33,706 nt of DNA, from the NCBI GenBank assembly GCA_016183075.1, contig JACPFH010000074.1:1-33706 (forward strand), written 5' to 3'. Origin of the DNA: Deltaproteobacteria bacterium. GTDB taxonomy: Bacteria > Desulfobacterota > Binatia > UBA9968. A model generated the notes under the pieces. That model made no database searches. It worked only from the letters and a program-made list of their open reading frames with translations, and was not told the origin of the DNA. Both the position numbers and the translations under genes were made by a program. This document shows, one piece after another, positions 1 to 33,706 of the stretch. Every line of letters begins with the position of its first letter. The first letter of the stretch is position 1.

Positions 1-417
1 GTGGAGGATATACTGGTTCGTTTGGCGCGTTGCTGCCACCCGCTGCCCGGAGAGACGATTCTGGGTTTTATAACCCGGGGAAGGGGCGTCACGGTTCACG
101 TGGCAAGCTGTCCGACGGTGCTGGAGAGCGATCCCCAAAGGAAGATCGAAGTAAGCTGGCAGGCGGACGGGCAGGAGCCGCGACCGATCAAGATCGAAGT
201 CAGCTGTATCGACAGGCCCGGCTTGTTAGCGGCGATCAGCGCCGCCATTACCAGTGCGGACGTCAATATCGCGCGCGCGCAGGTACGGACGTTTCCCGAT
301 CAAAAGGCATTGAACTCCTTCGAGGTGATGATCAGCAGCTCGGAGCAGCTGCGGCGGGTTCTGCAGAGCATCGGCAAGGTGAAAGGGGTTTACCGAGCCG
401 TCCGGGCAAGGGGCTAG
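1..417 (+). CDS. RelA/SpoT-family (p)ppGpp synthetase/hydrolase, C-terminal fragment (5' end outside window)
   Basis: ORF open from base 1, stop TAG 415-417. It has the conserved CC/zinc-finger-like segment RLARCCHPLPGE..ILGFITRGRGVTVH. This is followed by an ACT-like segment IKIEVSCIDRPGLLAAISAAI, typical of long RSH enzymes. Confidence 0.85.
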   Translation: MEDILVRLARCCHPLPGETILGFITRGRGVTVHVASCPTVLESDPQRKIEVSWQADGQEPRPIKIEVSCIDRPGLLAAISAAITSADVNIARAQVRTFPDQKALNSFEVMISSSEQLRRVLQSIGKVKGVYRAVRARG

Positions 418-420
418 CAA

Positions 421-541
421 GACGACCGGGGACCGATGACCGGGACGGAAAAACGACCGACGACCGGAGACGGGGGACCGGGATGAAAAAACGACCGAGG
501 ACCGGGGACCGAGGCCCGTCTTCGGTCTCCGGTCTCCCGTC
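421..541. repeat. REP-like GACCG(A/G)GGACCG repeat cluster with a long hairpin between convergent genes
   Basis: Iterated GACCGGGGACCGA / GACCGAGGACCGG motifs. Hairpin arms are 500-512 (GACCGGGGACCGA) and 522-534 (TCGGTCTCCGGTC): 13 bp with one G-T pair and a 9-nt loop. The 13-mer GACCGGAGACGGG (462-474) recurs as its reverse complement at 13047-13059. Confidence 0.6.
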
Positions 542-549
542 TGTGTATG

Positions 550-741
550 TCAAACGGCTTTCTCCACTCTGCCCGAGTGAACGCACTGGGTGCAGACCAG
601 GATCCGACGGACTGCCCCGTCGACCCGGGCCCTTACCTTCTGAAGATTCGGCTTCCACACCCGTTTTGTCCGGTTGTTGGCGTGGCTCACGTTGTGACCT
701 ACCGATCGCCCTTTGCCACAGATGGAACAAATCCTGGCCAT
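550..741 (-). CDS. rpmB: 50S ribosomal protein L28
   Basis: [37 protein letters not shown]... (63 aa) is a canonical L28. The ORF-track start at 867 is an upstream extension; Met43 of that ORF (ATG at 741) is the real start. Confidence 0.95.
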
Positions 742-743
742 AA

Positions 744-1217
744 CTAGTTCTTTCGCATCCTTTCGATAATCTCCGTGGTCGAGTAGCGGCCCAAATAGGG
801 AACCACCGCCACCGTACCTCCGCCCGATTCCACGATGTCGGCTCCCACGATGGTTTCCTTTGCCCAATCCCCGCCCTTCACGAGAACATCCGGCTGCAAT
901 TCCCGGATAAGTCCGTGAGGGTCAGGATCGCTGAATAAGACAACGTAGTCTACCATTTCGAGCGCGGCAATCAACTCCGCCCGGTCGGATTCAGGTAGGA
1001 TCGGGCGGTTCGGCCCTTTGATCGCCTTAACGGAGCTGTCCGAGTTCAAGCCGACCACCAAAAGATCACCGAGTTTTTTTGCTTCTCGGAGCAGGTGGAG
1101 GTGGCCGCGGTGGAGCAGGTCGAAGCAGCCGTTGGTGAAAACGACTTTTTTACCCGCGGACTTGGCCCGGGCGACGATTCTTTTTAGCTCCGCGATCTCG
1201 CACATCTTCTTCTGCAC
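744..1217 (-). CDS. rfaE2: D-glycero-beta-D-manno-heptose 1-phosphate adenylyltransferase (RfaE domain II type cytidylyltransferase)
   Basis: 157 aa with [19 protein letters not shown] (the HxGH nucleotidyltransferase motif) and a length typical of stand-alone RfaE2/HldC. Its stop lies 2 nt from the rpmB start. Confidence 0.88.
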
Positions 1218-1258
1218 GTTCGATGGCTAGCATTTCGCATGGGCGATTGCAACGGTCC

Positions 1259-1287
1259 TTGACCTCACTTAGAAATTCAGATAAGGT
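1259..1287 (+). promoter_or_regulatory. candidate sigma70-type promoter for the UbiD-family gene
   Basis: TTGACC (1259-1264), 17-nt spacer, TAAGGT (1282-1287). A strong AGGAGG RBS at 1329-1334 lies 5 nt before ATG 1340. Sequence match only. Confidence 0.3.
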
Positions 1288-1339
1288 CCTGAAAATCCCC
1301 ACCAGCGGTTTTTAGCGGTTTCAAAAACAGGAGGAAATT

Positions 1340-2788
1340 ATGCAGTATCGGGATCTCAGGGAGTGGATTCAGCTCGCCGGCGAGATGGGCGAGGTCAAGA
1401 TGCTGAACGGTTGTGACTGGGACCTGGAGATCGGCGCGGTGACGGAGCTCGTTCATCATAAGGAAGACGGCCCGGCGGTAGCGGTATTGTTTGACGAGAT
1501 TAAAGGTTACCCGAAGGGCTACCGCGTCCTGTCCAACTCCTTGAGTTCGCGCAATCGCTTAAGTCTCACCTTAGGCCTTCCGCCCGGCGACACCAAGATG
1601 GATTTTGTCCGCATATGGAAGGACAGGTACAAACAGATCAAGCCGATGCCGCCCAAATTTGTCAAAGACAGCCCGTTGTTTGAAAACGTGTATCGGGATG
1701 ATGAAGTCGATCTGCTCAAATTTCCGACTCCCAAGTGGCATGAGCATGACGGCGGCCGCTATATCGGGACGGGCAGCCTCGATATCACCCGTGATCCGGA
1801 TGAAGGGTGGGTGAACTGGGGAACCTACCGTGTCATGATCCACGACAGGAACACGGTCGGTTTCTATATCTCGCCCGGCAAGCACGGGAGAATCCAGCGC
1901 GACAAATACATAAGCTCGGGAAAGCCGTGTAAAGTGGCCATGTCCTTCGGCCACGATCCTCTTATGTTCCTGGCCGCCAGCGTCGAGGTTCCCTACGGGA
2001 TCCCCGAATACGAGTTTGTTGGAGGCGTGCGGGGAGAACCGCTCGAACTGATCGAGGGGGAATATACAGGCCTTCCGATTCCCGCTACGGCCGAAATCGT
2101 CGTGGAAGGGGACGCAATTTTCGATCAGCCGAGAACCGAGGGGCCGTTCGGCGAATGGACAGGATATTATGGCAGCGCCGAGAGGTCTGAGCCGATTGTC
2201 AAGATCAAGAGGCTCTATCACCGCAACAACCCCATCATTCTGGGCTCGCCCCCGGGCAGGCCGCCGGCAGAGCTCGGGTGGTATCGCTCCTATCTGCGCT
2301 CCGCTCTGATCTGGGATGAAATGGAGAAGGCCGGCGTGCCGGATGTCAAAGGCGTTTGGCTTACTGTTTCCGGCGGGAGCCGGCTTATTTTAGGTGTTTC
2401 GATCAAGCAGCGCTATCCGGGGCATGCCCGCCAGGCAGCCTTGGTCGCATCGCAATGCCACGCGGGGGCCTATCTCGGGCGCTACGTGATCGTCGTGGAC
2501 GACGATATCGATCCGTCCAATACCGATGATCTGATCTGGGCGATGGCGACCCGGTCCGATCCGGATACGGACATCGATATCATCCGGCGTTGCTGGAGCG
2601 GACCGCTCGACCCGATCATCCATCCCACGAAGAAAGGTTTCAACTCCCGGGCCATCATCGACGCGTGCCGGCCCTTCGAGTGGATAAAAGATTTCCCCAA
2701 GGTGGCCGAGTCCAGCAAGGAAGTTCTGGATGCGACGGCCAAGAAATGGGGGACCTTGCTCTTCGGTAAGGACGGAGGAAAAGCTTAG
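1340..2788 (+). CDS. UbiD-family (prFMN-dependent) decarboxylase
   Basis: 482 aa. N-terminus MQYRDLREWIQ..., plus FGEWTGYY and overall length/layout typical of UbiD / 3-octaprenyl-4-hydroxybenzoate carboxy-lyase-like enzymes. No ubiX is adjacent. Confidence 0.88.
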   Translation: MQYRDLREWIQLAGEMGEVKMLNGCDWDLEIGAVTELVHHKEDGPAVAVLFDEIKGYPKGYRVLSNSLSSRNRLSLTLGLPPGDTKMDFVRIWKDRYKQIKPMPPKFVKDSPLFENVYRDDEVDLLKFPTPKWHEHDGGRYIGTGSLDITRDPDEGWVNWGTYRVMIHDRNTVGFYISPGKHGRIQRDKYISSGKPCKVAMSFGHDPLMFLAASVEVPYGIPEYEFVGGVRGEPLELIEGEYTGLPIPATAEIVVEGDAIFDQPRTEGPFGEWTGYYGSAERSEPIVKIKRLYHRNNPIILGSPPGRPPAELGWYRSYLRSALIWDEMEKAGVPDVKGVWLTVSGGSRLILGVSIKQRYPGHARQAALVASQCHAGAYLGRYVIVVDDDIDPSNTDDLIWAMATRSDPDTDIDIIRRCWSGPLDPIIHPTKKGFNSRAIIDACRPFEWIKDFPKVAESSKEVLDATAKKWGTLLFGKDGGKA

Positions 2789-2813
2789 CGAGCCTGCGGC
2801 GGGAGATTTCTGC

Positions 2814-3614
2814 TCAGGAAGAGAGATCTAACAGGAGAGGGGTCGTCTTGCCACTGCGGTAGACCTCCACTCGGATCTGGCCGGATTTTTTGCTGTCGCC
2901 GAGGAGGCGTTCGAGATCTCCCACCTTTTGGACGGCCCGGCCGCCAACGTTAACGATAACGTCGCCCCTCTGGAGCCCGGCACTGGACGCCGGGCTTCCC
3001 GCATCCACGTCCGCGACCAAGACTCCCGATGTACGTCGAACACCAAAAAGCTCGGCTAGCTCCGCGGTCAAGTTTTGCACCCGCAGGCCTCCCCGGATTT
3101 TGCGAAACTCCCCCTTGGTCTTTTCGGACGAGGGCAACGGCGTGGCCTTGGCCAGAACCTGGGCCGAGGCATAGATCGGCGCTTTCATCCTGAGTGCCAC
3201 GGCGATGGCATCGCTGGGTCGGGAATCAATGTGGAATTCCTGGCCCTTGAGCCGCACCGCGATGATCGCGTAGTAGATGTTGTTCTTGATGTCGGTGATC
3301 GTAATGCGGTGGATCGTCGCGCCTATGCCCTGAAGGATGTTTCGGATGAGGTCGTGGCTGTTGGGACGCGGTGTGGCGACATTTTCCATCTCGATGGCGA
3401 TGGAGGTTGCTTCTTCGCTACCGATCCATATCGGTACCATCTTTTGATCTCTGACGCTTTCGAGGATCACGACGGCGGTCGGGGTTTTCGCGGACGGGTC
3501 GAGCATGACTCGCTTGACCTTCATCTCGACCACCGCCTGCTCTTCGGAAGCGTGAGGATAGGCGGGAACGAGAAACAGGGCCGACAGCGCGAACAACAAG
3601 ATCCGCTTCTTCAC
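2814..3614 (-). CDS. secreted bifunctional-nuclease-fold (BFN/DUF151) protein with C-terminal PDZ domain
   Basis: The start is placed at GTG 3614, preceded by AAGGAG (reverse complement of 3621-3626). Signal-peptide-like N-terminus VKKRILLFALSALFLVPAYPHASEE. BFN core: VPIWIGSEEATSIAIE...RPNSHDL...DSRPSDAIAVALR. PDZ: GVLVADVDAGSPASSAGLQRGDVIVNVGG. Confidence 0.8.
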   Translation of the reverse strand: MKKRILLFALSALFLVPAYPHASEEQAVVEMKVKRVMLDPSAKTPTAVVILESVRDQKMVPIWIGSEEATSIAIEMENVATPRPNSHDLIRNILQGIGATIHRITITDIKNNIYYAIIAVRLKGQEFHIDSRPSDAIAVALRMKAPIYASAQVLAKATPLPSSEKTKGEFRKIRGGLRVQNLTAELAELFGVRRTSGVLVADVDAGSPASSAGLQRGDVIVNVGGRAVQKVGDLERLLGDSKKSGQIRVEVYRSGKTTPLLLDLSS

Positions 3615-3741
3615 GGTCGTCTCCTTTAAAAACCTCGAGTGGGTTCCGATCGTGGCAAGGTTTGCCGCAGAACTTCTTGGAGCCACCTTACCTGTCTAGC
3701 TCTCGGCTTGTCAATAGTCGTATTTCTTCGGGGTGAAGCTC

Positions 3742-3787
3742 CCTCGGGAAAGGCCGCTTCAGCCCGAGGCTGATCCGCCTCTGGCGG
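3742..3787. repeat. REP-like paired small hairpins
   Basis: CCTCGGG (3742-3748) pairs with CCCGAGG (3763-3769). CCGCC (3775-3779) pairs with GGCGG (3783-3787). Located in the divergent intergenic region. Confidence 0.4.
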
Positions 3788-3821
3788 ACGCGGCTGCGGC
3801 CGATGGGTTCGTGCCGACCGG

Positions 3822-3890
3822 TTGAACGACTTGAACGACTTGAACGGCTTGAACCGGTTCGGCGTTCAAAACGTTCAAACAGTTCAAAAT
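3822..3890. repeat. 9-nt periodic TTGAAC / GTTCAA self-complementary array (upstream of mutL)
   Basis: TTGAACGAC TTGAACGAC TTGAACGGC TTGAACCGG TTCGGCGTT CAAAACGTT CAAACAGTT CAAAATGG. Four TTGAAC units are followed by three GTTCAA units at a strict 9-nt period. Confidence 0.8.
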
Positions 3891-4051
3891 GGTTAGGGCC
3901 TGCGCCAGCCTAAATGCTACTACGTCCACAGCCTCGCTCGCGCTCCCCTCTGTCGCGGGCGAGCACGCGCTGGGCCTTCTTTCGGCTTCGTTTCTTCTTG
4001 ACCGCTTTTTGGCGGGTGGGCTATGTTGCTGCAGGGAAGGGAGCGTTGCCG

Positions 4052-5773
4052 GTGTCGATCATCCGCCTGCCTGAAAGTTTAGCGAGCCGGATCGCCGCGG
4101 GTGAAGTCGTCGAGCGCCCCGCGTCTGTGGTTAAGGAGCTGGTGGAAAATTCGCTGGATGCTCAGGCGCGGGAGATTTCCGTGTGGGTGGGGCGAAGCGG
4201 GGTTGCCATGATCCGCGTCAGCGACGACGGAACGGGTATCCCGTTCGAAGATATTTCCCTTGCCGTGGAAAGGCACTCGACGAGCAAGCTCCGTGACGAA
4301 GCGGATCTGTTTCGGATTGCAACCTTGGGATTTCGGGGCGAAGCATTGCCCAGCATTGCTTCCGTGGCGAAGGTGGAGATTGTTTCTCGTACCCGGGACG
4401 CTGCGGCCGGCTACCGGCTGTGCGTCCAGGGAGGAAAAAAGGACGAGCCTGTCCTCGCGGGCTGCGCGCCGGGCACCACGGTGGAGGTGCGTGATCTTTT
4501 CTTCAATACCCCGGCCAGGCGCAAGTTTCTCAAATCCCCGGCGACGGAGCTGGGCCATGTCTGCGACGTGGTTAACCGGATGGCGCTGGCCTATTGGGAG
4601 GTTCACTTCCGGCTCTACTGTGACGGGAACATGGTTTCGAACTACGTGGTTGTTCGCCGGCTCCAAGATCGTGTGGAGCAGGTCCTGGGACAGGAGATTG
4701 CTGCCGCCATGGCGCCGTTTTCAGCCGATCGGGGAAAGGTAAGAGTCTCCGGCTTCTTGAGCACGTCTCCCAGCTCCTTTTCCAGCTCGCGTCATATGCT
4801 GACCTATGTGAACAGGCGCTTCGTGCGGGATCGGGTGCTCAGCCACGCGGTTTTACAGGGGTACGAGACGCTGCTTATGAAGGGTCGCTATCCGGCGGTG
4901 GCCCTCTTTGTTGAGGTTCCTTTCCAAGAAGTCGATGTGAACGTCCATCCGGCCAAGTATGAAGTTCGTTTCCGGCGGCAGTCGGAAATCCACGACGCTG
5001 TCGCGGACGCCGTGCGGCACGCCTTGAAGCGGGAGTCTGCGGGCGAGCGCTCGCAGAGCGCGCGATCGAGTCCCCACGCGGGCAGCGAAGTGCGGGAGTT
5101 CTCGCTTTCCTATGGCGCCGGCCGAGGCAAGCTTTCGGTTTTGACCGAGACTCCTAAGCTCGGTGGCGCCGAAGCGGAAATTGCCCGAGGTTTTTTTTCG
5201 TCCCTTGAGGTCCTCGGCCAGGCCCTCGGCTGCTATGTCGTTTGTGCCGCTCCCGGCGGCATCGTCGTGATCGACCAGCATGCCGCGCATGAACGCATCG
5301 CTTTTGAGAAAATGCGCCGCGATCTCGAGCCGGCGAAAATGCAACGCCAGAATCTTCTCATGCCGCAAGTTTTGGAGCTTTCGGCCGGCGAGGCGCTCGT
5401 GCTGGAGCAACATCTCACGCTGCTGGATGGGCTGGGCTTTTGCATCGAGCCTTTTGGCTCGAATCGCTTCGCTGTGGAGACGGTTCCGGCGCTTCTGCCT
5501 CAAGGAGATTACACGCGTGTGCTGCGGGACATGATCGCAGAGCTGGCCGAGATTGGGAGGTCATCCGAGCTGCGGCAAGGGTTGGAAGAGCGTTTAATGA
5601 CCATTGCTTGTCATAGCGTGATCCGCGCCAACCGGAGGTTGGAGCGAGACGAAATCCGCGCGCTTCTTTCCCAGCTTGATGAAATTGATTTTGCCACCCA
5701 GTGTCCTCATGGCCGTCCCGTCATCATTGAATTTACTCGTGAGCAGCTCGAAAGAATGTTCAAACGTGCGTAA
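4052..5773 (+). CDS. mutL: DNA mismatch repair endonuclease MutL
   Basis: VSIIRLPESLASRIAAGEVVERPASVVKELVENSLDA (GHKL ATPase N-terminus). C-terminal endonuclease motifs include DQHAAHERI and a CPHGRP-type Zn site. The start is placed at GTG 4052 (GGGAAGGGA upstream); the ORF-track start at 3914 adds 46 Arg-rich residues running over the repeat array. Confidence 0.93.
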   Translation: MSIIRLPESLASRIAAGEVVERPASVVKELVENSLDAQAREISVWVGRSGVAMIRVSDDGTGIPFEDISLAVERHSTSKLRDEADLFRIATLGFRGEALPSIASVAKVEIVSRTRDAAAGYRLCVQGGKKDEPVLAGCAPGTTVEVRDLFFNTPARRKFLKSPATELGHVCDVVNRMALAYWEVHFRLYCDGNMVSNYVVVRRLQDRVEQVLGQEIAAAMAPFSADRGKVRVSGFLSTSPSSFSSSRHMLTYVNRRFVRDRVLSHAVLQGYETLLMKGRYPAVALFVEVPFQEVDVNVHPAKYEVRFRRQSEIHDAVADAVRHALKRESAGERSQSARSSPHAGSEVREFSLSYGAGRGKLSVLTETPKLGGAEAEIARGFFSSLEVLGQALGCYVVCAAPGGIVVIDQHAAHERIAFEKMRRDLEPAKMQRQNLLMPQVLELSAGEALVLEQHLTLLDGLGFCIEPFGSNRFAVETVPALLPQGDYTRVLRDMIAELAEIGRSSELRQGLEERLMTIACHSVIRANRRLERDEIRALLSQLDEIDFATQCPHGRPVIIEFTREQLERMFKRA

Positions 5774-5803
5774 CAGTAGCGATCGGCAATCAGCGATCCA
5801 TCC

Positions 5804-5884
5804 GTTCGAATCGTTCAAGCAGTTCAAGTCGTTGGAGCTCTTCAAAACGTTTTAAACCGCTTGAACGTCTTAAACGAGTTTGAG
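5804..5884. repeat. 9-nt periodic GTTCAA / TTGAAC self-complementary array (downstream of mutL)
   Basis: Nine 9-nt units: GTTCGAATC GTTCAAGCA GTTCAAGTC GTTGGAGCT CTTCAAAAC GTTTTAAAC CGCTTGAAC GTCTTAAAC GAGTTTGAG. Same family as 3822-3890 with the half-arrays in opposite order. Confidence 0.8.
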
Positions 5885-5907
5885 ATCCAAGGTGATAGCC
5901 TGAGACA

Positions 5908-6843
5908 ATGAAGCCTAAGCTCGTTATCATCCTGGGTCCCACCGGCGTTGGAAAGAGCGAGGTTGCGCTCGATGTTGCCGAGGAGGTCGACGGAGAGATC
6001 ATCAACGCCGACTCGCAGCAGATCTATCGCTCTATGGACATTGGGACGGCGAAGCCGCCGGCGGCGATCCGGCGGAGGGTGACTCATCATCTGATCGACA
6101 TTGTCGATCCGGACGAAGATTTCAATGCCGCGCGCTTTCGCGAGATGGCGCTAAAAAGCGCTGAGGAGATTCGTGCCCGCCGAAAGAGAGTCGTCCTGTG
6201 TGGCGGCACGGGTCTGTACATTCGAGCCTTCACCCATGGCCTTTTTATTGGTCCCGCGAGCGATCCTGCGATCCGGAAGCGTCTTGAGGCCGAGATCGAA
6301 GCCCACAGCCTGAATGCTCTTTACGAACGTCTGAGAGACGTAGATCCCGAGGCGATCGCCTGGATTCATCCGCACGACCGGCAGAGAATTATCCGGGCTC
6401 TCGAGGTTTTTGAGCTCACGGGGAAAAGAATGAGTGATTGGCAAAGGGAGCATGGCTTTCGAGAAAGCCTGTTTGCAACGTTGAAAATCGGGCTCGACCG
6501 CGAGCGGACGGAGCTTTATGATCTGATCAACCGGCGCTGTGACGAGATGATGGCGAAAGGTTTGGTGGACGAGGTCAAAGCATTGGTCGGGAAAGGTTAC
6601 AGCTTGGATTTGCGGCCGTTTCAGAGCGTGGGTTACCGCCATATCGGTCTCTATCTGAAGCGGGAGCTGAGCCTGGAGGACGCCGTCTCTCTCATGAAGC
6701 GGGACTCTCGCCGTCTCGCCAAGCGCCAGCTCACCTGGTTTCGCGCCGATAAGGAAACACTCTGGTTTCATCCGGAGAAAGACCGGAGGAAGATCATCGA
6801 GACCGCGAAAGAATTTTTCATGAATGAACAAAGAAAAGTTTAA
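5908..6843 (+). CDS. miaA: tRNA (adenosine(37)-N6)-dimethylallyltransferase
   Basis: MKPKLVIILGPTGVGKSEVAL (P-loop), INADSQQIYRSMDIGTAKP, and 311 aa length. Confidence 0.95.
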   Translation: MKPKLVIILGPTGVGKSEVALDVAEEVDGEIINADSQQIYRSMDIGTAKPPAAIRRRVTHHLIDIVDPDEDFNAARFREMALKSAEEIRARRKRVVLCGGTGLYIRAFTHGLFIGPASDPAIRKRLEAEIEAHSLNALYERLRDVDPEAIAWIHPHDRQRIIRALEVFELTGKRMSDWQREHGFRESLFATLKIGLDRERTELYDLINRRCDEMMAKGLVDEVKALVGKGYSLDLRPFQSVGYRHIGLYLKRELSLEDAVSLMKRDSRRLAKRQLTWFRADKETLWFHPEKDRRKIIETAKEFFMNEQRKV

Positions 6844-6871
6844 ATCGGAATCGAGCGCTTGATGGGGGATC

Positions 6872-9079
6872 GTGATGCCGAAGAATATCGTCCTGTTTTC
6901 GGATGGCACGGGCAACAGCGCTGGCAAGCTCTTCAAGACCAATGTCTGGCGACTGTACCAGGCAGTCGACCTTTCGGGGCCTCGTCCGGCGCCGCCGAAT
7001 AAGCCGGAGCAGGTCGCCTATTACGATGATGGAGTGGGGACCTCGGCGTTTAAGCCTCTGGCGCTGCTTGGGGGCGCCTTCGGGTGGGGGCTGAAGCGCA
7101 ACGTTATCGACCTGTACACCTTCCTGTGCCGCAACTATGAGGAGGGCGATCGGATCTACGGTTTCGGCTTTAGCCGGGGAGCCTTTACCATCCGGGTTCT
7201 GACGGGGCTAATCAACAACCAAGGTCTGGTGCGCGCCGAGACTGAAGCGAAACTCAGGCGGTTGGCGACAGACGCCTTCCGCGCATACCGGGCCGAACGC
7301 TACCGAACGAGGATCGGATTGGAGCGCCCGGCGCGTGCTCTGCGTGGCCGCGTTATTCGAGCTAAAAACTTTATCAGACGGCTGGAAACCTACCGCATCC
7401 GGGATACGGCGCGGAAGCCGTCGATCGCGTTCCTCGGACTTTGGGACACCGTGGACGCCTATGGACTTCCCATCGACGAGCTCACACGGGCCTGGAACGC
7501 GCTCTTCCCGCTCTCAGTGCCGGATCGCGAGCCGAGCGCCATCGTCCGGCGCGCCTGCCATGCGCTTGCTCTCGACGACGAACGGAACACATTTCATCCC
7601 GTTCTGTGGAACGAAAACAACCTGCCGGGGCGGAACATCCAGACTCTACGAATCCAGGATGAACGGATCACCCAGGTCTGGTTCACCGGGATGCATTCCA
7701 ATGTCGGCGGCGGCTATCCGGACGACGCGCTGGCCCACGTCTCGCTCGACTGGATGATGGGTGAGGCGGAACGAGCGGGACTCGTGTTCAAGCCCGGCGA
7801 ACGCGATAAGATCAAGGCCGCGGCCGACATATGCGGGAGGCTCTACGACTCCCGTCGCGGGCTTGGCGGTACCTATCGCTACCTGCCGCGAAAGCTCGCC
7901 GTGCTCACGAACGATATCGACGACAAACGGAACCAGGTGGTCATCAAGCGCCCGAAAATGCATGAGAGCGTGATCGAACGGATCAAAAAAGGCGTTGACG
8001 GATACGTCCCTTTGGTTTTGCCGGCGCGATACGGTGTCGTCACGGCAAACGGCGATATTCTGGATGCGCCGCCGATCACCCCGAGCGCAACGCGTGTCAT
8101 AGAGCATCCCACACAGGCCCAGGCCCGCGCCAATCTTCAAGAAAAGGTGTGGAATCTCGTCTGGTGCAAGCGCGTCGCCTATTTCACTTCCATCATCGTC
8201 GCCGTGGCGCTCGCAGCCTTCCCCCTCTATCGCACCGCGAGATCGGCTTGCGAAGGGCCGCTTTGCGCCCTGTCGCCGGTCGTAACCGCCATCGGCATTT
8301 TTCTCCCGGGCTCGGCCGGTCCATGGCTCAATGCCTATGAGAGTCATCCGGGAAGCTTCGGGCTCCTCGTGTTATTGTTGATCGCCCTTGTTTATGCGGG
8401 GAGTCGGCTTCAAGTGCGTATATTTGACGAGATGCGCGCTATTTGGAGGCCCATCCTTGAAAATCTCGGCTCGCCCGTGCCGATCGCCGCTGCGCCTGGC
8501 GGGGCGCTCTTCCGGCTGCGCTCGCACCCGCTCTACCAGAGTTTTTTCAAATTTATGAGGCGGGTGGTGTTCCCTTTCGTTGCCGGTGTGACCGCTGCGC
8601 TGGTAATAGTGGGGGGCATCAGCCAGGGTGTTTTCGCGGTGATGAGCTCCGCTGGGATCATCTGTACGCCGACGAAGTCCGGTCGGCTCGAGCCGGGCAT
8701 CCTGGACAAAGGCACTTTTTCCAACGATGCGCTGTGTTGGGCTAGCGGCGTCGAGATCGAGGAAGGCAAGCGGTACCGTCTCACGATCACGATCGATGAC
8801 AAGGATCCTTGGATGGACGGGACTATCCGCCCCGGCATCGGCGGCTTCGGAACGGAGCTAATGACGCCCGCTATGTTTTCGGGACTCCTCCTTCGGCGCC
8901 ATATCGGAGAACCTTGGTTCAAGCCGATTGCTCGGATCGGGAACCAGGGCAGCGATGAGTATCCGCTCGGCCCGGTGGGTTCGTCGGTTCGCGATCGGAC
9001 GGCCAAAAGGCTCGTCGCCGAGATCGCGGCACGTCGCAGCGGCGAGCTTTTCTTGTTCGTCAACGACGCCAGTCCCTAA
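6872..9079 (+). CDS. DUF2235 (Tle1-like alpha/beta-hydrolase/lipase fold) protein with multi-pass membrane region and C-terminal beta-rich domain
   Basis: The N-terminal ~330 aa carry DUF2235 hallmarks: VLFSDGTGNS, YYDDGVGT, nucleophile elbow GFGFSRGA, GLWDTVDAYG, HALALDDERNTF. About four hydrophobic helices are encoded at nt ~8170-8650. A soluble tail ends ...SGELFLFVNDASP. GTG 6872 or ATG 6875 could be the start. Confidence 0.85.
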   Translation: MMPKNIVLFSDGTGNSAGKLFKTNVWRLYQAVDLSGPRPAPPNKPEQVAYYDDGVGTSAFKPLALLGGAFGWGLKRNVIDLYTFLCRNYEEGDRIYGFGFSRGAFTIRVLTGLINNQGLVRAETEAKLRRLATDAFRAYRAERYRTRIGLERPARALRGRVIRAKNFIRRLETYRIRDTARKPSIAFLGLWDTVDAYGLPIDELTRAWNALFPLSVPDREPSAIVRRACHALALDDERNTFHPVLWNENNLPGRNIQTLRIQDERITQVWFTGMHSNVGGGYPDDALAHVSLDWMMGEAERAGLVFKPGERDKIKAAADICGRLYDSRRGLGGTYRYLPRKLAVLTNDIDDKRNQVVIKRPKMHESVIERIKKGVDGYVPLVLPARYGVVTANGDILDAPPITPSATRVIEHPTQAQARANLQEKVWNLVWCKRVAYFTSIIVAVALAAFPLYRTARSACEGPLCALSPVVTAIGIFLPGSAGPWLNAYESHPGSFGLLVLLLIALVYAGSRLQVRIFDEMRAIWRPILENLGSPVPIAAAPGGALFRLRSHPLYQSFFKFMRRVVFPFVAGVTAALVIVGGISQGVFAVMSSAGIICTPTKSGRLEPGILDKGTFSNDALCWASGVEIEEGKRYRLTITIDDKDPWMDGTIRPGIGGFGTELMTPAMFSGLLLRRHIGEPWFKPIARIGNQGSDEYPLGPVGSSVRDRTAKRLVAEIAARRSGELFLFVNDASP

Positions 9080-9206
9080 GGCCTGGCAAGTCTTCTATAA
9101 AAACAACCGGGGAACGGCCACGGTGAAGGTTCAACCCGTGGCCGAGCCAATGAGCTAGGGAAAAGCCGCGCGACAGTCCCGTGCAACAGTTTTTCGGCCT
9201 GAGACC

Positions 9207-10106
9207 GTGAATGCGAAGGTAGAACCCGGTTCTTTGAGCGCCTATCTGCTGGCGGCTCGTCCGCGAACGCTCACGGCCGCGCTGTCCCCCGTCCTCGTGG
9301 GCGGCGCGATCGCCTCAAGCCACGATACATTTGCCTTTCTTCCCTTCTTGGCAGCCCTGCTTGGCGCCGTCTGGATTCAGGTGGGAACCAATATCGCCAA
9401 CGACCTCCATGATTATCTCAGGGGCACGGACAGCCACGCGCGATTGGGTCCGCCCCGGGCCGCCCAATCCGGGCTTCTGACGACCGATCAGCTTCTCGCG
9501 GCCATGATCGTCAGTTTCTCGATGGCGACGCTTTGCGGCGTTTATCTCGTCGCCAAGGCCGGTTGGCCCATCGCCGTTGCCGGAGTTTTTGCGATCGCGT
9601 CGGGAATCGCGTACACGGCGGGCCCCATGCCGCTCGGTTATGTGGGAGTTGGTGATCTTTTCGTGTTTATCTTTTTCGGCCCGGTCGCGGTGTGCGGGAC
9701 CTACTATGTTCAGGCCGGATTTCTGACTTCAGAGGCGATCTTGGCATCCATTTCGGTCGGGCTTCTCACCACTGCGATCCTCGTCGTCAACGATGTCCGG
9801 GATATCGAGAGTGACATGCGCGCCGGCAAACGGACCCTACCCATACGCTTTGGACGGAAATTCGGTCTCGCCGAATATGCGTCCCTGATCGCTGTCTCTT
9901 ATTGTTGGCTTTTCCTCATGGCTTACGTAGCGGGAAATGGATGGCTGCTGCTTCCGTGGCTAGGCTTTCCCTGGGCGCTTTCTCTGATCCGATATTTTTT
10001 CCGCACCGAGCCCGGACCGCGCCTCAACCTCCTCCTTGCGCGGACGGCACAGCACCTTTTGCTCTATAGCGTGCTTCTCGGCTTCGGCTTCTTAGTCCGG
10101 ACGTAA
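9207..10106 (+). CDS. menA: 1,4-dihydroxy-2-naphthoate polyprenyltransferase (UbiA superfamily)
   Basis: 299 aa polytopic protein. ARPRTLTAALSPVLVGGAIA, NDLHDYLRGTD (first Asp-rich motif) and a second motif NDVRDIESD. GTG start. Confidence 0.82.
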   Translation: MNAKVEPGSLSAYLLAARPRTLTAALSPVLVGGAIASSHDTFAFLPFLAALLGAVWIQVGTNIANDLHDYLRGTDSHARLGPPRAAQSGLLTTDQLLAAMIVSFSMATLCGVYLVAKAGWPIAVAGVFAIASGIAYTAGPMPLGYVGVGDLFVFIFFGPVAVCGTYYVQAGFLTSEAILASISVGLLTTAILVVNDVRDIESDMRAGKRTLPIRFGRKFGLAEYASLIAVSYCWLFLMAYVAGNGWLLLPWLGFPWALSLIRYFFRTEPGPRLNLLLARTAQHLLLYSVLLGFGFLVRT

Positions 10107-10149
10107 GCATAGCTGCGGCTGTGTTTGGCCATGTTGCTCCTCGAGCCGC

Positions 10150-10440
10150 TAGTGTAGTGTTTCCAAAGTTCGTTGAATATTTCCAATGTCATTCCGGCCA
10201 ACCCCGGATCTTAGTCCGGGGTAGCGCGAGCCGGAATCCAGGGAATTTAAGGACTTCTGGATTCCCGCTTTCGCGGGAATGACGAGAGATGGAGCGCCGA
10301 CTTCTTCATCCAATTTCTGAATCAGGACACTAGTGTAGTCTTTCATAATTACCTTAACCTTCCGTTCGTGGTGAGCGTGTCGAACCATGAACGGAACCCG
10401 CTGAAATACCTCGCCCTTCGACATTCTCAGGGCGAACGGA
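10150..10440. repeat. cluster of REP-like palindromic elements between convergent genes
   Basis: Nested hairpins: GTCATTCCGGC (10188-10198) pairs with GCCGGAAT (10230-10237) and encloses CCCCGGA (10202-10208)/TCCGGGG (10215-10221). ATTCCCGC (10261-10268) pairs with GCGGGAAT (10273-10280). TCGCCC (10411-10416) pairs with GGGCGA (10430-10435). A near-identical 15-mer, CTAGTGTAGT(G/C)TTTC, occurs at 10150 and 10330. Confidence 0.7.
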
Positions 10441-10465
10441 CTATGTAAAGGTATTTTAGAGACGG

Positions 10466-11734
10466 CTAGCAGCAGGGGAGAGGGTTCTCGATCAGATTGT
10501 AGACGTCATCAAAGCCGATCTCGTTGATGACCTTTTGGATTTTGTAGAGCCGGGGAGGCTCCCCCGGGAGAAAAACCATGATCGCGGTCTCAATAGGCGG
10601 ACAGCCTGGCTTCACGCAGGGGACCTCTTTGATGACGATCGGCGTCTCTTTGGAAAAGCCGAGGTTTTGCCTGACCCAATACCTGATCTGGTCGACGGTG
10701 AACGAGGAGATCTCCAGATTCTCCCGGCCGAACGGATCAACACTCTTTGGCGAATCCCCGTTGCCCGTAGACAGGCAACCCATGAACCCTTCCCTGATGT
10801 TATTCAGGTCCAGGTCCCGGCCGATAAAGACGAGCCGGTTCATTCGTATTTCATCTTTTCCCCACTGTCTTCCCGGTCGTCCCTCGAACATCATATGAAC
10901 TCCCTGGAAAACGAATTGGTCGGGATCTCCCCGCAGGTTGAGGATACCCTTCATGCGCAGGATGCTGGCGCCGTGTTTAGAGATGAGCGAACGGAACCAC
11001 CGGCTCACGTTCATGCCGTCCAGCTCGCCGGGCTGCGTGAGTGAAAGGGTGGAGACGGCCGGGGTGTGAGTGTGATCGCCGGCGAAAAGATCCGGCGTAT
11101 CTTTCAACCTGTCGGCGAGGGTATCATGGTTCAGCTCCAGGAGGACATTGAGATCGAGATCGGCGTTTTTTGTCCGACGAAGAGCGGCCGTGCGGTTCAA
11201 GCTGCGCACCTTCTGTTCGAGGTTGTCGAGTTCCCCGGCGGTGGCCAGGTCGGTTTTGTTGAGCAGGTTAAGGTCGGCAAAGGCGATCTGCTCCTGCGCT
11301 TCGATCGAATGATCGATGTGGTTCCAGATGTGTTTGGCATCGACCACGGTCACGATCGCGTTGAGAGCGAATTCCCGCCGGATCCGCTCGTCGACGAAGA
11401 ACGTTTGGGCTACCGGGGCCGGATCGGCGAGACCGGTGGTCTCGATGAGGAGGCTGTCGAATTGGGACTTTCGCTCGCTCAACTGGAATAGGGCACGCAG
11501 GAGATCCCCCTGCACGGTGCAGCAAATGCAGCCGTTGTTCATCTGAACGATCTCCTGGTCCGATGAAAACAGGAGATGATGGTCGCTCCCGACTTCGCCG
11601 AACTCGTTGACGATAACCGCCACGCGGTGGCCGTGCTCGGTCGTAAGGATGCGATTTAAAAGGGTTGTTTTCCCGGCTCCTAGAAAGCCCGTTAGGATCG
11701 TGGCGGGAACCCGCCGGCTCTGCGTGTCGCTCAT
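10466..11734 (-). CDS. COG0523-family (CobW/YjiA/ZigA-like) metallochaperone GTPase with extra ~100-aa C-terminal domain
   Basis: The start is placed at ATG 11734 (MSDTQSRRVPATILTGFLGAGKTTLLN, P-loop). It has the canonical GCICCT metal motif and a CobW_C-like segment (ILRMKGILNL...VFIGRDLD). An unrecognised 101-aa tail then ends in PLPCC. The ORF-track start at 11872 would overlap the divergent neighbour. Confidence 0.88.
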   Translation of the reverse strand: MSDTQSRRVPATILTGFLGAGKTTLLNRILTTEHGHRVAVIVNEFGEVGSDHHLLFSSDQEIVQMNNGCICCTVQGDLLRALFQLSERKSQFDSLLIETTGLADPAPVAQTFFVDERIRREFALNAIVTVVDAKHIWNHIDHSIEAQEQIAFADLNLLNKTDLATAGELDNLEQKVRSLNRTAALRRTKNADLDLNVLLELNHDTLADRLKDTPDLFAGDHTHTPAVSTLSLTQPGELDGMNVSRWFRSLISKHGASILRMKGILNLRGDPDQFVFQGVHMMFEGRPGRQWGKDEIRMNRLVFIGRDLDLNNIREGFMGCLSTGNGDSPKSVDPFGRENLEISSFTVDQIRYWVRQNLGFSKETPIVIKEVPCVKPGCPPIETAIMVFLPGEPPRLYKIQKVINEIGFDDVYNLIENPLPCC

Positions 11735-11903
11735 CTTGGCTCGACAAAAAACAATTTTCGTCAAAAGCCTAACAACCGGCTTTCTGGTAGTCAATACGCG
11801 AGTAGGTGACGCGATTGCATGGAATCGGACGGAGTGGTAGAAACGGTGCAAAAATTTGATTGCGGAACGCACGCAACCGGAACGCGAAAGGGTGGGCCAT
11901 GGT

Positions 11904-12980
11904 ATGGGCTTTAGCGGCGAATTGGGTTTGCAGTTTACCCTTCAGGTCGCCTCTCACTACACGACTACCGAGCTGGCGGATCTTGCCGGGATGGCGGCTC
12001 GAAGCGGCTTTGACCAGGTCTGGCTGAGCGATGCGCTTCGCTATCGCAATGTTCTGGTGGTCGCGGCGGCCATTGCCAGCAAGGCACCGCTCAAAATCGG
12101 CACGGCCATTCTGGTGCCGTATTTTCGCAACCCGGTCGACGTCGCCGGTGCGCTTCTCGCTCTTTCCGAGCTTACAGGCGGAAGGGAAATCAGTCTTGGA
12201 ATCGCCAAAGGCAGCAAAGGGCAGGTGCCCCAGTACGTGCACATGTCCAAACCATTTCGCGTGGTGCGGGAGTCCGTTGGCTTCTGGCAGCGCCTGCTTG
12301 GCGGCGAAGAGGTCAAGTTTAGCGACTATCCTGCGCTATGCGCCTACTTCCAGCTTAACGAGGACGGTCATATTCGGCTTGCTGCTCTTCCCAAATCTCC
12401 CGTGCTCTTTTACGGCGGGGGCGTTGGGCCACGATTTCTCAAAATCGCGGGCGAAATCATGGATGGGGTTTTGATCGGAGGTTATTTCATCACCATGCTG
12501 AGGCTCGGGCGGCTGGAGCAGGCTTTGGCCGGTGCCGAGCAGGCGGCGCGAGCAGCCAATCCCAAAAAGAAACTGCGCAAGGTCTGCGAGCTTAACCTTG
12601 CCGTCGCCTCCGACGGGGAACGAGCGGTGGCAGAGGCGAAAAAATACACGGCCCACCATATGGTGAGCCTGCAGGCGCTGGGGTACACGCCGGAGGAGTT
12701 TGGCCGCCTCGGCATCGACTATGCTCAAGTCGATCGCCTGCGCGAAGGTTTACACGCGGGCATGACGATCGAAGAGGCCGCGCGCGATCTAGTCACCGAT
12801 GCCATGGCCAGGGCCTGTTTCGTCGCCGGATCTCCCGGGCAGTGCGTTGAGCCGGTATTGGAACTTGCGGGCCAGGCCCAGCGCTTGGGCTTCGATCAGA
12901 TCTCTTTTGCCAAGCTCGGGCCCGATTACGCGGAAACGATTCGCTTCCTAAGCGCTGAGATTCTTCCAAAGCTGCGCTAG
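11904..12980 (+). CDS. LLM-class (luciferase-like) flavin/F420-dependent oxidoreductase
   Basis: GFDQVWLSDALRYRNVLVVAAAIASKAPLKIGTAILVPYFRNPVDVAGALLALSELTGGREISLGIAKG is typical of luciferase-like monooxygenase/MER-like TIM barrels. The start is placed at ATG 11904 (AAAGGGTGG upstream). Confidence 0.8.
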   Translation: MGFSGELGLQFTLQVASHYTTTELADLAGMAARSGFDQVWLSDALRYRNVLVVAAAIASKAPLKIGTAILVPYFRNPVDVAGALLALSELTGGREISLGIAKGSKGQVPQYVHMSKPFRVVRESVGFWQRLLGGEEVKFSDYPALCAYFQLNEDGHIRLAALPKSPVLFYGGGVGPRFLKIAGEIMDGVLIGGYFITMLRLGRLEQALAGAEQAARAANPKKKLRKVCELNLAVASDGERAVAEAKKYTAHHMVSLQALGYTPEEFGRLGIDYAQVDRLREGLHAGMTIEEAARDLVTDAMARACFVAGSPGQCVEPVLELAGQAQRLGFDQISFAKLGPDYAETIRFLSAEILPKLR

Positions 12981-13005
12981 GGCTTGAAGCAGGAAGCGCT
13001 TCGCC

Positions 13006-13059
13006 GACCGACGACCGAGGACCGAGGACCGGCCGGTCCTCCGTCGCCCGTCTCCGGTC
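13006..13059. repeat. REP-like GACCGAGGACCG element, second copy of the family seen at 421-541
   Basis: GACCGACGACCGAGGACCGAGGACCGG followed by CCGGTCCTC. Perfect palindrome GAGGACCGG/CCGGTCCTC at 13024-13041. CCCGTCTCCGGTC (13047-13059) is the reverse complement of 462-474. Confidence 0.6.
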
Positions 13060-13110
13060 AAAGGGTTCTTCCGCCTGCGCGAGCCTGACGGAAACAGGCC
13101 ACGGCGGATT

Positions 13111-14001
13111 TCACTTTCGCTCTTTCTCCAAGGATTCTAAGGTGCGCTTCAGATCATCCGGCAGCGGCGCGGACCACTTCTGTTTTTTTCCTTTGTAGTG
13201 GAACGCGATGCTGCTTGCGTGGAGGAACAGTCGCTTCAGCCCGTGCGCCTTGCGGAATTGGCGGTTGAAAGCAAAATCTCCGTGCTGCGAATCCATGACC
13301 AGCGGATGGCCAAGCTTTGCGAAATGGAGGCGGATCTGATGCATCCGTCCGGTCTCGGTTTCCACCCGAACCAGGCTGGTCGTGGCGAACTCCTTCTCGA
13401 TCCGATAGAGCGTGAGCGCGGAAACCGGCTTGCCATCCCTTCCCGGTAGCGGCAAGTCGATCCGGCCTTCTCTCGGGTAAAGCCGCCCCATGACCAGCGC
13501 CAGATATTCTTTTTCGACTTCGCTCTCCTCGAAGCGCCGTTCCAGCTCCTTAGCCGTCTCCTCGTCTTTGGCTACAACGAAGACCCCCGAAGTCTCCTTG
13601 TCGAGGCGGTGAACGAGCTTCGGGATAACCCCTTGCGATCGATAGATTGCCTCGAGCATCCCGAGCAGCGACTGGCGCCTGGCGACCTGTTTGCCTTCAT
13701 GGACCGCTACGCCGGCGGGTTTGTGTACGAGAACGACGTGCTCGTCTTCGAACAGGATGACCAGCTTGTCGGTCAAGGCGGTCCTTTCCCTGGGTGCTTG
13801 AGGCGTTTTATCGAAGGGAATGAAAAGCTGGAGCCGGTCACCCGGCCCGGCTATTTCCGTGGGTGCCGGGCGTCTGCCGTTGAGTCGCACTCCGTGCTTG
13901 CGAAAAAGCTTTCTCACATACCCGATCGGAAAGCGCTTCTTCAGGAAATTTTCCAGCTTCTTGGGCGTCTCGTTTTCGGGGATGACGATCTCCCAGGGCA
14001 T
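13111..14001 (-). CDS. RluA-family 23S rRNA/tRNA pseudouridine synthase with N-terminal S4-like domain
   Basis: Catalytic motif HRLDKETSGVFVVAK, HQIRLHFA, and 296 aa length. Confidence 0.9.
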   Translation of the reverse strand: MPWEIVIPENETPKKLENFLKKRFPIGYVRKLFRKHGVRLNGRRPAPTEIAGPGDRLQLFIPFDKTPQAPRERTALTDKLVILFEDEHVVLVHKPAGVAVHEGKQVARRQSLLGMLEAIYRSQGVIPKLVHRLDKETSGVFVVAKDEETAKELERRFEESEVEKEYLALVMGRLYPREGRIDLPLPGRDGKPVSALTLYRIEKEFATTSLVRVETETGRMHQIRLHFAKLGHPLVMDSQHGDFAFNRQFRKAHGLKRLFLHASSIAFHYKGKKQKWSAPLPDDLKRTLESLEKERK

Positions 14002-14007
14002 CTCCTT

Positions 14008-14112
14008 CCTAATAGCCGCCTGGGTGAGACTTCGTCAAGGTTACGGGGACAGGCACGTAAGCGAGCCAGTCCCCGCTTCCCTAATAGCCGTCGGGTTTGG
14101 ACTTCGTCAAGG
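14008..14112. repeat. two 33-nt imperfect direct repeats in the divergent rluA-like/pheA intergenic region
   Basis: CCTAATAGCCGCCTGGGTGAGACTTCGTCAAGG (14008-14040) and CCTAATAGCCGTCGGGTTTGGACTTCGTCAAGG (14080-14112), about 27/33 identical, 72 nt start to start. Confidence 0.7.
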
Positions 14113-14213
14113 GGCGAAAAGGGGCGCAACGAGATTTGCAATTCCTTAGAAATTAAGATAGCTTACAGCAACTGGCGTAATTTGTGCGCTGCTTCGAAAG
14201 AGGTTGCGTCCAT

Positions 14214-15302
14214 GTGAGGTTTTCATTGAGCCGCAAAGAGGCGCTCGATGCGCTGCGAAAAAAGATCGATCAAGTCGATGAAAAGATTGTAGGCCTTCTG
14301 AATGAACGGGCTCTTCTCGCCCTGAAGATCGGGCAAACGAAGAGCCTCAATCGGGAAGAAGTTTACGTACCCAGCCGTGAAAAAGAGATCATTCACAGGC
14401 TGTCGAGCTTAAATCGAGGCCCGCTTCACGAGCAAGCCCTTCGCTCCATCTATCGCGAAGTGCTGTCCGCCTCCCGCTCCCTGGAAGCGCCGATCAAAAT
14501 CGCTTATCTCGGCCCTGAAGCGACCTTCGCGCACTTGGCGGCGCGGGAAAAATTTGGCTCGTCGTCGACGCTCATCCCGCTGCCGGGCATTGCCGATGTT
14601 TTTCAGGAAGTCAGTCAAGGGAGAGCGGAATACGGGGTCGTGCCCGTTGAGAACTCCACGGAAGGGGTGGTGACGCACACTCTGGACATGCTCGTGGAGG
14701 CGGATGTCAAGATCTGCGCCGAGATTTTTTTGGAAATCCATCTTTACTTATTATCCCGTTCCGGGCGCCTCGAGGATATTCGCCGGATCGTTTCCCATCC
14801 CCAGGCGCTGGCGCAATGCCGCCGCTGGCTCGCGAGCCATTGCTCGCACGCGCAAGTGGAAACGGCGTCGAGCACCGCGCACGCGGCCCAGACGGCCTTG
14901 CAGGATAACTCCGTTGCCGCTATCGCCAGCGGCATGGCAAAGGACTATTACGGCCTAGACGTGGTGGCGGCCAACATGGAGGACCACGCGGGTAACACCA
15001 CCCGTTTTCTGGTGATCGGGGATCAGGAACCCAAGCCGAGCGGAGATGACAAGACATCGATCGTTTTCTCGGTGAAGGACGAGGTCGGGATTCTCCATCG
15101 GATGTTGGAGCCGTTCGCAAAAAATCGAATTAATTTGACCAAGATCGAATCGCGCCCGCTCAAGCACAGGGCCTGGGAGTATCTGTTCTTTCTCGACTTT
15201 GAAGGACATAGAAAAGAGCCGAGGGTGCAACGGGCGATCAAGAAACTGGAGAGAAACTCCATCTTCATCAAGGTCCTGGGCTCTTATCCAATCGGCTTAT
15301 GA
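14214..15302 (+). CDS. pheA: bifunctional chorismate mutase / prephenate dehydratase (P-protein)
   Basis: CM segment LDALRKKIDQVDEKIVGLLNERA, PDT segment IAYLGPEATFAHLAA, ACT segment TSIVFSVKDEVGILHRMLEPFAKNRINLTKIESRP. The start is placed at GTG 14214 (GAAAGAGG 9 nt upstream). GTG 14184 is the alternative. Confidence 0.9.
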   Translation: MRFSLSRKEALDALRKKIDQVDEKIVGLLNERALLALKIGQTKSLNREEVYVPSREKEIIHRLSSLNRGPLHEQALRSIYREVLSASRSLEAPIKIAYLGPEATFAHLAAREKFGSSSTLIPLPGIADVFQEVSQGRAEYGVVPVENSTEGVVTHTLDMLVEADVKICAEIFLEIHLYLLSRSGRLEDIRRIVSHPQALAQCRRWLASHCSHAQVETASSTAHAAQTALQDNSVAAIASGMAKDYYGLDVVAANMEDHAGNTTRFLVIGDQEPKPSGDDKTSIVFSVKDEVGILHRMLEPFAKNRINLTKIESRPLKHRAWEYLFFLDFEGHRKEPRVQRAIKKLERNSIFIKVLGSYPIGL

Positions 15303-16417
15303 GCATCTTCGCTAGAGTGCCGGAATACATTCGCTCGCTGATTCCCTATGCGCCTGGAAAACCCGTAGAGGAAGTCGAACGCGAGTACGGAATCGCCGGC
15401 TCGGTGAAGCTCGCCTCGAACGAAAATCCTCTTGGACCATCTCCCAGGGCCGTAAAGGCTCTGCGGGATAGACTCCATGAGCTGCACCTTTATCCCGACG
15501 GCGATTGCTTTTATTTGAAACGGGGATTGGCGAAGCAATTGGGCGTCGCTGCGGAGCGGCTCATTTTCGGCAACGGCTCCAACGAGCTTATCGAGCTGGC
15601 TGTGCGCACCTTCATGAGGGCCGGTGACGAGGCCGTCATGGCCCGGCAGGCCTTCGTCGTCTACCGGTTGGTCGTTCAGGCGGCTGGAGGTCGGCCGGTT
15701 GTGGTTCCGCTCAAAGACTTCACGCACGACCTGGAGGCGATGGCGGGCGCGATCACGCCCCGTACCCGGATCGTCTTTCTGGCCAACCCCAATAATCCTA
15801 CGGGAACGATCTTCCGGCGCGCGGCCTGGGAGCGATTTCTCGAGCGGGTCGGCCCGGATCTGTTGGTGATCGTGGATGAGGCCTACTTCGAGTACGTCTC
15901 TGACCCCGAATATCCCGATTCTCTGGACTACCACGCAAAAGGAAAGCACATTCTCACGCTTCGTACCTTTTCGAAGCTCTACGGCCTTGCCGGACTGCGA
16001 ATCGGGTACGGTGTGGGGAGCGAGGAGATGGTGGACCTCATGCATCGGGTGCGCCAGCCCTTCAACGTCAACGCGCCCGCCCAATGGGCGGCATTGGCGG
16101 CTCTGGCGGACCGGGAGCATGTGGATCGGACTTTAGCGGTCAACCGGGAAGGCATGCGTTACCTCGAGCGAGAGTTCAGCCGCCTGGGTCTGGATCATGT
16201 TCCGAGCCGGGCAAATTTCATTCTTGTGCGCGTCGGAAATGGTCAGGCTGTATTCGAGGAGCTGCTCCCGCGCGGGGTTATCGTCCGGCCCATGGGCGTC
16301 TATGATTTTCCCGAGCACGTCCGGGTTACCATTGGAACAATGGCAGAGAACAATCGGCTTATCAAAGAGTTAGAAGCTATAGTTAAACCTGTTCATAGAT
16401 CCGCGGAGGCGCGATGA
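15299..16417 (+). CDS. hisC: histidinol-phosphate / aromatic aminotransferase (class II PLP)
   Basis: [14 protein letters not shown] and the PLP-lysine context [15 protein letters not shown]. The ATG overlaps the pheA stop (ATGA). Confidence 0.9.
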
Positions 16418-17427
16418 TTGTAGTATTGAAGCCGGGATTGCCCCAAGAAGATATCCAGAAAGTAGTCGAGAGGATCGAAAGCCTTGGTCTCAAGGCTCAC
16501 ATCTCGGTGGGCAAAGAAAGGACCATTGTCGGCGCAATCGGTGATGAGCGGCTTCTGGCCGACCAGACGCTGGAATCGTTTCCGGGAGTCGAGAAGGTGC
16601 TCCCGATCCTCAAGCCGTATAAGCTCGTTAGTCGAGAATTTCAAAAGGAAGACACCGTCATCGAGGTCAATGGCCACAAGATCGGCGGCAAGAAAATTCA
16701 TGTCATGGCAGGTCCGTGCTCCGTGGAATCGCGCGAGCAGGTGCAGGAAACCGCGCTCTCGGTGAGAGAAGCCGGGGCGACTTTCCTGCGCGGAGGGGCG
16801 TTCAAACCCCGGACCTCGCCCTACACCTTTCAGGGGCTCGGCGAAGAAGGCCTCAACTATCTCGCCCGCGCCCGCGAGACCACCGGCCTTGCGGTGATCA
16901 CCGAAGTGCTTGACCCGCGCGACCTGAACCTGGTTTACCGCTATACCGACGTCCTCCAGATCGGGGCGCGGAACATGCAGAACCTCAAACTCTTGACCGA
17001 GGTCGGCAAAGTCGATAAGCCGGTCATGCTCAAGCGTGGGATCAGCGCGACGATCCAGGAGTTCCTGCTGTCGGCGGAGTATATCGCCTCGGCGGGCAAC
17101 CGAAAGATCATCCTGTGCGAGCGGGGCATTCGCACCTATGAAACCGAGACGAGAAACACCATGGATTTGAGCGCCGTGCCGTTGCTCAAGCAGCTCTCCC
17201 ATCTCCCGGTATTCGTCGATCCCAGCCACGGCACGGGTAGGTGGGATCTGGTGACGCCCATGGCCCTGGCGGCAGTCGCCGCGGGCGCGGACGGTCTGCT
17301 GATCGAGGTGCACCCGCATCCCGAGGTCGCCCTGAGCGATGGTCCGCAATCGCTCAAGCCCGAGAAATTTGCCGCGCTCATGGCGCAGCTTAGAAAAGTG
17401 GCCGCGGCGCTGGGGAGGGAAGTGTAG
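16414..17427 (+). CDS. aroF: 3-deoxy-7-phosphoheptulonate (DAHP) synthase, type I-beta with N-terminal ferredoxin-like regulatory domain
   Basis: 337 aa. MIVVLKPG... regulatory domain, then [20 protein letters not shown]. The ATG overlaps the hisC stop (ATGA). Confidence 0.9.
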
Positions 17428-18293
17428 TGGGGTTTGCGTTCCGCAGGATGGTGGTGGCGGGGGTGGGGTTGATCGGCGGCTCGTTGGCGCTGGCGGCTCG
17501 TCAGCGCAAGCTGGTTGAAGAAGTCATCGGGTTCGGTCGCGGGGAGCGAAATCTTCGGGTGGCGCTGAAAGAAGGAATGATCGACCGCTATTTTTTGCGC
17601 GAGGAGGAGCTGCCTCGCGGCGTCGATCTCTTGGTCTTGGCTACTCCGGTTCAGGCGGTCGTCCCGCTTGCGGAGAATTTTCTTCCGGGTCTGGAATCGG
17701 GGTGCCTTGTGAGCGATGTCGGCAGCGTGAAGGGAAGGATTGTGCGGGACATGGAAAAGCTCCTTCCCAAAAGGATACCTTTTGTGGGAGCCCATCCGAT
17801 TGCCGGAAGCGAACAGTGGGGAGCCGCGGCCGCGGTCGCCGGTCTCTTTTCCGGGCAGCGCTGCATCGTGACTCCGACCCGGAATACGGACCCAGGGGCC
17901 CTTAAGCGGATTATCTCGCTCTGGCGGCGTGTAGGCGCCAGAGTGGAGGCGATGGATCCCGAGATCCACGACCGCATCCTTGCGGTGGTGAGCCACCTAC
18001 CGCACGTCCTCGCCTATGCGATGGTGAACACGCTCGGCCGTAGCGCCGTGGATTCGGTCGATCCGATCCATTATTGTGGCGGCGGCTTTCGGGACTTTAC
18101 GCGCATCGCCGCAAGCCGGCCGGAGCTCTGGCGGGACATATGTCTGGCGAATCGACGCGCCATCGGAAAGCGCTTGACGGAGTATATCAAGGAGCTCGAT
18201 CGGCTTAAGCGATGGATTCGGGAAGGCAGGGGCGATCGGCTGGAGAGGGACTTCACGCGCGCCAACGAAATCAGAAGGCAGATGGCTTCCTAG
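17427..18293 (+). CDS. tyrA: prephenate (or arogenate) dehydrogenase
   Basis: Rossmann motif [14 protein letters not shown] and GAHPIAGSE. The GTG start overlaps the aroF stop by 1 nt. Confidence 0.87.
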
Positions 18294-18298
18294 GCTCG

Positions 18299-19585
18299 AT
18301 GAGAACGGTCGAAGCAATCACACGCCCGCTCACGGGAGAATTGTCGGTACCCGGGGACAAGTCCATCGGCCATCGGGCGGTGATTTTTTCCGCCGTCGCC
18401 CGGGGCCGAAGCCGGGTGCTCAACCTTTGCGCAGGCGAAGACAACCTCAGGACGGTCCATGCGTTCAAGGATCTGGGCGTCGCCATCCGCCAGGAGAGGG
18501 AAGGGCTGCACATCGAGGGGAAGGGTTGGGATGGTCTTCATGCCCCGGGGGGCATGATCGATTGTGGCAATTCCGGGACGACGATGCGGCTGCTTTCGGG
18601 GGTGCTCGCGGGGCGGCCGTTTACCGCGACCTTGGACGGCGATCCATCCCTTCGGCGCCGCCCGATGCAGAGGATCATCGATCCGCTCGGCCGCATGGGA
18701 GCCCGGATCTCGAGCCGCAATGGCAAGGGCCTGGCCCCGCTCGAGATTCACGGCGCCAATCTTCGAGGCATCCGTTACGCCTCTCTGGTCGCCAGCGCCC
18801 AGGTCAAATCGGCTATTATTTTGGCCGGCCTTCAGGCCGAAGGGACAACGGTATTCGAGGAGCCACAGCGAACGCGGGATCACACCGAGATCATGGCGCG
18901 CGCGTTTGGAGCCGACCTGACCGTGAAAGGGAACACGGTCACGCTCGCGGGACGACAGGAATTATCCGCCCGTGACCTGCGGGTTCCCGGCGATCTCTCA
19001 TCAGCGGCGTTTTTTGTGGTCGCGGCTGCGGTTGTCCCGGGCTCGGATTTGATCGTGCGCGACATGGGGTGCAATCCGACAAGGAGCGGGGTTCTGGACG
19101 TGTTGGGCCGGATGGGAGCCAGGATAGAGATTTTGAGTCCCAGGGAAGAGGGCGGCGAGCCGGTCGCGGACTTGCGTGTTCGCGGGGGGAGGCTGAATGG
19201 AGTTGACATTGGTCCCGAGATGGTCGCGCGCACGATCGATGAGTATCCGATCCTTGCCGTGGCCGCCGCGCTGGCGCAGGGGGTGACGACGATCTCGGGA
19301 GCCCGCGAGCTGAGGAATAAGGAATCCGACCGGATCGCCACGATGGCGAGCGAGCTGCGCAAGCTCGGCGTGGAGGTGGAGGAGCGGGAAGACGGCATGA
19401 CGATTGTGGGGCAGGAGCGACTTAAAGGCGCCGCGGTGAATACTTACGGCGACCACCGGGTCGCTATGGCGCTTGCCGTGGCCGGGCTGCGCGCGGACGG
19501 AGGGGTCGGGATCGATGACAGCGCGTGCGCGGACGTTTCGTTCCCCGGTTTCTTTGAGCGTATTGAGCGGCTTCGGGGATCATAG
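18299..19585 (+). CDS. aroA: 3-phosphoshikimate 1-carboxyvinyltransferase (EPSP synthase)
   Basis: LSVPGDKSIGHRA, CGNSGTTMRLL, LRNKESDRI. The start is placed at ATG 18299, 6 nt after the tyrA stop. The ORF-track start at 18212 lies inside tyrA. Confidence 0.94.
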   Translation: MRTVEAITRPLTGELSVPGDKSIGHRAVIFSAVARGRSRVLNLCAGEDNLRTVHAFKDLGVAIRQEREGLHIEGKGWDGLHAPGGMIDCGNSGTTMRLLSGVLAGRPFTATLDGDPSLRRRPMQRIIDPLGRMGARISSRNGKGLAPLEIHGANLRGIRYASLVASAQVKSAIILAGLQAEGTTVFEEPQRTRDHTEIMARAFGADLTVKGNTVTLAGRQELSARDLRVPGDLSSAAFFVVAAAVVPGSDLIVRDMGCNPTRSGVLDVLGRMGARIEILSPREEGGEPVADLRVRGGRLNGVDIGPEMVARTIDEYPILAVAAALAQGVTTISGARELRNKESDRIATMASELRKLGVEVEEREDGMTIVGQERLKGAAVNTYGDHRVAMALAVAGLRADGGVGIDDSACADVSFPGFFERIERLRGS

Positions 19586-19625
19586 CGATCCGGGCTCAGG
19601 ATCGCGGGCACTGGCAGGTGGGCAG

Positions 19626-20306
19626 GTGCGGGGACTGGTCATTGCGATTGACGGACCGGCAGGAGCGGGAAAAAGCACGTTGGCAAAACGGTTGGCAAAG
19701 GAGCTCGGTTACATGTACCTCGACACCGGCGCGATGTATCGGGCGCTGGCATGGAAGGTGGTTCTAGAGGGAATCGATCCGAAGGACGAAAGCGAGCTTA
19801 CGAGGGTTCTGGCGCTGACCAGGATCGAGCTCGTCGAACGGGACGGAGAGCTCCGGGTGCTCCTGGACGGGGAGGATGTGACCGGTCGGATTCGCACCCC
19901 GGAGGTCAGCCAAATGGCGTCGAAAGTTTCCACCTCGAAGGTGGTTCGCGACGCGATGGCGGAGCTGCAGAGGGCCATGGGCCTGCGGGGTAGAGTGGTG
20001 GCGGAGGGACGAGACATCGGCACCGTTGTATCTCCCGAAGCGGATGTCAAAATCTATCTTGACGCCTCGCCCGAAGAGCGGGCGCGGCGACGCTTCGAGG
20101 AGTTGAAGGGTCTCGGCAAGCAAGTGACGCTGGAGGAGACGCTGGCCGAGATCAATGAAAGGGACCGGCGCGACCAAGAGCGCGCCGTAGCGCCTCTGCG
20201 CAAGGCTGAAGACGCGTTGGTGATCGATTCTTCCCGCCTGAGCGCCGGGGCCGTAGCGGAGCGAGTCATGCGCGAAATCAAGCTTAGAATAGCAGTAATT
20301 CAATGA
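19626..20306 (+). CDS. cmk: (d)CMP kinase
   Basis: IAIDGPAGAGKSTLAKRLA and LDTGAMYRA. The start is placed at GTG 19626, after the aroA stop at 19585. Confidence 0.92.
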   Translation: MRGLVIAIDGPAGAGKSTLAKRLAKELGYMYLDTGAMYRALAWKVVLEGIDPKDESELTRVLALTRIELVERDGELRVLLDGEDVTGRIRTPEVSQMASKVSTSKVVRDAMAELQRAMGLRGRVVAEGRDIGTVVSPEADVKIYLDASPEERARRRFEELKGLGKQVTLEETLAEINERDRRDQERAVAPLRKAEDALVIDSSRLSAGAVAERVMREIKLRIAVIQ

Positions 20307-20323
20307 GATGGGAGGGCTATTTC

Positions 20324-22078
20324 ATGGCCCAGGAAGAACAAGACAAAAAACCCGGCAGCGCCCCCGGCGGTGAGGATTTTGAGCGGCTCTTCGAAGAGAG
20401 CATGCGCACCGTAAAACCGGGCGGCGTGGTCAAAGGCAAGGTCGTGGGGGTGACCCCCACTCATGTCATGATCGACGTCGGGTATAAGACCGAGGGGCAG
20501 ATTCCGATCGCGGAATTTTTGGATCGTCACGGTAAGGTCCAGGTTCAAGAGGGGGATGAAATCGACGTATACTTTGCTTCTTCGGAAGGCGAGAACGGGG
20601 GTATCGTTCTTTCCCGCCAACGCGCGGAGAACATAAAGGTCTGGGAGGAAATCGAGCGGGCCTACAACGAGGGTTCGGGCGTCGAGGGCGTGGTCGTCGC
20701 GAAGGTCAAGGGAGGATTCAAGGTGGACGTGGGGGTGAACGGTTTTCTGCCTGGCTCTCACGTCGACGTGCGACCGTCGCGCAATCCCGATAGGTATTTG
20801 GGCTTGAAGGACAGGTTTGCCGTTCTCAAGTACAACCGCCCGCGCGGCAACGTGGTGCTCTCGCGCCGCATGCTGTTGGAGAAAGAACGCGATGCGCTGA
20901 AGAAAGAGGTGCTCAAGGTTTTGGAGGAGGGCGTCATCCTGGAGGGCGCGGTAAAAAACATCACCGGGTACGGAGCCTTTGTCGACCTGGGGGGTATTGA
21001 CGGTATCCTGCACATCAGCGACATTTCCTGGGGGCGGATCAATCATCCCTCGGAGGTTATCAAGGTCGGCGAGCACATCAAAGTCGTCGTCCTCAAGTTC
21101 GATCCGGAGCGGGAGCGGATCTCGCTCGGAATGAAGCAGCTCCTACCCGATCCCTGGAATTCGGTCGAGGAGAATTATCCGGTCGGGTCTCGGGTGCGCG
21201 GCAAGGTGTTGAGCCTGACCGACTACGGCGCTTTCGTTGAGCTGGAGAAGGGGGTTGAAGGTTTGATTCACGTTTCCGAGATGTCGTGGACCAAGAAGGT
21301 TCCCCATCCTTCCAAGGTGCTGCAGGCCGGGGAAGTCGTCGAAGTCGCCGTGCTCAACGTGGATTCGGCTCATCGGCGCATCTCGTTGGGGCTAAAGCAG
21401 GTCCTGCCCAATCCTTGGGAGGAACTCAAACAGCAGTATCCGGCGGGCAGTGTCGTCAAAGGTCCGGTGCGCAACATCACCGATTTTGGCATCTTCGTGG
21501 GGGTTGCTGAGGGAATCGATGGCCTGGTCCATATCTCGGACCTCCATTGGACGAAGAAGATCAAGCATCCGTCGGAGCTCTACAAGAAAGGAGACATCGT
21601 GGAGGCCAGGGTTTTGGGCGTGGACGTGCGCAACGAGCGTCTCTCGTTGGGGATCAAGCAGCTCGCCACCGATCCGTGGCAGACCATCGCCGAGCGCTAT
21701 CCCGTGGGTTCCCGGGTCAAGGGGGAGGTGACCAGCGTGCCCGATTTCGGCGTATTCGTGCGCCTCCAAGAGGGCATCGAAGGGCTGATTCATGTATCGC
21801 AGCTGAGCACGGAGCGCGTCGACAAGCCCGCGAGTCTCTTCAAGGTCGGCGATCAAGTCGAGGCGGAGGTCATCCACGTGGTCCCGCAGGAACGTAAGAT
21901 CGGCCTGAGCGTCCGGGCGCTCAAAAAGAGCGAAGAGCGCCGGGAGATGGAAGCCTATCTCAAGAGGGAGAAGGAAGGCGGGAGGTTCTCTTTTGAATCG
22001 ATCCTGAACGAGGAGCTGAGGCTTGACCGGGATGAGGAAACCCGGCCGGCTCCCAAGAGAAAAGGGGGCAACGCGTAG
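20324..22078 (+). CDS. rpsA: 30S ribosomal protein S1
   Basis: Six S1/OB repeats (e.g. GKVLSLTDYGAFVELEKGVEGLIHVSEMSW). ATG 20324 is preceded by GGGAGGG at 20311-20317. ATG 20303 is the alternative. Confidence 0.94.
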   Translation: MAQEEQDKKPGSAPGGEDFERLFEESMRTVKPGGVVKGKVVGVTPTHVMIDVGYKTEGQIPIAEFLDRHGKVQVQEGDEIDVYFASSEGENGGIVLSRQRAENIKVWEEIERAYNEGSGVEGVVVAKVKGGFKVDVGVNGFLPGSHVDVRPSRNPDRYLGLKDRFAVLKYNRPRGNVVLSRRMLLEKERDALKKEVLKVLEEGVILEGAVKNITGYGAFVDLGGIDGILHISDISWGRINHPSEVIKVGEHIKVVVLKFDPERERISLGMKQLLPDPWNSVEENYPVGSRVRGKVLSLTDYGAFVELEKGVEGLIHVSEMSWTKKVPHPSKVLQAGEVVEVAVLNVDSAHRRISLGLKQVLPNPWEELKQQYPAGSVVKGPVRNITDFGIFVGVAEGIDGLVHISDLHWTKKIKHPSELYKKGDIVEARVLGVDVRNERLSLGIKQLATDPWQTIAERYPVGSRVKGEVTSVPDFGVFVRLQEGIEGLIHVSQLSTERVDKPASLFKVGDQVEAEVIHVVPQERKIGLSVRALKKSEERREMEAYLKREKEGGRFSFESILNEELRLDRDEETRPAPKRKGGNA

Positions 22079-22097
22079 CCCCGGTTTGAGAAGTGCG

Positions 22098-22991
22098 ATG
22101 GTCAGGAAGCTGGTCAAAGGATTGGGCATCCTTTTCGTCTCCGTTGTCCTTTTCTCTTTCGCGCTGTTTTTCTATGCCTACTTGACGGGAGGCGAAATAG
22201 GGGTGCTCAGCCTTATTGGCGGGGAGAGCGTCGGGGTGCTGGAGATTGAGGGCTCGATCGACGGCTCGCGGGAGGCGATCCAGGGTCTGAAGCAATTTGC
22301 CGAAGCCAGAGGCATCAAGGCGGTGGTTGTGCGCATCGATTCTCCGGGGGGCGCGGTGGCGCCGACGCAGGAAATCCACGAGGAGATCGGAAAGGTCCGA
22401 AAGAAAAAGCCGGTCATCGCCTCGCTGGGATCCGTGGCCGCCTCCGGCGGGTACTACATCGCCAGCGCTTGTGACCGTGTGGTGGCCAACCCGGGAACGC
22501 TCACCGGATCGATCGGCGTGATCATGGAGCTGGGCAACGTCGAAGAGCTCATGAAGAAGCTGGGGCTTAAAGGGCAGGCGATCAAAAGCGGCCCGCATAA
22601 AGACGTGGGTTCACCGCTGCGAGCGCTTACCCCGGAGGGTCGCGCCATCTTACAAGGGCTGGTGGATAACGTGCACGGGCAATTCGTCAGCGCGGTGGCG
22701 AAAGGAAGGAAGCTGCCGGAGGCGAAGGTGCGCGAGCTCGCCGATGGCCGGGTCTTTTCCGGAGAACAGGCAAAGCAAATCGGCTTGGTGGACCAGTTGG
22801 GAAACCTTGAAGATGCCATCGATTTGGCCGCGCAGCGGGCCGGAATCGCGGGCACTCCGCAGGTCGTGTACTCTCGCGGCGATTCGAAAAACTGGTGGGA
22901 ACGGTTCCTCTTTTCGATACTGGGAGGGGCGTTCCGCGGACGGGAACGATGGTGGCTTCGCTACGAGTGGTCGCCCGTGCTCATGCAATAG
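22098..22991 (+). CDS. sppA: signal peptide peptidase SppA, 36K type
   Basis: N-terminal TM helix. VVRIDSPGGAV, catalytic Ser context GSVAASGGYYIA, Lys context IKSGPHKD. The start is placed at ATG 22098. Confidence 0.9.
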   Translation: MVRKLVKGLGILFVSVVLFSFALFFYAYLTGGEIGVLSLIGGESVGVLEIEGSIDGSREAIQGLKQFAEARGIKAVVVRIDSPGGAVAPTQEIHEEIGKVRKKKPVIASLGSVAASGGYYIASACDRVVANPGTLTGSIGVIMELGNVEELMKKLGLKGQAIKSGPHKDVGSPLRALTPEGRAILQGLVDNVHGQFVSAVAKGRKLPEAKVRELADGRVFSGEQAKQIGLVDQLGNLEDAIDLAAQRAGIAGTPQVVYSRGDSKNWWERFLFSILGGAFRGRERWWLRYEWSPVLMQ

Positions 22992-23050
22992 CGTGCACAA
23001 CGATCGATAACGAGGCAAGGCAGCTCAGAGATTCTTTCGAGGAGAGGGTT

Positions 23051-23356
23051 ATGACGAAACGAGACTTGATAGATGAGGTCAACAAGAGGTTTCCTCACCT
23101 CTCGCGCCGGGATTCCGAGGTGATCGTCAACTCCATATTCGATTCCATGGTAGGCGCCATGGAGCACGGGGAGAGGATCGAGATTCGGGGCTTCGGAAGT
23201 TTCGTGGTGAAGCACCGCAGGGCGCGCGAAGGGCGAAACCCAAAGAGCGGGGTCATGGTTTCGGTGTCGGCCAAGAGAGTTCCGTTTTTTAAAGTCGGGA
23301 AAGAGCTGCGGTTGAGGGTCGACGGTAAGGGCGCCGGGGGCAAGGAGACCGGGTGA
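23051..23356 (+). CDS. ihfB: integration host factor subunit beta
   Basis: MTKRDLIDEV...GERIEIRGFGSFVVKHRRAREGRNPKSG...VPFFKVGKELR closely parallels E. coli IHF-beta. It follows rpsA, as in many proteobacteria. GGAGAGGG RBS before ATG 23051. Confidence 0.9.
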   Translation: MTKRDLIDEVNKRFPHLSRRDSEVIVNSIFDSMVGAMEHGERIEIRGFGSFVVKHRRAREGRNPKSGVMVSVSAKRVPFFKVGKELRLRVDGKGAGGKETG

Positions 23357-23838
23357 AGCATATTTGGGCTCCCTGGAGAATGAGCTACATCGATGATGAG
23401 ACCAAAGGGGAAGGGTGTATCTTCTGCGACAAGCTGAAAGGAACGGACCGGCGCTCGGATCTGGTGTTGGCTGAGACTCGCCACTCGCTGATCATGTTGA
23501 ACAAGTACCCATACAATAACGGCCATCTCTTGCTTGCGCCGAAGCGGCACGAGAAGCAGCTTTCCGTGTTGCCGGCCGCTGAGTACGGTGACTTGTGCGA
23601 GGCTGTGCGCAAATCAGCGGAGATCATCGTGAACGTGCTTAACCCCGGCGGGATCAATATAGGGATGAATCTCGGACGCTGCGCGGGCGCCGGAGTCGAG
23701 GATCATCTCCATTGGCATGTCGTGCCTCGCTGGGACGGGGATACGAACTTCATGCCCGTGATCGGCGAGGTCCGGGTGATTCCGCAACACCTGTTGGAAA
23801 GCTACGATCGGCTCAGGCCCTACTTTGAGGCGTTTTAA
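23353..23838 (+). CDS. HIT-family nucleotide hydrolase/transferase (Ap4A phosphorylase-like)
   Basis: Histidine triad HLHWHVVPR and an N-terminal CIFC motif. The GTG start overlaps the ihfB stop; AAGGAG lies 5 nt upstream. Confidence 0.85.
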   Translation: MKHIWAPWRMSYIDDETKGEGCIFCDKLKGTDRRSDLVLAETRHSLIMLNKYPYNNGHLLLAPKRHEKQLSVLPAAEYGDLCEAVRKSAEIIVNVLNPGGINIGMNLGRCAGAGVEDHLHWHVVPRWDGDTNFMPVIGEVRVIPQHLLESYDRLRPYFEAF

Positions 23839-23847
23839 TTTGCTAAA

Positions 23848-24168
23848 ATGGTCAAGGTATTGAAGACGATTTTGGTCACGCTTTTGTTTATCGTTGGCAT
23901 TACCTTCTCGATGGAGAACGCCGAGCCGCTGCGCCTGCGCTACTATTTTGGCCTGGAGACCCCGCCGATCCCGCTCTTTTTGCTCGTGCTGTTCGCGGTT
24001 CTCCTGGGTGTCCTGCTCGCGGGGCTGGGCTTTCTGTTTGATCAGTGGTCGTTAAAGAGGATGCTTCGGGAGAAGGACCGCGCGATAGCATCCTTGGAGG
24101 GGGAGATCAAGGCTTACCAGGAAAGGCGAGCGCCAGGCGGCGGTCCGCAGATAAAGGAGCAAACTTAG
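23848..24168 (+). CDS. LapA-family (DUF1049) inner-membrane protein
   Basis: 106 aa with two TM helices (ILVTLLFIVGITF; LFLLVLFAVLLGVLLAGLGFLF). A coiled-coil tail follows (KRMLREKDRAIASLEGEIKAY). Confidence 0.72.
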   Translation: MVKVLKTILVTLLFIVGITFSMENAEPLRLRYYFGLETPPIPLFLLVLFAVLLGVLLAGLGFLFDQWSLKRMLREKDRAIASLEGEIKAYQERRAPGGGPQIKEQT

Positions 24169-24188
24169 TTGCAGGGAGGCATGCGAGC

Positions 24189-25532
24189 GTGAAGGAGGCG
24201 AAAACACTAGGCGAATTAAAAAAGAGCGGTTATCCGGTGCTTTCCGTGCGCGATGAAATGCGCAATAACCTGGTGCAATACCTTGAGAGCGGCACCCGGA
24301 TTTTGCCGGGCATTATCGGCTACGATGACTCGGTGATCCCGGAAATCGAGAACGCGGTCCTGTCAGGTCACCACATGGTCTTTCTCGGGGAACGCGGGCA
24401 GGCGAAGTCCCGCATCATCCGTTGATTGGTCTCTCTGCTCGACTAGCGCATTCCGATCATCCAGGGATGCGAGATCAGTGACAGCCCGTTCAACCCGATC
24501 TGCCGGAAATGCCACCACCGCTACGGCGAGAAACTCGCGACCCCGGACGTGTCGATCGCAGACATCATCGGAGAAATCGATCCGATCAAGGTGGCTGAGG
24601 GGCGATACTTGGCGGACGAGGAGACCATCCATTATGGATTGATCCCCCGAACCAATCGCGGGATCTTTGCGATCAACGAACTTCCCGATCTGACCGAGAA
24701 GGTGCAGGTGGGGCTCTTCAATCTCATGGAAGAGAAAGACGTCCAGATCAAGGGATACAAGATCCGCCTTCCTCTGGATGTTATGATTGTGGCGAGCGCG
24801 AACCCGGAAGATTACACCAGCCGGGGCCGGATCATCACACCTCTCAAGGATCGCTTCGACGTTCAGATCCGCACCCATTATCCGCGGACCCTCCAGGACG
24901 AAATCGCCATCATGGAGCAGGAGGCCGTCTCCTTGGAACAGCGGAGTCTCGCGGTCCGGGTGCCTCAGTTCATGAAGGAGATTATCGCCAACATGACGTT
25001 CGAGGCGCGCAAGTCGAACGAGATCAACCAGTCCTCCGGCGTCAGCGTCCGGGTCACGATCAACAACTACGAGAGCATGATCAGCAACGCGGAGAAACGA
25101 GCGCTCCGGCTGCGGGAGTCGGAGGTCGTTCCGCGCATCAGCGACCTGCACTGTCTGCTGGCTTCGACGAGCGGCAAGATCGAGATGGAGTACATGGGCG
25201 AGGATCGCAAAGAAGACGAGGTCGTGCAGAAGCTGCTAAACCGCGCGATCGTGAAAGTCTTCGACCAGTGTTTTGCCATGACCGGGCTGCAGAAGGTGGT
25301 CGAATATTTCAACTCCGGATGGGGCGTGGAGGTGTCGGACGGTATGCCGTCGAAAGACTATTTGGAGGGGATCAAAGAGATCCCGGGATTGAAGGAAGCG
25401 ATTCGCGCCGTGGGGCCGGTGGAGTCTCCCGCCCTGATGGCCTCGGCCACCGAGTTTATTTTGGAAGGATTGCACCTCCATCAAAAGCTGAACAAAGAAG
25501 TAGAAGGGGGAAGGGTTACCTACGGTAAGTAA
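24189..25532 (+). pseudogene. ChlI/sigma54-activator-like AAA+ ATPase interrupted by two in-frame stop codons
   Basis: One reading frame runs from GTG 24189 (GGGAGG 9 nt upstream) to TAA 25530-25532. It contains Walker A (GERGQAKS) and a Walker-B-like segment (GIFAINELPDL). It also contains LPLDVMIVASANPEDY and ITPLKDRFD. The frame is broken only by TGA 24423-24425 and TAG 24444-24446: ...SRIIR*LVSLLD*RIPIIQGCEISDSPFNPICRKC... Confidence 0.75.
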
Positions 25533-25579
25533 CCCTCACCCCAACCCTCTCCCTCGAAGGGAGAGGGAAGGGAGAGGGT
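25532..25579. repeat. REP-like CCCTCTCCC/GGGAGAGGG hairpin between the ATPase and vWA genes
   Basis: CCCTCTCCC (25545-25553) pairs with GGGAGAGGG (25559-25567) around loop TCGAA. An outer pair ACCCT (25532-25536)/AGGGT (25575-25579) is possible. Confidence 0.6.
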
Positions 25580-25591
25580 GAAGTCTAACCT

Positions 25592-27004
25592 ATGCGTCGG
25601 GTTCGATACAGTCGTTGGAATCGCTCCGCGGCGGACTCGCCGGACGCTGAAAGCGTCTTCGAGCAACTCAACGATTACATGAATGAAACCGGTGACCTGC
25701 AGCAGGCCATGCGCCGGCTCATGCAACGGGGCATGAAACAGGGAGAGAATAAGACAGCCGGCCTGGATGATCTGATGCAGCAACTGGCGCGCGAGCTAAG
25801 GCGTCTTTACGACCGATACCGGCCCCAGTCGGCTCTCGACCGGGTCGAGCAGGAACTCCGCTCGGTAGTGGAGCAGGAGCGGCGGACACTGAAGGAGCTG
25901 CGCGACACGAAGCGCGGCATCGATGAGAAGCGGGAGTTTCTCGACCGGTTGCCGGAAAAGACGAGTGAAGCCATCGAAAAGCTTGCCTCCTATGACTTCG
26001 AGGACGAGAAAGCCAGGGCGGATTTCGAGGCTCTGCTCTCGAAGCTCGAGCAGATCCGCGAGTTGCGCCGTCTCGAAAGCCAGCTCTCGAGCATGAACCT
26101 CGAGGATGTGGACGGCGAGCTTTTGGAGAAGCTTCTGGGCGACAATGCCAGGCAGGACTTCGAAGGTGTGGCGCGCATGGAATCTCTGCTGGAGGAGGGG
26201 GGCTATGTCATCGACCGGGGCGATCGGTTCGAGCTCTCCCCGCGGGGGGTGAGGCGGATCGGCCATCTCGCCTTGCGCGATATTTACCAGAAGCTGCGCC
26301 GCGACGCGATGGGGAGACACCAGGTGAGGTCGCGCGGGTCGCATGAGCTTCTAACCGAAGTGCCCATCCGGCTCCGGCCGAAAGATTTCTACGTATACGA
26401 TTCGGAGCATTCCACGCGCGCGGCGACGGTCCTGCTCCTGGACATGAGCTGGTCCATGAGCTGGGAGGGAAGGTTTGCCGCTGCCAAGAAGGTAGCGCTC
26501 GCGATGGAGACTTTGGTCAGGTCCATGCATCCGAGGGACTATTTCGGCATCGTGGGATTTTTCACTCGCGCCGTCGAGCTCAAGCCCAAAGATCTTCCCG
26601 AAGCGACCTGGAATATGGGAGACCCGTTCACGAACCTTCAGGACGGTCTGCACCTCGCCGCCGAGCTATTGGACCGCCGGCCGAGCCAGAATCAGCAGAT
26701 GATCGTGATCACCGACGGCCAGCCCACCGCCTATTGCCGCCAGGGAAGGCTCTACTGCGAGTGGCCGCTGAGCTTCGGCGGGATCAGCCAGAGAGCGGCC
26801 GAGGAAACGCTGCGCGAGGCGGGGCGCGTGACGCGCCGAGGCATCACCATCAACACCTTCATGCTCGATGATAGCCCCGTTCTCAAAGGCTTCGTCGACG
26901 AGATGACCCGCATCAATCGCGGGCGAGCCTTCTACACCCGCCCCGACCGCCTGGGCGAATACCTCCTGGTCGACTACGTTGCCCGCAAGCGGAAAAAGGT
27001 CTAG
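25592..27004 (+). CDS. vWA-domain protein with long N-terminal coiled-coil region (COG4867-like partner of the AAA+ ATPase)
   Basis: MIDAS motif VLLLDMSWSMS, later ITDGQPT, and an acidic/coiled-coil N-terminal half. Confidence 0.85.
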   Translation: MRRVRYSRWNRSAADSPDAESVFEQLNDYMNETGDLQQAMRRLMQRGMKQGENKTAGLDDLMQQLARELRRLYDRYRPQSALDRVEQELRSVVEQERRTLKELRDTKRGIDEKREFLDRLPEKTSEAIEKLASYDFEDEKARADFEALLSKLEQIRELRRLESQLSSMNLEDVDGELLEKLLGDNARQDFEGVARMESLLEEGGYVIDRGDRFELSPRGVRRIGHLALRDIYQKLRRDAMGRHQVRSRGSHELLTEVPIRLRPKDFYVYDSEHSTRAATVLLLDMSWSMSWEGRFAAAKKVALAMETLVRSMHPRDYFGIVGFFTRAVELKPKDLPEATWNMGDPFTNLQDGLHLAAELLDRRPSQNQQMIVITDGQPTAYCRQGRLYCEWPLSFGGISQRAAEETLREAGRVTRRGITINTFMLDDSPVLKGFVDEMTRINRGRAFYTRPDRLGEYLLVDYVARKRKKV

Positions 27005-27180
27005 CGCGAATTTTTTTCTGGTTTTTTCGTCTATCTATTCCGAAAAATAAACATACAAGTTGGACAGCTACGCCAGTATGGAGGCAATTCGATTGCCATA
27101 CGGCCTTCTATTGCTAGCCGTTCTCGGATGAGCAAGAATTGGGCTCATAGATCCAATAAGATTGCGAGGAGGGTAAGACG

Positions 27181-27747
27181 ATGGCTGTCACGTGGAAAAA
27201 AGATGCCGATGCTGCTTTAGCCGAGGCAAAGGAGCAGAACAGACCGCTACTCATTGACTTCAGCGCCGCCCCGGCCTGAGGCGGATGCGTTCGGCTGGAG
27301 GCCGAATCCTACTCTGACGACGAGATCTCCACATTCATCCACGAAAACTTCATCCCTCTCGGAGCGCACATCAAAGAACACCCCGCCTACTTCCATCGAT
27401 TTGACGTGCCGTGGACACCTACTGTCCTGGTGATGGATCCGAAGGGCACGGAAAGGCTGCGGGTAGAGGGATATCTCTCGAAGTCGGAGTTCCGCGCTCA
27501 GTTGGAGATGGGATTAGCGCGAATCGCTTTCATGCACAAGCAGTGGGCGGAGGCGGAGCGGAGATACGCCGAGGTGGCGGAGCGTTATTCGAAGACACTG
27601 GCTGGACCGGAGGCGGTGTACTGGAGGGGGGTGAGCCGCTACAAGGGGGCGAAGGATCATACGGCGCTCGGGGCAGTGGCGAAGGAACTGAAGGAGAAGT
27701 ATCCGGGGAGTGTGTGGGCGTTGAAAGCATCCATCTGGTTAGAGTAG
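27181..27747 (+). CDS. thioredoxin-fold (Thioredoxin_7/DUF255-like) protein with in-frame TGA at the CxxC position; probable selenoprotein (UGGC motif)
   Basis: ATG 27181 with a GAGGAGGG RBS. The frame is continuous with the listed ORF 27406-27747 except for one TGA at 27277-27279. Translation: ...NRPLLIDFSAAPA-U-GGCVRLEAE...FIPLGAHI...VPWTPTVLVMDPKGTE... The C-terminal half is helical. Confidence 0.78.
27283..27309 (+). promoter_or_regulatory. candidate bacterial SECIS hairpin
   Basis: GGA (27283-27285)/TCC (27307-27309) and TTCGGC (27290-27295)/GCCGAA (27301-27306), separated by a 4-nt bulge. The apical loop is UGGAG (27296-27300), starting 19 nt from the U of UGA. Confidence 0.55.
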
Positions 27748-28169
27748 GAGGGCCGGTGGATGGGGACAACGGCGCTGTCTGACAGGCAAGCTTTGGGGTC
27801 TGACTATCATAGTTCATGCCAAATCTGGTTGAGACCTCCCATCTGAGATAAGCAGGCGTCTTCGCAGGCGATTTTTCCGAGTGCATCCACCCCTGGCGAT
27901 CCGGCTCCCCTGGATCGAGAGTTAGCTTGAAGTGCGATTTTTTGTTCATGATTTCCGGTTTTTGCCTCTACAAACCTGAAAGGGCTCTCTGCTAGCGAAA
28001 GGAGCCGGCGCTTTGCGGTGTGGTGAGGCGCGTTAGAGGACGCCACGATTTGCCAATCCAGGCGCCCCTGCGTCATCGGACCACAGCGAGAACTTAGGGA
28101 GGTTGGCCTACCACAGAAGCGCGCAATGCGACTTGCGATCAGGCTTGGTTCAAGATAAATGAGGCAGAC

Positions 28170-29849
28170 GTGCTTAGCGACAGAGCCATTCGGGTCGCCT
28201 CGGTAATTCTGGTAACTATTCTTGCATTGATCATCTTTTTACCGATCCTTGCCCTGGTCTTCGGGAGTTTCTGGTCCGATTCCCCCGTCGCGCTGCAAGG
28301 CTATTTCACCTTCAAAAACTGGATCAAAGCCTACACGCTCCGAATCCCGGCCACCCTTCCCACGCTCTTTCTAAACTCGCTCTTTTTCGCCTTCCTCGTC
28401 GCGGTGATTTCCGTCGCCCTGGGAGTGGCTATGGCTTACCTGGTCGAGCGGACGGACATGCCGTATGGCCCGGTCTTCGAGAAGCTGAGCATCTCTCCGC
28501 GTGCCTTCCCGGTCCTGATCGCCGCCTTGGCCTGGGTGATGCTCTTGAGCCCGAGGATCGGCGTTTTGAATCTTCTCTGCAGGGAGTTTTTGGGTTTCTC
28601 GCTGTTCAACATCTATTCGTTTCCCGGCATGGTTTTTCTCATGGTCCTCTACGAGTCGCCGATCGTGTTTTTAATCGCCGTGAACGCTTTTCGTCTGATG
28701 GATCCCTCTCTGGAGGAGCAGTCGATCGCGTGCGGCAACAGCGTGCTCGGGACCCTGAGAAAGATCACCCTTCCGGTCTTGCGCCCCTTGATCTTCTCCG
28801 CCTTCATGCTCGTCTTCATCATCGGGCTGATCACGCTGGAAGTGCCCGTCATCATCGGAGTGCCGGGCGGGATTTTCGTCTTCACCACGGCCATCTTTCA
28901 GATCATCGCGACCGATTACAAGTCGCTGGTCTATTACAACACGGCGGCGGCACTGGCCATGATGATCATTCCCGTGAGCCTGGCAACGCTTTTCCTTTAC
29001 CGGTACTCAGTCAGGCGCGTCGAGAGATATGTCACGGTTACGGGAAAGGCGCGAGCCCAGAACGTTCATCGCCTCGGAGGTTGGCGTTACGTCGCATGCG
29101 GGCTCCTGTCGCTCTATTTTTTCCTAGTGATGGCCCTTCCTGCCTTCGTGATCGTTCTGATCTCTTTCTCCGAATTTACTTCCTCCCCGAGGCTAGAGCT
29201 GCTTGCGAACCTGACCTTTAAACACTGGAGCCAGGCCTTTAACGATCCGGTCTTCTGGCGGGCGTTCAACAACACCTTGATCCTTTCCTTCAGCGCTGCG
29301 ACGGTCTCGCTTCTCCTCGCGCTCGCCTTGGGCTACCTCTTGATCCGCACCGGCGCCAAGTTCAAGGGTATGATCGAGGGGTCGGCGACGCTGCCGCTCG
29401 CGTTTCCGGGAACCATCCTCGCCATCGGATTTGTCTGGGCCTATATCCGCACGCCGCTCTACGGCACGTTATGGATTTTGCTCCTATACTTCGTCAGCAA
29501 CTACCTGCCGTTTGCGCTCAGGACCTTGAGCCCCTTTCTTTTCCAGTTCCACAAGGAGCTAGAGGAGGCCTCTTGGGTCTCGGGCGCCGGCGCGCTCAGA
29601 ACCATTGTAAGGATCGTCATTCCGTTCCTTAGCCGCGGCCTGTTCTCAGTTTGGATTCTTCTCTTCCAGATCTATCTTCGGGAGTTCGCCGGCCCGATCA
29701 TCCTGTTCACCTTCGGAACCGAGGTGCTCTCCACCCTGCTCTATCTGCGCGCCTTCGAGGAAGGGTCCCTCGGCGTGGGAGCGGTGCTGGGGGTGCTGAT
29801 GCTCGTGATGTCGCTGGGGCTTCACGCCATCGTGACAAGGCGTGCTTAG
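28170..29849 (+). CDS. ABC transporter permease, fused double-domain (12-TM) FbpB/ThiP-like
   Basis: 559 aa, very hydrophobic. Two EAA-loop motifs: DPSLEEQSIACGNSVLGTLRKITLPVLRP and HKELEEASWVSGAGALRTIVRIVIPFLSRG. GTG start. Confidence 0.88.
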   Translation: MLSDRAIRVASVILVTILALIIFLPILALVFGSFWSDSPVALQGYFTFKNWIKAYTLRIPATLPTLFLNSLFFAFLVAVISVALGVAMAYLVERTDMPYGPVFEKLSISPRAFPVLIAALAWVMLLSPRIGVLNLLCREFLGFSLFNIYSFPGMVFLMVLYESPIVFLIAVNAFRLMDPSLEEQSIACGNSVLGTLRKITLPVLRPLIFSAFMLVFIIGLITLEVPVIIGVPGGIFVFTTAIFQIIATDYKSLVYYNTAAALAMMIIPVSLATLFLYRYSVRRVERYVTVTGKARAQNVHRLGGWRYVACGLLSLYFFLVMALPAFVIVLISFSEFTSSPRLELLANLTFKHWSQAFNDPVFWRAFNNTLILSFSAATVSLLLALALGYLLIRTGAKFKGMIEGSATLPLAFPGTILAIGFVWAYIRTPLYGTLWILLLYFVSNYLPFALRTLSPFLFQFHKELEEASWVSGAGALRTIVRIVIPFLSRGLFSVWILLFQIYLREFAGPIILFTFGTEVLSTLLYLRAFEEGSLGVGAVLGVLMLVMSLGLHAIVTRRA

Positions 29850-29942
29850 GCGAATGCCGATAGGCTCCAGAGGCCCTAGGGAAGTAGCCCTGAACAGAGA
29901 AATATTTGGCGGTCGCTTATTGTCGGTTTTTCTCGGATCGGG

Positions 29943-31046
29943 TTAGGCGATCAGCCGATCGCGGAGCCAGTCGTGGATGAAGGGGAAGACCTCGGCGTGG
30001 TTGTCGTAGGCGCAGTGAGTGGAGCCGGGCTCTGCTGATTTGAACAGCCTAAGCTCTTTTTGGCATCTCGCTTCGGCGAAGAGCCGCTTCGCTCCCTTGC
30101 AATCCGTAACGACGTCGTCTTCGCCGTGAAGGATAAGCAGCGGGCACTCGATCCGCTCCACGCTCCCTTCCAGGGTGAACCGGCTGAGCGCTTTTCTCGT
30201 CTCCGCTTCCGAGTTTGCTCCGACGATCCATTGGAATTGCCCGCGCAAAGGCGGATAAAAGTCATAAATTTCGCTCAAGGCATCATAGGCGCCGAAGTGA
30301 AACACGCACGCCTTGACCCGCTTCTCGTAGGCGGCGGCGCGGGCACAGTAAAAGCCGCCCATGCTTAGACCGAAAAGGGCGATCCGATCGCCGTCGACAT
30401 CGCTCCGGCCTTGCAAATAATCGACGATCGCCCCGATCGGCTTTTCGTAGTCGGGACGAGCCAGGACCTGCTTTAGCCTCAACATTCCCCCTCGACCCGG
30501 CCCGTCAACGATCACGCAGGCGTTGCCTCTGACCAGCGCCTCGCGGGTAGCCAAGAAGTAGAGCTCCTCGGCGGTGGAATCCGCTCCACCCATGAAAATG
30601 ACCACCGGAGGTTTCTCGCAACGAGGTATCGGGTGAAAAAAATAGCCAGGCATGGGCGTGCGTTCGAAGGGCACCTCAATCACTTCGATGCCCGGATCAA
30701 GCTCAGCCGCGCTGCAAAAACAGGCAAGCGACTTCTTGTACGTGTCGATTTTGCGATTGTCGGTGTGGGGAAGGAAGAACTCGGCGTTGCGGTAATAATT
30801 GGAAGCGCGGAAATATGCTTTCATCGCGGCGGCGGCGTGGCCAGCGGCCAGTGCCTGGCGCGCTGTCTCCTCGACCGCCTTAGCGGTCCCGAGCCATTCT
30901 TGATGCCAGCTCTCCGCGTCGCCCGCTCGCATCCGCGAAAACGTTCTGACGCACTCGTTGAACTCGCCGCCCCCGTAGTAGCTCTCGGCGAGAAGGCGGA
31001 TACCCGTAAATGACCAGCTCTTGATCCCTGGAAAGAACTCGAACAC
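29943..31046 (-). CDS. alpha/beta hydrolase (FrsA / 2,6-dihydroxypseudooxynicotine-hydrolase-like)
   Basis: Nucleophile elbow GLSMGG, LILHGEDD, and a C-terminal His context STHCAYDNH. The N-terminal helical cap begins FEFFPG. GTG start at 31046. Confidence 0.8.
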   Translation of the reverse strand: MFEFFPGIKSWSFTGIRLLAESYYGGGEFNECVRTFSRMRAGDAESWHQEWLGTAKAVEETARQALAAGHAAAAMKAYFRASNYYRNAEFFLPHTDNRKIDTYKKSLACFCSAAELDPGIEVIEVPFERTPMPGYFFHPIPRCEKPPVVIFMGGADSTAEELYFLATREALVRGNACVIVDGPGRGGMLRLKQVLARPDYEKPIGAIVDYLQGRSDVDGDRIALFGLSMGGFYCARAAAYEKRVKACVFHFGAYDALSEIYDFYPPLRGQFQWIVGANSEAETRKALSRFTLEGSVERIECPLLILHGEDDVVTDCKGAKRLFAEARCQKELRLFKSAEPGSTHCAYDNHAEVFPFIHDWLRDRLIA

Positions 31047-31072
31047 GCGTGCTCAACCCTGCCGCACAGGCT

Positions 31073-31942
31073 CTACTGGAAGATTTTCTGGATGCGCGCC
31101 TTCCACTCGTCTTCTCTTTCGTCCAGCTCCTTGACCAGCGTGGCCGGCGGCGAAGATCCTCTGCCCCTCCTCGCTCACCAGATAGTTCACGAAGAGCTTG
31201 GCGGCATTGGGACGGGGCGTGTTCTTATGGATGGCGACCATATTGGGCCACCAGATTCCCCCCTCCCTAAAGGTGGAGTAGGCGATGCTCGGATAGGTTC
31301 CACCCCACAGCGAGGAGGTATAGGTCAAAGTGAACACCGCCATGGAGAATTCCTTTAGCCCGACCGCAAAGTGAAGCGTGGGGAAGCCCGCCTCATACCG
31401 GAGATGATTTTGCCTTTGAATTCCGGCTTCAGCAGGTCATAGATGCTCGTCGGCACCTGCTTGGGGGAAACCAGCTCCTTGTTGTAGAGGACTCCGACCA
31501 CGTGGTTGAACATCGGGATCTGGTTCCATTCAGCCGGAAGCGCTTTCTTAACCTCCGCCACCTTTTCGTACCCGGCCGGCGTATAAGCCATAGTCCACTT
31601 GTTGAGCTCGCTTCCCGTCGGACCAGGGGAGGTGGTAAAAATGTCGGTCGCGAAGATTCCCGCCTGTGATTCGGTGCTGACCTTGCGCAAAATATCCGGG
31701 TCACCGACGTAGGTGCCTTCCACTTTGATCCCGTACTTTTTCTCAAACGCCTCGGCCGCGGGACGTATGCTGGGAAAGACCACCATTCTTAGCCTTCCCT
31801 CTTTTTTGGCTGCCTGCTCGAGCTGAGCTGTCGCACCGGGGACCATGCCGAGGATGAGGGCTAAGGTGACGGCAGCGGAAAGAAAAACCCTCGCAAGACT
31901 TTGTGAAACCTTAGTTTCAAGGGCGCTTCTGCTCATTTTCAC
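31073..31942 (-). pseudogene. ABC transporter periplasmic solute-binding protein (family 1, Fe3+/AfuA-like) with two frameshifts
   Basis: The coding signal is spread over three frames. The first frame holds a signal peptide plus the N-lobe (31355-31942; ...YGIKVEGTYVGDPDILRKV...). The second holds ...TLHFAVGLKEFSMAVFTLTYTSSLWGG...NAAKLFVNYLVSEEGQRIFAA. The third holds ATLVKELDEREDEWKARIQKIFQ*, with its stop at 31073-31075. The shifts map near the GGGG run at 31380-31383 and near GGCCGGCGGC at ~31142-31152. Confidence 0.72.
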
Positions 31943-32144
31943 CAGGCCGGAGAGTTTATTCCCCGAGGAAAATCCACACTTTTTAACCCTATTCGCTTTA
32001 CGATCCCCATAGCAAGCAGTAAATTCCGGCTCAGCGGTTTAGTCCAACCCGTTCCTTCGACTAGTCTCAGGACAGGTTTATCCCCAATGCCGGTGGACCA
32101 AGACTTGTCATAGCTTCTTACCCGGCGCCGGCATCAGGGATAAA

Positions 32145-32429
32145 ATGCTATACGTCGGCCGGAAAGCGTCTTTGACACTACTGGTAAATTGTACTACGTT
32201 GTATGACATTAAGACGAGCACCCTCACAATCAGACTCGACAAAAATCTAAACGACCTGTTAACCAAGGCGAGTCGTCGGTCAGGGAGAAACCGCAGCGAG
32301 GTCGCCCGAGAGGCCCTTCGTCGCCAGCTTCGCATAAGCCAGTTTGAAGCACTGCGGCGCAAGATCATGCCTTTTGCGGAGGCGCGCAGTTACCTAACAG
32401 ACGAAGACGTGTTCGCCGACGTGTCGTGA
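32145..32429 (+). CDS. ribbon-helix-helix (CopG/VapB-like) antitoxin
   Basis: LTIRLDKNLNDLLTKASRRSGRNRSEVAREALRRQL is an RHH motif. The stop overlaps the toxin start (GTGA). ATG 32145 gives 94 aa. In-frame TTG 32199 would put the RHH at the N-terminus, which is more typical. Confidence 0.8.
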   Translation: MLYVGRKASLTLLVNCTTLYDIKTSTLTIRLDKNLNDLLTKASRRSGRNRSEVAREALRRQLRISQFEALRRKIMPFAEARSYLTDEDVFADVS

Positions 32430-32869
32430 GGGTTTTCCCGGATACAAATATCCTGGCCAGTGCAGCGGCAACTCGCGGCCTTTGCGCAGACGTTCTGCGC
32501 GAAGTTCTCAGTTCACACGAACTTCTGACTTCCGCACAAGTGCTGAGCGAACTGAAACGTGTCTTGGGGACGAAGTTCGGTGTGGCTCAGGATTTGATTG
32601 ATGACTTCATCTCGCTTATGCGGCAAGATACGGTGCTTGCGCGGCCCGGCCAACTCCCGGCGGTCAAAATCCAGGATCAGGATGACCTATCCATTCTGTC
32701 GGCTGCGATATCGGCTGGAGCCGCTGTATTCGTGACGGGTGACAAGGAGATCCTGGATATAGGTCAAATCGAGAATCTAGCGATTCTTTCCCCCAGACAG
32801 TGCTGGGAGAAACTGAAGGTCCGACCGCAGCGTGGCGCCGGACGCGGAAAATCGCGCCGCCCACGCTAA
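32426..32869 (+). CDS. PIN-domain toxin (TIGR00305-like PIN family)
   Basis: VFPDTNIL (first acidic residue), QDQDDLSILSAAISAGAAVFVTGDKEIL (conserved D...D / TGD). 147 aa. Confidence 0.87.
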   Translation: MRVFPDTNILASAAATRGLCADVLREVLSSHELLTSAQVLSELKRVLGTKFGVAQDLIDDFISLMRQDTVLARPGQLPAVKIQDQDDLSILSAAISAGAAVFVTGDKEILDIGQIENLAILSPRQCWEKLKVRPQRGAGRGKSRRPR

Positions 32870-32975
32870 CGTTGAGGCTGTAGAAAAAGGTAGAGGAAAA
32901 GATTTACAAGAAAAACGACCTCCGTGCACCCACCGGCGATAGGGATCACGCCAGGCGGGAAAGACGAAATAAACG

Positions 32976-33706
32976 ATGAGGTCGACGAGGCCTTTATTAT
33001 TATTTCCAGTTGCCATCGGGGCATTTCTCTTCTACTTCACCGGGTGTGCCACGAGGGAGGCGGGTTTGCAGCGGGGGCAAACGACGGCAGCGGCTCGCAC
33101 GGGAGAAGTGATCCGGCCAAGCGGTTTGCAGGCTGTTTTGCCGGACAAAGCCCGTTGTCCGCAAATAGCTTCGCCGTTTGGATCGCAAACGCGCTATGAC
33201 GGCAGCCCGCGACCGAAGTGGTCTTTCGGGGGTTACCATGGCGGTATTGACATCACGCTCGCAGAAGGTACTCCTCTTCTGGCTTTGGCAGGGGGCACGG
33301 TGGTGAGCAAGGGCGAAGGCGGCCAGCTAGAAGGCATCTATTTATGGCTGCGACATTCCCCGGAGGACACTGGCCTCGCGTACTGGGTATATTCGAAATA
33401 CCAGCATCTCCAGTCTCTTCCTGAAGCGGCGATCGGCTCGAGAGTGGCGGCAGCGGAGGTTGTCGCGCGTTCAGGCAAAACCGGCACCGTCGGCGGGCAT
33501 TATGGCTCCGCTGGATACCCGCACCTGCATCTCACTACGCTCAAAAGCGCGAGCGGTGATCAGATCGTGGGTTCCCGCGGGGAGACGCGAGGCGCGAATC
33601 TCATCGATCCCCTGGCGATCTATCGCGACGCTAGCATCGCGCTTTCGACATCGGTCGATTCAGCTCTCCGCAAGGACGAGGTGAGAATTCCATACTCCAC
33701 CACCGA
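32976..33706 (+). CDS. M23-family metallopeptidase lipoprotein (3' end outside window); absent from the supplied ORF track
   Basis: Read manually. ATG 32976 follows an in-frame TAA. MRSTRPLLLFPVAIGAFLFYFTGC is a signal peptide with a lipobox-like FTGC. M23 motifs: FGGYHGGIDI (HxxxD) and GYPHLHL (HxH). The frame is open to base 33706. Confidence 0.83.
   Translation, partial: MRSTRPLLLFPVAIGAFLFYFTGCATREAGLQRGQTTAAARTGEVIRPSGLQAVLPDKARCPQIASPFGSQTRYDGSPRPKWSFGGYHGGIDITLAEGTPLLALAGGTVVSKGEGGQLEGIYLWLRHSPEDTGLAYWVYSKYQHLQSLPEAAIGSRVAAAEVVARSGKTGTVGGHYGSAGYPHLHLTTLKSASGDQIVGSRGETRGANLIDPLAIYRDASIALSTSVDSALRKDEVRIPYSTT

What the first reader, a model, noticed from the sequence alone, without database searches (positions are those of the whole stretch)
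24189..25532. AAA+ ATPase with two in-frame stop codons 21 nt apart in an otherwise intact 447-codon frame
ORFs 24045-24425 and 24549-25532 are in the same frame. The 123 nt between them also read as good protein (LVSLLD, then RIPIIQGCEISDSPFNPICRKCHHRYGEKLATPDVS). The only lesions are TGA 24423-24425 and TAG 24444-24446. They separate the Walker A (GERGQAKS) from the rest of the AAA+ core.

No frameshifts or other decay are visible, and the downstream vWA partner is intact. Two nonsense changes clustered in 21 nt with nothing else wrong is odd for a random pseudogene. Possible explanations are very recent inactivation, a selected loss of function, population heterogeneity in an assembled consensus, or base-call error.
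Basis: seen in the sequence. Interest (0 to 1): 0.6.

Follow-up and report, generated by a model that had tools for sequence, protein, structure and literature searches.

The report
Broken ATPase gene: probable assembly artefact
The two stop codons are really in the sequence, but they lie beside one of many short missing stretches that break even essential genes across this draft genome, so the broken ATPase is more likely an assembly defect than biology.

Summary
TGA 24423-25 and TAG 24444-46 interrupt a 447-codon BchI/ChlI-like AAA+ ATPase frame, four codons after the Walker A motif. The claim that nothing else is wrong does not hold.

All 30 relatives searched carry one uninterrupted ATPase gene; the 14 read out in full give 465 codons, with Gly/Glu codons where ours has stops. 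Our copy also lacks 54 nt after 24512, and the "intact" vWA partner lacks 96 nt (after 26059) and 84 nt (after 26359). All three missing pieces are conserved segments.

The same lesion occurs across this draft metagenome-assembled genome (MAG; Binatia, 791 scaffolds, 84 N-runs). Over 155 kb compared with a congener, our genome has 21 clean gaps of 15-200 nt against 4 in the congener, and none over 200 nt. Many shift the frame, and they break both enolase copies, purL and gltB; sufD loses 111 nt in frame. The scaffolder's N-runs misjudge true gaps by up to about 80 nt.

I read the deletions as scaffold joins without Ns (about 0.85). Selection on this lineage looks normal, an alternative code is ruled out, and orthologs are not split. 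Artefact about 0.6; genuine recent nonsense mutations about 0.3. Low interest.

The parts
24189..25532 (+). BchI/ChlI-like AAA+ ATPase frame. It has 447 codons here and 465 in every ortholog read out in full. It is interrupted by two stops and lacks 18 codons.
   Evidence: Translation. Pfam PF01078 scores 30.9 bits against a 20.3 cut-off. Uninterrupted orthologs in 30/30 relatives. Alignment.
24423..24425 (+). In-frame TGA where orthologs have a Gly codon (GGA in the two congeners). The preceding base 24422 also differs (C>T), so the change is a CG>TT dinucleotide relative to the congeners.
24444..24446 (+). In-frame TAG where all 14 orthologs have Glu (GAG in the congeners); a G>T difference.
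24512..24513 (+). Join across which 54 nt (18 conserved codons, ...RRRLEQEGDALPIEWIGR...) are missing. There is no microhomology. The His codon at the join can be read as a chimeric codon.
25592..27004 (+). vWA partner gene (coiled-coil N-terminus, MIDAS motif DMSWSMS). The frame is open, but it has 470 codons against about 530 in orthologs.
   Evidence: Pfam PF13519, 39.8 bits. Alignment to 14 orthologs.
26059..26060 (+). Join across which 96 nt (32 conserved codons) of the vWA gene are missing.
26359..26360 (+). Join across which 84 nt (28 conserved codons) of the vWA gene are missing.
31142..31401 (-). Same phenomenon elsewhere in the window. The solute-binding-protein gene lacks 92 nt (about 31142) and 118 nt (about 31400) relative to the intact G002 ortholog; both gaps shift the frame.

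Best explanation
The locus is an ordinary, strongly conserved two-gene module: a BchI/ChlI-like AAA+ ATPase plus a vWA/MIDAS partner. It looks broken because this stretch of a fragmented, scaffolded, strain-mixed MAG is locally mis-assembled.

Shown: short pieces under 200 nt are missing at many places in this assembly, with no Ns marking them. Three of those places fall in this operon (54, 96 and 84 nt).

Inferred: these are scaffold joins where the gap-size estimate came out at or below zero, so the contigs were abutted. The two stop codons lie 66-89 nt upstream of the 54-nt join. They are most likely part of the same poorly supported consensus, for example a contig-end path built from very few error-bearing reads. 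On this reading the organism carries an intact 465-codon gene.
For: (1) Over 155 kb aligned to congener G002, our genome has 20 clean deletions of 19-192 nt against 6 in G002.
- By size class: 1-14 nt gaps are symmetric (10 vs 11), 15-200 nt gaps are 21 vs 4, and gaps over 200 nt are 0 vs 2.
- An excess confined to sizes under 200 nt is a technical signature, not a natural deletion spectrum.

(2) 12 of the 20 are not multiples of 3, and none shows microhomology.

(3) They break housekeeping genes.
- Both enolase copies are split; 10 relatives carry a full-length enolase, one with a single internal stop, and two more show only partial matches.
- purL (66 and 35 nt), two gltB segments (19 and 101 nt) and an MR/MLE enzyme (103 and 133 nt) are also hit; sufD loses 111 nt in frame. 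The purL, sufD, enolase, MR/MLE and gltB GXGXG identities were confirmed by Pfam.
- That load is not compatible with a viable cell under the strong purifying selection seen.

(4) The assembly is scaffolded: 84 N-runs of 1-145 nt. In five N-runs measured against G002 the run lengths were 101, 28, 47, 39 and 18 against true gaps of 23, 25, 2, 1 and 14 nt. Gap estimates are therefore off by tens of nt, so estimates at or below zero for real gaps of 20-190 nt are expected.

(5) On our lineage the ATPase and vWA genes show normal constraint: 9 missense and 47 synonymous private changes in the ATPase, 8 and 46 in the vWA gene, like their neighbours. Outside residues 79-127 there is no private change at an invariant site. 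Neutral decay after a real inactivation is not seen.

(6) Local assembly errors that corrupt protein-coding genes in public MAGs, including misplaced Ns at scaffold joins, are documented (Chen et al. 2020, PMC7111523).

(7) The same gene family yields an obviously chimeric 631-aa database protein from another MAG. This suggests such highly conserved genes are prone to mis-assembly.
Against: - No reads could be inspected, so the stops are tied to the artefact only by proximity.
- Genome-wide, the 100-300 nt flanking the 20 joins show no excess of mismatches and no excess of G>T changes. There is thus no general sign that join flanks carry base errors.
- Base-level error in the assembly seems low. 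The ratio of non-synonymous to synonymous private changes is the same as in G002, and the G>T/C>A share is 7.2% against 6.0%.
- Two random errors both creating stops is unlikely in itself.
- All three operon deletions are multiples of 3 (chance about 0.04-0.06). Three joins in 2.8 kb also exceeds the genome average of about one per 8 kb, although joins are visibly clustered elsewhere.
Confidence: 0.6

Rival explanations
1. The stops are genuine and very recent. One clustered mutational event (24422 C>T, 24423 G>T, 24444 G>T within 23 nt, for example an error-prone repair patch or oxidative G damage) knocked out the ATPase in the sampled population. The deletions are either artefacts or follow-on decay.
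For: - The stops are rare in this genome and are not linked to joins as a class.
- A third real-looking nonsense codon (GAG>TAG, in a UbiD-like gene on contig C393) is not near any join.
- About 2 genes with nonsense codons in roughly 57,000 codons checked is within the natural pseudogene range.
- All three nonsense codons are G>T changes.
Against: - No relaxation of selection is seen on this branch.
- There is no private missense change at invariant sites outside the lesion patch.
- The module is present and uninterrupted in all 30 relatives and in thousands of homologs.
- The stops lie within 90 nt of a demonstrable assembly defect.
- Two nonsense hits among very few mutations is improbable under this model too.
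Confidence: 0.3
2. Population heterogeneity. A minority loss-of-function allele, or several alleles from co-occurring strains, was threaded into the consensus.
For: The bin holds two diverged enolase copies, so at least two related genomes are mixed. The genome is scored at 3.2% contamination.
Against: Only one copy of this locus is in the assembly. Assemblers usually follow the majority path. There are no data on allele frequencies.
Confidence: 0.07
3. Programmed recoding or a natural two-polypeptide arrangement. TGA would be read as selenocysteine and TAG read through, or the gene would be split into Walker A and core parts.
Against: - Orthologs have Gly and Glu, not Cys or Sec, at these sites.
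- A TAG follows the TGA after 6 codons.
- 30 of 30 relatives have one uninterrupted gene.
- About 145 domain hits elsewhere show no in-frame stops.
- The C-terminal ORF would lack the Walker A motif.
Confidence: 0.01

Closest known systems
Local assembly errors and mis-sized scaffold gaps in MAGs (Chen, Anantharaman, Shaiber, Eren, Banfield 2020, Genome Res, PMC7111523)
   Same: The genome is a scaffolded short-read MAG. Consensus stretches corrupt protein-coding genes. N-runs do not match the true gaps; Ns inserted where about 1-2 nt are missing were seen here and are described in the paper.
   Different: The density here, about one join per 8 kb, is far higher than the 13 errors in a 1.13-Mb genome quoted there. 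The dominant form here is silent loss of 15-200 nt with no Ns, which I infer rather than find described. The assembler used is unknown to me.
BchI/ChlI magnesium-chelatase AAA+ subunit with the vWA subunit BchD (PDB 1G8P, 8OSF)
   Same: There is an AAA+ core with a Walker A motif and a PF01078 match, and BchI is the best solved-structure hit (E = 1.5e-7). The partner carries a vWA/MIDAS domain encoded next door, as in BchI-BchD and MoxR-vWA pairs.
   Different: Similarity is remote. TIGR02030 scores 38 bits against a cut-off of 467, so this is not a chelatase orthologue. The context (HU, HIT, LapA-like genes) is unrelated to tetrapyrroles. The function of this 465-aa family is unknown, and database names such as 'magnesium chelatase' or 'sigma-54-interacting regulator' are transferred labels.
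Recent bacterial pseudogene created by nonsense mutation
   Same: Disabling stops relative to intact orthologs in an otherwise conserved gene.
   Different: No relaxed selection is detectable. The lesions are clustered beside an assembly join. The accompanying deletions belong to a genome-wide technical pattern.

Membership tests
AAA+ ATPase, Mg_chelatase/BchI-like (PF01078) | Pfam model score above the gathering threshold | tested here: met
   30.9 bits against 20.3 for the read-through sequence. 27.0 bits for the intact congener protein P0003.
AAA+ ATPase, Mg_chelatase/BchI-like (PF01078) | Walker A P-loop (GxxGxGK[ST]) | tested here: met
   GERGQAKS at residues 67-74, invariant or nearly so in the 14 orthologs.
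True BchI/ChlI magnesium chelatase subunit (TIGR02030 equivalog) | Score above the NCBIfam equivalog cut-off | tested here: not met
   38.2 bits against a cut-off of 466.95.
MoxR AAA+ (PF07726 AAA_3 / PF20030 bpMoxR) | Score above the gathering threshold | tested here: not met
   23.9 and 23.7 bits against 27.
vWA/MIDAS partner protein (PF13519) | vWA domain above threshold and a DxSxS MIDAS motif | tested here: met
   39.8 bits against 27. The motif DMSWSMS is present.
Genuine pseudogene | Disabling lesions relative to intact orthologs | tested here: met
   Two stops and an 18-codon loss, against uninterrupted genes in 30/30 relatives.
Genuine pseudogene | Lesions supported by sequencing reads | not testable with these tools
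No near-identical sequence exists in any collection searched.
Genuine pseudogene | Relaxed selection on the lineage | tested here: not met
   Private changes in the ATPase are 47 synonymous and 11 non-synonymous, including the 2 stops, similar to neighbouring genes. No private change at invariant sites outside the lesion patch.
Local assembly error / unmarked scaffold join | The same lesion type in excess across the assembly relative to a close relative | tested here: met
   15-200 nt gaps number 21 in ours against 4 in G002. Gaps of 1-14 nt number 10 against 11.
Local assembly error / unmarked scaffold join | Lesions hit indispensable single-copy genes in a way incompatible with viability | tested here: met
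   Both enolase copies, purL and gltB are frame-broken; sufD loses 111 nt in frame.
Local assembly error / unmarked scaffold join | The assembly is scaffolded with unreliable gap sizes | tested here: met
   84 N-runs. Five measured runs differ from the true gap by +3 to +78 nt.
Local assembly error / unmarked scaffold join | No read perfectly supports the consensus at the site | not testable with these tools
Selenocysteine/pyrrolysine recoding | Cys or Sec (or Lys/Pyl) at the homologous position in orthologs, and a stop used consistently | tested here: not met
   Orthologs have Gly (one has Ser) and Glu. No stops in relatives.

The most novel reading that the evidence does not exclude
All five lesions are real. 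This Binatia population would have shed three conserved, possibly interacting, segments of the ATPase-vWA machine by in-frame deletions, then silenced the ATPase with a clustered pair of G>T nonsense mutations. That would be an adaptive or very recent loss of a module that is otherwise kept in the whole order.
Probability: 0.07. Interest if true: 0.3.

Novelty: not a real feature. Interest (0 to 1): 0.1.

Why it matters
The main value is as a caution. Stops, frameshifts and short "in-frame deletions" in this MAG cannot be read as biology without read support. By extrapolation there are roughly one silent 15-200 nt loss per 8 kb, so several hundred across 4.2 Mb. Gene calls and protein lengths from this genome in public databases will be wrong at many loci, for example enolase, purL, gltB and the vWA protein here.

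If the stops proved real, the finding would be an ordinary recent pseudogene in a conserved module of unknown function.

Tried and rejected
- **Independent assemblies of the same population.** I looked up the exact vWA protein. I ran exact and stop-agnostic DNA pattern scans of metagenome contigs and genome contigs. I ran two protein searches of the 5.8-billion-sequence collection. Nothing closer than 89-94% identity exists.
- **Alternative genetic code or a generally error-ridden sequence.** Rejected: about 145 domain hits carry no in-frame stops.
- **Base errors concentrated near joins.** No mismatch excess in the 0-300 nt flanks and no G>T/C>A excess.
- **Genome-wide oxidative G>T artefact.** The private spectrum resembles that of G002: 7.2% against 6.0%.
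- **A cluster of four private G>T changes at 24254-24444.** Two of them (E>D, K>N) give residues also seen in other orthologs, so only the two stops are abnormal.
- **Quasi-palindrome or template-switch origin of the two substitutions.** No inverted or direct repeat covers the sites, and the derived hairpin is weaker than the ancestral one.
- **Microhomology-mediated deletion.** None at any of the joins.
- **In-frame deletions as a sign of selection.** Genome-wide, 8 of 20 deletions are in frame, about the random share.
- **Defence-system identity that might explain selected loss.** No PADLOC hit.
- **Compositional anomaly.** None.

Full report
**What is in the sequence.** The frame that starts at GTG 24189 and ends at TAA 25530-25532 is open for 447 codons, except for TGA at 24423-24425 and TAG at 24444-24446. 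The other two forward frames are full of stops. ORFs 24045-24425 and 24549-25532 are in the same frame. The product is an AAA+ ATPase of the BchI/ChlI kind. Pfam PF01078 scores 30.9 bits against a 20.3 cut-off, and weaker AAA_5, MoxR, sigma-54 and MCM hits cover the same core. The Walker A motif GERGQAKS lies four codons before the TGA. It is not a true chelatase subunit, since TIGR02030 scores 38 bits against a cut-off of 467. The nearest solved structure is BchI, 1G8P, at E = 1.5e-7. The downstream gene 25592-27004 encodes a coiled-coil plus vWA protein with a DxSxS MIDAS motif. Upstream lie HU-, HIT- and LapA-like genes.

**What the orthologs show.** A six-frame search found this gene in all 30 relatives searched, never with an internal stop. 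Every ortholog read out in full has 465 codons, and nearly all of the best 120 hits in a 5.8-billion-protein collection are 465 aa (a few differ, none as short as ours). Their names ('magnesium chelatase', 'sigma-54-interacting regulator', Candidatus Binatia / 'Deltaproteobacteria bacterium') place the organism in Binatia. Codon alignment shows a Gly codon where ours has TGA and a Glu codon where ours has TAG; both are G>T differences. The base before the TGA also differs, so CGC GGA has become CGT TGA. Right after ...CRKC (24512) our gene lacks 18 codons that all 14 aligned orthologs have, including invariant G, D, W, I and R residues. Orthologs are not naturally split here.

**The partner is not intact.** In three-way and 15-way alignments, the vWA gene lacks 96 nt after 26059 and 84 nt after 26359. 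These are 32 and 28 codons of well-conserved sequence present in every ortholog. The operon thus carries five lesions in 2.8 kb. The 10 kb of genes upstream (14.1-24.2 kb) have no private gap longer than 5 nt.

**Is this decay?** I polarised substitutions with the two congeners (G002 about 88-90% and G001 about 77-80% nucleotide identity). The ATPase has 47 synonymous and 11 non-synonymous private codon changes on our lineage, including the two stops. The vWA gene has 46 and 8. The eleven neighbouring genes show the same proportions, and G002's own branch has the same ratio. Outside residues 79-127 our ATPase has no private change at any position that is invariant in the other 14 sequences. 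Two nonsense hits from neutral drift should come with some tens of missense changes, and none are in excess. So the gene was under normal purifying selection for essentially the whole branch. The lesions are either extremely recent or not biological.

**The genome-wide test.** I fetched 268 kb of congener G002 and laid our whole assembly in the Python box. I compared the two by tblastn and by nucleotide alignment.
- Over 155 kb of aligned sequence, our genome has 20 clean deletions of 19-192 nt, each with gap-free 60-nt flanks at 80% identity or better. G002 has 6.
- By size class, 1-14 nt gaps are symmetric (10 in ours, 11 in G002). Gaps of 15-200 nt are 21 against 4. Gaps over 200 nt are 0 against 2.
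- Twelve of the 20 are not multiples of 3, and none shows microhomology.
- The genes hit include purL (66 and 35 nt), sufD (111 nt), the glutamate synthase large subunit (19 nt) and its GXGXG domain (101 nt), and an MR/MLE enzyme (103 and 133 nt). They also include the solute-binding gene in this window (92 and 118 nt at about 31142 and 31400) and enolase. The purL, sufD, enolase, MR/MLE and GXGXG identities were confirmed by Pfam.
- Enolase occurs twice in this bin, on C410 and C406, and both copies are split across frames. Ten relatives carry a full-length enolase (one with a single internal stop); two more show only partial matches.

A free-living bacterium under the selection measured above cannot carry frame-breaking deletions in such genes about every 8 kb. 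An excess confined to 15-200 nt is also not what natural deletions look like.

**A plausible technical mechanism (inferred).** The assembly is scaffolded. It has 84 N-runs of 1-145 nt, and its contigs are cut off at 2 kb. I measured five N-runs against G002. Their lengths were 101, 28, 47, 39 and 18 Ns where G002 has 23, 25, 2, 1 and 14 nt. The gap estimates are therefore off by tens of nucleotides. Ns are even inserted where almost nothing is missing, an error type described for IDBA-UD and CLC assemblies by Chen et al. 2020 (PMC7111523). With that much noise, real gaps of 20-190 nt will often be estimated at zero or below, and the contigs abutted without any N. Such gaps arise, for example, where short contigs are dropped in strain-variable or highly conserved regions. 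That would give exactly the clean losses under 200 nt seen here. The joins are clustered in highly conserved genes. The bin holds two related genomes (two enolase copies; 3.2% contamination). A 631-aa chimeric version of this same ATPase exists in another public MAG. All of this fits assembly trouble where co-occurring relatives share sequence. I give about 0.85 that the three operon deletions are artefacts. That all three are multiples of 3 is then a coincidence (about 0.04-0.06). Outside the operon, 5 of 17 deletions are in frame, which is the random share.

**The two stops.** Here the evidence is weaker. Nonsense codons are rare in this genome. There are none in about 145 response-regulator and ABC domains. 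There are three convincing ones in about 40,000 aligned codons: the two here, and one GAG>TAG in a UbiD-like gene on C393 that is not near any join. The flanks of the 20 joins show no general excess of mismatches or of G>T changes. The private substitution spectrum is like G002's. I therefore cannot show that join flanks are error-prone as a class. Against that, the stops lie 66-89 nt from a demonstrated join, in an operon with three joins. They form a tight patch of three base differences in 23 nt, in a gene that otherwise shows no sign of lost constraint. Chen et al. describe local assembly errors as consensus stretches that not even one read supports perfectly, and such a stretch would look like this. 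A genuine clustered mutation, from an error-prone repair patch or oxidative G damage, remains a fair alternative. A quasi-palindrome or template-switch origin was tested and rejected. Recoding is excluded by the Gly and Glu orthologous codons, the second stop 6 codons later, and the uninterrupted genes in relatives.

**What could not be done.** No independent assembly of the same population exists in the collections available: the exact-protein look-up, four DNA pattern scans and two protein searches found nothing above 94% identity.

**Function of the module, for the record.** By homology it is a BchI-like AAA+ ring ATPase paired with a vWA/MIDAS protein, like the BchI-BchD and MoxR-vWA pairs that remodel or load metal into client proteins. 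That mechanism is inferred from family knowledge and not tested here. It is conserved at 75-94% identity across the order. It has no PADLOC defence match and no known specific role. As written in this contig, the N-terminal product would stop four residues after the P-loop, and any restart at GTG 24549 would lack the Walker A motif, so the encoded protein would be inactive.

**Verdict.** The best explanation is local mis-assembly in a low-quality MAG (0.6 for the whole lesion cluster, about 0.85 for the deletions). The main rival is a genuine very recent nonsense pair (0.3). Either way it is not novel, and interest is low, except as a warning about this genome's gene models.

Noticed in passing
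It actually lacks 92 nt (about 31142) and 118 nt (about 31400) relative to the intact 385-aa G002 ortholog. These are the same kind of join as in the ATPase operon.
   Followed up: yes
window 25533-25583: The spacer between the ATPase and vWA genes holds a perfect GC-rich palindrome (CCCTCTCCC-TCGAA-GGGAGAGGG). Copies at 81-91% identity occur on at least 12 contigs of congener G002, and 45 nt here are absent from G001. It looks like a REP/MITE-like dispersed hairpin element.
   Followed up: partly
window 14039-14074, 31987-32053 and 32841-32925: Further short sequences (35-85 nt) have many copies across G002 contigs. The 35-mer is sometimes in tandem about 50 nt apart (G002 C24). These are unclassified dispersed repeats.
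   Followed up: no
G000 contigs C410 (2812-4052) and C406 (1083-2328): The bin holds two diverged enolase genes (84-90% identity to G002), both split across frames by missing sequence. This indicates two related genomes in the bin as well as assembly damage.
   Followed up: yes
G000 contig C393, about position 890 (- strand): A UbiD-like decarboxylase gene has a single in-frame TAG where G002 has GAG. It is another G>T nonsense difference and is not near any detected join.
   Followed up: partly
database protein P0001 (631 aa, NCBI MAG): This is a chimeric version of the same ATPase family, with the region after PRTNRGIFAINELPDL duplicated from a second, diverged copy. It is an assembly chimera in another public MAG.
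   Followed up: partly
G000 contigs C425, C413, C399 (loci L056-L058): N-runs of 101, 47 and 39 nt stand where the congener has only 23, 2 and 1 nt. The scaffold gap sizes in this assembly are unreliable. Successive parts of C413 also match three different G002 contigs.
   Followed up: yes

What the first reader, a model, noticed from the sequence alone, without database searches (positions are those of the whole stretch)
27181..27747. Probable unannotated selenoprotein: thioredoxin-fold gene with TGA at the first CxxC position (U-G-G-C) and a SECIS-like hairpin
The ORF track shows only 27406-27747. Reading the same frame from ATG 27181 gives MAVTWKKDADAALAEAKEQNRPLLIDFSAAPA-[TGA]-GGCVRLEAESYSDDEISTFIHENFIPLGAHIK...VPWTPTVLVMDPKG. 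This is the layout of Thioredoxin_7/DUF255-like proteins. The single TGA (27277-27279) falls exactly where those families carry the N-terminal redox Cys.

Immediately downstream is a hairpin: GGA/TCC plus TTCGGC/GCCGAA, apical loop UGGAG. Its loop starts 19 nt after the UGA and contains G residues. That matches the published general features of bacterial SECIS elements. Sec-for-Cys replacement in thioredoxin-like CxxC proteins is an established class, but this gene would be missed or called a pseudogene by standard pipelines.
Basis: partly seen in the sequence, partly recalled or inferred. Interest (0 to 1): 0.8.

Follow-up and report, generated by a model that had tools for sequence, protein, structure and literature searches.

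The report
Unannotated thioredoxin-like selenoprotein gene
A gene whose in-frame "stop" codon almost certainly encodes selenocysteine in the active site of a thioredoxin-like redox protein; public databases annotate only its tail, and the same gene, always with that codon, occurs in hundreds of soil-bacterial genomes.

Summary
Window 27181-27747 (+) is one 188-codon frame with a single in-frame TGA (27277-27279). It encodes a Thioredoxin_7/Thioredoxin_2/DUF255-type domain followed by a TPR-like helical tail.

The TGA sits at the first position of the CxxC motif. It is TGA in 163 of 163 homologous loci: 80 species-representative genomes, 82 metagenome contigs and the window. More distant full-length relatives carry Cys there (39 of 52).

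Codon periodicity upstream of the TGA matches that downstream, so the frame is translated across it. TGA ends 5 of 21 long ORFs in the window, so it is an ordinary stop here.

A 7-bp hairpin (27289-27307, loop UGGAR) begins 10 nt after the TGA. It meets all four published bacterial-SECIS criteria, shows two covarying pairs and has frozen synonymous sites. Three of four Cys-form relatives lack it.

GenBank annotates only residues 84-188 as a "tetratricopeptide repeat protein". No NCBIfam selenoprotein model reaches its cut-off.

The main gap is that selA/selB/selC/selD could not be examined in these genomes. A second selenoprotein-type gene (rhodanese, CxU) on one homologous contig gives indirect support.

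Verdict: a real, uncatalogued member of the known UxxC thioredoxin-fold selenoprotein class.

The parts
27166..27173 (+). Shine-Dalgarno-like GAGGAGGG, 7 nt upstream of the start codon
   Evidence: Read directly. An SD-like motif lies within 20 nt of the start in 152 of 163 homologs.
27181..27747 (+). Complete coding sequence of the 188-residue thioredoxin-fold/TPR-like selenoprotein candidate (ATG 27181, Sec-TGA 27277, stop TAG 27745-27747)
   Evidence: The start codon is ATG in 160/163 homologs. Coding periodicity is the same on both sides of the TGA. In-frame TAA at 27157-27159 lies upstream.
27277..27279 (+). In-frame TGA, residue 33, proposed selenocysteine codon; first position of the U-G-G-C redox motif
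   Evidence: TGA in 163/163 homologous loci. Cys in 39 distant full-length relatives. Aligns with the first Cys of CVAC in DsbD-C.
27286..27288 (+). TGC, Cys36, resolving cysteine of the UxxC motif
   Evidence: Invariant C36 in alignments A1 and A3. TGC or TGT in all 83 sequences.
27289..27307 (+). SECIS-like hairpin: 5' arm 27289-27295 (GTTCGGC), apical loop 27296-27300 (TGGAG), 3' arm 27301-27307 (GCCGAAT)
   Evidence: 98.8% of cells paired. Covarying pairs C-G/U-A (42/33) and G-C/G-U/A-U (74/6/3). Slid controls 14-43%. RNAalifold predicts the same helix. Synonymous entropy is 0 at codons +4 to +6. MFE is -8.2 or lower in 83/83. The helix is intact in 80 further metagenome loci.
27190..27504 (+). 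Thioredoxin-fold domain (residues 4-108), Thioredoxin_7 / Thioredoxin_2 / DUF255-like
   Evidence: Pfam. PDB sequence matches to DsbD-C, 3f9u and 3ira. AF2 model with beta-alpha-beta-alpha-beta-beta-alpha topology. Foldseek match to 1vrs_D and thioredoxins.
27412..27423 (+). W78-T79-P80-T81, the cis-proline loop typical of thioredoxin folds
   Evidence: Invariant in A1 and A3. Its identification as the cis-Pro loop is inferred from its position before strand E81-85 in the model and from general knowledge of the fold.
27481..27738 (+). C-terminal TPR-like helical domain (residues 101-186, five helices)
   Evidence: AF2 pLDDT above 90 for this part. Sub-threshold TPR_6/TPR_16/YbgF/BamD matches. 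Best full-length structural matches are the Trx+TPR proteins YbbN/CnoX, 3qdn and 3qou.
27430..27747 (+). The only part annotated in the source GenBank record (MBI2357781.1, 105 aa, 'tetratricopeptide repeat protein', GTG start)
   Evidence: The ORF-track fragment 27406-27747 is the same truncation with an earlier GTG.

Best explanation
Window 27181-27747 is a single gene for a 188-residue cytoplasmic selenoprotein. It has no signal peptide.

Ribosomes start at ATG 27181. UGA 27277-27279 is decoded as selenocysteine by Sec-tRNA(Sec) delivered by SelB. SelB is recruited by the mRNA hairpin at 27289-27307 (7 bp, loop UGGAG), which lies 16 nt downstream inside the coding sequence. This is the canonical bacterial SECIS mechanism.

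The product is a DsbD-gamma/Thioredoxin_7/DUF255-type thioredoxin fold. Sec33 is the attacking nucleophile and Cys36 the resolving residue (U-G-G-C), with a conserved cis-Pro loop (T79-P80). This fold is fused to a small TPR-like helical domain that probably binds a partner or substrate, an architecture like the chaperedoxin CnoX/YbbN.

Shown here:
- the single translated frame;
- the conserved TGA paired with Cys in relatives;
- the selected RNA hairpin;
- the fold.

Inferred:
- the decoded residue is Sec rather than another amino acid;
- SelB dependence;
- the thiol/selenol-disulfide oxidoreductase chemistry;
- the role of the TPR-like domain.
For: 1. **One frame.** A single TGA, a full-length Thioredoxin_7 match spanning it and a conserved ATG plus SD.
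2. **TGA conservation.** 163/163 loci at 62-83% protein identity, with synonymous sites near saturation. Coding periodicity is identical upstream (0.54/0.35/1.43) and downstream (0.57/0.31/1.30) and absent in the 5' flank.
3. **Sec/Cys pairing.** 39 Cys in a CxxC motif among 52 full-length representatives at 28-50% identity. The column aligns with the first Cys of DsbD-C CVAC.
4. **TGA is a normal stop.** It ends 5 of 21 long ORFs in the window.
5. **The hairpin meets every criterion of the published bSECIS model** (PMC13188914):
   - loop of 5 nt, UGGAR, matching N1-G-[G|U]-N-N2 with N1-N2 as U-A or U-G;
   - stem of 7 bp;
   - spacing of 16 nt;
   - MFE of -8.2 or lower in 83/83.
6. **RNA-level selection.**
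   - Arg is only CGG (80/80), against four codons used at Arg +40.
   - Leu is only CTG (163/163).
   - Val/Ala is only GNT.
   - The V-to-A change is coupled to GAA-to-GAG on the other arm (odds ratio 198, p = 6e-15, uncorrected for phylogeny). The adjacent loop Glu codon shows no coupling (p = 0.18).
   - R-to-Q (CAG) is coupled to GCC-to-GCT.
7. **Cys-form controls.** Relatives with nearly the same peptide use other codons and lose the hairpin in 3 of 4 cases.
8. **Independent sign of Sec decoding in the clade.** A rhodanese gene on homologous contig L036 has TGA at the known CxU Sec position, its own hairpin, Cys in 98 homologs, and TGA again in a 58%-identical homolog. Acidobacteria include documented Sec users (PMC1794560 and PMC12013277).
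Against: - No selA, selB, selD or tRNA-Sec was found in the window or in 162 loci, 1.74 Mb in total. The machinery is usually unlinked, so this is uninformative, but the defining requirement stays untested for these genomes.
- I found no paper linking Sec use with Pyrinomonadaceae, Blastocatellia or Binatota.
- Rfam has no match for the hairpin.
- The hairpin in the single window sequence is not significant against shuffles.
- The 16-nt spacing is at the lower limit of the model.
- One Cys-form relative (L169) retains the hairpin codons. Part of the hairpin could therefore persist without Sec function, or this is a relic.
- The covariation statistics are not corrected for phylogeny.
- No experimental evidence of selenium incorporation exists.
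Confidence: 0.9

Rival explanations
1. Pseudogene or sequencing/assembly error: a TGG/TGC-to-TGA nonsense change inactivated a thioredoxin-like gene.
For: A single-base change from TGC, TGT or TGG would give TGA. Full-length database homologs appear to carry W at this column.
Against: Those 'W' residues are TGA in the DNA. TGA is present in 163/163 independent assemblies. Purifying selection at the protein level acts on both sides of it.
Confidence: 0.01
2. The TGA is a real stop. The functional product is the C-terminal TPR-like fragment from an internal start, as GenBank annotates it (27430-27747), perhaps with the upstream 32 codons acting as a leader peptide.
For: This is the existing annotation. 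Gene callers find GTG/ATG/CTG starts downstream in many homologs.
Against: - The called starts differ between homologs, giving products of 104 to 155 aa.
- The region between the TGA and those starts is as constrained as the rest.
- The thioredoxin fold needs strand 1 (residues 23-29), which lies upstream of the TGA, and the CxxC helix that spans it.
- Cys-form relatives are uninterrupted 186-215-aa proteins.
Confidence: 0.02
3. The UGA is recoded but not as selenocysteine. Candidates are Cys inserted through a SelB/tRNA(Sec)-like route, hairpin-stimulated near-cognate read-through (Trp/Cys/Arg), or a lineage-wide TGA reassignment.
For: The Sec machinery was not shown in these genomes. The hairpin alone cannot tell which residue is delivered. 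Cys is the residue in distant homologs.
Against: - TGA terminates 5/21 long ORFs in the window, so there is no reassignment.
- If Cys were the decoded residue, a TGA codon plus a costly frozen hairpin would have no advantage over TGC, yet it is kept in 163/163.
- The hairpin fits the SelB-type model in every criterion, including the invariant loop G at a freely synonymous site.
- A second Sec-type gene exists in the clade.
Confidence: 0.05
4. The hairpin is not a SECIS. It is either a by-product of the conserved peptide C-[VA]-R-L-E-A-E or an RNA element with another role (pausing, stability).
For: The peptide is highly conserved. One Cys-form relative (L169) has the same hairpin codons. There is no Rfam match.
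Against: - Synonymous choices are frozen only in the stem codons (third-position entropy 0.42 against 1.3-1.4) and differ from the usage of the same amino acids elsewhere in the gene.
- Amino-acid changes on one arm are compensated on the other.
- Cys forms with an ARL[E/D] peptide use other codons and lose the helix.
- Position, loop and energy fit the bSECIS model.
Confidence: 0.04

Closest known systems
'Thiol:disulfide interchange protein' selenoprotein family (PF13098 / cd02953 DsbD-gamma-like, UxxC; Kryukov & Gladyshev 2004, listed in PMC13188914, PMC9312934, PMC2398784)
   Same: Thioredoxin_2 domain above the Pfam threshold. Sec at the first position of UxxC. The Trx domain is closest to the DsbD C-terminal (gamma) domain by sequence and structure.
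   Different: This protein carries a fused TPR-like C-terminal domain and has no signal peptide or membrane part. It is found in Acidobacteriota and Binatota-type soil MAGs rather than Geobacter/Syntrophus. Orthology with the reference sequence (WP_011366075.1) could not be tested.
Trx7/PDZ domain-containing (seleno)protein, NCBIfam NF041199
   Same: Thioredoxin_7-type domain. A selenoprotein form exists.
   Different: In NF041199 Sec is at the second position (CxxU) and the partner domain is PDZ. Here the motif is UxxC and the partner is TPR-like. Score is 19.5 bits against a cut-off of 300.
DsbD C-terminal domain (c-DsbD), e.g. PDB 1vrs_D, 4ip6, 1uc7
   Same: Best sequence match in the PDB. 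The CVAC active site aligns with U-G-G-C. Foldseek TM-score (target) 0.67, rmsd 2.9 A.
   Different: c-DsbD is a periplasmic domain of a membrane electron transporter and uses Cys. This is a free-standing soluble protein with Sec. NF001419 scores 31 bits against a cut-off of 330.
CnoX / YbbN chaperedoxin (PDB 3qou, 3qdn): thioredoxin fold + TPR domain
   Same: Same two-domain architecture, an N-terminal Trx fold followed by a C-terminal TPR-type helical repeat. Top full-length structural matches (E = 5.5e-5 and 8e-5, about 190-200 aligned columns).
   Different: Only 13% identity. The domain orientation differs (rmsd about 11 A). The Trx subfamily differs (PF00085 in CnoX; here PF00085 scores below its cut-off). 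The TPR part is much shorter. No selenoprotein form of CnoX is known to me.
DUF255 / YyaL / SSP411 N-terminal thioredoxin-like domain (PF03190; PDB 3ira)
   Same: PF03190 match above threshold (34.9 bits against 27) over profile positions 20-84, including the CxxC and the following E-S-[FY]-x-D motif. JGI names several homologs 'YyaL (SSP411 family)'.
   Different: Only the first roughly 65 residues of the 163-position profile match. The large alpha/alpha-toroid domain of YyaL/SSP411 is absent.
Bacterial SECIS element (E. coli fdhF type; bSECISearch consensus model)
   Same: Lies in the coding sequence immediately 3' of UGA. [quoted passage not shown] Stem of at least 4 bp. Spacing of 16-37 nt. 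MFE of -7.5 or lower. All are met.
   Different: Short (7-8 bp) with no conserved lower helix or bulged U. Spacing is at the minimum. No Rfam family matches it.

Membership tests
Bacterial selenoprotein gene (SelB/SECIS-dependent UGA recoding) | In-frame UGA conserved among orthologs, with coding constraint on both sides | tested here: met
   TGA in 163/163. Entropy at codon positions 1/2/3 is 0.54/0.35/1.43 upstream and 0.57/0.31/1.30 downstream.
Bacterial selenoprotein gene (SelB/SECIS-dependent UGA recoding) | Cys-containing homologs with Cys aligned to the UGA | tested here: met
   39 Cys among 52 full-length representatives, in a CxxC motif. Aligned with the first Cys of DsbD-C CVAC.
Bacterial selenoprotein gene (SelB/SECIS-dependent UGA recoding) | bSECIS model: apical loop of 3-9 nt and upper stem of 4-16 bp | tested here: met
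   Loop of 5 nt (27296-27300) and stem of 7 bp (27289-27295 / 27301-27307). 98.8% of cells paired.
Bacterial selenoprotein gene (SelB/SECIS-dependent UGA recoding) | bSECIS model: G in the first two loop positions (N1-G-[G|U]-N-N2) | tested here: met
   The loop is UGGAA or UGGAG in all sequences. The loop G at the freely synonymous Leu third position is G in 163/163. N1-N2 is U-A or U-G.
Bacterial selenoprotein gene (SelB/SECIS-dependent UGA recoding) | bSECIS model: 16-37 nt between UGA and the apical loop | tested here: met
   16 nt (27280-27295), with no indels in any homolog. This is the lower limit of the model.
Bacterial selenoprotein gene (SelB/SECIS-dependent UGA recoding) | bSECIS model: MFE of -7.5 kcal/mol or lower | tested here: met
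   The hairpin alone gives -9.5 in the window and -8.2 to -11.8 in 83/83.
Bacterial selenoprotein gene (SelB/SECIS-dependent UGA recoding) | selA, selB, selD and tRNA-Sec present in the same genome | not testable with these tools
   None lies in the window or the 162 loci, 1.74 Mb in total. Whole assemblies could not be read. Indirect support comes from a second Sec-type gene on L036 and from Sec-using Acidobacteria in the literature.
Bacterial selenoprotein gene (SelB/SECIS-dependent UGA recoding) | Selenium actually incorporated at the UGA position | not testable with these tools
   Needs 75Se labelling or mass spectrometry.
Redox-active thioredoxin-fold oxidoreductase | Thioredoxin-fold domain recognised above curated thresholds | tested here: met
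   PF13899 48.2 bits, PF13098 48.3 bits and PF03190 34.9 bits, all against a cut-off of 27. AF2 topology and Foldseek matches to thioredoxins.
Redox-active thioredoxin-fold oxidoreductase | CxxC-type dithiol motif at the start of helix 1, and a cis-Pro loop | tested here: met
   U33-x-x-C36 with C36 invariant. W78-T79-P80-T81 is invariant. The cis conformation is inferred, and the active-site loop has low pLDDT in the model, where W stands in for U.
'Thiol:disulfide interchange protein' selenoprotein family (PF13098/cd02953, UxxC) | PF13098 domain plus UxxC motif (the review's own classification rule: domain plus Sec motif) | tested here: met
'Thiol:disulfide interchange protein' selenoprotein family (PF13098/cd02953, UxxC) | Orthology or close similarity to the reference member WP_011366075.1, and the same domain architecture | not tested
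The TPR-like fusion is not mentioned for that family in the papers read.
Trx7/PDZ (seleno)protein NF041199 | Score above the curated cut-off; CxxU motif; PDZ domain | tested here: not met
   19.5 bits against a cut-off of 300. The motif is UxxC and there is no PDZ domain.
VPGUxxT thioredoxin-like (seleno)protein NF041383 / NF041382 | Score above cut-off; VPGUxxT motif | tested here: not met
   38.4 bits against 275 and 23.8 bits against 350. The motif here is A-P-A-U-G-x-C.
[quoted passage not shown] | Score above cut-off; full-length architecture | tested here: not met
   42.7 bits against 805 and 31.4 bits against 330. Only the C-terminal Trx-like part of each profile matches.
CnoX/YbbN chaperedoxin | Thioredoxin fold followed by a TPR domain (architecture) | tested here: met
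   Foldseek top hits 3qdn_A and 3qou cover the full length.
CnoX/YbbN chaperedoxin | Sequence-family membership (PF00085 thioredoxin plus the long YbbN-type TPR) | tested here: not met
   13% identity and rmsd about 11 A. PF00085 scores 20.1 bits against a cut-off of 23.5.

The most novel reading that the evidence does not exclude
This is an obligately Sec-containing, CnoX-like 'seleno-chaperedoxin': a redox protein with a client-binding TPR module. No Cys variant was found among 163 close homologs.

The gene is resident in several soil phyla: Acidobacteriota (mainly Pyrinomonadaceae/Blastocatellia), a Binatota-type genome (the window), and MAGs labelled Armatimonadota and Nitrospirota. Identity across these phyla is unusually high (64-83%) and the gene contexts are unrelated, which implies horizontal spread.

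If true, it would be one of the most widespread selenoproteins of aerobic soil bacteria. Selenocysteine decoding in these dominant but poorly cultured lineages would then be much more common than current catalogues show.
Probability: 0.3. Interest if true: 0.65.

Novelty: new member of a known kind. Interest (0 to 1): 0.5.

Why it matters
Replacing Cys with Sec in thioredoxin-fold CxxC proteins, directed by a downstream SECIS hairpin, is textbook biology, so the mechanism is not new. What is new is the family.

- **Not catalogued.** A Thioredoxin_7/DsbD-gamma-type domain fused to a TPR-like tail with UxxC does not appear in the 2026 inventory of prokaryotic selenoproteins that I read. No NCBIfam model covers it.
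- **Systematically mis-annotated.** GenBank keeps only a 104-155-aa tail, named 'TPR protein' or 'thioredoxin fold domain-containing protein'. JGI calls on short contigs translate the codon as Trp.
- **Widespread.** It occurs in at least 298 species-representative genomes and at least 583 metagenome contigs, mostly from soil. Every copy examined has TGA.

Consequences:
- It offers a clean marker for Sec decoding in Pyrinomonadaceae/Blastocatellia and Binatota-type bacteria, for which I found no published selenoproteome.
- It is a concrete target for fixing annotation pipelines.
- It is a candidate link between soil selenium availability and redox homeostasis in abundant soil bacteria.

Tried and rejected
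- **Single-sequence folding.** z = -0.3 and -1.4. This is not evidence by itself.
- **Rfam.** Gathering and permissive scans found no SECIS family, only a chance snoRNA hit at E = 0.92.
- **tRNA-Sec.** ARAGORN on the window and 162 loci found none.
- **Sec machinery proteins.** tblastn with E. coli SelA/SelB/SelD against 1.74 Mb found none. Whole assemblies could not be read. A database search with E. coli queries would return only enterobacterial hits, so it was not spent.
- **Conserved operon partners.** None found. No neighbour family recurs in more than about 10 of 81 loci, and the recurring ones are unrelated housekeeping or protease genes. None of the window's nine flanking genes recurs near the gene elsewhere.
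Not conserved.
- **'W at column 33' as a real Trp.** Rejected, because the DNA has TGA.
- **Window from Pyrinomonadaceae.** Assumed at first and then rejected. Ribosomal protein S1 points to Binatota / 'Deltaproteobacteria bacterium' MAGs.
- **Recent horizontal import into the window.** No compositional signal.
- **Exact look-up of the window's vWA protein and of P0391 in the contig index.** Not on record.
- **Literature searches.** Nothing on Sec in Pyrinomonadaceae, Blastocatellia, Pyrinomonas or Binatota.
- **Promoter/terminator scan around the gene.** Nothing above chance.
Full report
**1. The observation**

The ORF listing reports only 27406-27747 in this frame. Translating from ATG 27181 gives a 188-residue product interrupted once, by TGA at 27277-27279 (residue 33), and ended by TAG at 27745-27747. 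ATG 27181 is the first start after an in-frame TAA (27157-27159) and is preceded by GAGGAGGG at 27166-27173.

With the TGA read as Cys, Pfam gives these matches:
- Thioredoxin_7: 1.2e-12, residues 4-87, the whole profile;
- Thioredoxin_2: 1.4e-12;
- Thioredox_DsbH/DUF255: 1.8e-08;
- sub-threshold TPR matches in the C-terminal third.

The TTCGGC/GCCGAA stem with loop UGGAG is at 27290-27306. Taken alone, this hairpin is not better than shuffled sequence (z = -0.3 and -1.4). The single sequence therefore could not settle the matter.

**2. The TGA is conserved, and the database 'W' is an artefact**

A protein search returned 641 relatives. Eighteen full-length (about 188-aa) JGI entries all showed W at column 33. 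Nearly all the others were truncated to 104-155 aa.

Reading the DNA of two 'W' entries showed TGA at that codon. The W comes from gene calls that used a TGA=Trp code on short contigs.

- A scan of one genome per species found 298 genomes encoding a relative. In the 80 best loci, the two JGI contigs and the window, the codon is TGA in 83/83.
- A metagenome scan matched at least 583 contigs, and 80/80 fetched loci have TGA.
- Over all 163 sequences the start codon is ATG in 160, and an SD-like motif precedes it in 152.
- Variation has the same three-base periodicity upstream of the TGA (entropy 0.54/0.35/1.43 at codon positions 1/2/3) as downstream (0.57/0.31/1.30). The 5' flank has none (1.86/1.86/1.82).

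The frame is therefore translated from the ATG and kept under protein-level selection on both sides of the TGA. TGA also ends 5 of 21 long ORFs in the window, so it is an ordinary stop codon in this genome. Pseudogene, sequencing error and code reassignment are excluded.

**3. Cys in more distant relatives**

An exhaustive profile-free search of 1.84 billion representatives found 3057 relatives. Among 52 full-length representatives at 28-50% identity, the column holds Cys in 39, always within CxxC, and Ser in 4. An example is P0122...FTAAPACTGCARLDAES.

Against the PDB, the column aligns with the first Cys of the CVAC active site of the DsbD C-terminal domain. This is the classical Sec/Cys pairing at the nucleophilic position of a thioredoxin-fold redox motif. 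C36 and the W78-T79-P80-T81 loop are invariant.

**4. The hairpin is a selected RNA structure that fits the bacterial SECIS model**

There are no indels, so the 69-nt stretches align trivially. Results for the helix 27289-27295 / 27301-27307:
- 98.8% of cells form standard pairs, against 14-43% when the 3' arm is slid by 1-3 nt.
- Pair 27290/27306 is C-G in 42, U-A in 33, U-G in 1 and C-A in 7.
- Pair 27293/27303 is G-C in 74, G-U in 6 and A-U in 3.
- RNAalifold predicts the same helix unprompted.

These covariations link an amino-acid change on one arm to a synonymous change on the other. Val-to-Ala (GTT to GCT) goes with GAA-to-GAG. Arg-to-Gln (CGG to CAG) goes with GCC-to-GCT. For the first pair the odds ratio is 198 (Fisher p = 6e-15, not corrected for phylogeny). 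The neighbouring loop Glu codon shows no association (p = 0.18).

Synonymous variation vanishes exactly in the stem codons:

| Codon | Usage in the stem | Same amino acid elsewhere in the gene |
|---|---|---|
| Val/Ala (+4) | GNT only | Ala columns at 1.5-1.9 bits |
| Arg (+5) | CGG 80/80 | Arg +40 uses CGC 56, CGT 13, CGG 8, CGA 6 |
| Leu (+6) | CTG 163/163 | 4-6 codons at other Leu columns |
| Ala (+8) | GCC or GCT only | Ala columns at 1.5-1.9 bits |

Third-position entropy is 0.42 in the hairpin codons against 1.3-1.4 elsewhere.

The criteria of the published bSECIS model (PMC13188914, Fig. 2 legend) are all met:
- Loop of 3-9 nt: here 5 nt, UGGAR.
- Stem of 4-16 bp: here 7.
- G in the first two loop positions, with the common N1-G-[G|U]-N-N2 pattern: here U-G-G-A-R with U-A or U-G closing. 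The loop G sits at a freely synonymous site and is G in 163/163.
- Spacing of 16-37 nt: here 16.
- MFE of -7.5 or lower: here -9.5 in the window and -8.2 to -11.8 in 83/83.

As a control I fetched the DNA of four Cys-form relatives. Three use other codons for almost the same peptide and do not keep the helix:
- L167: GCA CGG CTT GAT GCC GAG. Only a 4-bp core folds; the loop UUGAU has no G in its first two positions; MFE -6.6.
- L170: GCG CGT CTC GAG GGG GAC. 3 of 7 pairs.
- L172: GCC CGC CTG GAC GCT GAG. 4 of 7 pairs; MFE -1.0.

One Cys form, L169, keeps GTT CGG CTG GAG GCC GAG. This may be a relic after a Sec-to-Cys switch. The frozen hairpin is therefore tied to the TGA forms and is not a mere by-product of the peptide.

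**5. The Sec machinery: the open point**

No tRNA-Sec and no SelA/SelB/SelD homolog lies in the window or in any of the 162 loci, 1.74 Mb in total. These genes are usually unlinked to selenoprotein genes, so this says little. I could not read whole assemblies.

Indirect support:
- A bSECIS-model scan of my own recovered 75 of the 83 family members then in hand, and only 12 other candidates, in about 1.2 Mb.
- One of those, L036:5099-5431, lies on the same Pyrinomonadaceae contig as a family member. It is a complete rhodanese domain (PF00581, 55.8 bits) interrupted by TGA at Y-C-T-U.
- CxU is the motif the reviews give for a known rhodanese-type selenoprotein form. The best NCBIfam match is NF041203, 'rhodanese-related (seleno)protein', at 99 bits against a cut-off of 115.
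- Its homologs carry Cys in 98 cases, 'W' in 5, and are truncated exactly at the TGA in 4.
- A 58%-identical homolog again has TGA, with a hairpin in the same register.
- Acidobacteria include documented Sec users (PMC1794560 Table 2; Occallatibacter riparius in PMC12013277).
- I found nothing published on Sec in Pyrinomonadaceae, Blastocatellia or Binatota.

**6. The protein**

An AlphaFold2 model (built from P0001, 79% identical to the window's product; pLDDT 83, pTM 0.82) shows a thioredoxin fold: helix 5-19, strand 23-29, helices 36-56, strand 58-63, helix 68-74, and strands 81-85 and 91-96. Five very confident helices follow (101-186).

The best full-length PDB matches are YbbN/CnoX (3qdn, 3qou), the Trx-fold plus TPR 'chaperedoxin' architecture, at 13% identity and with a different domain orientation. 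For the Trx part the best matches are DsbD-C (1vrs_D), 3f9u and thioredoxins.

There is no signal peptide or hydrophobic N-terminus, and homologs start at the same Met. The protein is therefore probably cytoplasmic.

Gene neighbourhoods are not conserved, so context gives no functional hint.

The most likely chemistry, inferred from the fold and motif, is as follows. Sec33 attacks a substrate disulfide or oxidised thiol. Cys36 resolves the mixed selenenylsulfide. The TPR-like domain provides partner or client binding.

**7. Relation to what is known**

[quoted passage not shown] The GOS paper defines it as cd02953, DsbD-gamma. By the reviewers' own rule (domain plus Sec motif) the present protein falls under or next to that heading.

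I could not compare it with the reference sequence, and no TPR fusion is described there.

The other thioredoxin-like selenoprotein models in NCBIfam are far below their cut-offs, and their motifs or architectures differ:

| Model | Score (bits) | Cut-off (bits) |
|---|---|---|
| TsoB | 42.7 | 805 |
| VPGUxxT type 2 | 38.4 | 275 |
| DsbD | 31.4 | 330 |
| Trx7/PDZ | 19.5 | 300 |

I therefore file it as a new member of the known class of UxxC thioredoxin-fold selenoproteins, not as a new kind of system.

**8. Source and distribution**

The window is a whole GenBank contig of 33,706 bp from a MAG labelled 'Deltaproteobacteria bacterium'. Its only annotation for this gene is MBI2357781.1, equal to window 27430-27747, a 105-aa 'tetratricopeptide repeat protein'.

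The window's ribosomal protein S1 is 80-92% identical to proteins of 'Deltaproteobacteria bacterium' and 'Candidatus Binatota/Binatia' MAGs. The host is therefore Binatota-like.

The closest copies of the selenoprotein gene (77-83%) are on Pyrinomonadaceae-labelled contigs and unlabelled metagenome contigs. Most of the 80 genome loci are Pyrinomonadaceae/Blastocatellia, with single cases labelled Binatia, Thermoanaerobaculia, Bryobacteraceae, Terriglobia, Chthonomonadaceae and Sulfobium.

The gene's GC3 follows each host's composition. In the window it matches its neighbours: 58.4% GC and GC3 0.71, against 58.6% GC for the whole window and GC3 0.66-0.79 for 12 other window genes. None of the window's flanking genes recurs near the gene elsewhere.

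High cross-phylum identity with unrelated contexts suggests old horizontal spread. MAG labels are not fully reliable, and I did not build a tree.

The rest of the window is ordinary chromosome with nothing selenium-related: ubiD, mutL, miaA, ubiA, cobW, an aromatic amino-acid operon, cmk-rpsA, sppA, a MoxR/vWA pair and an ABC permease.

**9. Verdict**

- Confidence that this is a SelB/SECIS-dependent selenoprotein gene: about 0.9.
- The remaining doubt rests on the unexamined Sec machinery and the absence of any experimental selenium evidence.
- Novelty: a new, widespread and systematically mis-annotated member of a well-known kind.
- Interest: moderate (0.5).

Noticed in passing
L036:5099-5431 (+), about 5 kb upstream of the family gene on a Pyrinomonadaceae MAG contig; also L165:1156-1527 and L166:424-630: A 110-residue rhodanese-domain gene with an in-frame TGA at Y-C-T-U (CxU) and its own downstream hairpin. 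Best NCBIfam match is NF041203, 'rhodanese-related (seleno)protein' (99 bits, cut-off 115). Homologs carry Cys in 98 cases, 'W' in 5, and are truncated at the TGA in 4. A 58%-identical homolog also has TGA. It is probably a second mis-annotated selenoprotein in this clade.
   Followed up: yes
window 1-33706; window 20303-22078 (rpsA); window 27430-27747: The window is a complete GenBank contig of a MAG labelled 'Deltaproteobacteria bacterium'. Its S1 protein is closest to Binatota/Binatia-type MAGs (80-92%), whereas the selenoprotein gene is 77-83% identical to copies on Pyrinomonadaceae-labelled contigs. No flanking gene is shared with any of 162 other loci, and composition matches the host. 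Together these hint at old horizontal spread across soil phyla.
   Followed up: partly
L001:561-563, L002:903-905 and the JGI proteins P0001-P0017, P0019: JGI gene calls on short metagenome contigs translate the in-frame TGA as Trp (a code-4-style call). This yields full-length proteins with a spurious W at the Sec position. The artefact both hides and, once recognised, reveals selenoprotein genes.
   Followed up: yes
L169:910-1494 (+): A Cys-form relative (42% identical, TGC at the Sec column) keeps the same hairpin codons (GTT CGG CTG GAG GCC GAG) that are frozen in the TGA forms. This may be a relic SECIS after a Sec-to-Cys switch. Three other Cys forms lack the hairpin.
   Followed up: partly
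L050:14030-17388 (-): A cluster of 11 tRNA genes (Lys, Asn, Met x2, Thr x2, Ala, Cys, Gly, Asp, Glu) within 3.4 kb, about 4 kb downstream of the family gene on an Acidobacteriota MAG contig. No tRNA-Sec is among them.
   Followed up: no
L029, within the ORF pair 26-1843 (+): A perfect 17-bp inverted repeat (CTCTGTGTCTCTGTGGT ... ACCACAGAGACACAGAG, -30.7 kcal/mol) lies directly after a TGA that separates two long same-frame ORFs. It is more likely an intergenic terminator or repeat element than a SECIS.
   Followed up: no
window 6872-9079 (+): A 735-residue protein with a full T6SS Tle1-like phospholipase catalytic domain (PF09994, 1e-71) sits between miaA and ubiA among housekeeping genes. No other T6SS gene is in the window.
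   Followed up: no
protein P0051 (149 aa, source 'src'): One database homolog reads ...FSAAPASCTYDRLEAES... where the family has ...AAPA-U-G-A-C-A-RLEAES. The length is the same but five residues differ at the active site. It could be a local frameshift pair or an aberrant translation.
   Followed up: no
window 27857-27880 (+): The only terminator-like site near the gene (5-bp stem plus a T-run) lies about 110 nt after the stop codon. The count of such sites in the region is no higher than in shuffles, so it may be chance.
   Followed up: no
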